Part shown: positions 1 to 64,000 of the stretch, in pieces | Layout of the letters: every line of letters starts with the position of its first letter | How positions within the stretch are numbered: the stretch's first letter is position 1 | Origin: Vitrella brassicaformis CCMP3155 | Lineage: Eukaryota; Protista; Chromerida | Assembly (NCBI GenBank): GCA_001179505.1 | Contig: CDMY01000033.1 | Location: 1-64,000, forward strand | Direction: 5' to 3' | Length of the DNA: 64,000 nucleotides | Program-made: the position numbers and the translations under genes | Notes under the pieces: model-generated | The model's input: only the letters and a program-made list of their open reading frames with translations | Database searches by the model: none | What the model was told of the DNA's origin: nothing

Positions 1-106
1 CGACCAACCACAGGTCTCTCAGCTATCAACACCAAACAGCAATACACACGATCAGCACCACAGACAGCAGCGGCGATCAGCAGGAAAAAGGGTCGGGGAA
101 GGGGGC

Positions 107-192
107 AGCAAAAAAGAGTCGCTGTAGTGGGTATGGGATCACTTCGCGAGCAAAAAAGAGTCGCTGTAGTGGGTATGGGATCACTTCGCGAG
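107..192. repeat. Perfect 42-bp tandem duplication (2 copies)
   Basis: AGCAAAAAAGAGTCGCTGTAGTGGGTATGGGATCACTTCGCG occurs at 107-148 and 149-190; it overlaps the stop codon of the 181-1389 ORF. Confidence 0.95.
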
Positions 193-1389
193 GTTCACGA
201 TGTGCTCGCGGCGAGCCTTGACAGCCTCCTCGTTGAGCCGCACTGGGGGTGACTGCGAAAAGTCGAGAATCAGGTCCCACGGACCCAATACCACCACCGG
301 GGCCGGGTGTGGGTACGAGGTTGGTTGGGCTTTCTGACAGTTGGCACAGCACGCCGGCCGCTGGAACCAGAACTCCGCTTCTCCGCCCTGCTGAACCGCC
401 CCGCCTCGTACCGACCGATGAGTGCAGTTGCTGCAAAGCCAGATGCCGGTGAAGAACAGCTGGTCCACCGAGTGCACGAAAGGCTTCAGCTGCTCCGGGG
501 GCGCTAGATCCACGGGATGGACACCAGGGGGCAGAGAGGGAGCGGGGTGGGGGGGTGTGGGATCGTCCTGCTGCTTCTGCTCGTTCTCCTGCTCTCGCTC
601 CTCAGAGCCTTCCTGGTCCTCAGAGTCTCTCTGTTGCTCCTCGTGGTCGTGGTGTCGCTCCTCAGAGTCTCCCTGTTGCTCCTCGTCCTCGTGGTCGTCG
701 ACCTCTTCAGTGTTGGGGTTGTGTGTGTGTTGATGCTCGGGCGTGGCGGATGGGGGCTGTGGTGTGGCCGTCTGCGGCGGTGGTGTGGTCGTCTGCGGGT
801 TTGTGGGGTGCTGCTGGGTCTCGGACGATTGCGACGGCTCAGCAGCCTCAGGCGTCTGCACACGCGCCGCTGCCTCTGCTCGGACGACAGCAGCATGCTT
901 GAGCTCAACACCACCGTGGCGCCGCGCAGCACCACCGCTCCTGTCCAACGTGACGTGTCGGTGGGGGGGCGGCGGATGACGAGAACGAGACCGAGAGCGA
1001 GAACGAGAGCGAGAACGAGACCGAGGACGAGGTGCACGCTTGCGGGGAGGGGGAGGGGACCGCCGAGTCGCCGTGGGACGCTCGATCTCCTTCTGCACCA
1101 CGGACTGACGGCGCTTCGCGTCGTTCACACTCTTGTCGTACTTCCCCCTTGAGATGGCCGACTTGTCGCGCCGCTTATCGAGCTCATCTATCTCGTCAGT
1201 GATCTGCTCTTTCGCGTAGAAGAAGCCCACCAGCTCGTGCTGGTCTCGTCGGTCGTATTTCACTCTCCTGAGCGAGCGATCGACTTTCTCACGGATGGTA
1301 CTGGGCGCGTTGTGGTCGGTGAACAGGTGGCCACGGACGAGATCAGAGGGTCGAGGAGGACGAGATGGACGAGATGAGGGCTTGGACAT
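181..1389 (-). CDS. Intronless 402-aa hypothetical protein: basic N-terminal part, RS-dipeptide run, acidic/Q-rich linker, C-terminal CxxC...CxxC zinc-ribbon-like motif
   Basis: Long ATG-initiated ORF with WLCSNC...CCANC near the C-terminus. No recognisable family; may be TE-derived. Confidence 0.55.
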   Translation of the reverse strand: MSKPSSRPSRPPRPSDLVRGHLFTDHNAPSTIREKVDRSLRRVKYDRRDQHELVGFFYAKEQITDEIDELDKRRDKSAISRGKYDKSVNDAKRRQSVVQKEIERPTATRRSPPPPRKRAPRPRSRSRSRSRSRSRSRHPPPPHRHVTLDRSGGAARRHGGVELKHAAVVRAEAAARVQTPEAAEPSQSSETQQHPTNPQTTTPPPQTATPQPPSATPEHQHTHNPNTEEVDDHEDEEQQGDSEERHHDHEEQQRDSEDQEGSEEREQENEQKQQDDPTPPHPAPSLPPGVHPVDLAPPEQLKPFVHSVDQLFFTGIWLCSNCTHRSVRGGAVQQGGEAEFWFQRPACCANCQKAQPTSYPHPAPVVVLGPWDLILDFSQSPPVRLNEEAVKARREHIVNLAK

Positions 1390-1426
1390 GACGACAGCAG
1401 AGAGGGCAGCAAAGAGGGGGCAGACG

Positions 1427-1726
1427 NNNNNNNNNNNNNNNNNNNNNNNNNNNNNNNNNNNNNNNNNNNNNNNNNNNNNNNNNNNNNNNNNNNNNNNNNN
1501 NNNNNNNNNNNNNNNNNNNNNNNNNNNNNNNNNNNNNNNNNNNNNNNNNNNNNNNNNNNNNNNNNNNNNNNNNNNNNNNNNNNNNNNNNNNNNNNNNNNN
1601 NNNNNNNNNNNNNNNNNNNNNNNNNNNNNNNNNNNNNNNNNNNNNNNNNNNNNNNNNNNNNNNNNNNNNNNNNNNNNNNNNNNNNNNNNNNNNNNNNNNN
1701 NNNNNNNNNNNNNNNNNNNNNNNNNN
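1427..1726. other. Assembly gap (300 N)
   Basis: N run. Confidence 1.
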
Positions 1727-3033
1727 AGACCAACCTCCCCGCAGCCAAACGACAGACCCGCAGATGGAAAAAGAAGACACGCAGATGCACCAGTGTTACG
1801 AAAGTGTCATGGTGCGGATGTCCTCTCTCTGGCAACGGTCAAACCCACACGCGAAGCATACCAGCCATCCATACGCGCAGCCAAACACACCAGACAACTA
1901 ACTGATCTCAGCCAAGCGAGAGAGAGAGAGAAAGAGAGAGAGAGATAGCCAGCCACACACATGCTTTCGTGCCGTCCGCTCTGAGTGAGAGTACCATGTT
2001 CCCCTGACTGATGTGCGGGTCAAATGCATGTGTTGTCTGCCTCAGTGGGTGGTCAGCGAGGGGACGGACCTTGTGGCGGATACGTAGGCACACACTGGGA
2101 GGCTAGAGAGACAACACAGACGGACAGACAGGCAGATCTCAGGCAGATATGCGTGCATGTAATCCCGGTGAGACATGACCCTCAAAAGCATCCCCAGACA
2201 TGCATTCGGCCAGTCGGGAGGAGAGGAGGGGAGTAGGTCAGCACAGGGGCGAGTCCTGGAAGGACGAGGAGGCACATGGACTCAGAGAGAGAGCAAGATC
2301 TGGCTGAGGGAAGATGATGCAAGAAGGGCAGCTAGCTGTTGTACGAGTACTCGTGCCGCCTCGCTGCGGACTCACCGGGAGGGTGACCAGCTGGGCGACG
2401 TACTCGATATCCACCATCACTCACTTGCGCACTCCACCATCACTCACATGAGCACTCCACCATCACTCTGCGGCTCCAAGGGCGGCTTGGGAAGACGCCC
2501 TGCCGAAGGGAATGGTCGGAAGGACCAAAGATCGTGCCGAAGCAACAGATCTCAAGAGAATGACTCAAGTCATATCGGAAGCGAACGATAACGAATCATG
2601 AAACACAACCGGCACTAACTCGCTTGGCCAGCTTCTCTATCTCCCGTCTTTGCCCCCAGGCCCACGCATGCATGCACTGCAGGCTTATCTAGCGCTCTTA
2701 TTCATCAGCAGCCCTCTATCTTCGCTGGCTGCCTCCCCTGTGCCCATCTACGGCTTGTCGTCCTGCCTGCCTACACACGGCTACCATCCTTCAGCCTGTC
2801 ATCCATCAGCATCAGCATCAGCTCCATCCATCCATCCATTCATCCAGGGCTGCATCCTCTCCATCGGCACACGGTCCACGGCATTCAATCCATCCGTCCA
2901 TCACGTCCAGACACCTACGTCCACACTTCCAGTCATCTGAGCCGAGCGCCTTCATCAGGGCCACAGACAGGGGCGAAGGGCATCGTGAGCACTTCGCAAC
3001 AGTGTGTGTGGGGGGGAGGGGGGGGGGGGGGGG

Positions 3034-3333
3034 NNNNNNNNNNNNNNNNNNNNNNNNNNNNNNNNNNNNNNNNNNNNNNNNNNNNNNNNNNNNNNNNNNN
3101 NNNNNNNNNNNNNNNNNNNNNNNNNNNNNNNNNNNNNNNNNNNNNNNNNNNNNNNNNNNNNNNNNNNNNNNNNNNNNNNNNNNNNNNNNNNNNNNNNNNN
3201 NNNNNNNNNNNNNNNNNNNNNNNNNNNNNNNNNNNNNNNNNNNNNNNNNNNNNNNNNNNNNNNNNNNNNNNNNNNNNNNNNNNNNNNNNNNNNNNNNNNN
3301 NNNNNNNNNNNNNNNNNNNNNNNNNNNNNNNNN
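3034..3333. other. Assembly gap (300 N) flanked by poly-G on both sides
   Basis: N run with G homopolymers at both edges. Confidence 1.
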
Positions 3334-3709
3334 GGGGGGGGGGGGGGGGGGGGGGTGTATGTGTGTGGGTGTGGGTGTGTGGGTGTGTGCGGGTGTGGGT
3401 GTGCGCGTGGTGTTTAGGTTTCTGTCTGCCCCCTTCCCCCCCTTCCCCCCCTCCCTCTCTGCAGGTTTTCCTTCTGTCAAGTTTTCATGCTTCGATTACA
3501 TTCTTGTGTTCAATACGGTTCGGTTCCACCCAAGCACTCACGTGTCATGTGGTGTTCATGTTGGTAGCTACATGTGGCGGGTGCTATGGTGTGGCTTTGT
3601 CTGTGCCTGTCTGCCTGTCCTTCTGTCATGGGTGTGGGACTTATACGTGTGGGTCAGTCAAAAGCAAAAGGTGTTGGAAAAGGAATGGCCGCGGCCTCAG
3701 CCATGTCGT

Positions 3710-3782
3710 CAGACAGACAGACAGTCAGACAGACCGACAGACAGGCAGACAGGCAGACAGTCAGGCAGGCAGGCAGACAGTC
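3710..3782. repeat. (GACA/GGCA)n microsatellite
   Basis: cagacagacagacagtcagacagaccgacagacaggcagacaggcag... Confidence 0.9.
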
Positions 3783-4182
3783 CGCCACGCAGGTAGTCAC
3801 CCACGTCCCTTGTGCGACGTGTGTTTCCCTCCTCCCGACATACATGCCGGTCAGCCTTGCATCCCACCTCTAGAGTTGCAGGCAGTCAGACCGTCGCTCA
3901 TGCACATGCATTCCAGAGGCACGCGCGCATCCAGCCAATCACTACCGGTACAGGCAGGTTGGTGCCACGTCAGTCCATGTGTGCATGCAAAAAGGATGGG
4001 TCAATCGGACGAGCTACGGATTGGTCCTCTCTGTGTGGCTGTGTGTCGTGTCGTGCTCTCAAGAGGTAGTCGGGTACATGGGCCATCCATTCAGTCCACA
4101 GAAGAGCGAGAGCATAGCATACGTGGGCACACCCAGACCGATCACATCTACAGAGCATAGCCAGCCATTCAGCCCGCATTCC

Positions 4183-4315
4183 GGCACATCCAAGCCATAG
4201 TCAGTTCGCACACCTAGGCACATCCAACCCATGGTAGGTTGACACACCCCAGCACGTCCAAGCCATAGTTAGTTGACACACCCAAGCACATCCAAGCCAT
4301 GCCGGTAGGTACACA
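4183..4315. repeat. 34-bp minisatellite, about 3.7 imperfect copies
   Basis: Unit RGCACATCCAAGCCATAGTYAGTTGACACACCYM repeated with 34-nt period. Confidence 0.8.
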
Positions 4316-4457
4316 ATCACGCCAACGAGAGGGGAGGGGGCGGGGGGGGCAGGCAGGCATATGTGGTGCCTGGTTCTTAGTGTTGCCTGTCTACACGGCC
4401 GGACAAGAGGTCATCCTGTCCCCCCATCCCTCTATCTAGTTGTCTCCCCCTCCATCG

Positions 4458-4965
4458 CTAGCCATCGTTCGGGGGCGATGGGCTAATGTCCGATCCCTCC
4501 TGCACCACGCCCTTCTGCTCCCCGCTGTTCTTATCCGCCGCGGCTGTGAGTTCCTCACCCCCTCCTGTCGCAGCGTTGGCCTGGTCGTCCGCCGGGTTTG
4601 TGTCGATCATCTGCTGCTGCTCCTTCTTCTTCTTCGCAAAGTCCACTACCGCCGCCGTCAGCGCCGCCCCCTCCAGTTCCTGGGCTTCTGCTCAGGCTGG
4701 GCTGCCCGTTGCTGGGAGGGTGTGGTGGTCTGCTGGGCCGTCGCGCTTCAATTGTCGCGCCTGGCGGCATGCCATAGAAGGCGTACGGCGGGTAGCCACC
4801 CCACCACTGCTGTGCTGCGGCCGGGGTGGGGGCGTGTTGGCCAGGGGGCGCCTGGTGGTTGTGGGTGGTGGTGTTCATGTCCTCACCCCCAGCCACGCCC
4901 ATCCCCGTCCCGTCCACCCCTATCACGCCCGTCCATGGCATGTACAAATACATCGGCACCACCCC

Positions 4966-4996
<31 letters not shown>

Positions 4997-6367
4997 ACCT
5001 CGCTGCGGGCCTTCTGCCGTCTCTCCCCGTCCTCCGTCTCGTCCGTCTCGCCCGGTGGCGGCAGCGGCCGCTTCAATGGGCTCCTCAGGGTGGGGATGGT
5101 GGCAGCAGCGGCAGCGGTCGCAACGTCGGTCTCGGTGGCGGTGCCGAGGGCGGGGTTGGTGTTGTTGGTCGGCTCGGCGCCGGTCTGGGTGGCGGTGGTG
5201 GGGGCGGGGTGGGTGCCCATGGTTGTTGCCCTCCCTTGGATGAGGTCGATGTGAGCGAGGGAATTGAGCTCCTGCTCCTCTGTCAGCCCTGACGTCGGCT
5301 CGTCCCGGCGTGTGTCGTAGGCCGCGAAGATGGCGATCCGCTGGAAGGTGATGTGGGCCCCCCGCTGCTCACTCCCGCCCTGCTCGGTCTCGAAGTTGTA
5401 CACCACGGTCGTGATCCGCCCCCTGCGCTCTATCTCCTCCCGTTTCTCCGGCGTCTTGTACGACTCCGGCCCCTCGTTCCCTCTATGGTCGGTCCGCATG
5501 GTGAACACCTGCCCCACCACCATCCCCTCGGCGACGCGCCAGTCGTGGAAGCGCAGCGATGCGTGGCTGCCGTACACTGTCGTCACCACCCTCAGGGCTA
5601 TCTGGAGGGCGTCCTGGTGCGTCCACACCTCCCGTGGTAGCGGCGGCATCGCGCCCCCCTCCTGGATGGTGACGATGCTGCCGATGGTCACCGCTATCTT
5701 GTCGTCTAGGTCGGTGATGTGGTCCATGGGGATAACGGTGAGGCGCACGGTGGTGTGGGCGAGCCCCACCGCTTGGGCGCCCTGCACCTCAGCGCCGCCG
5801 TGGGGGATCTTGCCGTGGTATACGAGGTCGATTTTGCTCTTGGTCTCCGGCAACTCAGCCTGCATCAGGGGAAGGGAAGGAAAGGAGGGGTGGTCCGTAG
5901 GCGTGGTCTGAGCGTTATTCTCGTGTGCGCGTCTGTGTGCAGTGGTGTCGGCTTATGTTGGAGTACCCGTGGCTTTCGTAGACTCTCAGGTTGGTCAGCT
6001 TCTTGTGCCATCCAGTCTGGATGGACTCAGGCGCCCACTGCAGCTCGAGACGCGTGGTCTGGTCCTCTAGCACGCCATCTATGCGCGGCTGGTTGGGCAG
6101 CACACGCCCGCCGACGAGTGGTGCGGTGAGGATGGTGGTCTTCCCCCGTCGCTTCCACTCGAACATGCCGGTGGAGCACATCGCGAGTTTGTTCTCGGGG
6201 ATCTCGGTAATGGTGTGGTATGAGGGGCCGTAGCTGCAGTATGTGTGGGTGCGGCCGAGCTTCTGCCGTCCGATGGTGGTCTCATGCAGCACGCGGCGCT
6301 GTACAAACCCGAGGGAAAGGTCCGACCGGTGGCACCGGTCGGTCTTGCCGGTGCCGCGCAGCAACAT
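4458..6367 (-). CDS. Hypothetical protein (beta-rich N-terminal region, then Q/P/G low complexity); probably spliced or frame-disrupted
   Basis: ORFs 5915-6367 and 4555-5865 are separated by an intron-like pyrimidine tract ending TGCAG at about 5860. A more protein-like tail (AEAQELEGAALTAAVVDFAKKKKEQQQ) is in another frame ending at 4458. No family recognised. Confidence 0.4.
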
Positions 6368-6659
6368 CTCTTATCTCTTGCCTGAGAGGTTGTGGGGCAA
6401 CAAGGGGGGGCACGTGCATATGTTTTGGGCTGTGTGCGTGCAGGGGGGGTGGTCGCATACCTATCGCAGTTTTTTCGTGGTTTCTGGCTCGGCCATGTGG
6501 GACTCTCGGCTCCGAGGGGCGTAGCAGGCCTTCTCAAACAACGCGTTGCCCTCGATGGGACCCCACGCGAATGCGTGTCGTCGAACTGTTACGAGAGGGG
6601 AGGGCCCCCCGAGTAATGGGAGGCGATCGGCCAGACGGAGAGCATACGAAATTTCCGGG

Positions 6660-6959
6660 NNNNNNNNNNNNNNNNNNNNNNNNNNNNNNNNNNNNNNNNN
6701 NNNNNNNNNNNNNNNNNNNNNNNNNNNNNNNNNNNNNNNNNNNNNNNNNNNNNNNNNNNNNNNNNNNNNNNNNNNNNNNNNNNNNNNNNNNNNNNNNNNN
6801 NNNNNNNNNNNNNNNNNNNNNNNNNNNNNNNNNNNNNNNNNNNNNNNNNNNNNNNNNNNNNNNNNNNNNNNNNNNNNNNNNNNNNNNNNNNNNNNNNNNN
6901 NNNNNNNNNNNNNNNNNNNNNNNNNNNNNNNNNNNNNNNNNNNNNNNNNNNNNNNNNNN
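6660..6959. other. Assembly gap (300 N), poly-G on right edge
   Basis: N run. Confidence 1.
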
Positions 6960-7359
6960 GGGGGGGGGGGGGGGGGGGGGGGGGGGGCGGGGCATTAAAG
7001 GGCAGACGTGTAGGTATTCGAGGCAGACGATGATGCATAGGAAGACGGGCGCATTTCGGTAGGACGGCAGGCATTGGTATTGGCGGAGCTTTGCAAAGGG
7101 AGACTGCGCCAAGGTTGAACGGTGCGCGGCTCCCAGCTGAACCTTTTTTTTGACCGTGTCAAACTGAACCAAACCTTTTCATATGAAAGCCAGGGCACCC
7201 CTGAAGCCCTAATCGAACCGAACCGAACCGAAAATGCCGTCAGAACCGAGAACGAGGCGAAAAGCTCGCAAGGTGAAAAACCTCATGCCCCCGGTGCGAG
7301 CTTGACTTTCTGTCGAGAGTCGCGATGAAACCCTAAAGTCAAACCCTAGACCCTGATGC

Positions 7360-7605
7360 CGAACCAAACCGAACCGAACCCAAACCACTTGTCATCCACC
7401 AGGAGACGCCGTCGAACTGAACTGAACTGAACCGAACCAAAACTATGTCTCATCCACCAGGAGCCCTTGTCGAACCGAACCGAACCGAACCGAACCAAAA
7501 CAATGTATCATCCACCAGGAGCCCTTGTCGAACCGAACCGAACTGAACCGAACCGAAACAAAACAATGTCTCATCCACCAGGAGCCCTTGTCGAACCGAA
7601 CCGAA
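7360..7605 (+). repeat. Minisatellite, 4 units of 58-63 bp (TCATCCACCAGGAGCCCTTGTCG + AACCG pentamers)
   Basis: Unit starts at 7392, 7450, 7508, 7571. Confidence 0.9.
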
Positions 7606-7994
7606 CCCTCCCGAACATTGTGTGGCGCCTGCGTTGTGTGCGGGTGGGTGGTCTGCGAGCACACCTCAGTGATGCCAAACGCAAGACAGTACACAAGCAA
7701 GAGAGGGAGCAGTGGATGTATATGTGTTCATACGTGTTGCTGTTGTGCGAGCAGCATGCACAGTGAATGATTAAAAGAGGCCTGCACAGTTCAAACGTAG
7801 CTAAAGAGATGAGAGAGCAACAAGCGCGTGGGACACAATGACGCATTCACTTTAAAGCACTTGAACGCATCCACTGACGCGCTTTCCTGCGACGTAAGTT
7901 GTCCTTTTTACTGACGTATAAAGCGCGACGGACGCCACACACGACCCATCCGTCTGGTGGTTGGCATCACTGACCTGTTCTGCGTGCCTCCTTA

Positions 7995-8230
7995 CCTTCT
8001 CTTTCTTTCCTTTTTTCTGCCTTTGTGTGTGTGTTTCAGTTTTTTTGTCTTTCTGCGTGTCTTTCTGTGTGTCTTTCTATCTTTCAGTCTGTCTTTCCGT
8101 CTATCTGTCTATCTGTCTTTTTGTCTTTCCGTCTGTCTGTCTATCTGTCCTTCTGTCTTTCTGTCTTTCTGTCTTTCTGTCTTTCTGTCTTTCTTGTTGT
8201 ATCTTTCTGTCTTTCTGTCTCTCTGTCTTC
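7995..8230. repeat. (TCTG/TCTT)n pyrimidine-rich microsatellite
   Basis: tctgtctttctgtctttctgtc... Confidence 0.9.
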
Positions 8231-8232
8231 CT

Positions 8233-8735
8233 TTCGGTTCGGTTTGGTTTGCCTCGCCCAAGTGGTAGAGGGCTGCTCAAATGGTTCGCTTCAGTTCGGT
8301 TTGGTTTGCTTTGCCTCGCCCACCTGGTGGAGGGCTGCTCAAATGGTTCGGTTCAGTTCGGTTTGGTTTGCCTCGCCCACCTGGTGGAGGGCTGCTCAAA
8401 TGGTTCGGTTCAGTTCGGTTTGGTTTGTCTCGGCGTCTCCTGGTGGAGGGGTGCTTGGAATGGTTCGGTTCGGTTCAGTTCGGTTTGGTTTGCCTCGCGC
8501 ACCTGGTGGAGGGCTGCTCAAATGGTTTACTTCAGTTCGGTTTGGTTTGTCTCGGCGTCTCCTGGTGGAGGGGTGCTTGGAATGGTTCGGTTCAGTTCGG
8601 TTTGGTTTGTCTCGGCGTCTCCTGGTTGGTGGAGGGGTGCTTGGAATGGTTCGGTTCGGTTCAGTTCGGTTTGGTTTGCCTCGCCCACCTGGTGGAGGGC
8701 TGCTCAAATGGTTCGGTTCAGTTCGGTTTGGTTTG
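8233..8735 (-). repeat. Minisatellite, about 8 units of about 57-63 bp, two interleaved subtypes, inverted relative to the 7360-7605 array
   Basis: Units GGTTCGGTTCAGTTCGGTTTGGTTTG followed by either CCTCGCCCACCTGGTGGAGGGCTGCTCAAAT or TCTCGGCGTCTCCTGGTGGAGGGGTGCTTGGAAT. Confidence 0.9.
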
Positions 8736-9035
8736 NNNNNNNNNNNNNNNNNNNNNNNNNNNNNNNNNNNNNNNNNNNNNNNNNNNNNNNNNNNNNNNNN
8801 NNNNNNNNNNNNNNNNNNNNNNNNNNNNNNNNNNNNNNNNNNNNNNNNNNNNNNNNNNNNNNNNNNNNNNNNNNNNNNNNNNNNNNNNNNNNNNNNNNNN
8901 NNNNNNNNNNNNNNNNNNNNNNNNNNNNNNNNNNNNNNNNNNNNNNNNNNNNNNNNNNNNNNNNNNNNNNNNNNNNNNNNNNNNNNNNNNNNNNNNNNNN
9001 NNNNNNNNNNNNNNNNNNNNNNNNNNNNNNNNNNN
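8736..9035. other. Assembly gap (300 N)
   Basis: N run. Confidence 1.
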
Positions 9036-9770
9036 CATGCGAGCAGTAAGAGAAAGAGGACGATTGGACGCACATGGAATGCTGATTCCTGTTGCATGGG
9101 CAACTCAGGTCCAGCGCGGCCGACGTAGAATGGCTGCATTGTTCGCTTCTGGGAGAGGTGAGGCGACCCGCACATCGGTAGGGAGCTCGCGATGAGGTGG
9201 GCGTGATGGTGGCGCTTGCGTAGCCCACCACAGGCAACGTGAGGAGAAATTCTCCTCACATTGCGATTTGCGAGCTCAAGTACATGTTCAAGCTGTTTCA
9301 GTGACCGTTGTCGTCTTGTGCGGCGACTGTGGCTCGAGAAACTTGTGGATATATGCTCAGTCGCCTGTCAAAATACGCCGGAAGATGTCCAGAGAGTACC
9401 TCAGTTTCTCACTGATTTCGCATCGTCAACGCACGTTCGACTTGCGCCTGCATCTGCGTAGGCCACAGACGTGTAGAGCAATTACGTACGGTCATCTTTG
9501 CACTGATTGTCAATGATTTATCGTATTGCGTTCGCAGGATATCGGTCAGATAGGTAATCGGCATTTGTTGCCATTCATAAGGTGAAGATGAAGCCCACAC
9601 AACCACACAACCGTGCGCTGCAGATCTGGATGCGTGGGTGTGTGTCTGTCTGTCTGTCTGTGTCTGTGTCTGTGTGGTGTCGTTCAGCGTTACACACACA
9701 GGATGATCAGCTGTCATTGCCTAGTGCTCAAGCTTGTCGGCGAGGTGACGAACGCCTTTGAGAACATGGC

Positions 9771-9826
9771 AATGCTCACCAATGTCAAATGTCCTGCTAA
9801 TGCTCACCAATGTCAAATGTCCTGCT
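9771..9826. repeat. Perfect 28-bp tandem duplication
   Basis: AATGCTCACCAATGTCAAATGTCCTGCT x2. Confidence 0.95.
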
Positions 9827-10330
9827 TGCCAGGCTCCGCCAGACTTAGACATACAAAACACAAGCAGACAAGACGGCAACTCGAGCCACTCACTGCAGAC
9901 ACAAGCCTGCATCATGTGCACGTAGCGAAACAGAGACACTTTAAGCTTTCGTCTGCATCCATCAGACAAACACTCATGTGTGACTCAATGACCCGCAATA
10001 CGACACAGTGAACACCAGGAGGAGGGGGAGGGGGGGGAGGAAGACACAATGCCAATTGCGTGGTGCCGTTCACTCGCCGCGAGCTCCGCCAAAGCTCGCC
10101 ACCATCCTCTTCGATCTGCCTTACAATGGGCTAACCCTCCCTGGCGCGATCAGAACCGTTATAGTAGCCGTTTACGTTCTCCCTTCAACCCCGTCTTTCA
10201 TCGTCAATTCATCATCCCTGGCGATTTCATGCCTCAGGGCATCTATGGCAACAAGCACCTGTCCATATATCTAGGGCAGCACTGTCCTTGCCGCATCAAT
10301 GCTGGTCCATGCTATCCGCGCCTACTGTAG

Positions 10331-11241
10331 CTATTCATCCATTCGGACATCCCCCGCTGGCGGAGGGAGCACGACGGTCTCTACCCTTGGGCGCTTAGGG
10401 CGCTCTGAGCAATGTATGGCCTGGTCGATGGCCCGCTGGTTGAGGGCCGCCTCCCGTGTGGAGGGCTGTCGTGGGGGTGGCTGGGGTGGGGGCAGGGTCC
10501 GTCCCTCCTCCTGGGCCTTCCTCCGTTCCTCCTGTTTCCTCTTCTTCCTCTCTGCGGCCGCGGCTCTGCCTTGCGCAATCTTCTCCCGCAGTTCTTTCTC
10601 TCGTTTCCTCTTCTTTCGCTCTTCCGCCTCAGCCCTATTGCGTTCGATCCTCTCCTGCTGCTCACAGGTCAACCCTGGCTGGGTCCCCTGGGGCTCGTCC
10701 GTTTCCGTGGGGTCGTCCGGTTCCATGAGGTCCCCCAGTGATGACGGCGGCGATATCCAGCCGTCCGAGGCAGGGCCGTCGAACGGAGGCGTCACCCAGC
10801 CGTCTCCTGTGTCAGCTGGTGGTGAGGGTGGAGGCGTTCATTCCCCTTGGACTATCTTTCTGCCGGTGCGCTGCAGCACTGGTCGGCGGAGCGTGATTCG
10901 AGCGGCGTTGAGCTTCCGGGCTGGGAGGTCCCCAGGGATTGTCTCTGTGCGCGCGTGTATTGCGGATCGGCCTTTTTGGACATTGTCGCCTGTCGGGATC
11001 CTGCCAGTTGTGGCGGCTAGCCTCGCGGCTTCCCTTCGCAGACACTCATGCGGGTGTGGGGGGACGGATGGGTCCATGTCGCTGGGTGCTCGTGGGGTGT
11101 CCGACTGGCCCGCTGTGCCCTGTTTCGCCGCTATCCGCCGAGCCGTCTGCTCGCTCCGGCGTGCCCATGTGTTGGATCTTCCCACCTTGTATGCCAGTCG
11201 GCTGATGTCCAGCGACGTTCGCACGGCCCTGTTATGAAGTT
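10331..11241 (-). pseudogene. Probable LINE C-terminal extension with RPA32-binding-like helix and basic coiled coil
   Basis: Reached by one frameshift near the C-run at 11283-11289 (DATTAKWRALLVELHNRAVR...) and read through TGA at 10838 in frame into LTCEQQERIERNRAEAEERKKRK. Confidence 0.6.
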
Positions 11242-12327
11242 CTACGAGCAGCGCCCTCCACTTGGCTGTTGTGGCGTCCCGCGGGGGGGGACTAATAAAT
11301 GGATGACGCCTGTCGTTCCGATGAACACTTGCTCGCGGTTTGTCGGTGGTTCTTCAATGCTCTTCAGGACGTCTTCGTCTGAAGTGAAATGGACGTCGAT
11401 TGTCCTCAGGGTGCTCATTGTGGGCCGATCAATGATGTGAATGCGGCTCGGCTCTCCAATCCCCGCAAGGTCGCATTTGTATGTCTTGGATATGTCGGTC
11501 AGCAGTCTAGCAGCGAAGGCAAGCATGTCTTTCTGTCTGGCTGTTCGGACTTCGCAGAGCAAATCGTGCTGGCAGGTCAGAAGGAGGTGCGTGTGTGGCG
11601 CATCGCTCTGTGGGATGTGGGTATAGCAGACATTGCAGGTGTCGCGTGGTCCAGTGGTCCGTCCTTGTGGTGGCTCTGACCGTCGCGGGCGTCCGTCATC
11701 GTTCGATTCGTCGCTATCTTGTGAGGTATCCGATGAGTCCGCCAGGTCAGCCGCTCTACCTGTTTCCATGGCAATGTTGGCTCGCGTGGCGAATCGGGGT
11801 TTTGCCCCATGGCGTATCTCGAGTATCCGCGCCCTTTCGTCCACACATAATCCTCCTGCAGATGTCAGGCAGAGGTTTGCGATCCTGTCACCCTCGGAAG
11901 ATAACGCAAATCGGCGGGGGCTGCCTTCAGCTTGTTGCGATCGCATGGTATGGTATTCCAAGTATTCTGCTGCCACCTCTGCCGGTGTCAGTATGCGATT
12001 CGCTGTCGTCGTCGTCTTTGGCTGTCCCGCCAGGCCCCACTTCGTCGATCCAGGAGGGGGAATGCCGAGCCTCGTGAGGTCTATCATCGGGCTGCTACCG
12101 TCAAGGGTCCCCTTGCTCGCCAGTTTGTCGGCCTTTTCGTTTCCCTTTATCCCCGTGTGCGACGGGGACCAGTGTAGGGCTATGGGGCGTCCGTACCGTT
12201 CAGCAGCAACGATGATTAACTTGGCAGTTGAGGTCAGCGTGCGCTTTCGCATTCTCTGTGGCGCGTATAGCAGCTGATAGAGAAGATGGATGCTCGAGTG
12301 GCTGTCGATGAAGATGTGTACGTGGTG
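11242..12327 (-). pseudogene. LINE RNase H second half and CCHC zinc knuckle
   Basis: Same frame as 12328-15108, separated only by TAA at 12328-12330: HIFIDS...WSPSHTGIKGNEKADKLA; DTCNVC...HTHLLLTC. Confidence 0.9.
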
Positions 12328-15278
12328 TTAGCCCTCCTTTCCGGCGGTGTCGATCGCTCTCGCAAGCGCGGCAATCTCCGCGTGGCCCACGTGCGCCCAG
12401 GGTGGCAGTGCGTAGGCGAGGTTTGTCTCTGGGCTCGTGTCTTGTGAGTACACGCCCAGGACGCACCGGGCTCTGGCGTCAGGGTCAAAGTTGTTCTGGT
12501 GGTGGGAGCCATCCGAGAAAACGTGCGGGCCCTTGTATCCGCTGTAGGTGGGTTCAGGGGGTTGTGCCGGCCGCTGGAAGTGAGCCAGCCCTGCTTGTCC
12601 CAGCCAGAAGCCTACACTGCGTAGAGAAAGGTTCTCGTCTCTGCTCGTTCTGAAGCTCTTGCTCTTGAATGCCGTTTTCAGGCCTTCGGCCTTCGGCGCC
12701 TCGTGTCCCCCCAGGAGGTAGACAGCGATGCCAATCCGCCCCCTCAATGTCTTGCCTGCGAGGAGGTCGGTGTAGTCGATGTCTCCCCAGTATGTCAGTG
12801 GGAGAGACGATGAGTGTCCGCACTTGAGTTTCTGGCATTGTTGAGGGGCCGTGGCTGCCAGCCTGTCAAGCTTTTCGTCCACTATCGAGTCAAGCCGCGC
12901 AATCACCAGGACAAACGTCTCTCCGTCCTCCGTGAGGTGAGCAATCAGTGTATCGAGGAGAGGGAGTGTGTTGTTAAGTGTCTCATTGCATGCATCTATG
13001 GCCGTGTATTCTCGCACCAGTGTGTGTATGTGTGCGGGTGGTGCGAAGGCTGAGATATTGTCTCTTAGGTTTTGGTGCTCTATCTTGCTGTAGTATAGGT
13101 TAGCGTCGGGGAAAGCCTCTCGGAGGAGGGAGGAGTCCACGGCATGCTTTATGACGACTCCTTGCTCGGCTAGGGCCTCATTCAGGTGTTGGAAGAAGGC
13201 CCAGATCAGCTTGATTGGTCTCCCTCGTTTCGTGTGTGGTGTGGCCTTCTTGACCACGGCACACAGTGTCTCCTGGTTGGCCTGCAGTGGGGCGCTTGGC
13301 CTGCCCCCGTTCAGCTGTGTATTCAAGCGCTCGGCCACATACAGGGGGATGGACGCGATATAGCGTCCGTCTGCCTCATAGAAGGTCGCTCTTCCTGTCT
13401 CACTACAGATGTGGATCCGTTGGTCGCCAAAAGCCTCCATGTCGACGTCGAGGTCAGCGTGGGAGTGAAGGATCCTGTTTTCGTGCATAGGGAAGCTGAT
13501 GAGGTGCTTCGCGTTTTGCATGCTGCTGGCTGCATCTGCATCAGTTGCCTTCCCCTCGTCATCTCCAGTCTCTCCAGCAGGGGGGTTGTCTGGCGGTAGA
13601 ACGAACGCGTCCTGGTGGCCCTCTTGTTGGGCCTCCGGCGTGTCTCCCTCTTCTCCGTCTGCTGTAGTTCCCTGGTGGTTGTCGATCGGGCCGTCGTCCT
13701 CGCTCGTTGCCTTCACTCTTTGCCATCGTAGGTTGAGCTGCTGGTGTATCTGGCAAATATTTGTTAGGTATGGTGGAGGCTTGGCCGTGTCTCTGCTTAG
13801 GAGAGTGAGCAGCTCGATTGCCAAGGGGTCATTGGGGTCATTGATCAACCCTTGTAAGAAATCAGTACACCTCTCTATGTATGTGTACAGAGGGCTTTTT
13901 ATTCCCAGGCCTCCAAGGGACGCGGGGCTGCATAGGAGGTTTCGCGGCACTCCGGACCGTAGCCTGAGCATCCGCGCTACGCCTTTCAGAAACACATTCT
14001 GTAGTTTGAGGACCTGGCTGAGCGGTAAGATTGGCACACCTAGCTTGTAGCGCAGCATCCCGAGTAAGGACGATTCCATGTGTTGTATCTTCACCTCTAG
14101 GGTCGAGGTGGAGCAACACACGACCTGAAAGCGTTGTTCGATGGCGGCTTCCAGCTCCTCAAACAGGTGTTGCAGCTTGAGGCTGGCATCGATGGGAAAG
14201 CCCAGGTAGGGATATGTCTGCTCGCTTTCCAAGATGGGGCAGTTCTTCCATACGCTCGTGCTGAACTCTGCCAGCAGCTCTCCCTCGCTGTTCCAGAGGT
14301 CCCGTATGCTGCGTCCGCTCGGCGACCATCCAGTGATGCTGCTCTTTAGCGGGTTGATGACGAGGTGCATGGGCTGGGCCCGGAACGCCAGCAGCAGGAG
14401 AAGCTTGCGAAGTGCTACGATTCGGCGCGCTGGACAGGCCATGTCGTCCGCAAAAGGGTTGACACCCTTCCGTCGCCTTGTGTATCGGAGATGGATTGCC
14501 TCCGCGCTCGCGTTAATCTCCCGGACGATGGGGTCCAGGTAGAGGAGAAAGAGGAAGGGGGAGAGGGGGTCACCTTGTAGCAGGCCTTTTCGATAGGGTA
14601 TGCGGTCTGTTTTGCCAAACTCAGGGTGCGATATGCGTGTAGAGGCTGACGCCAGAAAGGTAGCTACCTGTGCAACCAGTGTCTCCGGGAAGCCCTGGCG
14701 TCTCATGATCTCAAGCAGGGTCTGATGGTCGACACAGCCGTACGCATCAAACAGGTCGATATACCCTATCCAAATCTCTTCCTCGTACGCCTGTGCGTCA
14801 GAGATAAGGTGCGCGAGCGTAGCAACTTGGTGGTGGCAAGATGAGTCAATGCGGAAGCCCTTATGCTGCTCAGCAATGATGCCGTGCTTCTCAGCGAGTT
14901 CTTTCGATTCAGCTTGGAGGGTCTTGGTGATGGCCTTGATAAATGGGTTTTGGGCTGATACCGGCCTCCAATTGCTCAGCTCGTGCGGGTCGTTCTTCTT
15001 GTATATATAGGAGGTTGTGGCTTCTCCAAGGACATGCAGGGTTGGCCTCCGTGGATCAAAATAAACAGTGCGTCCAGGAATGTCTCCATGACCACTGGCG
15101 GTGACCATTTCAGGATCTCCCCAGGCGTGTTGTCTGGTGTGGACTTGCCGTTGCCCAGCTTACCTATCGCTCGTTTAATAGCTTCCGGGCTCAGCCGGTC
15201 GGTTAAGGGGGGGGGGATGGGTAATTGTCCAGCTATAGGTTGGGCTGCTGCCCGTCCGCTAGGACAACGTCGAGCCAC
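12328..15278 (-). pseudogene. LINE reverse transcriptase region plus insert and first half of RNase H
   Basis: ORF 12328-15108 carries the RT core. The N-terminal RT subdomain (AIKRAIGKLGNGKSTPDNTPGEILK) is in ORF 14976-15278, with a frameshift near 15020-15045. Confidence 0.92.
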
Positions 15279-16765
15279 TCGAGCACGTCGGCGCTTGGGG
15301 GTGGAGGGTCATGTGCGTATTTCGCCTCGAAGCGATCGGACATCTCCCTCTGTAGTTCCTTAGGGCCGTTCGTCAGCGTTCCGTCTGCTCGTCGAAGCTG
15401 TGTCAGGTTCGTCGACCTTGAGACCTGCAGCTTGAATCTCTTGTTTGCTGTTTTCTGTGTCTCTTTGAACATGATCGAAGTGCGTCGTCCTGTGTCTCGG
15501 TCTGCTGCAGCGTTCTGCTGCTCGGTGAGCTTCTGCCGTTCTCAGACGTCAGACGACGAGCAGCAGCTGCCTCTGCAAGGGGAGGATGGGATGTCGCACA
15601 TCACGTCCGGCAAATTCGAGGTCGTCCGTCGCATCGAGGAGGGGAGAGACGGCAAGAACACGGGCATCTGGGTGACTGAGGTACTCGAGAAGCGGCAGTA
15701 CAGAGGAGCGGTGGCAGGGCTCCATGTGACTGCCGTACAGCTGCGGATGACGACCTCGGCCACCAAGCACGTGTTCGACACATCGCTGGATCGCCTTGAG
15801 GACTCTCTCAGCTGCCGGCTGGTCAAGGCGTTTCGGACCATCTTCTTGTTCATCCTGTGGGCATCTGATATGCGGGGCAAGGCGCTCTCGGAGAGCGCGC
15901 CGGGCGCGGCTGACGGCAGCTGGGCGGGGGACGAGAGTGTGCACCTGAAGGACAATCAGGAGGTGCTGATAACGATGCTGACGGATTTTCTCTCCTGGCT
16001 TCCAGTCGACACGCTGCAGGGAGTGCTGATCCGCATCATGGATGCGTCGACCACCAGATACGGCGACGAGCAAGGGGTCAACAACCGTCGCAAGGGTGTT
16101 GAGGTGGCCCTCCATTCCCTTGCTTCCAGATATGCTGCTCAGCACTGGTGCGTGAAACCGAGCGAGTGGCTGGGAGGTGTCGTGTCCATGATGCTCAACC
16201 GGCGATCTCGTCAACTCTCGCGCAACATGCTGACGGCTGTGCTCGATGTCCGCAGAGGTGCGGGAGGGGGGGTGAAGAGGCGGTTCCGACACGATCGGAA
16301 GAAGCCTCCCTTCATCCCCAGTGAGCTGGCTCTGAGGAAAGAGCGCGACAGCTATCTGTGTCTGACGTGGGATTCTGACGATGGGGCGTTGTCGCTGGGC
16401 AACGACTGGATGGCAGCTGAGCCGTTGAAGGCATATCGGACGGCGAGGGCGTCATCCCAGTGGTTCGAGAGCGTCTGGGTCAACATAGACAACAACACAA
16501 ATACATCGATTTTGTGGCACACCATCCTATCTGTGCTCCCAGAGGGCCTGGGAGCACAGATGGAAGGTGGTGTGCCTGTGTATTGTAGATCTGTGCTGTT
16601 GAGGGCGGATGGAGGCGAAAACAAGTCCTGAGGGCCTTTAAAGGCTAACAGAACTGTTTGGAAGTCTCTAGGGCCTCTCTTGTCCCTCTCCAGCAGCTGC
16701 CTGTGTGCAGCGACATACAAGAGACAGGGGACAGAAAGAGACAAGGGCAGTGCGATCGATAGAGA

Positions 16766-16885
16766 CATATGTGTGTGTGTGTCTGTGTGTGTGTGTGGGT
16801 GTGTGGGTGTGTCTGTGTGGGTGTGCGTGTGTGGGTGTGCGTGTGTGTGTGTGATGTGTGGGTGGGTGGGCCGGTGGGTATGTTT
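16766..16885. repeat. (GT)n-type microsatellite
   Basis: gtgtgtgtgtgtctgtgtgtgtgtgtgggtgtgtggg... Confidence 0.9.
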
Positions 16886-17134
16886 GTATGTATGTGTATC
16901 TGTATCAGGGAGCCGGTTGGTTGGTTACATGGATGGACAGAGAGACACACACATGGTGCATTCAATCGATTGGCGTGTCCATTATGCAAACACAACAAGT
17001 CTGATTTGTTGACACAAGACCGATACTTGAGAATAAGTCCGATTCACACGAGAACGTGTTCAGATTCTGTGAACGACGTGCTTCTGACCCGCTCAGACGT
17101 TCGGTTCGCGCCTGCTGGCACATCCACACATAAA

Positions 17135-17822
17135 ATCCCCGATCGCTGCGCGCCCGCTCCCCACGTCGGCCGTCTCCTGCTGGTCCTGGAGGTGTGGATG
17201 CCGAATGCCGAATGCCGAGTCGCAATGCGATGGTGAGTAACTCTCACCTCGCCTTGCGACAGATCACCGTGAGAAACGCCCCCGGGCCCTGCACAGCTCA
17301 GGGCCTGGGGCAACGCCCAGGCGGAACCTCCGCAGAGGGGAGCTGGCGGGTGGGAAAAACCAAAAGATCATCGACACCACAATGCGCGTCCACACGCTGA
17401 CGTGGACGCGCCATCAACGCGAGCCCGGCATCTGGGCCAAGGATCGCCCGGCGGCTCGCACTCGCGAGCAGGCTGCGAGTGCGAGAGGGAGCCCTCACCG
17501 CTCACGCTGCGCTCGGGGGATCCTACGCCACCGGACGAAACGTCCTCAAGGCTCCGAATCCCCGATCGCTACGCGCCCGCTCCCCGGGTCGGCCGCCTCC
17601 TGCTAGTCCTGGGGATGCGGATGCCGAATGCCGAATGCCGAGTCGCAATGCGATGGTGAGTAACTCTCACCTCGCCTTGCGACAGATCACCGTGAGAAAC
17701 GCCCCCGGGCCCTGCACAGCTCAGGGCCTGGGGCAACGCCCAGGCGGAACCTCCGCAGAGGGGAGCTGGCGGGTGGGAAAAACCAAAAGATCATCGACAC
17801 CACAATGCGCGTCCACACGCTG
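17135..17822 (-). repeat. Tandem array of the YR-element terminal cassette (B-spacer-A-B-spacer-A partial; about 423-bp period)
   Basis: Matches the A and B repeats at 20289-20780 and 28299-28514, with subfamily-specific differences (AAAAGATCATCG; lacks one GAGGGAGTGC). Confidence 0.9.
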
Positions 17823-18122
17823 NNNNNNNNNNNNNNNNNNNNNNNNNNNNNNNNNNNNNNNNNNNNNNNNNNNNNNNNNNNNNNNNNNNNNNNNNNNNNN
17901 NNNNNNNNNNNNNNNNNNNNNNNNNNNNNNNNNNNNNNNNNNNNNNNNNNNNNNNNNNNNNNNNNNNNNNNNNNNNNNNNNNNNNNNNNNNNNNNNNNNN
18001 NNNNNNNNNNNNNNNNNNNNNNNNNNNNNNNNNNNNNNNNNNNNNNNNNNNNNNNNNNNNNNNNNNNNNNNNNNNNNNNNNNNNNNNNNNNNNNNNNNNN
18101 NNNNNNNNNNNNNNNNNNNNNN
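17823..18122. other. Assembly gap (300 N)
   Basis: N run. Confidence 1.
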
Positions 18123-19544
18123 CGCCTTAATTTCGCCCTCACGCCAACAGCATCACACAGAGGTCCGCGTCAGAGTCCACATCATCAAGAGCACGGCAAA
18201 GAACAGACAGAGTCCGGGCTTACAACCGGGAAAACCCTGCTGGTGACGGGCACGCTATCGTCTCCCAGCGCCAGGGTGGAGATGGCAGGCACATCTCCCT
18301 CCGCTTCAGCAGCACTGCTCTACTCGTACGCTACTGTGCGGCGACAGGCACGTCCTCTCTCATCAGTGGCTCATCAGCAAAGAACTGCGCAAGCAGAGGC
18401 AGCGAGGGGCGAGAGGAAGAACAGCAAAGAAAAGCCAGGCAGCATCGCAGAGCGTTGGGCAACGGTCACACAAAACAACGCACACAAAGCTCGCCAACTC
18501 AACACATGAATGGATTGCGGGGCCCCGTGCGGTGACCTTTACGGAATGTGTGCACTCTACCTCACGTCAACCACGAGAGGTAAGAGGCCACACCCGTGAG
18601 AGGATATCGTTGCGAGGACCTGCACATCCAACACGGTATGTGAACATGAGTACACAATCATCACTCCCGCACCCTTGCCATGCTTGGTTGTGTGGTTTTC
18701 CAGAGTGCTGTGTCCATCTACACTCTCACACCAAACCAAGGCACTGTGGCCTACCTAGCGCGGTGGGGGAGGACACATGCCATCACCACCTACTCTCTGA
18801 CTGGGGAGATCTGTCCGTGTCATGCTCCATTCGTGTGTTTTCAGCGCATCAGTGTTGACGTCAACCCTGTCGATTGGTGGCCTCTTGAGGAGGACATGCA
18901 CTACCATATAGACTGGTATGTGTCCCAGCTACCACTGCTGTATCGGTTTTGGCGTGTATTCGCTGCCTCCATGCTGGTGTATGCAGACTAACCAACCCGT
19001 GTGTCGAGTGCTGTCTGTGGCGTCCCGCGATGGAGCACAGACCAACCACTTGATAACTGGTACACACCACACCAGTCATCGGATTCCCACCTACCTAACA
19101 CACTTACTCGTGCACCACACGCACCCTGACTGTCTGCTCATGTCTCTGTGTTGTGTTGTGGTGTGGTGTGACGTCAGAGGGGTGTCGTGTCACTTGAGTT
19201 GGGCCAACCCCCACGTGGGCTGCGTGTGGCCCCCTGCTCACATAGGGTACGTCATACATGCACACCTCACCCATCACACACACACATATCGGGGTACATG
19301 GGTGTGGACGGTTGGTTTGGTTGTGTGTGTGGTGTGCGGTGTGTGGTGTGGATGTGTGGTGTGGTGCGCAGGCGTATCTGTTTGGTTTTGTACGGACCAT
19401 ACGTGTGGTGCGATCGTTACCGTCAACAACATCTAACCCCAACGTTCTCTCGTCATCCCTCTCCCATCACCGGCACTCTCACCAACACACCAGACGCGGA
19501 AACGCAACGTGACGCTGCCCAAATCCCCCCACTTCCGCGATCTG

Positions 19545-19988
19545 ACACATGCATTTCGCGAACGCGGCGAAAGTGTAGTGAGTTCCCCCAGCCCGACGGA
19601 GGGGAATTTCATGTGTTTAACTGCGACCCCGAAGGAGACTCAGTCATTTATAGATCTAACGGCACGCGTCCGGCGGACCGTCTCTCCCTTCCCTCCCAGC
19701 TCGAGTTCAGGGGATGAACTCGTCATCGTCGTCTGGCTTCTTCCGCTTGCGTGACCGGTGCCCTCCGGCCTTGTCCGTCTTTCTCGTCTTTGCCGGCTGT
19801 GGATCTTCGTCTGCCAGCTGCTTCTGGCGTCCCTTGGCTGGTCGTTTCTCGCTCCGTTGTGGCTGCGCCGGCTGGCTGCGTCGTGTGTCCCTAGGCACGC
19901 TGCCCCACATGGCGCCGTCGCGTCCGAGGGAGTTGTAGAAGCGGCGTGCGGTGTCGAAGGACGGCTTGCCGTACAGGCGCACCATGCT
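19545..19988 (-). mobile_element. Truncated, diverged second copy of the YR C-terminus and 3' UTR
   Basis: Homologous to about 20950-21388 (SMVRLYGKPSFDTARRFYNSLGRDGAMW...DDDDEFIP), with substitutions and UTR indels. Confidence 0.9.
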
Positions 19989-20288
19989 NNNNNNNNNNNN
20001 NNNNNNNNNNNNNNNNNNNNNNNNNNNNNNNNNNNNNNNNNNNNNNNNNNNNNNNNNNNNNNNNNNNNNNNNNNNNNNNNNNNNNNNNNNNNNNNNNNNN
20101 NNNNNNNNNNNNNNNNNNNNNNNNNNNNNNNNNNNNNNNNNNNNNNNNNNNNNNNNNNNNNNNNNNNNNNNNNNNNNNNNNNNNNNNNNNNNNNNNNNNN
20201 NNNNNNNNNNNNNNNNNNNNNNNNNNNNNNNNNNNNNNNNNNNNNNNNNNNNNNNNNNNNNNNNNNNNNNNNNNNNNNNNNNNNNNNN
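19989..20288. other. Assembly gap (300 N)
   Basis: N run. Confidence 1.
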
Positions 20289-20379
20289 ACCGTGAGAAAC
20301 GCCCCCGGGCCCTGCACAGCTCAGGGCCTGGGGCAACGCCCAGGCGGAACCTCCGCAGAGGGGAGCTGGCGGGTGGGAA

Positions 20380-20595
20380 AAAACCAAAACATCATCAACA
20401 CCACAATGCGCGTCCACACGCTGACGTGGACGCGCCATCAACGCGAGCCCGGCATCTGGGCCAAGGATCGCCCGGCGGCTCGCACTCGCGAGGGCAGGCT
20501 GCGAGTGCGAGAGGGAGTGCGAGAGGGAGCCCTCACCGCTCACGCTCCGCTCGGGGGATCCTACGCCACCGGACGAGACGTCCTCAAGGCTCCGA
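20380..20595 (-). repeat. Split direct repeat A2
   Basis: Near-identical to 28299-28514. Confidence 0.95.
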
Positions 20596-20780
20596 ATCCC
20601 CGATCGCTGCGCGCCCGCTCCCCGGGTTGGCTGTCTCCTGCTGGTCCTGGGGATGCGGATGCCGAATGCCGAATGCCGGGTCGCAATGCGATGGTGAGTA
20701 ACTCTCACCTCGCCTTGCGACAGATCACCGTGAGAAACGCCCCCGGGCCCTGCACAGCTCAGGGCCTGGGGCAACGCCCA
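20596..20780 (-). repeat. Split direct repeat B1
   Basis: Repeated at 20289-20342 (partial), 17135-17319 and 17558-17742. Confidence 0.93.
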
Positions 20781-21105
20781 CGTCCCACCTCGCCCGCCGG
20801 GCCGAGAGAAGGGAGGTGCGGTGGTGTGAGGCGTAGGAGAAGATGGAGGAGAGGTGTGGAGTAGAGAGTGACCGGCCTGGTCTGTTTGGTTAGTTATTGT
20901 GTTTTTGGCTGTAATCCCGGAGGGGATCCTGGGGGCCGATGGGGGCTTTGCATGCATTTCGCGAACGCGGCGAAAGTGGAATCAGCCCGAGGGGAAATTT
21001 CATGTGTTTAGCTGTGACCCCGAAGGGGATCGGTGAGTCATTTATTTAGATAGATCTTAACGGCACGTGTCACGGACCGTCTCTCCCTTCCCTCCCAGCT
21101 CGAGT

Positions 21106-22545
21106 TCAGGGGATGAACTCGTCATCGTCGTCTGGCTTCTTCCGTTTGCGTGGCCGGTGCCCTACGGCCTTGTCCATCTTGCTCGTCTTTGCCGGCCGTG
21201 GATCTTCGTCTGCCAGCTGCTTCTGGCGTCCCTTGGCTGGTCGTTTCTCGCTCCGTTGTGGCTGCGCCGGCTGGCTGCGTCGTGTGTCCCTCGGCACGCT
21301 GCCCCACATGGCGCCGTCGCGTCCGAGGGAGTTGTAGAAGCGGCGTGCGGTGTCGAAGGACGGCTTGCCGTACAGGCGCACCATGCTCGCGTCGATCCAG
21401 TCTGCGATGCGCTGGACGAAGTCCCTGGACGCCCCCTGCTCGAGCGCCCACGTCGCTCCTCCCTTACGGAAGGAGTGGGAGGCGAATCGGTCCAGCGGTG
21501 TGCCGCCGAATTCCTGCTGGTTCGCGTCGTGGAGAGCCTTCAGGGCCTTCCTGAGGGAGCTATTGAAGTGGTCGCCCGTCACAGGGTCGTCTCGCCACTC
21601 CCCGGCACTGACGTCCACGATGCGGAAGAGGTGCCCGGACCTCGGGGCCTTCTCCTTCCTGTCCAGGACCAGAACAGGGGAGGCGCATGTGGCTACTTGC
21701 CTCGTCTGGGCTTACAGAAAATCGCGAAGTGTCTGTCCCAGGTTAGGGAAGGCTGGGGGTTGCTCGGGGAGGGGCACAAGCAGGCCCTGTCCGTATGGGT
21801 CATTCTTCTGTTGTTTGACGTGCAGGCGGAAACCCTGGCCTCGCCCGAGGTCCGTCAGGTCGTCCCTCGTGAGTGCTGTCACCTCCGAGATCCGCCTCAT
21901 GCCGAAGAAGGCTATGAGGGCCATGATGCCGTTCCTCGTGGTGCCCAGCGCCCCATAGTTCAGCCAGTAGGGGATGAGCCGCTGGAGCACCTCCACTGGG
22001 AGTGGTTCCTTCGGCCGATACGAGGCGTCCAAGGTGCGGTGGAGCCCCTGCAGGAAGAGGCGCACCTGCGGCTCGGTGAAGGGGGGCGGGGGGTGGTTGT
22101 GCACCTTGTGCCACGCCTGAGTGGCCGACCGCAGCTGCTTCACCTGGGACCAGTGGCGGTCCTTTGCGAAGGCGGCGAAGGCCCAGATGGTCTTCTCGGG
22201 TGAGTCGAGTGGGAGGAATGACGGGAAGTCCTTCTCGGCGCGCTGCAGGACGCCCTCATACGCCTTCTGCGTCGATGGTGCCCAGACCGCCCCGAATGCC
22301 TTCCTGACCAGCTCGGCCACTTCCGACGCGTCGCTCGGTGCTTGGAGGCGGTCGCTTGACGTGCCTTTGACCGTGCAGAGGCACGGGATGGGGGCAGCGA
22401 GGGAGTGCGCCTGCATCTGGGTGGGTGCGATGGTGCCTGTCCCCCTGCAAACTGCGCACACCGGCGATGACCTGAGGGCGCATCCATGACACGGAGAGGG
22501 GAGTGATGAGCGACTGCATCTTGCTTCCTGGTATGCGTGCCGCAC
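21106..22545 (-). CDS. Tyrosine recombinase, two exons with a 57-nt intron at 21659-21715
   Basis: Catalytic set GMRRISE (R), QKND (K), SHSFRKGG (HxxR), IADW, VRLY (Y). The intron GTAAG...GGACAG contains the in-frame TAA. Confidence 0.9.
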
Positions 22546-22648
22546 TCATGCACATCGCCACGCACTTGCCCGGGCCCCTTATCGGTTGTATCATGTGTGT
22601 GTGCCTGCAGGTGGCTTGTCTGCCGCGTGTCCGGGCCATTGTGGCTGT

Positions 22649-22948
22649 NNNNNNNNNNNNNNNNNNNNNNNNNNNNNNNNNNNNNNNNNNNNNNNNNNNN
22701 NNNNNNNNNNNNNNNNNNNNNNNNNNNNNNNNNNNNNNNNNNNNNNNNNNNNNNNNNNNNNNNNNNNNNNNNNNNNNNNNNNNNNNNNNNNNNNNNNNNN
22801 NNNNNNNNNNNNNNNNNNNNNNNNNNNNNNNNNNNNNNNNNNNNNNNNNNNNNNNNNNNNNNNNNNNNNNNNNNNNNNNNNNNNNNNNNNNNNNNNNNNN
22901 NNNNNNNNNNNNNNNNNNNNNNNNNNNNNNNNNNNNNNNNNNNNNNNN
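22649..22948. other. Assembly gap (300 N) between overlapping contig ends
   Basis: The about 880 bp on either side are near-identical (offset 1180 = 880 + 300). Confidence 0.95.
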
Positions 22949-23725
22949 GAGGGGCACAAGCAGGCCCTGTCCGTATGGGTCATTCTTCTGTTGTTTGACG
23001 TGCAGGCGGAAACCCTGGCCTCGCCCGAGGTCCGTCAGGTCGTCCCTCGTGAGTGCTGTCACCTCCGAGATCCGCCTCATGCCGAAGAAGGCTATGAGGG
23101 CCATGATGCCGTTCCTCGTGGTGCCCAGCGCCCCATAGTTCAGCCAGAAGGGGATGAGCCGCTGCAGCACCTCCACTGGGAGTGGTTTCTTCGGCCGATA
23201 CGAGGCGTCCAAGGTGCGGTGGAGCCCCTGCAGGAAGAGGCGCACCTGCGGCTTGGTGAAGGGGGGCGGGGGGTGGTTGTGCACCTTGTGCCACGCCTGA
23301 GTGGCCGACCGCAGCTGCTTCACCTGGGACCAGTGGCGGTCCTTTGCGAAGGCGGCGAAGGCCCAGATGGTCTTCTCGGGTGAGTCGAGTGGGAGGAATG
23401 ACGGGAAGTCCTTCTCGGCGCGCTGCAGGACGCCCTCATACGCCTTCTGCGTCGATGGTGCCCAGACCGCCCCGAATGCCTTCCTGACCAGCTCGGCCAC
23501 TTCCGACGCGTCGCTCGGTGCTTGGAGGCGGTCGCTTGACGTGCCTTTGACCGTGCAGAGGCACGGGATGGGGGCAGCGAGGGAGTGCGCCTGCATCTGG
23601 GTGGGTGCGATGGTGCCTGTCCCCCTGCAAACTGCGCACACCGGCGATGACCTGAGGGCGCATCCATGACACGGAGAGGGGAGTGATGAGCGACTGCATC
23701 TTGCTTCCTGGTATGCGTGCCGCAC
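22949..23725 (-). CDS. Second copy of the YR 5' portion (4 SNPs versus 21771-22545)
   Basis: Same peptide with TKPQ/TEPQ, RPKK/RPKE and IPFW/IPYW differences. Confidence 0.8.
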
Positions 23726-23970
23726 TCATGCACATCGCCACGCACTTGCCCGGGCCCCTTATCGGTTGTATCATGTGTGTGTGCCTGCAGGTGGCTTGTC
23801 TGCCGCGTGTCCGGGCCATTGTGGCTGTCGTCACATTCACGTGCCATGCGCAGTCCCTGTGTGAGTATCATTGTGGCCATCGCCATACTCATGTGTCAGT
23901 CGCGGTTCATGCACGAGGTGCTGTGGCTACCGTCATGATTCCTATGTGACCTGCCGTCACCGCCAACACT

Positions 23971-25167
23971 CTACGACTCGCTGCCCCTCGTGTGTCCGGA
24001 CAGGTAAAGCACGACCATGGGGAACGGGGCGGGTTGGCGAAAGTGCCATTGTGCATCAGACGACTCCTGTGCTTCTGACGCTGTCAGTAGGGTGTTCACT
24101 ACTCGTGCTCCTCGGGCCCAGCTACGCGCGACCTTGAAGCGTGAGTGCCGACTGTAGGCGCTGCGGACGGCCTCTACGCGGTCGCGGTGGCCGACAACCA
24201 CGACCGTCTGACGGTGGTGGAAGAACCACTCCATGGCCGCATCCATGGCCGCCAGCGTCTCGGCGGGGGTGGGTGTGAAGACTGCTGGGCCCCCGGCGTG
24301 CATGCTGGGGCCTCCCTCGGCTGCTGCTGTGTGGTGTTGGGCCGTCAAGGCCAATTGAGGGGACGGGCAGAAGAAGTGGTGCTCGCAGCGGATATGCAGG
24401 CGCCTCTGCAGGGCTGACCACGACCTGGCCGTCAGGCGGTGGGGCACGTCGCTTGACGGCTCGGCCAACCGCGACTGGGCGTCGGCCGCCTGGTTGTGTT
24501 CGCCCGGTATGTGGTGGGCGAGCAGCTGACCCGCGTCCACCGCCCTGAAGAGCTCGCTCAGCACACGCATGGGGCCCGGGAAGGCGCTATGGCGGTGGTT
24601 GACCCAGCCTACTGCTGCCGCGTTGTCCGAGCGGATCAGAATGAGGTGCGACCCCCACTCTCTCGCCCATCGCTGGGCCGCAAACAGGATGGCGAGCAGC
24701 TCGCGGAAGTTGATGGAGGTGTGGTGGGGTGACAGCCGTGCTGACCACCTCCCACTGATCGACCGATCGCCCCACACGGCGCCCCACCCTGCGTCACTGG
24801 CGTCCGTGTACACGATCCGGATGGCGGGGTCGGTGGGGAGGGGGCGGGATGGGTGTTCCGCCAGGTGCGGGAAGAGCTGGAGGGGCCGCATGGCCGCCTC
24901 CCAGAGGAAGGCTCGGCCCTCGGCGGACCACTGCAGCTGGCGGCTGGGTGGAGTTGGCGCAGAGAGGAGGGCACGCCACCAGGCCACGTCTATCCACATG
25001 GGGCTATCCGGGGGAACCTTGACCGTCGCCCCCTGCAGCCGCGGGTAGGCGGAGCCCGCCTTCCGCCGCAGCTCGTCGTATCGGCGCGACGTCACCGTCC
25101 AGGCGTTGCGCAGCTTATGGGAGCCGAGGGGGTGCAGGATCGCCACGTGGTTCAGCCGACCTGTCAC
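23971..25167 (-). CDS. DIRS-type RNase H followed by a degenerate methyltransferase-like domain
   Basis: YTDASDAGWG, INFRELLAI, IRSDNAAAV, HIPGEHNQAADAQSR; the downstream region occupies the position of the DIRS MT domain. Confidence 0.88.
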   Translation of the reverse strand: MTGRLNHVAILHPLGSHKLRNAWTVTSRRYDELRRKAGSAYPRLQGATVKVPPDSPMWIDVAWWRALLSAPTPPSRQLQWSAEGRAFLWEAAMRPLQLFPHLAEHPSRPLPTDPAIRIVYTDASDAGWGAVWGDRSISGRWSARLSPHHTSINFRELLAILFAAQRWAREWGSHLILIRSDNAAAVGWVNHRHSAFPGPMRVLSELFRAVDAGQLLAHHIPGEHNQAADAQSRLAEPSSDVPHRLTARSWSALQRRLHIRCEHHFFCPSPQLALTAQHHTAAAEGGPSMHAGGPAVFTPTPAETLAAMDAAMEWFFHHRQTVVVVGHRDRVEAVRSAYSRHSRFKVARSWARGARVVNTLLTASEAQESSDAQWHFRQPAPFPMVVLYLSGHTRGSES

Positions 25168-26234
25168 CGCAGCAGCACCTGCAGGGGTATCTCGTCGCTG
25201 GTGCTTCGGTGGCTCTCGAGCTCGTCGAGTGAGGCGAGGGTGCGTCGACGCTTCGCCTCCGTGATGGAAATCATGCCCGTGAGTGAGTCGAAGACGATGC
25301 GTCCGAACTCCAGGGCCTGCTTGGGGCCCTCTGCCTTGCCCTCGTGCTCTTCGACGCCGCTATCGGCAATGCACGTCTGGAGCACCTGCTTGCCCTGGGC
25401 GCAGACCTCGAACGACGGCCCTATCACCAGCCAGTCATCGATATAGCAGAGGAAGGCAGCATCTGTCCGTTGGGACACGGCCTCTCTCACGGCCTCCATG
25501 CTCTTGACGAAGAGATATGGTGCGCTGCTGACCCCGAATGGGAGGTAGCGGTAGCGATAGAACTGCTGCGTCTGCGGATGTTGGAAGCCCAGCAGGTCGC
25601 ACTCTTCCGGCGCCACCGGCAGGTGCAGATACGCGTCTCGCACGTCGATCTTGGCCATGTAGCAGCCCCGCGAGATGGAGGCTATCGTGTCCGCCACTGA
25701 TGGCAGTGTGAAGTGGGGGGTCAGGAGGGAGGCGTTGAGGCCCGACGCCCTGCAGTCGAGGATCAGACGGACCTTCGTCTTGGTGTCGCCTGGGTCTCTC
25801 TTCTTCTCCACCGCCCCAAGCGGGTTGACGATGAAGGGGCGGTGGGTGCATGGCTCGACGAAGCCCTTGGTGATGAGACGCGTGAGTTCCGCCAGCACCG
25901 CCTCCCAGAAGTCGAAGAGCGAGTCGTAATTGCCCCGGTGCAAGGGTTTGAGTGGTCGAAAGATGAGAAGATCGACGCCTCTCTCCCAGTCGCTGACGAC
26001 CGTCTCATTGACGCCCCACGCCCGGGCTCTGGGTGGCCGCAGGCGGCCGCCTGCCGTCCAGGCTGAGATGCGGTGTGCTGTGGGCGGGTGCCACGACGAC
26101 CGCCCCAGCCCTTGAGCGAAGTTTTGGATGTGCATGCTGCTTTCCAGTGATTTCCGGAGTGCATCGTGCGTGCCGTCTGTGTCGTTGTTTGAGCCCGTGG
26201 ATTGCTCAGTCGATTGGATGGAAACTGAGGGCAC
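25164..26234 (-). CDS. DIRS-type reverse transcriptase, frameshifted from RNase H at about 25165
   Basis: KVRLILDCR, KIDVRDAYLHLP, YRYLPFGVSSAPYLF, YIDD. Confidence 0.93.
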   Translation of the reverse strand: MPSVSIQSTEQSTGSNNDTDGTHDALRKSLESSMHIQNFAQGLGRSSWHPPTAHRISAWTAGGRLRPPRARAWGVNETVVSDWERGVDLLIFRPLKPLHRGNYDSLFDFWEAVLAELTRLITKGFVEPCTHRPFIVNPLGAVEKKRDPGDTKTKVRLILDCRASGLNASLLTPHFTLPSVADTIASISRGCYMAKIDVRDAYLHLPVAPEECDLLGFQHPQTQQFYRYRYLPFGVSSAPYLFVKSMEAVREAVSQRTDAAFLCYIDDWLVIGPSFEVCAQGKQVLQTCIADSGVEEHEGKAEGPKQALEFGRIVFDSLTGMISITEAKRRRTLASLDELESHRSTSDEIPLQVLLR

Positions 26235-26380
26235 AGTGGACAGGCAGACGAGCCCGCATTCGTGTCATTAAAGCATAAAGCAATCGGTGTCTCGCCCCAT
26301 GCAGAGTCTCGCTGACGCACGACGACTGGCTCGACTGAGCTATTGGGCAATGCTACTCAGAGCCTAACAGATGTCGCTGA

Positions 26381-28208
26381 CTACAGGCCCGTGCGCTGCC
26401 TCTTACTCTGCCGCGGGGCGTTCGGGCAGTCTTTGCGCAGATGGTAGGCCGTGATGCCCAGTCCCTCGCAGACGGCGCAGGAGAGGATGATCGGCCGCGG
26501 GCACTTCGTGACGTGGTGCCCCTGGAGCTCTTTCGGGTCCGTGATCTTGCCCTGACGTGGGCAAACCCACACACACACACACGCAGCGATGAGACCAGGT
26601 GACGGTCTGCCTGTGCTGTGGTGCCTTGCGTACCTGGATGAGGTACTGCAGGCAGTTGTTGCATGAAAGAGTCTTGTCCACCGTGCGGCACGGGACTGCC
26701 ACCGGTTGGTGCACCGGGGGTGCCGCTGGCTGATGTGCCGGGGCGGCGGGGGGGCGCTGCTGGCCCGAGTGAGAGCTGGCCGCTACCGCGCGATTGACGA
26801 ATGCGGGGGCACTGCAGGTCAGACAGGGGAAGACAAATACATACACATACAATACACACCCTCATACACACTTCCATGCACACACACACACACACACCCC
26901 ACCCCACCCACCCCTCCCTTTTTCTCTTTCCTTACCCGTGTTGTGCCGATGCTGCTGCTGCTACTGCTGCTGCCGATGGTGCGGGTGGGGGTGGCTGTGC
27001 GGGGCTGAGGTGTGTGGGCTGGCGGATCTGCTGTTGTAGGATGCTGATCTGGCTGGTCACCTGCCGCAGTTCGCCGCTCAATGCCGGGACGGCGCGCGCG
27101 ACGAGGTAGAGGGGTGGCGGGGGGGCCACCCGCTGGCCAAGGTGCTTGGCCAGGGGCTCGCGCAGAATGTCGTCGACGCCGGGGAGCTCGAAGTATCCCC
27201 TGCTGCCGTCCCCCCCCCTAGCACCGGCATCTTGGCCTCCTGCGCCACGTCCTGCATTGTCTTGACGAATCGATGCACCTGCAGGTAGATCTGGCGGTCC
27301 TCTCCCTCGTCTGCCGTCGCCGTGTTGTCCTTCACGGTCATGAGCGCCGTCCACAGCTGTGATGAGGTGATGTCCTTCAGTTGGATGCGGGTGCTGCCCC
27401 CTTTGATGGTGAGCTGGTCGTCCGCGCCCCTCTCGAACGAGAGAGACGGAAGGGGGAGCTGGTCGGCGAGGGCGGTCACCATGCGCTGCGCCAGCTTGCT
27501 GCCCTCGGCGAATGGGGATTGGATCTGCTTGGTGAGCTGCTGCTGCGCCGCCTCGAAGGTCCCTATCCGCTGATCCAGCCCGCCCAGCCGCCCGCCGATG
27601 GACACCATGCCCTGCGTCATCTGTTGCTTCAAGTCGTCGAGCTCCCTCGCCAACATCTCCAACTTCTGGCACCGCTCGATGTCTCCATCCGCCCCTCCGC
27701 CCCCTCCCCCCAGATCCCCCCGCCCCCTCCCCTGCTGCCGGTCCTCCTCCTGGATCTCGTCCTCTCCCTCCTCCAGATCTACCTCTACAGCCTCCGCCCG
27801 CCTCGACTTTTTCTTCTTCTTTTTCTTCTTCTCGGCCCCGTCCTTTGCCTTGGCCTTGGCCCTGGACGCTGCCGGTGTCCCCGCGCCCCCCTCGCCCTGG
27901 ATCTCCTCATCCTCCATGTCGGCTGCGATGTCATCGTCCGCGAAGCCCTGTCGCCTCTGGGCGTCGATGATCTCGTCCTCTATGTGGGAGATCTGGTCCT
28001 GCAGCAGCTGCTCCAGCTCCTCCTCGCCGAGATCGAGGTCGCGCAGCTGGTTATTGAGGGCGGCCTTCAGATGCTGCCCAACACGCACCCGCTGGCCAAG
28101 ATCTTCCAGATCACCCAAGCTAAAGAAGGCCGGTAGGTCGCCGGTGTCGACGCCAGACCAGTCGAAATTGGCCTTCTTGAATTTGAAGGCGTTGCGGGTT
28201 CTCGCCAT
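26381..28208 (-). CDS. Gag-like protein, 3 exons (28208-26936, 26811-26634, 26551-26381), two C-terminal CCHC-like knuckles; one indel in a G9 run at 27210-27218
   Basis: ATG directly downstream of A1. Introns GTAAG..CTGCAG (124 nt) and GTACGC..GTCAG (82 nt) join in frame to give CNNC...HHVTKC and CAVC...HLRKDC. Confidence 0.82.
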
Positions 28209-28298
28209 GGTGGGGAAAGGCCACGCCGCTGACGACGGAAAGGGATGGGAAAGGGTGGCTACGGGGAGGCCGGGGTGGCTGCGGTGGATGCGACCTTC

Positions 28299-28514
28299 AA
28301 AACCAAAACATCATCAACACCACAGTGCGCGTCCACACGCGGACGTGGACGCGCCATCAACGCGAGCCCGGCATCTGGGCCAAGGATCGCCCGGCGGCTC
28401 GCACTCGCGAGGGCAGGCTGCGAGTGCGAGAGGGAGTGCGAGAGGGAGCCCTCACCGCTCACGCTCCGCTCGGGGGATCCTACGCCACCGAACGAGACGT
28501 CCTCAAGGCTCCGA
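28299..28514 (-). repeat. Split direct repeat A1 (5' end of the YR element)
   Basis: Near-identical to A2; similarity ends abruptly at 28514. Confidence 0.95.
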
Positions 28515-28848
28515 GAGTTCCTGCATCCTGCGGCCACAGAGTCACATCGTCAACGACACGAGAATGGCCGGCGCCGGTCGGATGCTGGTGCCTTTTGGCC
28601 GGCCCTTCCGCCACAATGGATAGAGAGGCGTCAGGGTCTGTGTGGATCGGTGGCGGTGGACGCCCCCCTCGCTCTCTCCCGCGCGTTGTTGTCGCGTGCG
28701 TCGGTTCGGAACGGGATTCACACATTAAGTATTTCAAGGCTTGTGTGTGCCAAGTTGTTCGCCAGCCCCCACACCACAAATCCAATGACCCCGCGACTCG
28801 CCATATATCCCTGGTCAACAGATGCATCCCTCTGCTACACCCTGATAG

Positions 28849-31542
28849 CTATGTGTCGCACCGCCCTGCAGTCTTTGCATCGCACTCGAGCGTCTCTAGC
28901 GTCATCACATCCACCTGGCCCTCCAAACGAAGATCAGCCTGCATACGCACGCACAGACATCAGACAGACAGAGAGACACACATGTCAGTCAGGGGCTTTG
29001 CTGCGCTCACCTTGACGGGGGCTGGCGCGTCTGTCTGTGCGGGCTCTGCCAGGGCCGCCAAACACTCGCGGAGACGGCATTGACTCAGCCTGTGATGCCA
29101 TCCATAGGTGCAGCACACACGAGGGACGGATCGAGGAATGGATAAAAGGAGTCTGAACTTGCCTTTCTCACCATGACTCAAGATACTCTTCGGGGGAAGA
29201 GTCAGCTGTCACGACGCTGAGATGAAGACACAACACACATCAGGTGAGCAGCAAACACACCACACGTGGATGGGATGGAGGGATGTCGGGGGGCGTGGAT
29301 GGCAGCGACTGCAGTGCTGCCTACTCGAATGCGATTTCGATGTGTTCAATTTCTTCCAGCTGCCGTTGGATCTCGAGCTGGTCACCCAGGAGGAAATCCA
29401 CACGCCGCTCTCCCTCAGTCTGCGCACGCCGAAACACACAGACACGGAGACATCCCTCGACCTTCTGCTCCTCCCCTGGCCCCATCGTACCATCAGGCTC
29501 CTCAGTGCCCCCTCCACAATCGAGCACACCTCCTGCTCAACGTCGGTGCAATTCTTCTCGAGACGCCTGCACGCACACAACGAACAAACAAAAGGTCACA
29601 CGCACACACACACACACACATCCGGCCGCCTCACACGTCTCGCCTGACCTGACTTGCTCCTGTATGGCCGTGAGCTGCTCCATCAGGACGGCCCGCCTGG
29701 GCGGGAAGGGCGGCGGAGGGATGTGCGAGTCCCGCACCGCCACCCTGTAGGCCTCCTCCAGCGTCAAGACCGGATGTGTCGACCACCCAGACGGCGGAAA
29801 TGCTGATACGTACACACACACACACAGAGGACACATCCAGATGGTCTGAGTCATGATTGTCTTCACCATGCCTTTCCTTCCGTGGATCTTACGTCTTCCG
29901 GTCTCCGGTATTTCTCGCCCAGGGGGCCACGGCAATGCGGTCTTCCTCGGAAAAGACGACAGCAGGGTGCTCTTGGGCACATGGTTGCCGATCGGATGGT
30001 TGTTTCTCGAGAGAGAGAACGGCCTCATCTGTGGGTGGCCGTGCTTGTCGAAGGCCAGGGGCAGCTCTGCTCCTCCTGCTGCTGCTGGTGCTGCTGGTGG
30101 GCTGGCGACACTGGGCGGACAGCAGTGTGCGCACATGCGGCAGAAAGGGATGCGGCAGCTGATGCAGTAGCGGTCGGCCGGGAGGGAGGGGTGCAGGCTG
30201 CACATAGGGATCTTCTGAGGCATCTGATTGATTGGCACGCGCAGGTGTCTCGCAGTCAGTTTGGTGTTGTGCAGCTGCGCATCGCACTCCGAGCACAGCT
30301 TGGCCTCGTCAGCCCCACACCACCAGGTGGCCGCACGCACACCGCACTTCTCACACATCGGCTGCAAACAAAACAAAAGAGACAGACTTCACACCAACCA
30401 AAAGTGGCAGATGGACAGACACGTCACTCACCAGCCCCAGCTCATTCGGTCCCGCAGGATCGAACTCCACGAGGAAGAAGTAGTGCGGCAGCAGCCTTGA
30501 CGATTCGAAGACGACATACTCGTGCCGGAACACCTTCTGCGGCGGGACGAGGCGCGCAGGGAGGGGAGCCACGCCGTGCAAGCTGTCGAGTATCTCGTCC
30601 ATTGGGGACTCGGTGGCTGATGTAGGGGCCTCTGCGGCAGGCTTGATGAAGACGCTGTCATACTCTGCAAAGAGAATCTGGTTTGATGGATGGATGGATG
30701 GATGGATGGATGGATGGATGAAGGGATGTGGATTCCCATTTGCTCGGTCTCACCCGGCGGCAGCTTGAAGCTGTCGTTGAAGACCTCTCTCTCAGACTCG
30801 ACGGCCATCGACGCACCCACAGCTGGATGGACACCATGGACGGCTCTATCTATGCATTGGTCTGTCTGCCTGTCTTGCCGTCTCAGCTCTCTCTCTCACC
30901 CACACTGCAGCAGATGAACCGCATCGCTCTTCTCTGCTTCAGCAGGGTGGCCTTCTCGAGGTTGGCGTCGCTGGGCGGGGGAGGGGTCGGGTCATGGCTC
31001 TCATCAGTCACATGCTGCCAGTGGTGGTGGTGGGGGTCGCTGGGCAGCCCTGGGATGCCGAAGTTGCCCACGGCCACCTTCAGCCCTCGAGCAGGGAGAT
31101 GGATACCTGTTGTGGTCGGGAGAGAAGAACGATTGATTGCTCTTCAGATGTCTTGACGTGAAACATGCACTGTCTCATGTGTGTAGTACTACCTCTCTCG
31201 ACAACGTCTCGCAGACTGTTGGTGGCCTTGCCGACAGACATGGGGGAGCTGAGTGCATCTGCATTGAGAAACGCAGGCACCACCAGCCGACCCTGCGCGA
31301 ACACACACCATTGCAAAAGCTGATGACATGGCCATGTAGCAGTTTTGTTTGTCACTTGGATGGACCCCTCCCTCTCTGACCTGGCTTCTTCGGTGGAAGT
31401 CCTGTGCGAGATGCGGGTTGTCGAGGTGCCAGGCTGCCGTGAGCTTGAGCTCTGTGGTTCTTCCGCAGATCTGGGTGAGCTGCTCCAGGGCACCCCACTC
31501 AGTCGATGTAGCCGCCAGTGGAATGGCAGCGCCGTGCTCCAT
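28849..31542 (-). CDS. Multi-exon protein: degenerate PARP/ADP-ribosyltransferase-like fold, two B-box zinc fingers, coiled coil
   Basis: HLDNPHLAQDF; FICCSVAVG...PPEYDSVF...HEYVVFESSRLLPHYFFLVEF; CEKC..WWCGADEAKLCSECDAQLH...H; CSLH...YCISC...CRMC; downstream EQVRRRLEKNC coiled coil. Ends approximate. Confidence 0.75.
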
Positions 31543-31728
31543 TTGTGCGAGACGGGGGGGGCCAGCTTGCCCCCAAGCTCGCAGAGCGAGCTCGCACTGT
31601 TTTTGCGAAGGATAGCATTTCTCTCTCGGTTTTGGTATTACTGAGCCTCGCCTGAGCTGCCTCGCTCCGTTCAAGGCCTTCCCAACCTCTTCTTCGCACA
31701 GGCAACAGCTGGCAGTGGTGCTTTGTGC

Positions 31729-34700
31729 ATGGATCTCGAGATCCCGATGCAGGGCGAGGCGGCCCAGGAGAGCACGAAGGCCTCGTCGGTCGTCGAGAGG
31801 GGCAGCAGCAAGAGGGGGAGCTTGTGGTCATCTTCACACCACAAGCCAGAGGAGCAGCAGCGGCCGGCTGGTCTGGGGAGCTGCCTGGAGTGCTTTGGTG
31901 GTTTGGTCAAGAGCGTCAGGCCGGAGTGCTGCTGGTCACGCAGCTTTGCTGAAGTCGACCGTAAGCACAACCACACACAAACACACGGTAGCAAACACAA
32001 CACGACACACATGGAAGAGTGTGTGTCTGTCGTGTGTCTGTCCATCAGCTCCTGTGCGGGAGTTTCAGCCGACATTTTGGGACGCGGTGAGTCAGCTGGG
32101 CCTCGCATGGCGGCTGTACAAGTTCATCCGGCACGAGAAGAGAGACGGCCTCCTGCCGTGGATCGACCCGTTCGCTCCCAAGAAGCCGCACACCAACCAC
32201 GGTGAAAGCAAGGGGCGAGGCAAGGGGTGCAGTGCACGTGTGTGAGCGGCCCGCCCTTGTTGGTGGACGGATGTATCTGGTCTGGTCTGGTGCGTGTTGC
32301 GGTGCAATGTGGTTAGGTGTGCCATGTGGTGGGCTCGGGTGCGGCTCTATCGGTAGGTGACTGATAACGAGGTGGTGGAGGGAGGGATGGCTGCCATTCT
32401 CACTCTCCCATCTGTGTCATGTTGGTGCTTGTGTCTGCTCTGCAGGGCGGGGATACCGCGGCGCTTTCAACCGCTTTTGTTTGCGGCCCGGGCGAGTGGA
32501 GGAGGTCGAACCCATCGCCAACCAATTCTCGGTGATTGATGCCGCTGGCACACAAGCGAGAAGAGCAGCGGCACTGTGCCTGTCCTGTTCTGTCTGGTCG
32601 TTCGCTGATCAGGTCCGTGTGTGTCTGAAGGAGAGCCATCGGAGAGCGGCTGGCGTGCTCAACCCTGATTTCCGGGCCGGTGAAGCGCAGGATGCGGCCT
32701 GCTGCTCATGCAGGTAGGTACCTACCAACACTGCACTGCACGTGACCAACCAACAGCGTCCCGCCATGGCAAAAGATGCACCGAGTGTCCCCCTGCTGTC
32801 TGTCTGTCTGTCTGTGTCCTGCAGGCAACGGTCGATGTCCCGTTCGATAAGCAATCCCGACGACATCGACCACCACCAGAGCCCCTTTCTCTCCTCTTCA
32901 CCCCCTACGGCACCCTCCTCCAACAGCAACCACCACCACCAGCAGCAGCAGCGGTCTGCCGTTGAGCCGTTGTCGTCATGGGTGCCCTGGCACGAGGCGG
33001 GTGTCACGCGCAAGGGGCGGAGAGAGAAGGGCGGTCAGCAGCGCGACAGCCGTGGCCATGAGCAGCAGCTGGCGAGCGATGCTCTGGCAAACACGTAAGC
33101 TGCGAGGGAAAGGGATGGAGGTGTGTACGAGACTGTGTCTTGCTTTGGTTGCAGTCAGTACCACGGCCGTTTCCCGAGGAGCTGGACGGAGTACTCAGAC
33201 GTATTCGGTGAGCGAGACGAGACCCAGACACGGCTTCTCTTCTCCACGATCATTTGTTCATGTCGTCTTGTGCTGTGTGTCAGGTTTGGGTGTCCATTTA
33301 GTGTGCAAGCAGGTGTCGCCCTTCATCCCTCACCAGTACGTCGACAGCTGCCTGCCCGTCTCATGCTTCCAATGGCTCATACACAACGCAAACGACGAAC
33401 CCGCAGAGGCAGGCGCAAACCACACCACATCACACTGCACTGCACCACAGAGCTTCCTATCCTATGCCCCCACTCCACTGCTGTGTTCTTCTGTGTGTTG
33501 CTTGTAGGTGTCCCTGATGTTCACCTGGCAGAATGAGGTCCGCGACGATGACGGCGTGCGTGGCGGCCACTGCCACAGGCCATTCGAGGGCCCCCAAGTC
33601 AGCAGCGGCGTGCTGCTGCACCACTCGCTCCCCCCAGACAAGACCGCCCAGCGCGACGGCGCCGTCACCCTCACCGAGTCGGCCGCAGACCCCCTGACCT
33701 TCGGCATTGCCGTCAGGAGCGACGATGGCGTCGAGGGCTCATGCTGCCCGGTCTTCGACTGCAACGGCACCGGCAACGACATATGGCGGCCGTTCTCCCG
33801 CTCTGGGCGGCTGCAGGCGCAGCCCGGCGACATCAATCCGGAGGTCAACCTGCCCGTCTCGAGGGAGGGGGAGAGGTGGGGGGCGGGGGTGTGCGGTAAG
33901 GTCACGGTGCCGCCGCGCTCCTCCAGACGTGTGACGTTCGCTCTGTCGTGGGATATGCCCGTCGCCCGGTTCCCCCTGGGCCATCCGTGGCGACGGCGGT
34001 ACTCGACGCTGTTTTATGAGGGTGAGGACTTCGTCAACGGCGGAGTGTTTGACCCGTTTCCTGGCGAGGAGAGGGGCGGGCTGTCGACCTGCAATGTTGC
34101 CGCACAGCTGTGCGAGTATGCCATGCGCAAGGTGAGCAAACAGGGAGGGCGGGAGGCGGACAGGGAAGGGACAGGGCGGGGAGGTTGTGAGTTTGCCGAT
34201 GCGATGAGTATGTTGTGTACGTGCTGGTGTGTTCAGATGGAGCATTGGGAGAGTGAGATTGAGGCGTGGCAGCGGCCGGTGCTCGACGATGCCACACTGC
34301 CACAATGGTTGGCGCCTGTAGCAAGCAACAGATACACACGGAGAGAGAGGTGAGTTGTCTTGGTGCTTGTCTTGTGTGTGTTCACTCACTCACCCAGGTA
34401 CAAGTCGGCTCTCTTCAACGAGCTGTACTTCCTGGTGGAGGCGGGGACGCTGTGGACGAACGGCAAGCCATGGAAGAACAACGTCAAACAGCCCATACAG
34501 CCATGGTAGGTAACACACACAACACATTACAACACATCGCCCACACACGAATGGCTGGCCCCTACTCGATTGATTGTACCATACCATCCTGCCTTTCGCT
34601 CTCTCTCTCTGTCACCAGGTGGCAGCCCCTGGCCGCACAGGCTCTCTCAGCCCCGCTCTCCGTCCCCTCCCACCTGGCGTCGTCCATCAAGCGCCGCGCC

Positions 34701-37445
34701 AGGTGGCCCCTCTTCGCCGCATGGACCACCAAAGCGCGCGACCCACGCCTCAGCCTCTACACCCCGCCCACATCCACCGCTCCGCCCTCCTCCTCCGTCA
34801 CGCCAGCCTCGCCCCTCTCCAGCCAGAATTCTTCCCCCGTCTTGGCGCCGTTTGTGGTGTGCGATAACGGAGGGCTGCAGCAGAAGGTGCGGACGGCGTG
34901 TGTGGTGCCGACCCTGGCTGATGCGGAGGGGTGCGAGCAGGCTCACCTGATGTCCCTGAGGAGGGGAAACGGGACGATTGCCAATGTTGGCGGCGGGTCG
35001 GATGGCGACAGCGACGTGCACTTGTGCGACATTGGCGACGAGAAGAGCGCGGAGCCGTTTGGTCATTTCCTGTACCTGGAGGGGCTGGAGTACCTCATGT
35101 ACAACACATATGACGTGCACTTCTACGCATCCTGGGCACTGGTGGGTCAATGGGCGGGAGGGAGGGAGGTTCACTCAGGGGGAACAAGACAACCACAGCC
35201 ACAGCAAGCAGATCTTTTCCTCCTAGATCTTTTCCTCCTGTCTGTCTACCTGTGTGTGTGTGTGTGTGTCGTCAGCTGGCGCTGTTTCCCCATCTGGAGC
35301 TCAGCCTGCAGCGGGACTTCGCCAGAGTAAGCCGCACACCCATGTCCATGCGCCCAGCGACAACAGACATAGACAAGTACATTCATCTGTGTGTGCGTCA
35401 GGCCGTCCTTCGCGAGGACGAGGAGGAGCGCACATACGTCTACCAAATGAACCACCGGGGCAAGCGGAAAGAACAAGGTCAGCGAGCGAAGCGAAGCGGG
35501 CCATACAGATAGTCAAACAAACCACACTGACCGAATTGTCTCTCATGACGGACGTCAGGCTGTGTTCCGCACGACATGGGTGGCCCGGGCGAGGCGCCCC
35601 TCGTGATGCCCAACTGCTACAACCTCCACCACACAGGCAACCAACCGACGCACAGACAGACAGACACACACCCACACGCCCACATGATGCGGTCTCGTTG
35701 TTCGTTTGTGTGCAGACGACTGGAAGGACCTGCCGTGCAAGTTCCTGCTGCAGGTGTGGCGTGACTACCACGTCACGCGGGACGCCTCCTTCCTCCAGTT
35801 CTGCTGGCCCGCCATCGAGCTCTGCCTCAAGCGCACACTGCGGTTCGTCGACGCCAGCCACGGCCTTATTGTGCACGGCGGCTGGCCCGACCACACCTAT
35901 GACGCATGGAGCGTCGATGGGGTGAGTGGGCGAGCAATGGGAAGGTTCCTTTGTCTGATGTTCTTGACCCGTGTGTGTGTGTGTGTGTGTGTGTTTGTGT
36001 GTGTAGTTTTCGGCTTACACAGGAGGATTGTGGGTAGCGGCGCTTCACGCGTATCTGGCGATGGTGCCTGTGGTTGAGGCGATTGGCGGGGTGGACATCA
36101 CCCTGGAGGTGGACGAGATCAGGGAGCTGCAGAAGAGGGCCGAGGCCTGCTGGGAGGTGCGCATGGAAGACTGGGAGAAAGGGAGAACACAGCACAGCAG
36201 TAGTGCTCTCCCTCCCACGTGGCTGCCTGTCGTGTGCGTGTGTGGTGTGTAGGACCTGCTTTGGGACCCCGACAAGCAGTATTTCCTCTACGACAACATC
36301 GGTATGTCAAACGCACTTCTTCAGCCAGCGGCACACAACGATCGTTGTATGCAACGATCGTTGTATGGCCTCTTTGTCCACTGCCTGCAGACAACAACAG
36401 CGTCCACTCCGACCAGCTGGCGGGGATCTGGTACTCGCGCGCCACGGGCCTCCCATACGCCGTCAACGACGACAAAGTCACCGCCGCCCTCAAGGTCACC
36501 ACGACACACACACCACAAGCCAAAAAGACACCATATCGCGGACACTACTGACCCATCCCTCGTTGTGCGTTCTTTCAGACGGTGTATGAGGCCAACGTGG
36601 GCGGCTTCCAGAACGGCCGATGGGGTGCGGTCAACGGGATGCACCCAAACCTCAAGTCGATCGACAACTCGTGCATCCAGTCGAGGGAGGTGTGGACGGG
36701 CGTGACGTACGCCTTGGCGGCCACCATGCTGCAGTCGGGGCTGGACACCGAGGCCTTCGTGACGGCGGGCGGCATCTGGCAGGCCTGCTGGCGGGATCTG
36801 GGGTTCTGGTACCAGACGCCGGAGGCATTTGACGTCCATGGCAGGTCAGTGGGGGGACCGGCAAACACACAGAAGGCATCTTCTCATCCATCTCTCCATG
36901 TGTGCCTCGTTCTGGTCAGGTTTCGTTCTCTGGCGTACATGCGTCCCCTAGCCATATGGGCCATGCAATACGAGATCGACCAGCGCAAGAACACCCAGCC
37001 CATGAACATCAGTCTGCCCGCAGTCTCCCGCCACCTTACCCCACTCGACGCACTCATCCCCGACCCTTCGCCCGCGCCATCGCCCACGTCATCTCCCGAC
37101 AACCGACAGATCGAGCTCGTCCCCACACACAGGACGCCACTCCCACCCCTCCTCAGCGACGAGAGGAGGGAGAGGGAGAGGGAGAGAGAGGACAGCGATG
37201 GTCTGATGCTGCCGTCGCTGGTGGGTCGCGCAGCGAGTATGGGGAGCGAGGACGCAGCTGCGGCTGGTGCTGGGGATTGGTGCGTGAAGGTGAACGGCGG
37301 TGGGTCGTCGTCCTGCCGTGACGAGAGCAATCGGACGAACAGAGGCTTCTCCCCGGCCATCAGCTCATCCTCATTCTCGCCGGCAATGGGGACGTCCCCG
37401 TTGCCGAGACGGCGGTCGGAGGCATCATGCGAGAAGGGGGCGTAG
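31729..37445 (+). CDS. GBA2: Non-lysosomal glucosylceramidase (GH116, GBA2-like), multi-exon
   Basis: [114 protein letters not shown]. Confidence 0.95.
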
Positions 37446-38452
37446 GGACGGAGGGAGGATGAGTGTGTGGGGGGGGGTGGTATTGCTTTGTTTTGTTCTG
37501 TTTTGTTGATGGTGTTGCGTGTGATGGATTGGGCGTGTCGCCACTCGTTGCGGATGGACACAAGATGGTGCTCATCCGCTGTGCCCAGCGGATGGTATGT
37601 TCCATCATGTATTCATGTGCAACGGCTGGACCGACCAGTGCACCACACGCACACGTGACGAAGACAGATGAGATGCTATGGCCTCCGATGGAGAGGGGAC
37701 GATTCCTTGGTCCATGTTTTTGAATTCGCTGTGGTGCGCTTTTGTTTCCGATGCGTTTGTTGTCCGGGAGGCCGATCAGCGAGTCTCTCAGTTGGGTCGG
37801 TCTCTCTCTCTCAGTGGCTTCTCCTGTGTGTGCGTCGGTGTGTGTCGTGTACAGGGAGAGTTCATCTGGCTAGTGCTTTATTGCGTCGTTGGTCTGTGTC
37901 TGTGTGTATAGGGCGGGAGGGAGGGAGAGAGGGAGGGCCGTCGATGGCTGCGTGCGTGTGTCTTGCTGATGAGTGCGAGGGCGAGTGCCGTCTTCCTCCT
38001 CTTTCAACACGTGTTGGCGTGTGTACGTGGCTGAGCTGCCTGCCTGGCTGCCTGAATTGCACTGCTTGGTTTGATGTGCAGTCGGCTGGCCACACAGTCA
38101 GCGATCTGCCTTGCTAAGATGGATGGTTCATGGTGGATGTGGGTGTGTGTGGGTGTAAGTGTGGACGCCAGCAAACCACATCGGCTTTTTTCCCCAGACC
38201 CGATGTGACAGACCGACAGACACTGCTTGTAGTGAAGACACTCAAACCAAGTCAATTGCCGACATGAGTTCAGAACCGAAAGACGGTCGATCCATCAGAC
38301 ATGCACACGCATGCACCAGCCACACGGTCTTCATGTGATGCCTTGTCGTGTGTGACTCGACAGACACACAGCCTGACGTCACACAAACATTTCAGACCCA
38401 CGTACACAGAAACGCCGTGAGTCCTTGCCTGGGAAGCAGGCCACTCTCACCG

Positions 38453-41400
38453 TTACAGGACACGAGTTGCCTTCACGAGCACAATCCTTCCATCCTCATG
38501 CTTCCGTCTGTTGATGGTGAAGCCGCCCACTCGAGTGCCGTCGGGGAGCAGCGCATGAATGGCATCGCCAAGGTCGCCAGGCAGCATGTGATACACCTCC
38601 ACCTCCACCCCCACACGCATCAGGCCACGGACACCGGCGGTGAGCAGAGACGTCAGTCCGTCGCGGATGATCTTGGCGGCGGCAGAGGCCTCCAGCCCAT
38701 GGGGCACTGAATGACGACACACAGACAAGGAGGATGGACACAAACACAAGGTGAACCGACGAGCTCCTTCCTGCACTCACTGCCCTCCCGGCATACCTTC
38801 TAAGCGCATTTCTATCTCTCGAACCGACGGCAGGCCATTCGACCCCCAGCCGTCAAAGGCGCCGCCCTTCATGAGACTGACCGCAACAACATCGACAGTG
38901 CCCTGCGGGAGAATGACCGAAACTGACCCACCCACACCGACATTTGTCACCACCCTCCCCGCCCCGAGCGCCTCCAGCACACCACTCCTGTCCTGTGCAC
39001 TGACAGCTCCATCAAAATTCACCCTCCCCAAATCCGCTCTGAACCCCACCCTCACCACCTCCCTGGGCATCTTGTGCACCAGCAAACGGCCCGCAGACCC
39101 GCCCAGAGGGCTGTAGACACACAGCTCTCTCGCCCAGAGGGCAGTTGGGAACTGCTGCAGGTGGTTGATGATGGCGGGGGCGGGTGGTGTGGTGCCGCGA
39201 GGGGGGACGAAGCCAAAGGCATTCGCGACCAACACGTAATCGCACGTTGACGAACGAGAGGCTCGATGCGATGTCGATGGCCGCCGGGCTGGGGTCGTCG
39301 ATGGGGTGGGTGATGTCGTGCTGGCTGATGGCGTAGGTCAACTTGTCCGCCTGCCGTGCCGCCTCCTTGATGGCCGTCTTGATGAAGGGCGAGGGGCGAG
39401 GAGGGAATGCGTCGGCGTAGAAGACGGCCAAGTTGAAGAAGCCCCCCACAATCCGCACGTTGAGCGGGACGTTCGGCGAGGTGCAGCAGGTGTTGATGAA
39501 GCCGTCGACGGACAGCAGGGCAGAGAGGTCGTCGTGGCCCGCGAATGGTGGGATCTCCACGTCGAGGCTCGTCAGCGACTTGCGGCAGCCACGGGAAGTG
39601 AGCACGTCCTTGAAAGAAAGAAAGAGAGAAGAACGTCAATCGTCTGTGTGCACAAACAGATGAGGCCTCCCCTGTGTGATGATTGCCTACCCGCAGTCGT
39701 CTCACTCCTGCCAGGTATTGCTCTGCTGTCTCCCAACCACCGTGACGCTTAATCCCTCCGATGGTCTTCAAGTGGCTGAGCGGCCCTGGTTGGCCGCCAG
39801 GTGCCTCGGGGAAGTGCTCAAACACAGCCGCCCACTGCCCCCATGACCGCCATCGCCCCCCAACCTCTTTCAGCGACTGAGACGAGCTGATGAACCGGCC
39901 CAGCTCGTCGACATCCCAGCCATCCTGATCCATACGCTCGAGTGCGGGCATCTTCCAGCCCCTGTCGGCCAGCACACTGTGCTCACCGACGGCTCCGGTG
40001 ACGGCCCTGAGGGCATGGAGAGTGGGGAACTCGGCGAGGGGGCCAGGGAGGGAGAGCGAGTGACGTGTGCGAGTGGGGGCGCGTGGTGAAGTTGATGGTC
40101 TCCAGCGATCCCTCCGCCATGAGCTGCTGCCCCTCCTTCTCGCGCGCCTCGCGCCGCCCGGCCGCATGGCCCTCCACGATGCTTATCATGCTGCCCAGAC
40201 ACCACAACCAGTCGCGGCGTCGCTGCACGAAGGTGAGGGCCGTCAGGTTGACGAGCCGTCTGCCAGCTGGAAGGCCTCCTCAGGCGTCAGGCTCTCCCAG
40301 AAGTGACGGTCGCCCTCGGTCGAAGAGTCGATGGCGACGTGTGTCTGTTGGTGGAGGGCTGCCGTGTGGATGAGGGAGGGGCTGCTCTGCGTGGCACCAA
40401 AGGATGATTGCTGCCCGAAGGCCGGACCGCCAAGCATGCTGCCCCGAGCTGACAATGACGGTCCACTGACTGAAGACGACGCCGCCACACCTGATCGACC
40501 TACACACACATGCAGGCAGTAGGAGATTGATCCATCCATCCATCCATGTGTGTGTTGTCCCTCATGTCAGTCACCTGTGCCGCCAGTGATGCTGCCGCCG
40601 AACATGCCAGCCGTCCCAGTGGCAGCCCCGCCCTGGCCAAACAGACTCCCTCTGCCAGCGCCGCTGCTTGTCGACCTGACTTCGCCGAAGAGAGAGCCAC
40701 CTCCCGACGCTGCCGCCCCACCATGAAAGAGATCGCAACCTCCTCCCGTGGATGCCTTGCCGAAGTCGAATGGGCCGCTGGCGGGTGTGGCTGTCGACTG
40801 TGATGTGGTTGGCGCTTGGGCAGGCGCGAAGATGCCGGCGAAGAGGGGCGCTGGGGCTGTGGTGGTAGTGGTGGGGCTGGTGGGGTTTGGACGGGCAGCA
40901 CTCACGCGCTTGGCGCGGGACCGTGGTTTGTCCGCAGGTGTGGCTGCGCCCATTGTAAACAGCGACGAGGGACGGCCGCCTGATGACGCAGCTGCGGCAG
41001 CACTCGACATGGCCCCCTCTCCCGTCGATGTGCCGATCAGAGATGGTCCGCTAAACAGAGAGGGGAGCGATGCCGCACCCGGCAGCGCCCCGTCGGCCGT
41101 GTCCTCCTTCGATGCCGCCATGGTCTCGCCCTTGAGGGGTCCAAAGGCGGCGCCCGCAAAGAGCGGACCGCCAGTGGTCGACGGCAGGGCGGAAGACGAT
41201 GCCATGAGGGAGTCGGTGCTGCGAGGGGGAGGGAAGATGGCCGACAGCTCGCGAGGGGTCATAAGGCTGAACACTTTCCCCAGAAGGTCCTCGCTGAAGC
41301 GTTCAGGTGCCTGAGGCAGAGACAAGACCAAGGGAGATAGACATGAGAGTGGCTGACATCGGTCGTGTGTCGTGTGTGGCCGTGTGTACCTTCTTGCTAA

Positions 41401-41912
41401 CATCCCACACCTGCACACACACCACACCACACACCAAAGCACCACAGACAAACATCACAGAGTGCCATCCAGGGAGCTTTCTGCTGACGTGTGTTTGCCT
41501 ACCACGGGTGGCTGTGGGCTCGTCTGTGTGTCTGTGTTGGTCTGGTGCGGCACCACTCGTATGAACTCCTCCCCCCTCCGGCCGACCTCCCTCATGTAGA
41601 GCGCCGTCCCCTCGTGCAGAGTGCCCGCCTTCATGTAGACTACATGCGGGTCGACGCTATAAATTCTGGCGGTGACCCACACGTAGTCATTGGTCGGAGC
41701 CCTCCTGGAGCTCGACAGCAACACAACACGGGTGCCCTCTTTGTAACGACTACTCGCAGACCGTCCCATCACCTGATGAAACGAAGACAAGCAAACGAAG
41801 AAATGATTGAATCATTGACGGTGGCACACGATGAGTGTGTGTGTGCTGTGCCTTGACTCACCTCGGCCTGATGCGCAGCACCGGCAGATGAAGATGAAGA
41901 CGAAGCTGCCAT
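38453..41912 (-). pseudogene. Lineage-specific expanded repeat-protein family member (copy 1) with FG-rich insertion; at least 3 frameshifts relative to copy 2
   Basis: Exon-by-exon homology with 55196-57997 (HQQTHVAIDSSTEGDRHFWES, HSVLADRGWKMPALER, SRGCRKSLTS). Single-base frame breaks near 40265, 40070 and 39240. Confidence 0.75.
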
Positions 41913-42172
41913 GGCGGCACTCAACCACGGCTGACGAGAAGAGCACACGTGTGTGTGTGTGTGTGTGTATCGCTCTCGGCATCTGTGTGCTGCTTGCCGG
42001 CGAGATGTGTCGAGCAGAATCCAATGAGCGATGGCTCTCTGTCAGCCGAGGCTTTTATCGAGGAGGCCGACCTCCCCAGGGCACTCACGCCGACTCTGAG
42101 TGCTAATCCGCTGTAAAACACGCTAATCTATTCCTCGAAGGCGAGCTCATTCGCTGAGCTCGCGATCAATTC

Positions 42173-43033
42173 ATGAACGCTTTTATTCATGGCCAGCCGA
42201 TTGATCACTCCAAATGGGACCACAGTGACGTCAGCGACGACGACAATGGAGAAGAAACAAGCAGCCACAGACAGCCGACAGTCACGAGATTCGATGCGCC
42301 GCAGGAAGTGACCGGTGGCGGCATAAAGGACGAGGCACTCATCCGGCCGTCGGCAAGTGCTGCTGCTGCCCCTCCGCCCCGCCACGGGTCGAGGGAACCG
42401 AAGATCTGCCGCGGGTCATGACGGGCGAGGCGGTGAGTGGCCTGCCGACGAGCCGATGGACATCGACAGGGGCCTCCCATTGTGTGCGGGGCGAGGCGGC
42501 CTGGCCAGCGGATCTGACGAGGAATGGCAGGGCCACTGACAGACACCACTGGTCAGAGAGGGAGCAGGGACAAGCAAATGGATGACGACATACATGTAGA
42601 GGGGTGGCCCCGTGTGGGTGGCTTCCTTTCTCGCATTCAGATCTCAGTCGCGCTATGGCCTGACGGTGAGCGTCATCGTGCCGCCAGATACCGGTGCACG
42701 GGATTTCCGCATCAACCTAGACGAGCAGCACCTCACCGTCATCTGCAAAGGGCAGAAGGTGACGTTCGGCGGCCGGGTCGCATTGATTTCCATAGTGGCT
42801 ATGGGAAACAACAACGGTCAGGTCGACAGACACCTCTGCTCGTCGAATGTCATCATGGTTCTCTCCCTTTTGTGTCTGCAGTGCGCGTGACTGTGAGTAC
42901 GACTGAGGCACCGGTGTGTGCGAGTGGTGCCTTTAACGAGTGGTGCCTTTAAGGACCGCTTCCCCGAGACGACCGCCCTGGCTCGCACAGATGGTCTTCG
43001 ACCAATAGACAGCCGACAGCAGCTGTACCAAAT
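42173..43033 (+). pseudogene. CS (p23/NudC-like) domain gene with Cdc37-like N-terminal motif; frame-disrupted or truncated
   Basis: PIDHSKWDHSDVSDDD; SQSRYGLTVSVIVPPDTGARDFRINLDEQHLTV. Stop at 42421 and a 16-bp duplication at about 42920-42951 break the frames. Confidence 0.5.
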
Positions 43034-43590
43034 GACAGGTGCCTAAGGCGTCCACACGAGCAGATGCAGATCCACACACACAGACACACACACACGCACA
43101 CGCACACGCACACGCACACACACAGAGAGAGAGAGAGAGAGAGTGTGATGCCCTGCTCTTTCCATGTGTCTGTGGATGCGTCAGGATGAGTGGCCGAGGT
43201 GGTGCTGCTACTGCTGCTGACGTGAGAGTGAGTGGTCGAGGGATGGATGGCTCGATTGAAGCTGGCAATTGACAGACTCTCTTTTTTTCGTTTTTGCGAT
43301 TGGCCCTTGTTATCTGATTTGGTCGGATGCGTGTAATGGCTGGTGGGGTGAGGGTGTGTGAACCAACAGCTCAATTGCCGCCATGCATGCATTGAGAAAA
43401 ACAAGGCAGGAATGCACGGAAACACATGCGTGCGTGTGTGCGTGTGCGTCCGTGCATGTGCCTTGATGTGGCGTTGTTGACGTTGCAGTGTGGAGATGTA
43501 CGATGCGACAGACAATGCTTGTTATGAAGATGCTCAACCAACTTTGTCCATTCACGTGTTCGATCCATCGGCTCACACCAACGGTCATTC

Positions 43591-46500
43591 TTATTCGTTG
43601 TGCGCCTTCATGTGGACTTCAATCTCCAGTTGTCGCCTCTCCATGCGCTGCAACGCTGAAAAAATGAGACAAGAACCTCTTGATGCATCCAATCGAGATT
43701 TGAAGGTCTTTGAAATGTATGTGGACCTGTCATGATGTCTCGGTTCTCAACGTTGTGAAATCCTGCGGATTCAAGCCACTCGTCTATCTGTGAGTGCTCG
43801 AATTCGCGAGACACCGAGCGAATGAGGGTGCCATCTTCCCCTCGACGTTCGATGAGTGTCGTGGACACACGAAGGCGAGTAACGACGCCTCCTTCCTCGA
43901 TCTCTCTTTCCACGGAAGACGAAGTCTCCCCCGTCCCCCGTTTCCCCTCTCTCTCTGCTCGAATGAAGGCAATGAAGAAGGAGGGAATTGCCAAGGGGAC
44001 CGAGAGAAGGAAGAGGAAGACCACAGAATGTCTCTCCACCGCTGAGGGCTCGATTCATCTTTTCTCCGGCTTTGGCCAGCACCGCAAGGGCGATCACAGG
44101 AATGAAGGCGACAGTAAAGAGAAGGGCCTCGATGGTCGCGTGAAGTAGAGAAACTAGCAGGAAGATCACCGCTGAGATGTTAAGGCCGCTCGGCCGATCT
44201 GAATCTGAACGCAGTCACAATGCGCATTCAGGATACGCATTGTCTGCATTGTCTGTGTTGATACCATGAAGCCTCGCAGCGGCTGCGATCAGCGAAGCAA
44301 GGTACTTTAAGGGAAGAACCAATATCGCACCTGAGGGAACAACATTGGTAGATGGTTGGTTTTCAATATTCGTACCTATGAGGTTGAAGGGAGGTGGAAG
44401 CTGCTCCGTGGATGACATATGTAAGTACTCGTTTATCACCCGAACTTTCAGCAGTCTACAATTCAGAATAGGACGGTGATATAGATTAGTCCACCAGTTT
44501 TCCTTTATATGTCTTACTGATACTGAGCGCTTTGTGTCTCTTCGATTGCTGCCCAAGTTGAGGTCATGATGGCGATAAGGAGATTCACCTATATTCGCGA
44601 CCAAAACAAGCTTGACAGACATTTTGCATCTCTCCTTTGATATTCCTGTTCTAACCAGTATGATTGATGATAGAATGACATAGACCAGAAAGAGACATGT
44701 CGTGAGAAGCTCCTGTCTCTCGATCGAGTCATTCATCGGGTCCTGAGAATCGCCCAATCCTGCATAGAAGCTGCTCAAGAGCCCATCAGCAGTCATCTGA
44801 GTCTTTGCATTCTATGTGTTTATGCTGACAGAGTGAGTATCGCCTTGCTGTAGGTATCAAAGTGCTCTGAGTCGTGATTCAGTGCCACGAAAGCCGCCGC
44901 GAATATCAATAAGATATACACATACAGCAGCAAGAAAAGACCGATGTCCGACATCGTTTTGATGACGGCTCTGCCCAACAGATTGACAGTATGTGGCTAT
45001 TTGACTGTTCTTCTTTCCTCTTTGTTCCTCACAGGATGAGTGGCCCGACATTTGGATGAAGACTTGCGACTTGGAGGAGACGCAGAGCGAAGAGCAGTGC
45101 GATGAATACCAGTGACTTCATTGTCCACTCCGACGGCAAGTCTGAAGCGTAGAGGAAGATGAATCCGGCAATCCCGAGGCAGCTCAGAAGGTCTAAGATA
45201 TTCCTGAGAAAGAAAGACCGCCGCACAGGAGGTGTACGACCTAAGAGATATTACCAAGAGTCTGCCCAGTATGCTGCCTTGCAGCGAATCATCTGTTAAG
45301 CAGGAGAATGATATATATATATATGAAAGGCTGTCTTGGCATTTTTCTACCTGGAAGACCTCTTGTGCAAGGAAACCGGCTCCCATGATCATGAGCCCCC
45401 ATGTTGGCCACACGGGGGAGCTCTCATTGTTGACGTTGATGTTGATGTGAAAGAAGAGACCCATTATGCTGCATCAAAACATAGATGGCATATAAATGGC
45501 CCTCACATTATAACTCTGCCGTACAAGACAAGGATTGCGATGAAGCGATTGATGAAGACGGTACGTGGCGATATGTTGATGTTCCAATACTCAAGTGACA
45601 GAAAGGCCTTCTCCCAGCATCCGTCAACTATCGATATGCAAGAGCCTGAAGTTTTAAATCAAAAAACCAAAAAGTGCAGTTGCGTCAGCAAGGTTCCGAG
45701 GTTGTTCACCTTCTGTCACCAATTCCAGCGGTTCAGTCTCCTCAAGAAGCCGAAGAATATCTTCCTCTCCGTACTGCAGCGACTGCTGAAACACGCCAGG
45801 TTGTCTGTTGCAAAACGTTGCTGTGAAAGTCTGAGACGATCAAGTACAGACAGAAGATAAGCAAGAGACGGCGACAGAAGTCTGACCTTAAGCCATTTCA
45901 CAAGGCCTTCGAGTTCTCTGCACATAGGAAACAACATACACAGCCACCCAGATGAACGGTCCTTACGTTGCAATGGAGTGTTTCTTGTTGGAGATTAATT
46001 CTTTAAGAATGGAACAGCAGTTCAAGCTGTGCAGGGCAGGGCAGCCTGACTTCCTCAGCCATGACGCCAGGCCACTCTTCACGTAGGGCAGCATTTCGGA
46101 ATCGAGCTTTTTGGCGAGGGCTTCGATATCGGAAGGCATCAAGGGCTCTCTGGGATCAATCTGATGAAGACACAAACAAAGCGATAGTTCGGACACTCAC
46201 TTGTCCTTTGCTTGTCCTTCCCACACTGCACCCGTTCCGCAGCACGCCGCAGCCGAGAGAGGAACGCGTCAGCCCTCTTTCTATTCTCCCTCTCGTCATT
46301 GATGAATCGGCGGCCAATGGAAGGTTCGCTTTCTTCGAGTTCGGATTGCGAACCCTCATCATCATGATGGAGGAGAGGCACAAAGCTCTGAAGGTCGCGC
46401 TGAAAACAAACCATTGCAATACATTGCAATCGCAACGGGATGTCGCTGCGAGGCGTTTGTACCTTCATCTCGATTGCCCCTCGCATTCTTCCCGCCTTTC

Positions 46501-46690
46501 CGCCTGCGCCTTCAAATGTTTCAGGCTGGGGGCCGCGCTGGCTCGGCCAGGATCGTCACTGATCGCCCCAAATGGGAGGAGTGGCCACCTCCACAGCTGT
46601 GCTTCCGCTTGAGATGACAACCATTCATTCACTATGGCTGATGCAAATGATCGATCACCAGACCAGACGACAGTGATTGATAGGCGAAGC
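43591..46690 (-). CDS. TRP-family cation channel (six-TM region plus TRP-domain tail), short introns
   Basis: Spliced peptides YWADSW|NILDLL, LRLLQVASLHPNVGPLIL, IIL|VNLLIAIMTSTWAAIEE, VINEYLHMSSTEQLPPPFNLI; C-terminal coil LQRMERRQLEIE. Start not resolved. Confidence 0.82.
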
Positions 46691-46774
46691 AATAAGGTAG
46701 GGGACGGATGGGTCCATCAGAGACACACAGACACACAGACACAAGATGCATCAATCCTCCATCTTCAATGTAGG

Positions 46775-49700
46775 CTAGCCAAGGAAGCCTCTATCAAAGC
46801 CCCGCCCGCCAGACACGCTTCTAGCGCTGCTCAACTCAGACACCACTCGGGGCGTCGACACACCCCGCACGGACGGCAGTGGGGAAAAGGGCACCACAAT
46901 GCTCCCAGGAGGCGCAGCCGGCGGCCTGGCCGGCAGCATCGCCACCACAGGGGCATGAGCACGGGCATGATACCTCTGCTGTGCTGGCGGTCCCGTGGCC
47001 TGCCTCTGCACCCATGGTGGCGGCATCTGTTGCTGCTGGTGATGCTGCTGCCACACAGACTGCATTGGCATCAGCTGTGCCCCCTCCCCTCTTGGCTGCT
47101 GGTGGTAGATGGCGTGCAGGACGGCCTCTACGGGGGGGAAGGCGGGGATGGAGAGAGTGCCGGGCGGGGGCGGTTTGAGCTCCAGGCCAGTGGGTGCACG
47201 CGCCAGGGACGACGAGGAAGGGACAGGGGGCGGGGGAGAGCTGGGCTGCTGCTGGTCATGGTGCTGCTGCTGGTGCTCTTCGCAAGGGGCGGTCTCGTCC
47301 TCTGCTTCTGACTCGATGTCGGACACTGCACAGAAAAGAGGACCGTTTGGAGAGCAGATTGATGTGTCTCGTGTCGGTACTTACGTGATATGTCAAAGTT
47401 GAAACGGAAGTGGTTGAATGCACCCTCTCCGCTGCCCTGGCCAGCTGCCACTGCCTTGCCCTCTTCCCTCTCTCCCCTCCCATCCTGCCCCAGATGGTCC
47501 TTCTTCCCGCCACGGTCACTCTGCACGACAACCCCCCTGCGTGGCGTCCGCCCCCGGCCGCGAGCCGTCACAGGGCTCCGCGGAGACGCGCTCGCAGATC
47601 GCGATCGGCTGCCCCTCGATGCTGGCTTGGATGGCGGGCTCTTGAGGGGTGGAGGTGGGTTTTTCTTGCGATGGGTCGCCGGGCGGTCGCGTCGTTTCTT
47701 GGGTACATAGATGATCGCCTCTTCCGCCTCTTGTTTGTCACGCCCTTTTCTCCCCCCATGCCCGCCGCGGCTGCCGAGCAGCTCGTCCAGTCGGCGCGAA
47801 GATGAGGAGGCAATGCCAGCCTGGGCTCTCTTTTTTCCGTCGTCCCTGCGAGAGCGGTCCTTGACATGCTCGTCGACTGCTGCTGGTGGTGGGGGGACGG
47901 GCCAGTCGATGGGCTGCCTGGGCGGCTCGGCGGTGGTGAAGTCATTGTCAGCCGTGACGAGCTCGAATGGCAAGGGGGGCTGCGCGGGAGACGGCTGTTG
48001 GTGCTGTTGCTGGTACTCTTGCTCCTCTCCCCCTGCCTCCTCTCCTCTCGCCTGTTGGGTGGCTGGCCTTGGGGGATCGACGGACGGTGGGGGTAGGGGC
48101 GAGGGAGGACCTGGTGCCTTGATGGCGGCGGAAGTGTGGAGAAGCTGCGACAGCATGTCGTTCAGCTCCTGCTCGTGGCGGCTGATCGACCAACCAAAGA
48201 GGAAAGACAAAAATGCAGTTGGTCGGTTGTGTGCTGAGAGACATGTTTTTGGCGTTTGCATGTTCCCGACCGACCTTGTTGTGTCCTTGATCTTCTGCGC
48301 CATGTCATCGCGTTCCATCCAGAAAAGCATAGAGAGCCGTCGGCATTCGGCGTCAGTCTCGGCCTGGCAGACAAATATCCCCCCCACACACGTGGGGATC
48401 CACACCGTCTGGCTGTTCATGAAAGCCCTCTTCCAACCTTACCCTGTCCATCATCTTCTGTCTCTTCTTCTCCTCTCGCCGCTCCCTCTCCAGCAGATCC
48501 AACAACTCGCCGTTCTGCAGCCGACGCAGCTCCTCAAGGCAGCTACTCGGGTCACCCAAGACCTCACCCTCACCCTCATCTCTGTCTACCCCCTCGCGCC
48601 CTCTTTCCCCCTCTTTCACGTTGTCCGCACCGTCGTGGGCGGCCTCATGCACCTGGAACTCGTCTATTGGCGGCGGGAATGTGCGTGTGGGGATCAAGAG
48701 GCCCTCGTGCGGTGGGGAGGGCGGCTGCTGCTCGCGGATGAGACGCTTGGTGGACGGCAGCCCGGAGAAACTCATGGATGCTGACGAGAGAAGGGCAGAG
48801 AGCAAAAAAGGGTACGGTGTAATTTGTCGCGGGCTCATGTTACCTTTGTGTTCATGTTGTTTCCATGGTGGTGGGTTCTTTTCCAGCCATTCGCGGTACG
48901 GCTCGTGCACGACCTCCTGGGTGGTGGTAGCAGTGTCCTTGGCCGCCTTCTTCTTGACTGACGCGCCCCCGCCCTTCTCCTTGCGCACACGCACTATCAA
49001 GCCCCTCTCCCTCTCCCCCCTCGCTCTGCCACTCCCCCTTTTCTCCTCCTCTGTCGGCCGCACCGTAGCCATCTCCCCATCGCGGCACGCTGCGGCAGCC
49101 ACAGACGACAGCAGAGGGCTTTGGTCTTGCTTGTCCGGAAGCGGTGCCCGCGGAGTGCTCCCGTCGTCCTCCTTGACTGCGCCTGGGGGCGACTTGGGTG
49201 ACTTGGGCGGCTTCCATGCAAATGTCCGCTGTGCGTCATCCGCGTCATCCACTTCGGTGGCGGTGTGGTCGGCGGGTATCTGAGCTTGTGGGCGTGGCTG
49301 TGTGGCTGGTGACTTGGGTGGTGGGAGGGGCGAGGGAGAGGGGGGGCTGGAGGGCTCGAAGGTGAAGGCATGAACTGATGGAAGAGAAGAAGTGCCTTCA
49401 CCATTTCATCGGATGTGTGCACGTGAATGGATACCTGCGTCTACAGTAGCCTTTTTGACGTGCTGCATGTGGTCGTGTATGCGTTTCTTCTCGGCCTCGA
49501 GGGCCCGCCGCGCCTCATCCTTATCGCGCAGACGACGGTCACGCTCCTCACGCCAACTGCACAACACCCATTGTTGTGGCGCTTTCATGATCTGATGTTT
49601 TTCTCTTACCGTTCGATACGCGACTGCTTCCACATGACGGCCTCTTGCACCCGCTGCAACAACCAATCGGCAGTCCGACAATGAGCAGATGACCATTAAA

Positions 49701-51062
49701 AGAGATGTGTGGCTGCCGAGTTTAGGCACCTCTTTCTGCATCTCCTGCTCGATCTCGCGAGAGCGCTTGACCATGTCGCGCCGAGCCTGCAGACACAAAC
49801 GGACCTCCCTAGCGTGTGACTGGCCATTGTGTGTGTCTTTGTGTGTACCTCTCTCTGTTGGCGGGCGATCTGTCGGTGCTGCTCTGACATGTCCTGCAAC
49901 CTGATCAAACAGGAACACAAAGACCACAATACAAGTCCTCCCCCCTTCCATCCGTCGTCCGTCTGTACCTCTTGATATTCCGTTCCCTCTTCTGCACCAC
50001 AAGTTGGTTCTTGAGTGCGGCCTCGAACTTGCGCCGCTCCTCCTCTATCTGACGCGATGCCAGACGCTCGCTGCGGCACAGCTCACGCGACGTGCGGGCC
50101 TCCACATCCTCCACAGACATCACCCAGGGACTACTGCAGCACATAGTGCAACAGACACATGTTGTGTGTAGGGGTGTTTGTACCTTGAATTTGGTGCGGG
50201 GCGGCTGGTGAGCGATGGTGTGCCCATCAGCGATGCCCCGGTGCCCCTCTCCCTCGACGAGTGGCGAACACGACTCCCAGGGCGCCTGTCGATGGAGCCG
50301 CTAAGGCTGATGAGGAAGGAAACGAACAGACCCAGGGATGAATGATATGGGGACCTCTTTGATGGAATGGTGTGTACCTGGCTATGGACGCATCGAATGC
50401 AGGCTCGGCCTCATGCTGGCCGAGGGGCGCCTCGTCCTCCTCATAGCCGCCCTGTATGGATGAACGAGTGAATTGCACATGCACAATTCACCCACATCTG
50501 TCCATTCATCTGCATCATGATGCGTGTGTTTGGTGTCGTGTGGTGTGTACCTACCGAGTATCGTTTCTCCTGTCTGTAGGTCTTGAGGGTCTCCTCTCGC
50601 GCCTCGGCACGCTGCCGGTACTGCTCGGCCTCCTCCTGGTACATCATGATGGACACGTCCAAGTGAGCTGCCTGTGGAACAGAGACCACACATCTTTGAT
50701 GCATCGCTGCATCTTTCTTTGTGTGTTGACCCACCTGCTGCTCAAGCTGCTCCACGAGGTCCTTCTTGCGTTCCTGGGCCAGCTCTAGCCGCTGCTGGAA
50801 GTACCCACAATGCGTTTCGTAATGCTCTACCAACGTCGCCATCGCACCTGCGCGCCACGGAAACAGAAGATAGACCAATTCAGGCACCATAAATGATTGC
50901 AGCCATCATGATGTGGCCATCCTGCCGTCGCTCACCCTGCAGATACTTCTCATCACGGATGACTAGGTCCAGGTCTTGCGCCGTCCATTGCGAGGCCAGA
51001 GGGGCGGAGAGCGAAGGAGGCTGGGGAACCCCTGGGCCATCCTGAAGGCCATTCGCCGCCAT
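46775..51062 (-). CDS. Large multi-exon coiled-coil protein with low-complexity C-terminal half
   Basis: E/R/K-rich heptad exons (QQRLELAQERKKDLVEQLEQQ; REERDRRLRDKDEARRALEAEKKR) linked by GT-AG introns. Family unknown; could be two genes. Confidence 0.6.
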
Positions 51063-51284
51063 TTGCTCCCACGAGGGACCGTAAATGGAAGGCTGCCGAG
51101 ACGCCCACAGACGTGCCCACAGCCCCCAGATCGAGAGCTCGAAGAGCTGGCGTCCCGGCAATGTGGTAATTGGACGGCTTCTTATTTTCTGCCCTGCATG
51201 CACTCGTCTGCTGCTGCCGCGCTTCGGTCTGAGGCTGCTGCTCTGTTGCGGTAGGTGACGTTCGCTGAAGAGGAGTGCTTGAGG

Positions 51285-53978
51285 ATGATGCAGCAGCCGA
51301 CGAACCGTCGCGTGACAAGGGTGGAGAGCCCTGCTCCTCAAATGGGCCAGCAAGGTGAGTTTAGTAACAAGCTGCTCTGTAATGGTGTCGATATCCCTGT
51401 GTTCAACTGGACACAGGCGGCAACCGGCCCGGTGCTGCAGAGCTGCAGCGTCGCCATGTCTGCGGCACCCGTCCTCGAGCAACGACTCCTCAGGCCCCAA
51501 ACCGGGCGCCCACATTCACCAGAATGCATGACAAAGGTGAGAGACCTCCAGAGAAGTTTCATTTGAAGCCGTGATCCACTTTGTCCTTGCAGCTCCCTGC
51601 CGTCGCCCTGTCCGTGGCATGAGCCCGCTTCCGCTGCACGAGCAGCGTCGGCCGTTGTTTTTGCAGGCGAAGCCGCCCCAGCTGCCGGGACGCCACACTC
51701 TCAAACCCATGCAGTATCGCAACCCAAGCCCAGGTAGGCAGAGATGATCCCTTGTGCAATGGAACGTGTGTGTGAGCTTTTCACGTGTCTCCTTCTCTGT
51801 GTGTTTGCAGTGCCCAACTACGCCAACAGGACGCCCATCAGGCGCCGTCAGCATGAGATTGACGACGCTGACCGGGCGATGATGGGCACAGGCAGGGGCA
51901 GGATGGAGGGCGTTGGGACTTTGGAGGTGGATGTCGGCGTCATGACTAGCCCGGTGATCAGACACACATAATGAGCGATGATGACAAACAATGATACTTT
52001 GACTTCCTTCAGCGATTTGGTTCGCCTCCGGAGAGGAAGAAGGCGCCAGGCATAGCCGCCCCCCCGCCCCTGGCCATCCCGCCCATGGGCTACATCCCCA
52101 CCGTCACCGACAAAGCTAAGACAAAGAAGAAACAGCAGCCCAAGACTCACAGCAAGGCCCCCAGCCCTTCCCCCATCGGCCCCACCACACCAAAGCGCTC
52201 CCCATACGCCGAGGTCCCGCAAAGGCGCAAGACCAAAGCCCGCTCCGAGCAGCTGCCGGACGAGCCGAAGCAGCTGGGCTTCACGAGGGACGGCAGGAAG
52301 GGCACCTTCCGAGGGTACGAGGCCCATAACATGACCCCCATGACTCCCGCAAAGGTGCTGGCCACCGAGGTGCCCGTGCGGACGATGCACAAGCCGTATG
52401 TCGTGACGGAGCGCGTGCCCTTCAACCCCGTGATGCGTATGGTGAGGGAGGAGGAGACCACGGGGGTGCCCCCTGAGGTGGAGCTGGAGATGGCCGATGA
52501 CGAGGAGTCGCACTACCTGGACCGGCCTGAGGAGGAGGAGAGCCTGCTCGCCAACCAGGAGGAGATTGTCGACCCTCAGGTGCCCGAGGACACCAGCACC
52601 GGCACCGCCATCCATCACCTCGACGAGAACGCCACGCAGCACCAACACCAACACCAACAGGAGCAGGAGCCAGCCCCTCTCCCTCAGCTTCGCTTCAGAA
52701 ACTGGCTTGAGCCCGCCCGCACTCAGGCGCATCAAGACCACCGGCCACTCACCCCTGTGGTCGAGAGGGAGACACTGGCTGAGGCGCAGCCTGCTGTGCG
52801 GGCTGGGGCGGGGGCAGGGGCGGGTCGGCGGGAGAGGCCTGTGGTGGAGATGGACGTGCCGACCAACCCGTGGCAAGCGAAGGAGAGGGTCAACCGTGCC
52901 GAGAAGGAAAAGGAAAAGGAGAAGGACAAACGTGCCATCGCCCTGCCGCCAAGGAAAACAGGTACACAAGACGGGACAAATAAACAGATCGCGTCTCATC
53001 TTCCCCCTTTATCAGAGCACGTCCTGGGTATATATGGCAAGGCGGCAGAAATCCGCGACGCACGCCGTGACGCCCAGCAGGTGCGGGCCAAGGTGGCGCT
53101 GGGCGCTCGACTGACGGCGAGACCCAACACAGGAGAGAGGGCTGCCGACGACAGTGAGAGAGAGAGGGAGAGGCCGAGTCGGGAGGAGGAGCTGGAGATA
53201 TGTGAGAAGGTCGGCAGCGGGGCGTACGCCAAGGTCCACCGGGCGAGGAACCGGGTGAGTGAGTGTCAGAGGGGCAGAGACAGAGGGACGGGGACACACA
53301 GGAAGAAGGTGTGCACGGTGGATTGGATGGATCGCGTTTTCGGTCTGTGCGGTGCGTGTGCGTGTGCGTGCAGGTGACACGTGAGTCTGTCGCTTTGAAG
53401 ATGTACCCTCGCTCGCACTACCAGGGGCGGAAGAGACAGAGCTATGAACGGGAGGAAAAGTAAGTACCAAACCACGAAAAGAGACCGCCCCCTCCTGCCC
53501 TTGTCTCTACTTCTGCGTGTCCGTCTGTGTGTGTGTTCAGTGTGTTGCGTATGGTCCGTGACTTGGTCAAGCACCCGCACATTGTGGGCTACATCGGGCC
53601 GTACGAGACGCGGACGCACCTGTGTTTTGTGTTTGAGTTCCTGGAGGGGGGCAACCTCAAGCACTGGGTCGACCGCAAGGGCGGCAGGCTTACCGAAGCT
53701 GACGCACGGGCGGTCTTCTCACAGGTAAGTGAAATGAAATGGAAGATGGCGGCTTGTGTTGGGGTATGCATGTGTCTCGTTTTCTCGTCATGCAGCTTGT
53801 GGATGCGCTGGAGGCGCTGCATCGCAACAATATCGTACACCGAGACATCAAGCTTGACAACATCCTGAGGGACAAGAAATCATCCTACGGCAACTCACAC
53901 CAAGGTATGTGCGACACTCAGCACACAGATAGATGCCATATGAGCAATGGCCGCCGCGATTAATGGCCACGCCTCCCC

Positions 53979-54013
<35 letters not shown>

Positions 54014-54882
54014 GTCGTGTGCAGTCCCATTTTTCAAGCTGATCGATTTCGGGTTCAGTTTCCACGTGAGGGAGGACCACAGTGGGCAGCTCAAGCTCTT
54101 CTGCGGCACACCATCATACATGGCCCCCGAGATCGTCACCAACCAGCGGACCAAACAGGCCTTCTGCGGCTTCAAGGCCGACGTGTGGGCCATGGGCGTG
54201 GTGCTCTACCACCTTGTCTGCGGGCAGCTGCCCTTTCGCGCTGAGAACGATAGGTGAGGTGACACTTTTGAGAGCACAGGCATCGTCCTCTGGTCTGTGT
54301 CTCTCTGTTTGTCCGTGCAGTGCGCTGTATCAGAAGATTCTGCACTCGTCGAGCCACCTGAAGGTCCCGGATCGGCTGCAGCTGACGCCGACCTGTGAGG
54401 ACATTATCCGGAGGATGCTGCACCACGACCCGCGCCACCGGCTCTCCATGCACGAGGCCAAACACCACGAATGGTAGGTACCTCATCAACACAGAAAAGT
54501 GGCGGGGAATCGGCCCATCGGTGTGTGTGTTTCTGTTCGGTGTGTGTGAAGGCTGCGTGGCGAGGCCTCCGTGTCGACGGCCATCCCGTCGTCTCAGTCG
54601 TCATCGATGCGGAGCAACCTCAACACCATCAACAGCCATCCCCAGTCCCGCCCAAACTCCCTGCCGCCGCCGCCCAATATGCCCAACATATTCATGCCAC
54701 CCTGCCCGCCGCCCCCTTACACCTACCTGCACCCGCCGCCCTACTACTCGCCGAACAGCGTCCCACACACGTTTGCACAGGCGGCAGGAGTGGCGTACTT
54801 TGGCGGTATGCTGACGGGGGATGGCGGAATGGCTGTGGCCCCACCGCCGCCGACCTTTGAGCATCACCAGGGGCAGCACTAG
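51285..54882 (+). CDS. Ser/Thr protein kinase (CAMK group, MARK/SNF1-like) with long N-terminal extension
   Basis: GSGAYAKV, VALK, FEFLEGG, HRDIKLDN, DFG, CGTPSYMAPE, DVWAMG, DPRHR; kinase domain about 53190-54475. Start approximate. Confidence 0.92.
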
Positions 54883-55195
54883 CAGACAGACAGAGGGCGG
54901 GTTGTGTGTGTCGATTTGTGGGTGGGAGAGGGAGAGAATGTGGGATGGGGTTAATGGCGCCAGGGTGATGATAGGCAGCCGCTTCTTGCAAGAGTGCTGG
55001 ATGGATGGTGATCAGTCGAGCTTGTCTCTTTCCTTTTGCCACGCATGACCCATCGAGGAGGCGCCACACGGAGAGATAGATAGAGTGGCAAGGCTGAGTC
55101 ACCAGTGCCCGTCCATTTCGTTTGTTGATGGAAGAAACCAAACAATCAGTCAAAGTCAATGTCAAAGGCATTCAAAGGCATTCGCCTCTCACCGT

Positions 55196-57997
55196 CTAGG
55201 GGTCACGAGTGGCCACCAGCACAATGCACTCATCATACTCATCATACTCAGTATCCAATGTGTTGATGGTGAAGCCGCCCACTCGAGTGCCGTTCGGGAG
55301 CAGCGCACGAATGGCATCGCCAAGGTCGCCAGGCTCATCCGGCAGCCACAGCATCACACACCTCAGGCCGCGCACGGCAGCGTCGAGCAGAGATGACAGG
55401 CCGTCGCGAACGAGCTCGGCAGCATCAGCATGCGCCAACCCTTGGGGCACTGTATGACGACACACAGGCAAGGCGGATGGACACACACACAAGGTGGACC
55501 GACGAGCACCTTCCTGCACTCACTGCCCTCCCGGCATACCTGACAAGTACATGTCTATGTTGCGAACCGAGGCATCCGACCCCCACCCGTCAAAGGCGCC
55601 GCCCTGCGTGAGACTGACCGTAACAGCCTGTCTACCAACTTGGACATCGTCCACCACCCTCCCCGCCCCCAGCGCCTCCAGCACACCACTCCTGTCCTCT
55701 GCACTGACAGCTCCATCAAACTGCACCCTCCTCACCTCCATAGGCATCTTCTGCGCCAGCCAGCGGCCCGCACCAACGCCCACAGAGCTCCAGACACACA
55801 GATATCTGGCCGTTGGGAAGTGCTGCAGGTGGTTGATGATGGCGGGGGCGGGTGAGGGGCTGCCGGGAGGGGGGACGAAGCCAGGGGCATTGTGAACCAA
55901 CACCCTCCACACGTTGTCGAATGAGAGGCTCTGTGCGATGTCGACGGCCGCCTGGCTGGGGCTGTCGATGGGATGGGTGAGGTCATGCTGGCTGATGTTG
56001 TAGTCCACATACATCGTCTGCCGTGCCGCCTCCTGAATGGCCGTCTTGATGAAGGGGGAGGGGCTAGGGGGGAATGCGTCGGCGTAGAGGAGTGACAGGT
56101 CGAAGTCCGTGCCCCCCAAAACCGTCACGTCGAGCGGGACGTCCGGCGAGGTGCAGCAGGTGTTGATGAAGCCGTCGACAGCCAGCAGGGCAGAGAGGCT
56201 GTCGTGGTCCTCGAACGATGGGATCTTCACGTCGAAGCTCGTCAGCGACTTGCGGCAGCCACGCGACATGAGCACATCCTAGAAAGAAACAAAGAGAAAG
56301 GACACCATTCGAATGTGTGTGGGCACGTGCGGATAAGGCCTCCCCTATGTCACGGTTGCCTACCTGCAGACGCGTGACTCCTGCCAGGTACTGCTCTGGT
56401 GACTCCCCATCCCGACGCTCAATCCCTCCGATGGTCTGCAGGTGTCTGAGCGGCCCTGGCTGGCCGGCGGATGCGACGGGGAAGTGCTCAAACACAGTCG
56501 CCAACTGCCCCCATGACCCCCATAGCCCCTCCACTCGTTTCAGGCATGACGACGAGCTGACGAAGCGGCCCAACGTGATGGCATCCCACCCCTGCTGACC
56601 CACACGCTCGAGTGCGGGCATCTTCCAGCCCCTGTCGGCCAGCACACTGTGCTGTCGGACGGCTCCTGTGACGGCCCTGAGGGCATGGAGAGTGGGGGGC
56701 TCGGGGGGGGNNNNNNNNNNNNNNNNNNNNNNNNNNNNNNNNNNNNNNNNNNNNNNNNNNNNNNNNNNNNNNNNNNNNNNNNNNNNNNNNNNNNNNNNNN
56801 NNNNNNNNNNNNNNNNNNNNNNNNNNNNNNNNNNNNNNNNNNNNNNNNNNNNNNNNNNNNNNNNNNNNNNNNNNNNNNNNNNNNNNNNNNNNNNNNNNNN
56901 NNNNNNNNNNNNNNNNNNNNNNNNNNNNNNNNNNNNNNNNNNNNNNNNNNNNNNNNNNNNNNNNNNNNNNNNNNNNNNNNNNNNNNNNNNNNNNNNNNNN
57001 NNNNNNNNNNGGGGGGGGGGGGGAAAGGAGGGATGGTGGGACGGTGAAATAGGGGTTGCTGGGGGTGAAGTGGATGGTCTCCAGGCAGCCCTTCGCCATG
57101 TGCGGCTGTCCCTCCTTGTCGCACGCCTCCCGCCGCCCGGCCGCATGGCCCTCCACGATGCTCATCATGGTGTTCAGACACCACAACCGGTCGCGGCGTG
57201 GCTGCACGAGGGTGAGGGCCGTCAGGTTGATGAGCCGTTTGCCGAGCTGGAAGGCCTCATCAGGCGTCATGCTCTCCCAGAAGTGACGGTCGCCCTCGGT
57301 GGAAGAGTCGATGGCGATGTGAGTCTGCTGGTGAAGGGCTGCCTTGCGGACTTGCGGCCACTGCTTGCAGAGGGTCGAGAGGGCCGACAGCTCGCGAGGG
57401 GTAAAGAAGCTGAAGACACCCGACAGGTGGTCGTCGCCAAGACCACGAGGGGCCTGAATCAGGGAGAGCATGAGAGTGAGCCGCGTCACGAGAGTGGCTG
57501 TGTGTGTGTGTACCATTGTCTTATCCTCCTGATCAGCAGAGTTCTTGTGAGTGAGGCGGAAGCCGCCATGCGCCTGGGCGTACACACACCACACACACAC
57601 ATGCGATGATTGAGTGGACGTGTGGACGCCGCGTGTACCTGTTGGTCATGCGGTGATGCGGGGGTCTTGCTATGCGGCACCAGCACTTTGAACTCCTCAT
57701 GTTGTCCGCCCACCTCCCTCATGTGAAGCGCCGTCCGTCCACTGCCCTCCTCGATGCGATACACGTCGGCCTTGACCCACCTCTGCTTGCCCTTCTCCCG
57801 CCCGTTGGTCACCATCAGCACACGACTGCCCTCTTTGTAACGGCACGGCGTCGGGGATGCCATTGCCTGACGAACCGAACAATAAGGTGAACAAAGGGAT
57901 GAGTCAGTGATGCTCTGACACATTGATGAGTGTGTGTGTTTGTTGTGCTTTGACTGACCTCGCCGTGAGGCAAAGCAGACGATGATGAAGCTGCCAT
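55196..57997 (-). CDS. Lineage-specific expanded repeat-protein family member (copy 2): N-terminal small beta-barrel-like module, F-box-like helix, repeat region
   Basis: Paralogue of 38453-41912; open frames with GT-AG introns; one exon interrupted by the 56711 gap. Confidence 0.75.
56711..57010. other. Assembly gap (300 N) flanked by poly-G, inside an exon
   Basis: N run; the paralogue suggests the true missing length is only tens of bases. Confidence 0.95.
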
Positions 57998-59026
57998 GGC
58001 GAGACGCAAACACAGCTGACGAGAAGAGGACAGAGGTGTGTGTGTGTGAGTGCATCTACTCGGCATCTGTGTGCTGCCTACCGGCGAGATGTGTCGAAAA
58101 GAATCCTATGAGCGATGGCCTCTCTATGGCCTCTGTCAGCCGAGGCTTGCTATCGAGGAGGCCGACCTCCGCAGGGCACTCACGGAGTGCAATTCGCTAT
58201 AGAACACGCTAATCCATTCATCGAAGGGCGAGCTTATGAGCTCGCGATCTGCGGGGTGTTCCACTGATTCCATTCATGGCAGGCCAGGCCGGTTGGTCAG
58301 AGGGGACCACATCGACGCGAGTGACGTCAGCGACGATGAAGAAGAAGCAAGCAGCCGCAGGCAGCCGACAGACAGTCACATGCGTCGCATGGCGTCAGAT
58401 GCTGCATTGCCTGCCATTGGTTCATTCTGTAGGACATGCTGGCAGCCATTCCATTTATCCATTGAGTCACTGACTGTCAGGATCGACGGCCAAAAATGGT
58501 GCATGCCTTCTCTAACCATTTGGCTCCATGTTGTGTGTCCCTCTCTGAGCGCCCTTCGGTGCCTTCAGCCACAACACCTCCCGTCAGCTGCTGTGGTTGG
58601 AGGCACCTGCTGCTGTCACATGCAGCCATGAGGAAGGAAGACACATGAGTGAGTGAGTCGGGGCCCACCCACAAGGCACCACACCCGGTTGGACACCCAC
58701 CCGCCTTAGGCGGCCCTCATCTCGTCTCGTCTCGTCTCGCTGCATCTCCTCTCCATCCAGGCTCTCTACATCAGCTATCAAACACTCTGCCTGCCTCTCC
58801 CTCCCCTCCCGGCCACCACCCACCGCCCTCCCGCGCCTGCAGGCCTATACAGCACATCACCACCGGCCCACGACACATTGACAGTAGCCAAGACACACGA
58901 ATTCACCAACCCACTCCCATGCACTGCACCACAAATCGGTCGACACACTCCACTGCAAAACGACCCGAAGAACAAAACCCGAACGAGGAAGAAGCAAGAG
59001 CCAAGTGCCAAGGGCCAATCAGCTAT

Positions 59027-62000
59027 CTATCTGGGCCTGTAGGTCCTTTCCCTACGCTGCGGCTGTTGCTGCTGCTGCTGCTGCTGTTGCTGAGGAGTCC
59101 TCCGGGCAGCACCAGCACCAGCGCCGTTCCGCTTCCTATTCCTGCCCATCGTCTGTGTGGTCGCGCCCTCATAGCCGTTGACGCTGCCCCGCGGGACGAC
59201 TGTCTGTGTGGCGGTTGCCGCCTTAAGCTGCTTGACGCCCCTTCTGCTGGGCGGGGGAGCGGTGAGGGAGGGGGGCGGTGGAGAGGGTATGTCTGTGGGG
59301 ATGAGGGGAGGGGGCGGGGTGGGCCGTCGCGAGGCTGTCGGCTCGTACCCAAATGCCCGGCTGATGGCCCGCTCGCTGACACCCAGCGCAAAGTCGTTCA
59401 AGAGCTTCTGGGCCCTCGGATTCTGATAGACGATTCACACACAGACACACACACACACGAACGGGTTGTCTGCCCCCTCTTGACCTCCTCCCCTCCCCTC
59501 CCCTGTCTGCTGACCCGCAGGACTTTGGACAGCGTCATTGCGAGTGACCTGGTGTCGCCGGCCTGCCCCTTCCTGATCATGGTGACCATGTGCGACATCT
59601 GATTCATCGTCGGGTTGAGCGCAGGCGGCCTCGCCAGACCCTCGGGCTGCAACACGCTGGCCAGAGGGGCCGCCAGCACCCAGGGGAGCCGGGGGAAGGA
59701 CCCGCCGAGGTCTCGCAGATAGGCTGAATACGACCGGACGTAGTCGACCGTCTCAGTGGCTGCCCACGCACCAACCAGGGGCAAGGCGTACATGTCAAGT
59801 GTGTCGCCCATGTGTCTGTCTGTTTGTATGGCTTACTGAGGTCGTCGAGTCCATCCACGAGCAGTGGGACCACCTGTTCCGCAACGTCTTCGCCCTCGTC
59901 AGAGAGGAGGAAGTTGACGAGCTGCGTGGACGCCAGAGACACGTCGAAGTCGGCGTCTGTGACGGCGTTGTCCAGCAGACTCTGCAGACGACTCCACCGC
60001 AGCTCACCGTCAGGCATGCTGAGGACGGGGGAAACGCACAAACAGTGTGTCTCAGTGTGTGTGTGTGTGTGTGCGGGGTGTGGTGTGGTGTACCTGAGGT
60101 TTCTCAAAGCAGCCTGCAGTTCCTCTGAGGCGTCTGTGAGGAGGAGAGAGGCGATGTAGGGATACGCCTCCTTGATGATCGTGAAGGTCGGGTCGACCTG
60201 CACACAACACACACACACACGCAAGCCACCACACACATGAGGGCCGGGCAGGGACGAGCTTGCTGTGTCTGTGTCTGTGTCTGTGTCATGCAGCCATCCA
60301 TCCTTGTTAGTGACCTACCTGTATTGATATCCCCTCGAGGACGCCCAGACACCGAATGATGGCGATGTAAAAGGGCGGCAGCGAGAAGGGGTACGTGTAC
60401 ATGACGTCCTGTCAACACACACCGCCACAAGTGCCCGAGATGCGTGTGTGGCCTTTCCACCCCTGTCCACTTACCCCCAGCTTGGAAATGACGTTTTTGA
60501 AGTTGAGTTCGCTGACCGAGGAGCCTAGGACGTCTGGCAGCGTGGCGTTGAGGGCCTTGACGATCGGGTCGGTGGGCTGGTCGGGCGGGATGAATCCCAT
60601 CCGCTTGTACAGATTCGCCAGCGCCTCGAAATCACGATTCACTGACAACAGAACACACGACAGAGAGAGGCCGGGGGGAGCAGAGACGCATCCACACATG
60701 CTGAAAGACGCCCGTGTGCGGTGTGTGTGGCAAGGGCCATCAATTACCGAGGTGCACGACGGCCTCGATGATGGAGTACCGTTGGTAGGGCTTGACGTAG
60801 GACATCATGCCAAAGTCGAGGTACACCAGGTTGCCCTCAGGCGACACCAGCAGGTTGCCCGCATCTGTCGCATGCACCCAAATGCACCGGCAGCCACATG
60901 TGTCAGATCTGTGTGTGGTGGAGCTCTCTCTCTCTCTCTCTCTGTAGGCGTGTGTGGGTCACGTGGGTCGGCGTGGAAGAATCCATTGTCGAGTATCTGC
61001 TTAAATGAGCACTGCACGAGTATGTCGATGAGCTCGCTGCGGTTGACGCTCCGCTGGTCGAGCACCTCCTTGTCGGTAAGCCTGTTGCCCTCGATCCACT
61101 CCATCACCAACACCTGCATACACACATACGCACATGTGCCGCGCTCCACTGCTCTCTCTCTCTATGTGTGTGTGTGTGGGTGAGGATGGATCACCTTGCG
61201 TGTGGTGAATTCGTCATAGATGAGTGGGGCCCGCACACGGGGGGTAGTCTTCGCATAGAGCTCGTTGAAACGCTGTGGTGCACCACCCACACCCAACATG
61301 GCCAACATTGACGCGAACTGCTGCCTGCGTGTGTCTTGTGTGTATTGTGTGTCGTTCGTTTGTGCGTCAGTCACCTTTGCGTTGTTCGCCTCGAGCAGGT
61401 AGTCGATCTCCCCATAGATGAGGCGGCCAAAGTCGTCAATCACCGACACCAGATTAAGGTCGCGCTTCAGAACACCCAGCAGACGAGTGAATATCTGACC
61501 CAGAGAGAGACTGCATGAGGGCCCCATAGATGCATTCCCTCGTGTGTGTGGACCTTCGAGTAAGTCGAAAGGATGTAGAGGTCCAGGGAGATGATCTCCT
61601 CACACCCCGGCCGCTGCACCTTCACCGCCACTTCAGCCCCGTTGCTGCGCAGCCGGGCACGGTACACCTGCCCGATGCTCGCAGCGGCGATGGGCTCGCT
61701 CTCGATCTGAGAAAACACCTGACACACACACAAATCCACACACATCTGGTGGGTGGGTATGTGGAGAGGTGTGTTGTGTTGTGTTGTGTTGGTACGTCAT
61801 TGATAGGCATCCCAAGCTCCTCTTCGATGGTCTGGAATGCGATGTCTGAGGGGAATGGCGGCAGTCGGTCCTGCAGCTTCTGAAGCTCCTCGAGGTATTC
61901 GGCCGGCAGCAGATCGGGCCGCGACGACAGAGCCTGACCCGCCTTGATGATCGCAGGACCTGTGACACACACACGCACACGGACAGGACAGATCGTGTTG

Positions 62001-62824
62001 CGTGGCGGCTCGCTGGCGTGGCGCCCATACCACCTACCGAGGTTCGATATGAGCTGCAGCAGCTCGTTGGCCCTTTTGCGTCTGTTCTTCTTCTCGACGC
62101 CCATCTGTATGTCCATCACCACTCGACCCAGGAAGCGCGCAAGAGGCGATAACAGCTGGACCTGGTGGACACACAAAATGCCACACAACCAACGCACCTA
62201 TGACAGACACTGTTTCGCTCTCTCGTGACGGTGTGTGCGTGCGCGTGTGTACCTGTCTTTTGCTGACGACGAGGGGCTTATTTCTGAAGTGCTTGCGGGC
62301 GGCATCTGCATCATACGGCACCGACGGCTGCAGCAACGGCTCGGCCGCTGACAACCAACACACAAACGTGCAGTGCAGCAGAGTGACATTACATTTAGTC
62401 TTCCTGCACTCTTCACTCCATGCCCACCTCTAGAAGTCTGCACGGCCTTCTGCAGCAGCTCCCGCGCCTTGATGAGCCTCTCGCTGGCATAGCTCGGCCG
62501 CATCAGACTGGCGTCACTCGCACTCACGGGCGGGTCATCAACATCGTCTCTCACATTCCCGCTGCTCTCATATGCCGCATCCGTCTCCTCTATAGCGAAC
62601 TCCACCTTCTGCGGCGGCGCCCGCGGTGCCCTCACGGCGTGCAGCACACTCACAGTCCGTGCTGATCTCTCCCTGGAGTGCACTGATGACGATGGCGCCG
62701 CTGGAAGATGGGCAAAGGCCGCCGCCTGCCGGGCGGGGTAGGCGATGGGATGTGTGGATGCTGCGCCTACTGACACGGCGAGGAAGAGCAGTGCCGCTCC
62801 AGAGGAGGATAAGAGAGCTCCCAT
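59027..62824 (-). CDS. ABC1/UbiB atypical kinase (ABC1K-like) with N-terminal signal peptide plus transit-peptide-like region
   Basis: GPAIIKAGQALSSRPDLLP, LQKLQDRLPPF, PIAAASIGQVY, VAVKVQRP, EIDYLLEANN, VLVMEWIEG, GFFHADP, GNLL, LDFGMM. Confidence 0.93.
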
Positions 62825-63112
62825 GAGGATCTCTCACATCAAGACAGCTGACGCCGGAGATTTCGATGAGAAATGAACCGCTGCTCGTCGTAGAAGACTG
62901 CTGCTGTGAGAGGAAGCGTTCACTGAGCTGAAATTGCTTCGCTGATCTGTGCGAGCTTTATTCCACCACTGCGAGCTTAGCGGCAAGACCCGAAGGGAAT
63001 GAAGAACAAGCGGACACCACAACAGTAATGCCGAGAAGGAGAAGGCCGGTCGTACAACAGCTCAGCATTCGTCCCGCCCCGAGCTCCACCGTCACAGCGT
63101 GAACTCGCTCTC

Positions 63113-64000
63113 ATGTCCCTGATGCGCCTCTTTTCAAGACGCGAATCGACGGCCAGCACAGCCCACACGGTCAGCCAGGCCGGCACCACTCAGTTCAGCA
63201 CCAGCCAGCTCTTCGACAAGGCCACCGGCGCGCCCACGTCACACAAAGGCCATCACCGGGAGTCCCAGCAAGCCGCCACAACACCCAACAAGGGCGCCGG
63301 TCTGCCTCCCCGGCCCGACTACGGTCGCATCATATGCGACTTACGCCAGCGACTGTCCGAGAGCCAGACAGCGTGTGAGGAGAAGGACGAGGAGGTTCGT
63401 TTGAAGGATGAGCAGCACAAGGAGCTGGGGAGGAAGGTGGAGGAGCTGGAGAGATGTGTGGGTGAGAAGCAGGAAGACGCCCGGGAGGCGAGGGAGAGGG
63501 AGGACAAGATGAGAAGCCTCTATGAGGCGGCATGCAGGAAGGCCGATGCCGACATAGAGGTAGGGACACACAGCCAGACGGCCGTCATCTGATTTATGTG
63601 TTATCATGCACCTTGTCTGTCTGTCTGCTTGTCTTCAGACGTTGACGGCCCACTTGGACCACGAGTATCCCTGGCGTGAGGCCCTCGCCCATCTGGCCAC
63701 CCTCATCCCCCCGACAGCCCAATCACGTCACGCCGGATCCGCATCGGCCTCCCCCGCCTCCCGGTCATCCGCCACACACACCAATAACTACTTCCCCTTC
63801 AGCACCCTCCCCGCATCCCTCTCACCCAAGAGCTCCAAGGCCCTCCAAAGCGAGGGCGGCGAGCCGCTCAGCCCCTCAACACGGCTGGACTTCCTCCCGC
63901 ACAACGCCTCAGGTGATGTGCGCGAGATGGCGGCCATGGTGGTCGGTGTGTTGGACGGCATGCGCGAGTACGTGCGTGAGGTGGGTATGGCCTGTGAGGG
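63113..64000 (+). CDS. Coiled-coil hypothetical protein, partial (continues past the window)
   Basis: ATG-initiated exon with heptads (LRQRLSESQTACEEKDEEVRLKDEQHKELGRKVEELE), donor at about 63560, next exon from about 63640. Confidence 0.6.

Follow-up and report, generated by a model that had tools for sequence, protein, structure and literature searches.

A candidate RPA32-docking helix resembling that of TIPIN in the ORF2 tail of a Vitrella LINE

The long C-terminal tail of the ORF2 protein (ORF2p) of a LINE from the alga Vitrella brassicaformis contains a predicted helix whose resemblance to the RPA32C-binding motif of TIPIN appears to be more than chance. We tentatively propose that ORF2p may bind RPA32C directly through this TIPIN-imitating helix, a contact that would target or stabilise target-primed reverse transcription at replication forks or repair gaps; we consider this a possible rather than a probable reading of the element. 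The window analysed here is a stretch of 64,000 nucleotides (contig CDMY01000033.1, positions 1 to 64,000 of the forward strand) and coordinates given without a contig or locus prefix refer to it. The motif was first pointed out in an earlier annotation of the window made without database searches (the first-pass annotation). The element is known from two broken copies in this one chromerid alga.

The element, its copies and its surroundings

The element lies on the minus strand of the window and is composed of the following parts, listed from the whole to its 3′ end.

10111 to 15543, minus strand: broken, 5′-truncated copy of a low-copy non-LTR retrotransposon (LINE), delimited by homology to its sister copy
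14194 to 15000, minus strand: reverse transcriptase (RT) domain (Pfam RVT_1; 70.5 bits, E = 2e-19; residues 37-305 of the ORF at 12328-15108)
12109 to 12570, minus strand: RNase H domain (RNase_H, 42 bits, E = 1.3e-10, in P0001, the gene model of the sister copy)
11572 to 11637, minus strand: CCHC-type zinc knuckle CNVCYTHIPQSDAPHTHLLLTC (CX2CX12HX4C) downstream of RNase H, found with a regular expression on the translation and without a Pfam match
10331 to 11353, minus strand: tail reading frame of ~340 codons, mostly predicted to be disordered, with its stop at 10333-10331
10111 to 10330, minus strand: 3′ untranslated region (3′UTR) without a poly(A) or microsatellite tail, delimited by comparison of the copies

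Only two copies of this LINE are present in the genome assembly, which comprises 1064 contigs and 72.7 Mb: the one in the window and a sister copy that is split between two contigs (C61:194762-199886, which runs to the contig end, and C747:4-1161, at the contig start). The two copies are 92-96% identical from position 15543 to position 10111 and end at the same 3′ base (10111), and their flanks are unrelated on both sides. Beyond 15543 the sister copy extends further in the 5′ direction with an APE-like ORF and a 744-codon upstream ORF, and the start of the window copy corresponds to a point ~3.6 kb downstream of L049:1328, where the first long ORF of the sister copy (putative ORF1) begins. 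Since the sister copy is the longer of the two at the 5′ side, the window copy is an ordinary 5′-truncated LINE insertion. Neither a poly(A) or simple-repeat tail nor a target-site duplication is visible at either of the two copies; many LINE clades are without these features, and their absence does not exclude membership in the LINEs.

The ORF that contains the RT domain (15108-12328) and the ORF that carries the end of the RNase H domain together with the knuckle (12252-11242) share one frame, the sole break in which is a TAA at 12330-12328. This stop codon interrupts the RNase H domain of the window copy and is replaced by TGG in the sister copy. An APE-like endonuclease is absent from the truncated window copy and present in the sister copy, where the ORF at L049:3596-4603 matches Exo_endo_phos_2 with a score under the Pfam cut-off (22.1 bits, E = 1.4e-4) and contains the LLQET...GDFN motifs. 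ORF2p is a single polyprotein consisting of APE, RT, RNase H, CCHC knuckle and a tail of ~340 residues. By its sequence features the element can be classified as an APE-type, RNase H-bearing LINE whose copies share their 3′ end and are variably truncated at the 5′ end.

The closest proteins among 1.84 billion representatives are about 25-30% identical, and in the RT domain only. The closest RT relatives are APE and RT-containing LINE proteins, some of which also have RNase H. Neither this protein set nor metagenome scans yielded a close relative of the family, and a search of metagenome contigs for relatives of the tail and RNase H region returned generic RNase H matches only; the LINE family is, on these comparisons, an orphan. 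Some of the distant, LINE-like RT relatives carry a PCIF1_WW domain, an unusual accessory for a non-LTR element, which is located between RT and RNase H in P0041 and after RT in P0012, a protein that has no RNase H match.

Several other repeats lie in or next to the two copies. The 5′ flank of the window copy (15546-17800) is pieced together from other repeats, which have matches on C584, C887, C967 and C386 and at window 20289-20780; the region is a nest of transposable elements. A different repeat (9300-10116), which matches at least 60 places in the genome, adjoins the 3′ end of the LINE; its homology begins at 10116 and thus takes in the final 5 nt of the LINE, an overlap that could be microhomology at insertion or chance. 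The interval 7957-8700 is a tandem repeat with long ORFs in several frames (with units such as GSVRFGLPRPPGGGLLKWF) that looks like a minisatellite, and an N gap follows at 9001-9035. The sister copy holds an insert of ~1.4 kb (L049; C61:196836-198240) at the equivalent of window 13437-13449. This insert, which includes an N gap, is bounded by terminal inverted repeats of ~29 nt. The same 13 nt of the LINE align at either side, perhaps as a target-site duplication, and in appearance the insert is a MITE or DNA transposon.

Resemblance of the tail helix to the TIPIN motif

Three features of the tail bear on the resemblance to TIPIN.

10604 to 10672, minus strand: RPA32C-binding-like motif of the TIPIN/SMARCAL1 type, LTCEQQERIERNRAEAEERKKRK, recovered by profile searches and lying at the start of a predicted helix
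10535 to 10591, minus strand: second, degenerate motif-like stretch, LREKIAQGRAAAAERKKRK, read from the translation
10379 to 10399, minus strand: PKRPRVE, an NLS-like basic patch near the C-terminus, recognised from sequence only, part of which is lost in the sister copy through a 9-nt deletion

The ORF at 10331-10795 on the minus strand holds both stretches (...GTQPGLTCEQQERIERNRAEAEERKKRKREKELREKIAQGRAAAAERKKRKQEERRK...), with the motif located 114 codons ahead of the stop of this last reading frame. The first-pass annotation had placed the motif at 10672-10604 on the minus strand, which is where it is encoded. It had also described a weaker second copy, and the corresponding stretch is indeed encoded at 10591-10535, but its standing as a motif did not survive: it scores 2.4 bits against the TIPIN profile and 13 bits (E about 10) genome-wide and is indistinguishable from a K/R/E/A-rich composition. 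The motif itself reads LTxEQxxRIERNRxxAEERK, followed by NLS-like basic clusters, and agrees with the class consensus L[ST]xE[EQ]xx[RK][IL]ExN[RK]xxAxx[RK]. It is identical at 21 of 23 residues between the two copies; the changes are C to R and Q to K, the latter at the one consensus position that differs between them. The LINE has EAEERK where human TIPIN has hydrophobic positions (LALERR), and the TIPIN of the host is likewise acidic here (AAEERK). Two RKKRK clusters in or near the second stretch look like nuclear localisation signals.

The likeness to the RPA32C-binding helix claimed by the first-pass annotation was recovered in blind profile searches from both directions. A profile of the two LINE motifs, compared with 177,635 distinct PDB sequences, gave a sole match of borderline significance (E = 0.06), the sequence of chain L of 7pfo, in which it covers residues 195-215 of human TIPIN, a segment that we take to be the RPA32C-binding motif of this protein. 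Addition of the host TIPIN motif to the profile lowered the E value of human TIPIN to 0.0077. In the opposite direction, a profile built from host and human TIPIN only placed the LINE tail first after TIPIN itself (20.7 bits, E = 7.7e-5) when the window and ~50 other loci were searched as 4547 six-frame ORFs (342 kb of protein); the sister copy scored 6 bits lower than the window copy (E = 0.007) and the next match had E = 2.2. Genome-wide, the only strong profile matches were the two LINE copies and TIPIN, behind which came a NOC3-like host protein with E = 0.056 and, with E = 1.5, the basic region of a bZIP. BLASTP of host TIPIN against the LINE motif aligned 18 residues, 11 of them identical (E = 0.003). 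The LINE motif has the dialect of the host, ERNRxxAEERK(R/K), with the spacing of human TIPIN, which is one residue off that of host TIPIN. A single 57-residue peptide gave no match to the PDB with phmmer, where profiles alone matched. None of the 150 nearest RT relatives contains the motif, and no piece of the LINE element matches the Swi3 domain (PF07962), so that the motif alone is common to the LINE and TIPIN.

The host has both the receptor, RPA32 including its winged helix, and a TIPIN of its own that uses this motif dialect. The RPA32 gene is located on C708 (L056, C708:226420-229647; minus strand, 1339-3183). Its OB fold matches solved RPA32 chains with E values from 2.4e-8 to 8e-5, and its C-terminal winged helix (RPA_C, 16.5 bits) is split by an intron; the wing YQTADEDVW aligns with human YSTVDDDHF. 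The (TG)n-rich intron inside the winged-helix domain is in-frame and stop-free, and a naive ORF therefore reads through it. The protein contains long glycine runs, and word-based protein searches for a database entry of host RPA32 found none, one of them having been swamped by glycine-rich words. Host TIPIN is encoded on C366 (L060, C366:308426-311653; ORF 1186-2361) and has a Swi3 domain. Its motif LSPEELAARLERNRKAAEERKR is at the C-terminal end of this ORF (...LSPEELAARLERNRKAAEERKRLKQL), with an intron directly after ...AEERKR and before LKQL..., and a degenerate copy, ATKARIAAAKERALEKKRKK, is located ~70 residues before the strong one. TIPIN, SMARCAL1, UNG2 and XPA are named as partners that carry RPA32C motifs, without residue numbers, in PMC11387677 and PMC10598209. 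A search for the HARP domain of a host SMARCAL1 gave no match, but the controls gave none either.

Structure prediction is in keeping with a docking helix to a modest degree. In a single-sequence AlphaFold2 model of the 312-residue tail of C747, helices were predicted at residues 7-57, 203-255 and 274-290, with low pLDDT in the remainder. The motif is located at the start of helix 203-255 with pLDDT values of 92-98, and the ~145 residues that precede it have pLDDT values below 50 in this low-depth model. A helix-forming peptide within a disordered region, as for a docking helix, thus finds modest support from the model. Prediction of the complex between RPA32C (L056:1477-1833, read through the intron) and the tail peptide (window 10580-10687) reached 0.27 against a mark of 0.34, a value that speaks neither for nor against the contact. 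Look-alikes of the helix in the ESM Atlas were single-helix matches, which are meaningless, and were set aside.

The main alternative accepts the tail as part of ORF2p and takes the helix to be a charged segment for nuclear import or nucleic acid binding, the likeness to the RPA32C motif being a coincidence of composition. We regard this as plausible, if somewhat doubtful. The two RKKRK clusters and PKRPRVE resemble classical nuclear localisation signals, the similarity to TIPIN outside the motif is not significant (p = 0.06), the second stretch adds nothing significant and the LINE-only profile is borderline. Other K/E-rich host proteins also give partial profile matches, which arise easily in a K/R/E-rich helix, as in the NOC3-like and bZIP host proteins. 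When the motif is scored without gaps (BLOSUM62) against that of host TIPIN, however, p is 7.6e-4 if the whole tail is shuffled and 3e-3 if shuffling is confined to the charged block; composition-preserving shuffles reach the score in only 0.08-0.3% of trials. The sole PDB match is exactly the RPA-binding stretch of TIPIN, with all four rare residues (L, T, I and N) in register, and LTxEQ..RIERN is not needed for a nuclear localisation signal.

Reading frame of the tail and origin of the motif

Two further features define the relation of the tail to the rest of ORF2.

11283 to 11290, minus strand: C8 homopolymer at which the tail frame departs by one base from that of RNase H/CCHC, from comparison of the copies
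10838 to 10840, minus strand: in-frame TGA found in the window copy only, TGG in C747 and in the independent run X4

According to the first-pass annotation, the tail continues the RNase H/CCHC region through one frameshift and one in-frame TGA. This description holds: the tail frame of the window copy is offset by -1 at the C8 run, the length of which is confirmed by the independent contig X1, and the TGA follows downstream. The annotation had suggested a test of whether the tail is in frame with RT in young copies; in the sister copy it is in frame with ORF2, with TGG in place of TGA and C9 in place of C8. In C747 the tail frame runs without interruption through 312 codons, from the beginning of the contig as far as the stop, and the three indels that separate the copies in the tail (18, 6 and 9 nt) are all multiples of three. 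The C747 assembly begins inside the C run and carries a further 1-nt deletion, so that its own frame junction is not shown by this contig. The junction is spanned by X10, a contig of the sister copy with its own 3′ flank that comes from a marine sediment metagenome of 2025. X10 has C9 instead of C8, together with an in-frame 3-nt insert at 11296, and on frame reading the RNase H/CCHC frame fuses with the tail frame, with the reservation that Logan contigs are possibly chimeric between the two LINE copies. The tail lies inside the shared element and ends at a common stop that is followed by the 220-nt 3′UTR. The TGG in place of TGA, the indels in multiples of three, the C9 that joins the frames and the location inside the shared element place the tail within ORF2, and we take it to be the C-terminal extension of ORF2p. 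The first-pass annotation had named an early end of intact copies, a separate flanking gene and lack of conservation of the motif as findings that would speak against its claim; none of the three was encountered. The two copies are homologous down to 10111 and share 21 of the 23 motif residues.

Because the sister copy has TGG, C9 and TGG at the corresponding positions, the TAA, the one-base loss and the TGA of the window copy are private lesions. The window copy is dead, and any docking function therefore belonged to an active ancestor; both LINE copies are broken. Runs X10 and X12-X14 of the 2025 marine sediment metagenome share words with window 10050-12400, with smaller shares in X12-X14. 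Since X10 is the sister copy with its own 3′ flank, the alga or a very close relative was present in that sediment.

It seems unlikely to us that the tail was not translated with ORF2 and is instead a 3′ region that has decayed or never coded, or an ORF of its own further downstream, with a fortuitously open frame in the sister copy. Such a reading could draw on the window copy, in which the tail is out of frame and contains the TGA, on the lack of an ATG near the start of the tail frame, on the start of C747 within the C run with its extra 1-nt deletion and on a pN/pS between the copies that is not significantly below 1; Ka/Ks is 0.69 on 27 substitutions, too few to be informative. It is opposed by the 312 open codons of C747, the frame-keeping indels, the TGG that stands for the TGA of the other copy and the joined frames of the X10 contig. 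In addition, the true 3′UTR after the shared stop behaves differently from the tail, with 1 mismatch in 220 nt between the copies compared with 27 in 921 for the coding tail. The RNA fold of this 3′UTR is not better than that of shuffled sequences (z = +1.1), and its low divergence could reflect selection for recognition by RT or gene conversion.

Quite unlikely, in our view, is the acquisition of the motif region by template switching from a host gene, TIPIN or another RPA partner, as a useless passenger. The ERNRxxAEERK(R/K) dialect is host-specific and common to Vitrella TIPIN and the LINE, and the LINE tail and host TIPIN each pair a strong copy with a degenerate one. There is, however, no BLASTN match to the TIPIN gene (29 of 66 nt are identical over the motif), nowhere else in the genome resembles the tail, the spacing is one residue off that of host TIPIN and equal to that of human TIPIN, and the likeness ends at the edges of the motif. 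With no nucleotide similarity to TIPIN and none outside the motif, recent capture is unlikely, and convergence or an old acquisition is the more likely origin of the motif. A DNA-binding, bZIP-like basic region is a very improbable identity for the helix and was rejected, as the other weak genome match of a 50-residue query was indeed such a region (RIRRNRASARESQRRKRE) but had an E value of only 0.85-1.5, and as the LINE pieces have no Pfam bZIP match, do not have the invariant positions of the basic region (N-x2-AA-x2-[CS]-R) and are without leucine heptads downstream, and hence without a leucine zipper.

Proposed docking and comparison with known systems

We return to the proposal that the motif is a docking helix. 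Docking of the tail helix on RPA32C in the manner of host TIPIN, with tethering of ORF2p and its RNA, is to our mind slightly short of an even chance. In this mechanism, the helix, of the TIPIN/SMARCAL1/UNG2 class, would bind the acidic cleft of the C-terminal winged helix of RPA32. While target-primed reverse transcription or synthesis of the second strand is under way, this contact would keep ORF2p and its RNA attached to single-stranded DNA coated with RPA, at forks or repair gaps. Nuclear import would be the task of the neighbouring RKKRK and PKRPR clusters.

If the proposal is correct, direct RPA capture would be an evolved strategy of non-LTR elements, the coupling of LINEs to replication or repair could be tested at the level of a peptide, and there would be good reason to screen ORF2 proteins systematically for motifs in their long, unexplained C-terminal tails. 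Its reach is that of one alga and of two broken copies of an extinct-looking family. Text searches of the literature found no paper that pairs an RPA-binding motif with retrotransposons, in agreement with the first-pass annotation, which knew of no description of this kind for a LINE ORF2; the papers on ORF2p and RPA that were found concern indirect recruitment, and term searches met L1 ORF2p together with PCNA, a PIP box and replication forks in PMC5821460 and PMC10830416.

The closest known counterpart is the helix of human TIPIN, which shares with the LINE the core LTxEQQxRIERN(R/K)xxAxER and a location within disordered sequence that adjoins basic residues. The LINE motif differs in being part of a retrotransposon polyprotein without Swi3 and in the replacement of human LAL by EAEE, and it is known from its sequence. 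Among the LINEs, ORF2p of human L1 has been linked to PCNA and to the replication fork, and work attributed to Taylor et al. in 2013 reportedly showed by experiment that it binds PCNA through a PIP box. Like the motif described here, the PIP box is a short docking motif in a LINE ORF2 protein directed at a core protein of the replication fork; in contrast, the partner in L1 is PCNA and the motif is located between EN and RT, whereas RPA32 is the proposed partner here and the motif is in the C-terminal tail. The targeting domain of Ty5 integrase, in work attributed to Brady et al. in 2008, is said to imitate a Sir4-binding motif of the host. Ty5 and the LINE are alike in that a retroelement protein carries a copy, a few residues long, of a host docking motif for a chromosomal platform, but Ty5 is an LTR element with the motif in its integrase, Sir4 as the partner and heterochromatin targeting as the outcome. 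It is thus already known that retroelements reach chromosomal platforms via small docking motifs, to which an RPA32C-type helix would add a variant.

The PARP2/poly(ADP-ribose) system of L1 is the closest parallel in terms of the partner. According to PMC8210275 (citing Miyoshi 2019), L1 integration sites recruit RPA, and retrotransposition is promoted by it, which makes RPA at the LINE integration intermediate an aid to the element there as it is proposed to be here. The recruitment of RPA to L1 is indirect, via poly(ADP-ribose) (PMC8210275), whereas a direct contact between ORF2p and RPA32 is proposed for the Vitrella element. The tail helix, if it docks as suggested, would be a direct counterpart, encoded as a motif, of the RPA dependence for which human L1 takes an indirect route.

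What the first reader, a model, noticed from the sequence alone, without database searches (positions are those of the whole stretch)
26225..26406. Gag-Pol fusion apparently made by alternative splicing in a YR retrotransposon
Seen: 26 nt before the gag stop there is a strong donor (CGG CAG A|GTAAGA, intron start 26406). A pyrimidine-rich acceptor (...TGTCCACTGTGCCCTCAG|TT, intron end 26225) opens the RT ORF, whose listed start is a non-ATG codon inside that acceptor. Removing the 182-nt intron joins A+TT (Ile) and puts the gag zinc knuckles in frame with RT (...CPNAPRQ-I-SIQSTEQ...). Retention gives Gag only. Inference: the Gag:Gag-Pol ratio could be set by splice-site choice rather than by ribosomal frameshifting or overlapping ORFs, which would be an unusual expression strategy for DIRS-order elements.
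Basis: partly seen in the sequence, partly recalled or inferred. Interest (0 to 1): 0.82.

Follow-up and report, generated by a model that had tools for sequence, protein, structure and literature searches.

The report
Likely spliced Gag-Pol in YR retrotransposon
A broken jumping gene in the alga Vitrella brassicaformis has an intron-like 182-base spacer between its capsid gene and its copying-enzyme gene; removing it would fuse the two proteins, and related elements are built the same way, but the only transcript seen keeps the spacer.

Summary
On the minus strand, donor CAG A|GTAAGA (G at 26406) and acceptor CCCTCAG|TT (G at 26225) bound 182 nt that hold the gag stop. Both sites are phase 1, and A+TT gives Ile.

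The host is Vitrella brassicaformis CCMP3155. The element (about 28514 to 20289) is a tyrosine-recombinase (YR, DIRS-order) retrotransposon with A...B-A-B terminal repeats. This copy is dead, with two frameshifts.

For the splice:
- These are the only good donor and acceptor candidates, and their phases match (chance about 0.01).
- The sister copy on scaffold C863 keeps both sites.
- The public gene model CEM35723.1 uses this same intron on C863.
- Gag and pol do not overlap.
- Pol has no usable ATG.
- A phase-1 donor/acceptor pair at the gag stop recurs in two other Vitrella families and two environmental relatives. Three of those four donors are weak.

Against: the one transcript contig across the donor has the upstream 82-nt gag intron spliced but runs through this donor unspliced. 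No RNA covers pol. Three related families have a Met just after the acceptor. One family does not fit.

Verdict: a facultative gag-pol intron is likely (about 0.6) but the junction is unproven. Plant Ogre elements are the precedent. An unchecked first-reader note (s1-197189) raised the same idea on other DNA of this genome.

The parts
20289..28514 (-). Whole YR (DIRS-order, split-direct-repeat type) retrotransposon copy. It is interrupted by a 300-N gap at 22649-22948 and abuts a gap at 19989-20288.
   Evidence: Repeat families D2, D5 and D6, N runs, RT, RNase H and YR homology.
28299..28514 (-). 5' terminal repeat A1. It is 99% identical to A2 at 20380-20595. B modules lie at 20727-20826 and 20289-20388, giving the order A...B-A-B.
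   Evidence: the repeat finder families D2, D5, D6.
26936..28208 (-). gag exon 1, starting at ATG 28208 (MARTRNAF...). It is coiled-coil-like. This copy has a 1-nt deletion in a G run near 27209 that shifts the frame.
   Evidence: ORF list, translations. About half of the DNA-read depth carries one extra base behind 27209 (table 4). The continuous reading is seen in P0001.
26812..26935 (-). gag intron A, 124 nt, CGG|GTAAGG...CCTGCAG|T, phase 2, GC 0.50. Predicted only.
   Evidence: Sequence and frame change between the open stretches. No RNA contig could be laid across it, because the tool skipped the repeat at 26869-27003.
26634..26811 (-). gag exon 2, holding the first half of zinc knuckle 1 (...SCNNCLQYLIQ).
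   Evidence: Translation; covered by the X1 transcript contig.
26552..26633 (-). gag intron B, 82 nt, CAG|GTACGC...CGTCAG|G, phase 0. It is spliced in RNA.
   Evidence: X1 record 1 (331 nt, no mismatches) joins 26550/26633 with GT..AG ends. No DNA run shows that joint (tables 5 and 8).
26407..26551 (-). gag exon 3: the rest of knuckle 1 (HHVTKC) and knuckle 2 (CAVCEGLGITAYHLRKDC), then PNAPRQ.
   Evidence: Translation.
26225..26406 (-). The finding: a putative facultative intron C, 182 nt, phase 1, GC 0.57 against 0.63-0.69 in the exons. It contains the gag tail SKRQRTGL, the stop TAG at 26383-26381, and four ATGs.
   Evidence: Both sites are conserved in copy C863, where the spacer is 183 nt. 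The same intron is used by gene model P0001 = CEM35723.1.
26364..26776 (-). Extent of the only transcript contig over the donor. Intron B is removed and intron C is retained for 43 nt. The contig ends 17 nt after the TGTAG that overlaps the gag stop.
   Evidence: read laying X1 record 1 (table 8).
25167..26224 (-). pol exon: N-terminal region and reverse transcriptase. The first in-frame ATG is Met34 at 26135-26133. The frame breaks at about 25170-25206.
   Evidence: Pfam RVT_1 E=8.4e-16, ATG map, frame switch with no room for an intron.
23974..25359 (-). Continuation of pol in another frame (RNase H-like region).
   Evidence: Pfam RT_RNaseH E=7.2e-5, below the curated cut-off. tblastn of the C1057 pol maps to 25170-24286.
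21322..22458 (-). Tyrosine recombinase region. A second partial image lies at 22949-23638, beside the assembly gap.
   Evidence: tblastn with the C499 YR ORF gives 30% identity over 387 aa, E=4e-50. That ORF hits Pfam Phage_integrase at 8e-8.

Best explanation
The 182 nt at 26406-26225 are a facultative spliceosomal intron of a YR retrotransposon family of Vitrella brassicaformis.

The proposed mechanism is as follows. The element's pre-mRNA carries host-type introns. Introns A and B must be removed to build the gag zinc knuckles. If intron C is retained, translation stops 8 codons later and yields Gag alone. If intron C is removed (phase 1, A+TT = Ile), the last zinc knuckle is joined in frame to the pol N-terminus and a Gag-Pol fusion is made. 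The weak donor (A rather than G at -1) would make retention the majority outcome, giving excess Gag. Fully unspliced RNA would serve as the template for reverse transcription, which is why the copies keep their introns.

Shown here:
- the sites, their phase and their conservation;
- splicing of intron B;
- existence of the intron-C-retained RNA;
- absence of any other simple route to Pol.

Inferred:
- that intron C is ever spliced;
- that the Gag to Gag-Pol ratio is set this way;
- that unspliced RNA is the replication template.

The window copy is defective, so this describes the family when it was active.
For: 1. The exact sites and phase are present, they are the only candidates, and the chance estimate is about 0.01.
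2. The second genomic copy (C863, 89-95% identical) keeps GTAAGA and YCAG. A 1-nt indel inside the spacer is harmless to an intron.
3. Public model CEM35723.1 on C863 reads ...DCPNAPRP-I-SIQSTEQ..., which is this intron. That annotation was made by Augustus with RNA-seq intron hints (PMC4501334).
4. Element RNA is handled by the spliceosome. Intron B is removed in an RNA contig and in no DNA run.
5. The same contig retains intron C, which is the predicted Gag-only form.
6. Other routes are closed. There is a 117-nt gap with stops between the gag stop and the opening of the pol frame, and a second stop follows in the gag frame. Five ATGs precede Met34, one of them opening an overlapping out-of-frame ORF.
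7. The region between the acceptor and Met34 aligns with pol N-termini of other families, so it appears to be coding.
8. The architecture recurs:
   - C1057: AGG|GTACGT with the TAA stop inside the donor, acceptor CTCTGCAG|GC, both phase 1.
   - C929: CAG|GCAAGT (GC donor, phase 1), acceptor GGTCAG|TT (phase 1).
   - Environmental contig L022: CTG|GCAAGT and CTTCAG|AC, both phase 1.
   - Environmental contig L024: AAT|GTGATG inside the last Cys codon and ACCAG|GC, both phase 1, so T+GC restores Cys.
   - The window element, L022 and L024 have no Met before conserved pol.
9. The spacer's GC content is lower than that of the exons, as for introns A and B.
Against: - No transcript with the junction was found. 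The only contig over the donor is unspliced. X1 has zero coverage over 2.4 kb of pol while covering about 58% of gag.
- No protein fragment containing the pol N-terminus exists in the 5.8-billion-protein collection in the 59-187 aa range. None related to P0001 exists at 315-1001 aa.
- C1057, C929 and C499 each have a Met 0-4 codons after the candidate acceptor, which would also suit an independent Pol start.
- The C620/C610 family has an in-frame stop directly before its pol ATG (TAAATG) and no compatible pair.
- In C929 and L022 the in-frame solution needs a GC donor, while a GT four bases downstream is out of frame.
- C499 offers many acceptors, so its compatibility means little.
- Among the 150 best RT relatives, no YR-type protein has a zinc-knuckle gag contiguous with RT.
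- A gene prediction is not an observation.
- Both copies of this family are dead.
Confidence: 0.6

Rival explanations
1. The spacer is a plain inter-ORF region. Pol is made independently of Gag, from its own transcript (internal promoter) or by internal initiation or reinitiation at Met34 (MHIQNF) or a non-AUG codon. The GT and AG are fortuitous, and the gene predictor simply exploited them.
For: No junction RNA was seen and the only contig is unspliced. Separate gag and pol ORFs are the rule among the 150 nearest RT relatives. Three related families have a Met at the start of pol. C620 clearly starts pol at an ATG that follows a stop.
Against: Met34 is preceded by five ATGs, one of which opens an overlapping out-of-frame ORF. 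A dedicated 5' end would therefore have to fall in a 28-nt window. Met34 is not conserved in other families, while sequence upstream of it is. The window element, L022 and L024 have no Met before conserved pol. The unique donor and acceptor in matching phase have a chance of about 0.01 and recur in independent families.
Confidence: 0.2
2. The spacer is a real intron, but its purpose is not a fusion. The acceptor just upstream of pol serves a subgenomic pol mRNA, by splicing from an upstream leader or gag donor as in foamy-virus pol or retroviral env. Alternatively it brings the gag stop next to the pol start for termination-reinitiation.
For: An AG lies 8-12 nt before a pol ATG in C1057, C929 and C620. 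C620 has an adjacent stop and start, TAAATG.
Against: The window family, L022 and L024 have no ATG after the acceptor. The donors of introns A (phase 2) and B (phase 0) are out of phase with the phase-1 acceptor. The donor sits at the very end of gag in five families, which a leader-to-pol splice does not need.
Confidence: 0.08
3. Gag-only mRNA is made by cleavage and polyadenylation just after the gag stop. The RNA seen is that short transcript, and pol expression is controlled at the level of transcription read-through rather than by splice choice.
For: X1 covers four stretches of gag and nothing downstream of 26364. The contig ends 17 nt after a TGTAG that overlaps the stop.
Against: The contig carries no A tail. 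Depth is only about 5, and contig ends are not RNA ends, as the tool itself warns. The poly(A) signal of Vitrella was not established here. This reading is compatible with, and could work alongside, a facultative intron, as in plant Ty1/Copia shGAG RNA (PMC5580714).
Confidence: 0.12

Closest known systems
Ogre (Ty3/gypsy) LTR retrotransposons of legumes (Neumann 2003 and Steinbauerova 2008, as summarised in PMC6317226 and PMC3735527)
   Same: Two ORFs are separated by a short non-coding spacer (about 274 bp on average in Ogre). [quoted passage not shown] Unspliced RNA gives only the upstream product.
   Different: Ogre is an LTR element with integrase and protease, and its intron lies between gag-pro and RT-RH-INT. 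Its splicing has been shown experimentally. Here the element is a tyrosine-recombinase element without a protease, it lives in a chromerid alga, it has further constitutive introns inside gag, and the junction has not been observed.
copia, BARE1 and Arabidopsis Ty1/Copia shGAG RNA (PMC3735527; PMC5580714)
   Same: Alternative splicing, and in Arabidopsis coupled premature termination, sets the excess of Gag over Pol. Unspliced RNA is reserved for replication.
   Different: The logic is opposite. In those elements splicing produces the Gag-only RNA from a single gag-pol ORF. Here retention would give Gag and splicing would give Gag-Pol.
DIRS-1, PAT-like, Ngaro and VIPER YR retrotransposons (PMC7192593; PMC3266345)
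   Same: The gene set is gag, RT, RNase H and a tyrosine recombinase. The split direct repeats are in the order A...B-A-B, as in PAT-like elements and SymbioDIRS (PMC5890265).
   Different: Described members use separate or overlapping ORFs. In the papers I could search, none reports spliceosomal introns or splicing between gag and pol; the DIRS1-like overview has no word beginning 'splic'. Its authors set aside algal and protist copies as having 'too many frameshifts or indels', some of which might in fact be introns (my inference).
Spumavirus pol and retroviral env subgenomic mRNAs (established textbook knowledge, not checked here)
   Same: An acceptor just upstream of a downstream gene's ATG, as seen in C1057, C929 and C620.
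   Different: Those mRNAs give a free downstream protein from its own AUG. The window family has no such AUG.

Membership tests
DIRS-order (tyrosine-recombinase) retrotransposon | Reverse transcriptase of the LTR/DIRS type | tested here: met
   Pfam RVT_1 E=8.4e-16, 58.7 bits against a cut-off of 29.6. The nearest relatives are YR-element RTs.
DIRS-order (tyrosine-recombinase) retrotransposon | Tyrosine recombinase in place of a DDE integrase | tested here: met
   Window 22458-21322 matches the C499 YR ORF at E=4e-50. That ORF hits Pfam Phage_integrase at 8.2e-8, 32.7 bits against a cut-off of 27.1. The window ORFs themselves gave no direct Pfam hit.
DIRS-order (tyrosine-recombinase) retrotransposon | RNase H downstream of RT | tested here: inconclusive
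   RT_RNaseH E=7.2e-5, 23.3 bits, just under the cut-off of 24.8. The C499 relative passes with 26.5 bits.
PAT-like / split-direct-repeat type YR element | Termini arranged A1 ... B1-A2-B2 | tested here: met
   A is at 28299-28514 and 20380-20595 (99% identical). B is at 20727-20826 and 20289-20388.
PAT-like / split-direct-repeat type YR element | Methyltransferase domain present (DIRS1/PAT) or absent (Ngaro/VIPER) | not tested
   The 3' half is broken by a gap and duplicated segments, so I did not look for it.
Ogre-type facultative gag/pol intron | Upstream and downstream ORFs separated by a spacer with stops, with no overlap | tested here: met
   The gag stop is at 26383-26381 and the pol frame opens at 26264. 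Stops occur in between.
Ogre-type facultative gag/pol intron | Canonical splice sites whose use fuses the ORFs in frame | tested here: met
   GT and AG are both phase 1 and are the only candidates. They are kept in copy C863.
Ogre-type facultative gag/pol intron | Spliced junction present in transcripts | tested here: inconclusive
One RNA run of low depth shows an unspliced contig across the donor and no coverage of pol. Contigs show presence, not absence.
Ogre-type facultative gag/pol intron | Unspliced form coexists (partial splicing) | tested here: met
   X1 record 1 has intron B removed and intron C retained.
Programmed ribosomal frameshift or stop-codon readthrough between gag and pol | Overlapping ORFs, or an in-frame pol directly after a single stop | tested here: not met
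   There is no overlap, pol is in a different frame, and a second stop lies 8 codons after the first in the gag frame.

The most novel reading that the evidence does not exclude
A phase-1 intron between the last gag zinc knuckle and pol is an old, conserved feature of a clade of YR retrotransposons in chromerids and other protists. Its deliberately weak donors (a non-G at -1, GC-AG donors, or a donor inside the last Cys codon) tune the Gag to Gag-Pol ratio. Cleavage and polyadenylation inside the retained intron may reinforce this. Such elements would then be retrotransposons whose whole expression programme depends on host splicing while their replication depends on escaping it.
Probability: 0.3. 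Interest if true: 0.78.

Novelty: new variant of a known kind. Interest (0 to 1): 0.6.

Why it matters
How DIRS-order elements make Pol, and how they balance it against Gag, is not settled; the papers I could search describe only separate or overlapping ORFs. A splice-controlled Gag-Pol would give that order a concrete, testable expression mechanism. It would extend the Ogre strategy from plant LTR elements to a protease-less, tyrosine-recombinase element in an alveolate. It would also sharpen an open question: how can a retrotransposon keep several spliceosomal introns through RNA-mediated copying? That requires sorting unspliced RNA to replication and spliced RNA to translation. A practical consequence is that 'frameshifted' YR elements in algal and protist genomes may be intron-bearing rather than decayed.

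Tried and rejected
- RNA evidence. 
- Protein searches for transcript-derived fragments found nothing. The pol N-terminus in the 59-187 aa range gave no hit. P0001 at 315-1001 aa found only itself.
- The annotated model at C1057 (P0032) starts inside RT, so it says nothing about that element's junction.
- The look-up of encoding contigs could not return P0001's locus. I mapped P0001 onto C863 by tblastn instead.
- Copy comparison. Only two copies of this family are in the assembly, and C1057 and C499 are single-copy. A multi-copy conservation test was therefore impossible. Between the acceptor and Met34 the two copies differ by 3 synonymous and 2 non-synonymous changes, too few to use.
- Frameshift and readthrough were rejected, because the ORFs do not overlap and lie in different frames.
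- An intron at the RT/RNase H frame change near 25170-25206 was rejected, because only about 35 nt are available. It is a frameshift.
- The contigs L023, L025, L026 and L027 showed no zinc-knuckle gag end and were not used.
- Step left out. I did not build, translate or search the joined (spliced) sequence. Exons were handled one by one, by reference.
Full report
**What is there**

The window is scaffold C33 of a 72,700,666-base, 1064-scaffold assembly. A predicted protein 93% identical to the pol N-terminus is CEM35723.1 of Vitrella brassicaformis CCMP3155. The genome paper gives the same size and scaffold number (PMC4501334).

A retrotransposon lies on the minus strand from about 28514 to 20289. 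Its parts are:
- a 216-nt repeat at both ends (28299-28514 and 20380-20595, 99% identical) and a second module flanking the 3' copy, giving the order A...B-A-B;
- a gag with a coiled-coil-like first exon and two CX2C...HX4C knuckles;
- a reverse transcriptase (Pfam RVT_1, 8.4e-16) and a weak RNase H hit;
- a tyrosine recombinase, recognised through a related element whose ORF hits Phage_integrase.

It is therefore a DIRS-order element of the split-direct-repeat type. The 3' half is interrupted by 300-N gaps and near-identical duplicated segments.

**The observation**

The donor is CAG A|GTAAGA with G at 26406. The acceptor is CCCTCAG|TT with G at 26225. The spacer is 182 nt. The gag stop TAG at 26383-26381 lies inside the spacer. 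Both sites are phase 1, and A+TT is Ile between ...CPNAPRQ and SIQSTEQ.... I checked this from the two separate translations.

A blind enumeration found one donor candidate in the last 46 nt of gag and one pyrimidine-rich YAG between the gag stop and conserved pol. Their phases match. From the density of such sites in the window, a strong donor, a strong acceptor and a matching phase together have a probability of about 0.01.

**State of the copy**

Only two copies of this family are in the assembly, this one and a truncated one on C863. The window copy is dead.
- A 1-nt deletion in a G run near 27209 breaks gag. About half of the DNA-read depth, and the C863-based protein, carry the extra base (table 4).
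- The RT to RNase H transition shifts frame within about 35 nt near 25170-25206, which is too short for an intron.

C863 has an 11-nt insertion in knuckle 2 and a 1-nt deletion. Anything said about function therefore applies to the family when it was active.

**RNA**

One run (X1) behaves as RNA. A 331-nt contig with no mismatches joins 26550 to 26633, skipping 82 nt with GT..AG ends, and none of three DNA runs shows that joint. Gag intron B (26633-26552) is therefore really spliced.

The same contig runs 43 nt past the proposed donor, to 26364, so intron C is retained in that molecule. X1 covers four stretches of gag (28279 down to 26364) and nothing in 2.4 kb of pol. This is what a Gag-only, intron-retained mRNA would look like. 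It is no evidence for the fusion, and depth is only about 5. The contig ends 17 nt after a TGTAG that overlaps the stop. That may hint at polyadenylation inside the spacer, but contig ends are not RNA ends.

**Other routes to Pol**

- Gag and pol do not overlap. The pol frame opens at 26264, which is 117 nt after the stop. They are in different frames, and a second stop follows in the gag frame. Frameshifting and readthrough are therefore out.
- The first in-frame ATG of pol is Met34 (26135). It is preceded by five ATGs, four of them inside the spacer. The one at 26164 opens an overlapping out-of-frame ORF.
- Met34 is not conserved in other families, whereas the residues before it align with their pol N-termini.

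**Independent support**

1. The C863 copy keeps GTAAGA and the CAG acceptor. Its spacer is 183 nt.
2. The public Augustus model on C863 reads ...DCPNAPRP-I-SIQSTEQ.... By tblastn its exons end at the same donor and acceptor. That annotation used RNA-seq intron hints, but it remains a prediction.
3. Other YR families show the same design, tabulated below. In each of these four the donor sits within 3 codons of the gag stop, both sites are phase 1, and the acceptor is the strong one before pol.

| Element | Source | Donor | Acceptor | Note |
|---|---|---|---|---|
| C1057 | Vitrella, 41% identical pol | AGG\|GTACGT | CTCTGCAG\|GC | The TAA stop lies inside the donor; G+GC = Gly |
| C929 | Vitrella | CAG\|GCAAGT (consensus GC-type donor) | GGTCAG\|TT | Both sites kept in a second copy on C508 |
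| L022 | environmental contig | CTG\|GCAAGT | CTTCAG\|AC | No Met before conserved pol |
| L024 | environmental contig | AAT\|GTGATG | ACCAG\|GC | The donor cuts the last Cys codon and T+GC restores Cys; no Met before conserved pol |

Three of these four donors are weak, as is the window's, which fits partial splicing. The spacer's GC content (0.57) is below that of the exons (0.63-0.69), like introns A (0.50) and B (0.61).

**What does not fit**

- C1057, C929 and C499 have a Met 0-4 codons after the candidate acceptor, which would suit a free Pol.
- C620/C610 has an in-frame stop immediately before its pol ATG (TAAATG; TAG in the other copy) and no compatible pair.
- In C929 and L022 a GT four bases after the GC donor would be out of frame.
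- C499's best donor is phase 0, and many acceptors are available, so its compatibility is uninformative.
- No YR-type relative among the 150 best RT matches has gag and RT in one ORF.
- No transcript-derived protein fragments of this family were found.

**Verdict**

The most likely reading (about 0.6) is a facultative intron. Retention gives Gag. Removal gives a Gag-Pol fusion. Unspliced RNA is the replication template, which explains why copies keep introns A, B and C. The rivals are an independent pol start (0.2), a splice that serves a pol-only or reinitiation mRNA (0.08), and control mainly by polyadenylation after gag (0.12). The last of these is compatible with the main reading.

**Comparison with known systems**

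The mechanism is the one shown for Ogre elements in pea and Medicago, where the spacer between the gag-pro and RT ORFs is an intron removed from a subset of transcripts (PMC6317226; PMC3735527). It is the mirror image of copia, BARE1 and Arabidopsis Ty1/Copia elements, where splicing makes the Gag-only RNA.

For DIRS-order elements I found no report of splicing between gag and pol in the searchable library. This is therefore a new variant of a known kind rather than something categorically new.

Other first-stage notes on this genome describe introns in retrotransposon gag genes, and one (s1-197189) raises the same Gag-Pol idea on another piece of DNA. They are unchecked leads, not support. 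I examined the related families independently.

Noticed in passing
window 26364-28279 (minus strand): The probable RNA run covers four stretches of gag only (27896-28279, 27340-27539, 27004-27112, 26364-26776) and nothing of pol. The last contig ends 17 nt after a TGTAG overlapping the gag stop, which could be a poly(A) site inside the retained intron.
   Followed up: partly
window about 27209 and 25170-25206: There are two frameshifts in this copy: a 1-nt deletion in a G run of gag, where about half of the DNA-read depth carries the extra base, and a shift at a CTGCTGCGG stretch between RT and RNase H. The copy is nevertheless the one whose sequence matches the transcript contigs exactly.
   Followed up: yes
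window 21769-22068 = 22949-23248 and 19674-19973 = 21073-21372; also 17054-17822: Near-identical (98-99%) 300-nt duplicates flank the 300-N gaps in the 3' half of the element. Extra tandem copies of the terminal-repeat modules lie at 17054-17822. These are probably assembly collapse or scaffolding of a repeat, or a second partial element.
   Followed up: no
L008 (scaffold C620) 1189-1470; L011 (C610): A related YR family has its pol ATG directly after an in-frame stop (CGG TAA ATG; TAG ACG in the other copy) and no phase-compatible gag-pol splice pair. This may be a different strategy, such as termination-reinitiation or an independent pol start.
   Followed up: partly
L015 (scaffold C929) 6309-6317, about 6494-6502, about 6700-6708: The donor-like motif CAGGCAAGT occurs three times in the gag-pol spacer. 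The first two sit in a duplicated segment of about 45 nt from the end of gag. The gag frame reopens after three stops and stays open to the pol exon.
   Followed up: no
L024 (Logan SRR31860987) 1065 and 1250: In a low-GC environmental relative the candidate donor lies inside the last Cys codon of the second zinc knuckle (T|GT), and the acceptor supplies GC. Splicing would keep the Cys and fuse gag to a pol that has no start codon of its own.
   Followed up: partly
Read laying depth, window 23900-28600: DNA runs of only about 100 million letters give word depths of 20-90 over the element, far above what a 72.7-Mb genome would get. Minority variants match the C863 copy. The family may have more copies than the two assembled.
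   Followed up: no

Follow-up and report, generated by a model that had tools for sequence, protein, structure and literature searches.

Introns within gag in a low-copy DIRS-order retrotransposon from the chromerid Vitrella brassicaformis

Because their copying goes through processed RNA, retroelements are expected to lose introns. A retrotransposon on contig CDMY01000033.1 of Vitrella brassicaformis CCMP3155 raises the question of whether two intron-like segments that interrupt its gag-like gene are removed from RNA and, if they are, how copies of the element came to keep them. The window analyzed here, i.e., the whole stretch of DNA under study, comprises positions 1 to 64,000 of this contig (64,000 nucleotides). 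Its first-pass annotation, made from the sequence alone, had described a retrotransposon gag interrupted by two host-style spliceosomal introns that are needed to build its zinc knuckles.

The unit in question is a low-copy retrotransposon of the DIRS order with PAT-like or Ngaro-like termini, and it lies on the minus strand, as do all features given below. Split direct repeats bound it in an A1-genes-B1-A2-B2 layout. The 5' terminal repeat, A1 (28299-28514, 216 nt), is 98.6% identical to A2 (20595-20380), so that the two have diverged by 1.4% in the window copy. The whole 3' terminal region (20289-20780) consists of B1 (20780-20727, 54 nt), A2, and B2 (20342-20289), the last of which is 100% identical to B1 and runs into an N gap. 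Between the repeats, the gene order is gag-like, reverse transcriptase (RT), candidate RNase H, and tyrosine recombinase. The presence of an RVT_1 domain and a tyrosine recombinase, together with the split direct repeats, bears out the earlier view that the unit is a retrotransposon.

The RT open reading frame (ORF; 25164-26234) matches PF00078 (E 8.4e-16; 58.7 bits against a cut-off of 29.6). Downstream of it, as expected for the DIRS order, sits a candidate RNase H ORF with a C-terminal extension (23971-25167), which gave a weak match to PF17917 (23.3 bits against a cut-off of 24.8); the extension of ~160 amino acids after the RNase H had no match in a Pfam search. In PAT-like and DIRS1-like elements, as opposed to Ngaro, a methyltransferase-like domain occupies this place. 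The N-terminal part of the tyrosine recombinase (21716-23725) contains a duplicated segment and an N-run, with 22949-23828 repeating 21769-22648 across the 300-N run at 22649-22948; this duplication is probably a scaffold-gap artefact. The catalytic C-terminal part (21106-21658; HSFRKGG..., ...RLYGK) matches the Phage_integrase model PF00589 over 21106-21618 (30.1 bits against a cut-off of 27.1), and PF00589 also matches in two related Vitrella families, C499 and C1057 (see below). The recombinase genes of these two families are uninterrupted, whereas in the window copy a candidate intron of 57 nt separates the two parts of the gene (21659-21715; T/GTAAGC ... GGACAG/G, where slashes mark boundaries read from the sequence). 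For the large ORFs, the Pfam search reported no integrase or protease family. An RT search outside Vitrella recovered relatives at no more than 31% identity, which does not allow placement by sequence among DIRS1, PAT, and Ngaro; the assignment to the DIRS order comes from the RT, candidate RNase H, tyrosine recombinase, and split direct repeats. In the published annotation of Vitrella transposable elements, DIRS elements account for 0 bp (PMC4501334, supplementary file 2).

The gag-like gene starts with an ATG at 28208 and stays open up to a run of G residues (first part, 27219-28208). A Pfam search with this first part found no match, and the protein search with it returned a single match, the Vitrella protein P0001, at 90% identity over the shared part. 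The G-run (27210-27218) has 9 G here and 10 in the second genomic copy of the element; being one base short, the window gag is already frameshifted upstream of the introns, and the DNA-like run X3 agrees with the assembly in having no extra base at this site. The gene continues in the shifted frame over 26936-27209, which matches P0001 residues from about 150 to 244 and ends with ...AQH followed by GG. When the frame is read on from 26936 without splicing, the next codon is TAA, inside the donor GTAAG of intron 1. Removal of 124 nt lets the frame run on (GG/T) through exon B (26634-26811), i.e., 59 codons after the split codon, ending in CNNCLQYLIQ. Removal of a further 82 nt carries it into exon C (26381-26551), which begins with GKITDPKELQGHHVTKC and ends at the stop codon TAG (26383-26381).

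This arrangement places the C-x-N-C half of knuckle 1 on exon B and its H-x4-C half on exon C, with intron 2 between them, and exon C also holds knuckle 2 (CAVC-x8-HLRKDC). Given the TAA within the intron 1 donor, the C-terminal two-motif domain is readable only from RNA that lacks both introns: gag can be read through to both C-x2-C...H-x4-C motifs only after their removal. The single spliced frame with CNNC-x17-H-x4-C and CAVC-x8-H-x4-C had been predicted correctly, as had the need for splicing to assemble knuckle 1, whose halves lie on separate exons. The term zinc knuckle fared less evenly. The C/H pattern is conserved in four Vitrella families, but Pfam zinc-knuckle models gave no significant match on the knuckle exons (zf-CCHC_2, E 0.21; 11.9 bits against a cut-off of 27), and the spacings of x17 and x8 differ from the C-x2-C-x4-H-x4-C of the retroviral-type CCHC knuckle. 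The gag piece that ends at the intron 1 donor found no matches in a protein search, and so no transcript-derived protein crosses that junction; a search of a protein atlas with gag likewise gave no usable match.

Rereading of the sequence upheld the coordinates, boundaries, and lengths first proposed for both introns, neither of which is a multiple of 3 in length and both of which contain GT runs. Intron 1 (26812-26935, 124 nt) reads G/GTAAGG ... CTGACCTGCAG/T and intron 2 (26552-26633, 82 nt) reads CAG/GTACGC ... CCCACGTCAG/G, and both show spliceosomal signals, i.e., donor, branch-like, and acceptor signals with GT..AG boundaries (G/GTAAGG...CTGAC...CAG and CAG/GTACGC...GTCAG, respectively). 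The GT runs are (GT)9 at 26879-26896 in intron 1 and (GT)7 at 26568-26581 in intron 2; the 64-kb window has 35 (GT/CA) runs of at least 5 units. In Vitrella, introns occur in 94.75% of genes (median of 6 per gene), and total intron length amounts to 16.41 Mb over 22,817 genes (PMC4501334). These figures give a mean intron of roughly 120 nt, and the introns of the element (82 and 124 nt, and a candidate of 182 nt described below) fit the short intron size of the host. We also considered an introner-like origin and rejected it, since, microsatellite and CAG repeats aside, the introns had no match elsewhere in the genome.

Splicing was assessed in four read sets, compared as contigs (X1, X3, X5, and X7), whose kind we deduced from their behavior. 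X3 and X7 are DNA-like, with even depth and long contigs. X1 and X5, which come from two studies, are RNA-like, with 25 and 52 Mb of contigs, respectively; their junctions, total contig size, and uneven depth point to RNA. Over the element, X5 depth is 60-115 in gag versus 2-8 in pol, and pol coverage in X1 is nil. X3 and X5 share one sample, and the DNA and RNA data of the genome paper were deposited together, as a single study (PMC4501334).

Both RNA-like sets contain the intron 2 joint. It runs from 26550 to 26633 and skips 82 nt, with CT..AC on the plus strand, i.e., GT..AG on the strand of the element. In X1, it is carried by a 331-nt contig that covers 26364-26550 and 26633-26776 with 0 mismatches; in X5, the contig with the joint has a depth of 98.7, and depth within the intron is 0. 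The joint occurs in neither of the DNA-like sets, X3 and X7, and an X3 contig is continuous over 25703-26736. In a second X5 contig, at a depth of 10.4, exon C abuts 26 letters matching, in reverse complement, the exon B end of the second genomic copy, on contig C863. As these letters are specific to C863, that copy is spliced at the homologous intron 2 site as well. These contigs show that the host spliceosome precisely removes intron 2 from sense-strand transcripts of both genomic copies.

For intron 1, the donor falls within a CAG repeat (26869-27003) that was masked in the read comparison, so that a junction is not reportable there. Depth in X5 speaks to its removal nonetheless. Summed over the two contigs (98.7 + 10.4), it is 109 at both 26496-26533 and 27057-27075. 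In the bin between them, 26726-26882, mean depth is 60.4, where 59.8 is expected if coverage stops at 26811 and 99 if the intron is retained; the DNA-like X3 is fully covered in this bin, at a mean depth of 83. Together with a public gene model, this binned depth indirectly supports the removal of intron 1 from RNA. Thus, the check for RNA junctions that accompanied the first-pass annotation was borne out directly by the intron 2 joint in X1 and X5, and indirectly, by depth and gene model, for intron 1. Transcripts of this locus are spliced, at intron 2, in the RNA-like contigs.

The gene model is that of P0001, a public V. brassicaformis CCMP3155 protein whose four blocks align exactly to C863, with three introns between them. 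The Vitrella annotation was built with Augustus using RNA-seq intron hints (PMC4501334). Two of the introns of P0001 are homologous to those of the window, namely G/GTAAGG...TTCAG to intron 1 and CAG/GTACGC...GTCAG to intron 2. The third, A/GTAAGAGG...CTTCAG, joins gag to the RT frame from a donor that lies 26 nt ahead of the gag stop. Its homologue in the window is a candidate alternative intron of 182 nt (26225-26406; A/GTAAGAGG ... CCCTCAG/T), whose splicing would fuse gag to the RT frame, in frame and again with the donor 26 nt before the gag stop. In the contigs, this splice has no support, and X5 is continuous over 26140-26495.

Related families place intron 2 in context. Three further DIRS-like families of Vitrella (C1057, C499, and C929; RT identity of 38-42%) have a gag that ends with the same motif pair. 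In C1057, gag is a single uninterrupted ORF with CVNC-x14-H-x4-C and a second, shorter C/H motif, and a donor-like GGTACGTAAGG overlaps its stop codon. In C499 and C929, both motifs lie on one exon, which is preceded by a frame break with a CA/GT microsatellite; this break is probably an intron. Enumeration of in-frame GT..AG pairs, for the C929 gag intron and for the gag-pol junctions of the related families, produced many candidates, of which only C499 973-1208 looked reasonable. The first motif (C-x-N-C...H-x4-C) is uninterrupted in all three families. The CNNC of exon B corresponds to their CVNC, CLNC, and CDNC, exon C of the window aligns to the C1057 gag from its first residue (GK; E 0.011), and the alignment of the four families has five invariant columns, one of H and four of C. 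Splicing hence restores a motif that the other families have unbroken, and intron 2 is family-specific. Comparison of intron positions across families, another check suggested at the outset, gave differences: the positions vary between families, intron 2 is present only in the window family, and C1057 has no gag intron. With one or two copies each, the related families do not permit intron inheritance to be tested across many copies.

A DNA search of the whole assembly (72.7 Mb, 1064 contigs) found two genomic copies of the window family, the other one lying on the 14.9-kb contig C863. This second copy keeps both introns at the same positions, although its intron 2 is 109 nt long, i.e., 27 nt longer than the 82 nt of the window, with a 27-nt duplication inside. 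It is 5'-truncated within gag, at the point matching window position 27705, next to an unrelated flank, and has a 968-bp deletion in the RT as well as indels in exons B and C. An intron-less copy of the family was present neither in the assembly nor in the DNA-like read sets, and both of the two copies carry both segments, contrary to what would be expected had these been expansions acquired after insertion. In pol (RT, RNase H, and recombinase; 778 codons), the comparison of the two copies counts 40.5 synonymous differences against 35.5 non-synonymous ones, giving a pS of 0.070 and a pN of 0.020 (ratio of 0.29; binomial p 2e-7). In gag, no purifying selection was detected between the copies, with a dN/dS of 0.8-1.6 on few sites.

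Since dead duplicates should drift to a ratio of 1, the two copies probably come from an intron-carrying lineage that was still selected for transposition, and the pN/pS of 0.29 in pol suggests that the introns were passed on through replication. The replication template was then probably unspliced RNA. Because only two copies exist and both are defective, we infer inheritance by retrotransposition rather than observe it. Collectively, we consider it likely that these are genuine spliceosomal introns that belong to a DIRS-order element and are passed on via an unspliced RNA template. According to this explanation, the introns would be part of the element and not additions made after its death. 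New copies would be reverse-transcribed from unspliced RNA, the spliced RNA would serve as the messenger for full-length Gag, and a further alternative splice may yield Gag-Pol. Such a split of roles between unspliced and spliced RNA would resemble that of retroviruses and some LTR elements.

A more far-reaching proposal, which we put forward tentatively and regard as doubtful at present, is that the tyrosine-recombinase retrotransposons of Vitrella use host splicing as an expression switch while replicating from unspliced pre-mRNA. Unspliced RNA would then act both as the template and as the source of a Gag that ends within the donor of intron 1 and lacks the metal-binding domain. The doubly spliced RNA would give full-length Gag, and splicing from the alternative donor, 26 nt upstream of the gag stop, would yield Gag-Pol.

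Alternatively, the introns could be real but gained in place, in an immobile resident copy that was later duplicated at the DNA level, in which case nothing would follow about the replication template. We find this unlikely. There are only two copies, both broken; the family-specific intron positions and the one intron-free gag fit a late and local gain; the host is intron-rich (94.75% of genes, median of 6; PMC4501334); and gag is without selective constraint between the copies. On the other hand, the purifying selection on pol (pN/pS 0.29, p 2e-7) is not expected of dead duplicates. In the window copy, the terminal repeats have diverged by 1.4%, as compared with 7% for pS between the copies, and the C863 copy ends within gag against an unrelated flank. 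Moreover, apart from microsatellites, the intron sequences have no likeness elsewhere in the genome, and so they are not introner-like.

It is far less probable that the locus is a domesticated, retrotransposon-derived host gene that received its introns from the host. The locus is indeed transcribed and spliced, with gag at high X5 contig depth, pol is under purifying selection between the copies, and the public annotation has the locus as a protein-coding gene; however, both copies carry disabling lesions, the window copy is still flanked by intact split direct repeats, every retrotransposon domain is still present, and gag is unconstrained. Hardly credible at all is the notion that the segments are microsatellite-bearing insertions or gene-prediction artefacts that restore the frame by chance: both do contain (GT)n runs, and false introns could let a gene predictor get past the frameshifts of two decayed copies, but precise GT..AG excision of intron 2 is seen in the RNA-like contigs of two studies and for both copies despite lengths of 82 versus 109 nt, the DNA-like sets do not contain the excised form, which contradicts an artefact for intron 2, and joining the exons restores a motif that three related families have in one piece.

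The element can be compared with known systems. Spliced introns in a retroelement are already precedented, by kangaroo-1 and Penelope. In retroviruses and in LTR elements such as copia and Ogre, unspliced RNA is the replication template and spliced RNA is the messenger for a subset of the proteins. Splicing in those elements removes or joins whole ORFs, whereas the Vitrella element has two small introns within gag, one of which splits a motif. Within the DIRS order, a citation (PMC1636488) attributes transcript introns to kangaroo-1 of Volvox, so that, as far as this citation goes, precedent is wider than the sporadic intron-bearing tyrosine-recombinase elements that the first-pass annotation had allowed for. 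The Vitrella element is like kangaroo-1 of Volvox carteri and PAT-like elements in having a tyrosine recombinase, A1...B1-A2-B2 termini, and the order gag, RT with candidate RNase H, recombinase. Its host differs: kangaroo-1 resides in a green alga, while Vitrella is a chromerid alveolate, i.e., a free-living photosynthetic relative of apicomplexans. In Vitrella, the introns cut the C-terminal metal-binding motifs of gag.

DIRS-1 of Dictyostelium shares with the Vitrella element the order, the RT, and the tyrosine recombinase, and its RNase H would correspond to the candidate RNase H ORF. It differs in its inverted terminal repeats and in having no natural introns; an artificial test intron was used, which was spliced before productive retrotransposition. 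Even so, cDNA of the tagged element could retain the unspliced test intron, depending on the location of the intron (PMC7192593). Penelope-like elements keep spliceosomal introns after retrotransposition, which is highly unusual among retroelements (PMC8557442). They differ in their unrelated RT clade, GIY-YIG endonuclease, and target-primed integration, and the characterized introns of Penelope and Chlamys-3_cRei lie in the 5' UTR and not in a gag domain (PMC8557442).

As the element is rare and both of its copies are crippled, it is without practical importance for the host. Its significance lies elsewhere. DIRS elements in Vitrella are a class that the published annotation overlooked. Elements that keep introns and for which RNA evidence of splicing exists inform on which RNA gets reverse-transcribed, and they show how a mobile element can borrow host splicing to set a protein ratio. 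In addition, four families within one genome that differ as to whether, and where, their gag is interrupted form a small system for intron gain and loss, in which age can be drawn from the terminal repeats. If host splicing does act as an expression switch in these elements, a retrovirus-like division of labour would have arisen independently in the DIRS order, and the family-specific intron positions would record intron gain and loss inside datable mobile elements.

A candidate alternative intron was found at the gag-pol junction of the element, on the minus strand at 26225-26406. Its donor (A|GTAAGAGG) is located 26 nt upstream of the gag stop codon and its acceptor (CCCTCAG|T) just within the RT frame, such that its removal would produce an in-frame Gag-Pol fusion. 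The homologue of this intron is used in the public gene model for the element's other copy, on contig C863. Among the read contigs of X5, a set inferred to be RNA-like from its behavior, the contig covering 26225-26406 runs unbroken across this interval. We also observed that the intron-free gag of a related family, C1057, terminates in GGTACGTAAGG, a strong donor-like site overlapping the stop codon (L023, G000:C1057 5775-5790); a simple search for an in-frame acceptor for this site found none. The DIRS-like families may share a splice that leads from the gag end into pol.

The X5 contigs also differ in depth along the element. Across window positions 23900-28300, their summed depth is 60-115 over gag and drops near 26100-26250 to 2-8 over the RT and RNase H genes. 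This hints at a plentiful gag-only transcript from the element, which we regard only as a lead because contig depth is a poor measure. In addition, a single X5 contig (depth 4.7, shorter side 27 letters) omits 84 nt at 24000-24085 that are bounded by GT..AG on the plus strand, antisense to the element, and it may conceivably reflect a spliced antisense transcript.

On the minus strand at 21659-21715, the tyrosine recombinase of the window copy is interrupted by a segment of 57 nt (GTAAGC..ACAG) that contains an in-frame stop. The recombinase genes of the related C499 and C1057 families carry no interruption. Within the recombinase region, an 880-bp stretch occurs twice (21769-22648 and 22949-23828, 99.5% identity), on either side of a run of 300 N (22649-22948); this repetition most likely stems from redundancy between the contig ends that flank a scaffold gap and not from a genuine duplication. 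Downstream of the element, the intervals 17054-17822 and 19548-19988 hold additional A/B repeat units, i.e., units of its split direct repeats, arranged in tandem with a period of ~423 nt, as well as another fragment of the 3' end of the recombinase (91% to 20951-21387), with N gaps between. Together, the extra units and this fragment could represent either a tandem array or a second copy that is only partial.

In the C508 copy, the second of the C929 family, gag is divided into two halves that share a strand and are separated by ~25 kb (G000:C508:32641-33106 and 58555-58988), and the break coincides with the position of the presumed C929 gag intron. The Vitrella genome hosts at least four DIRS-like families (C33/C863, which includes the window copy, C499, C929/C508, and C1057), whereas its DIRS content is given as 0 bp in the published transposable element table (PMC4501334, supplementary file 2).
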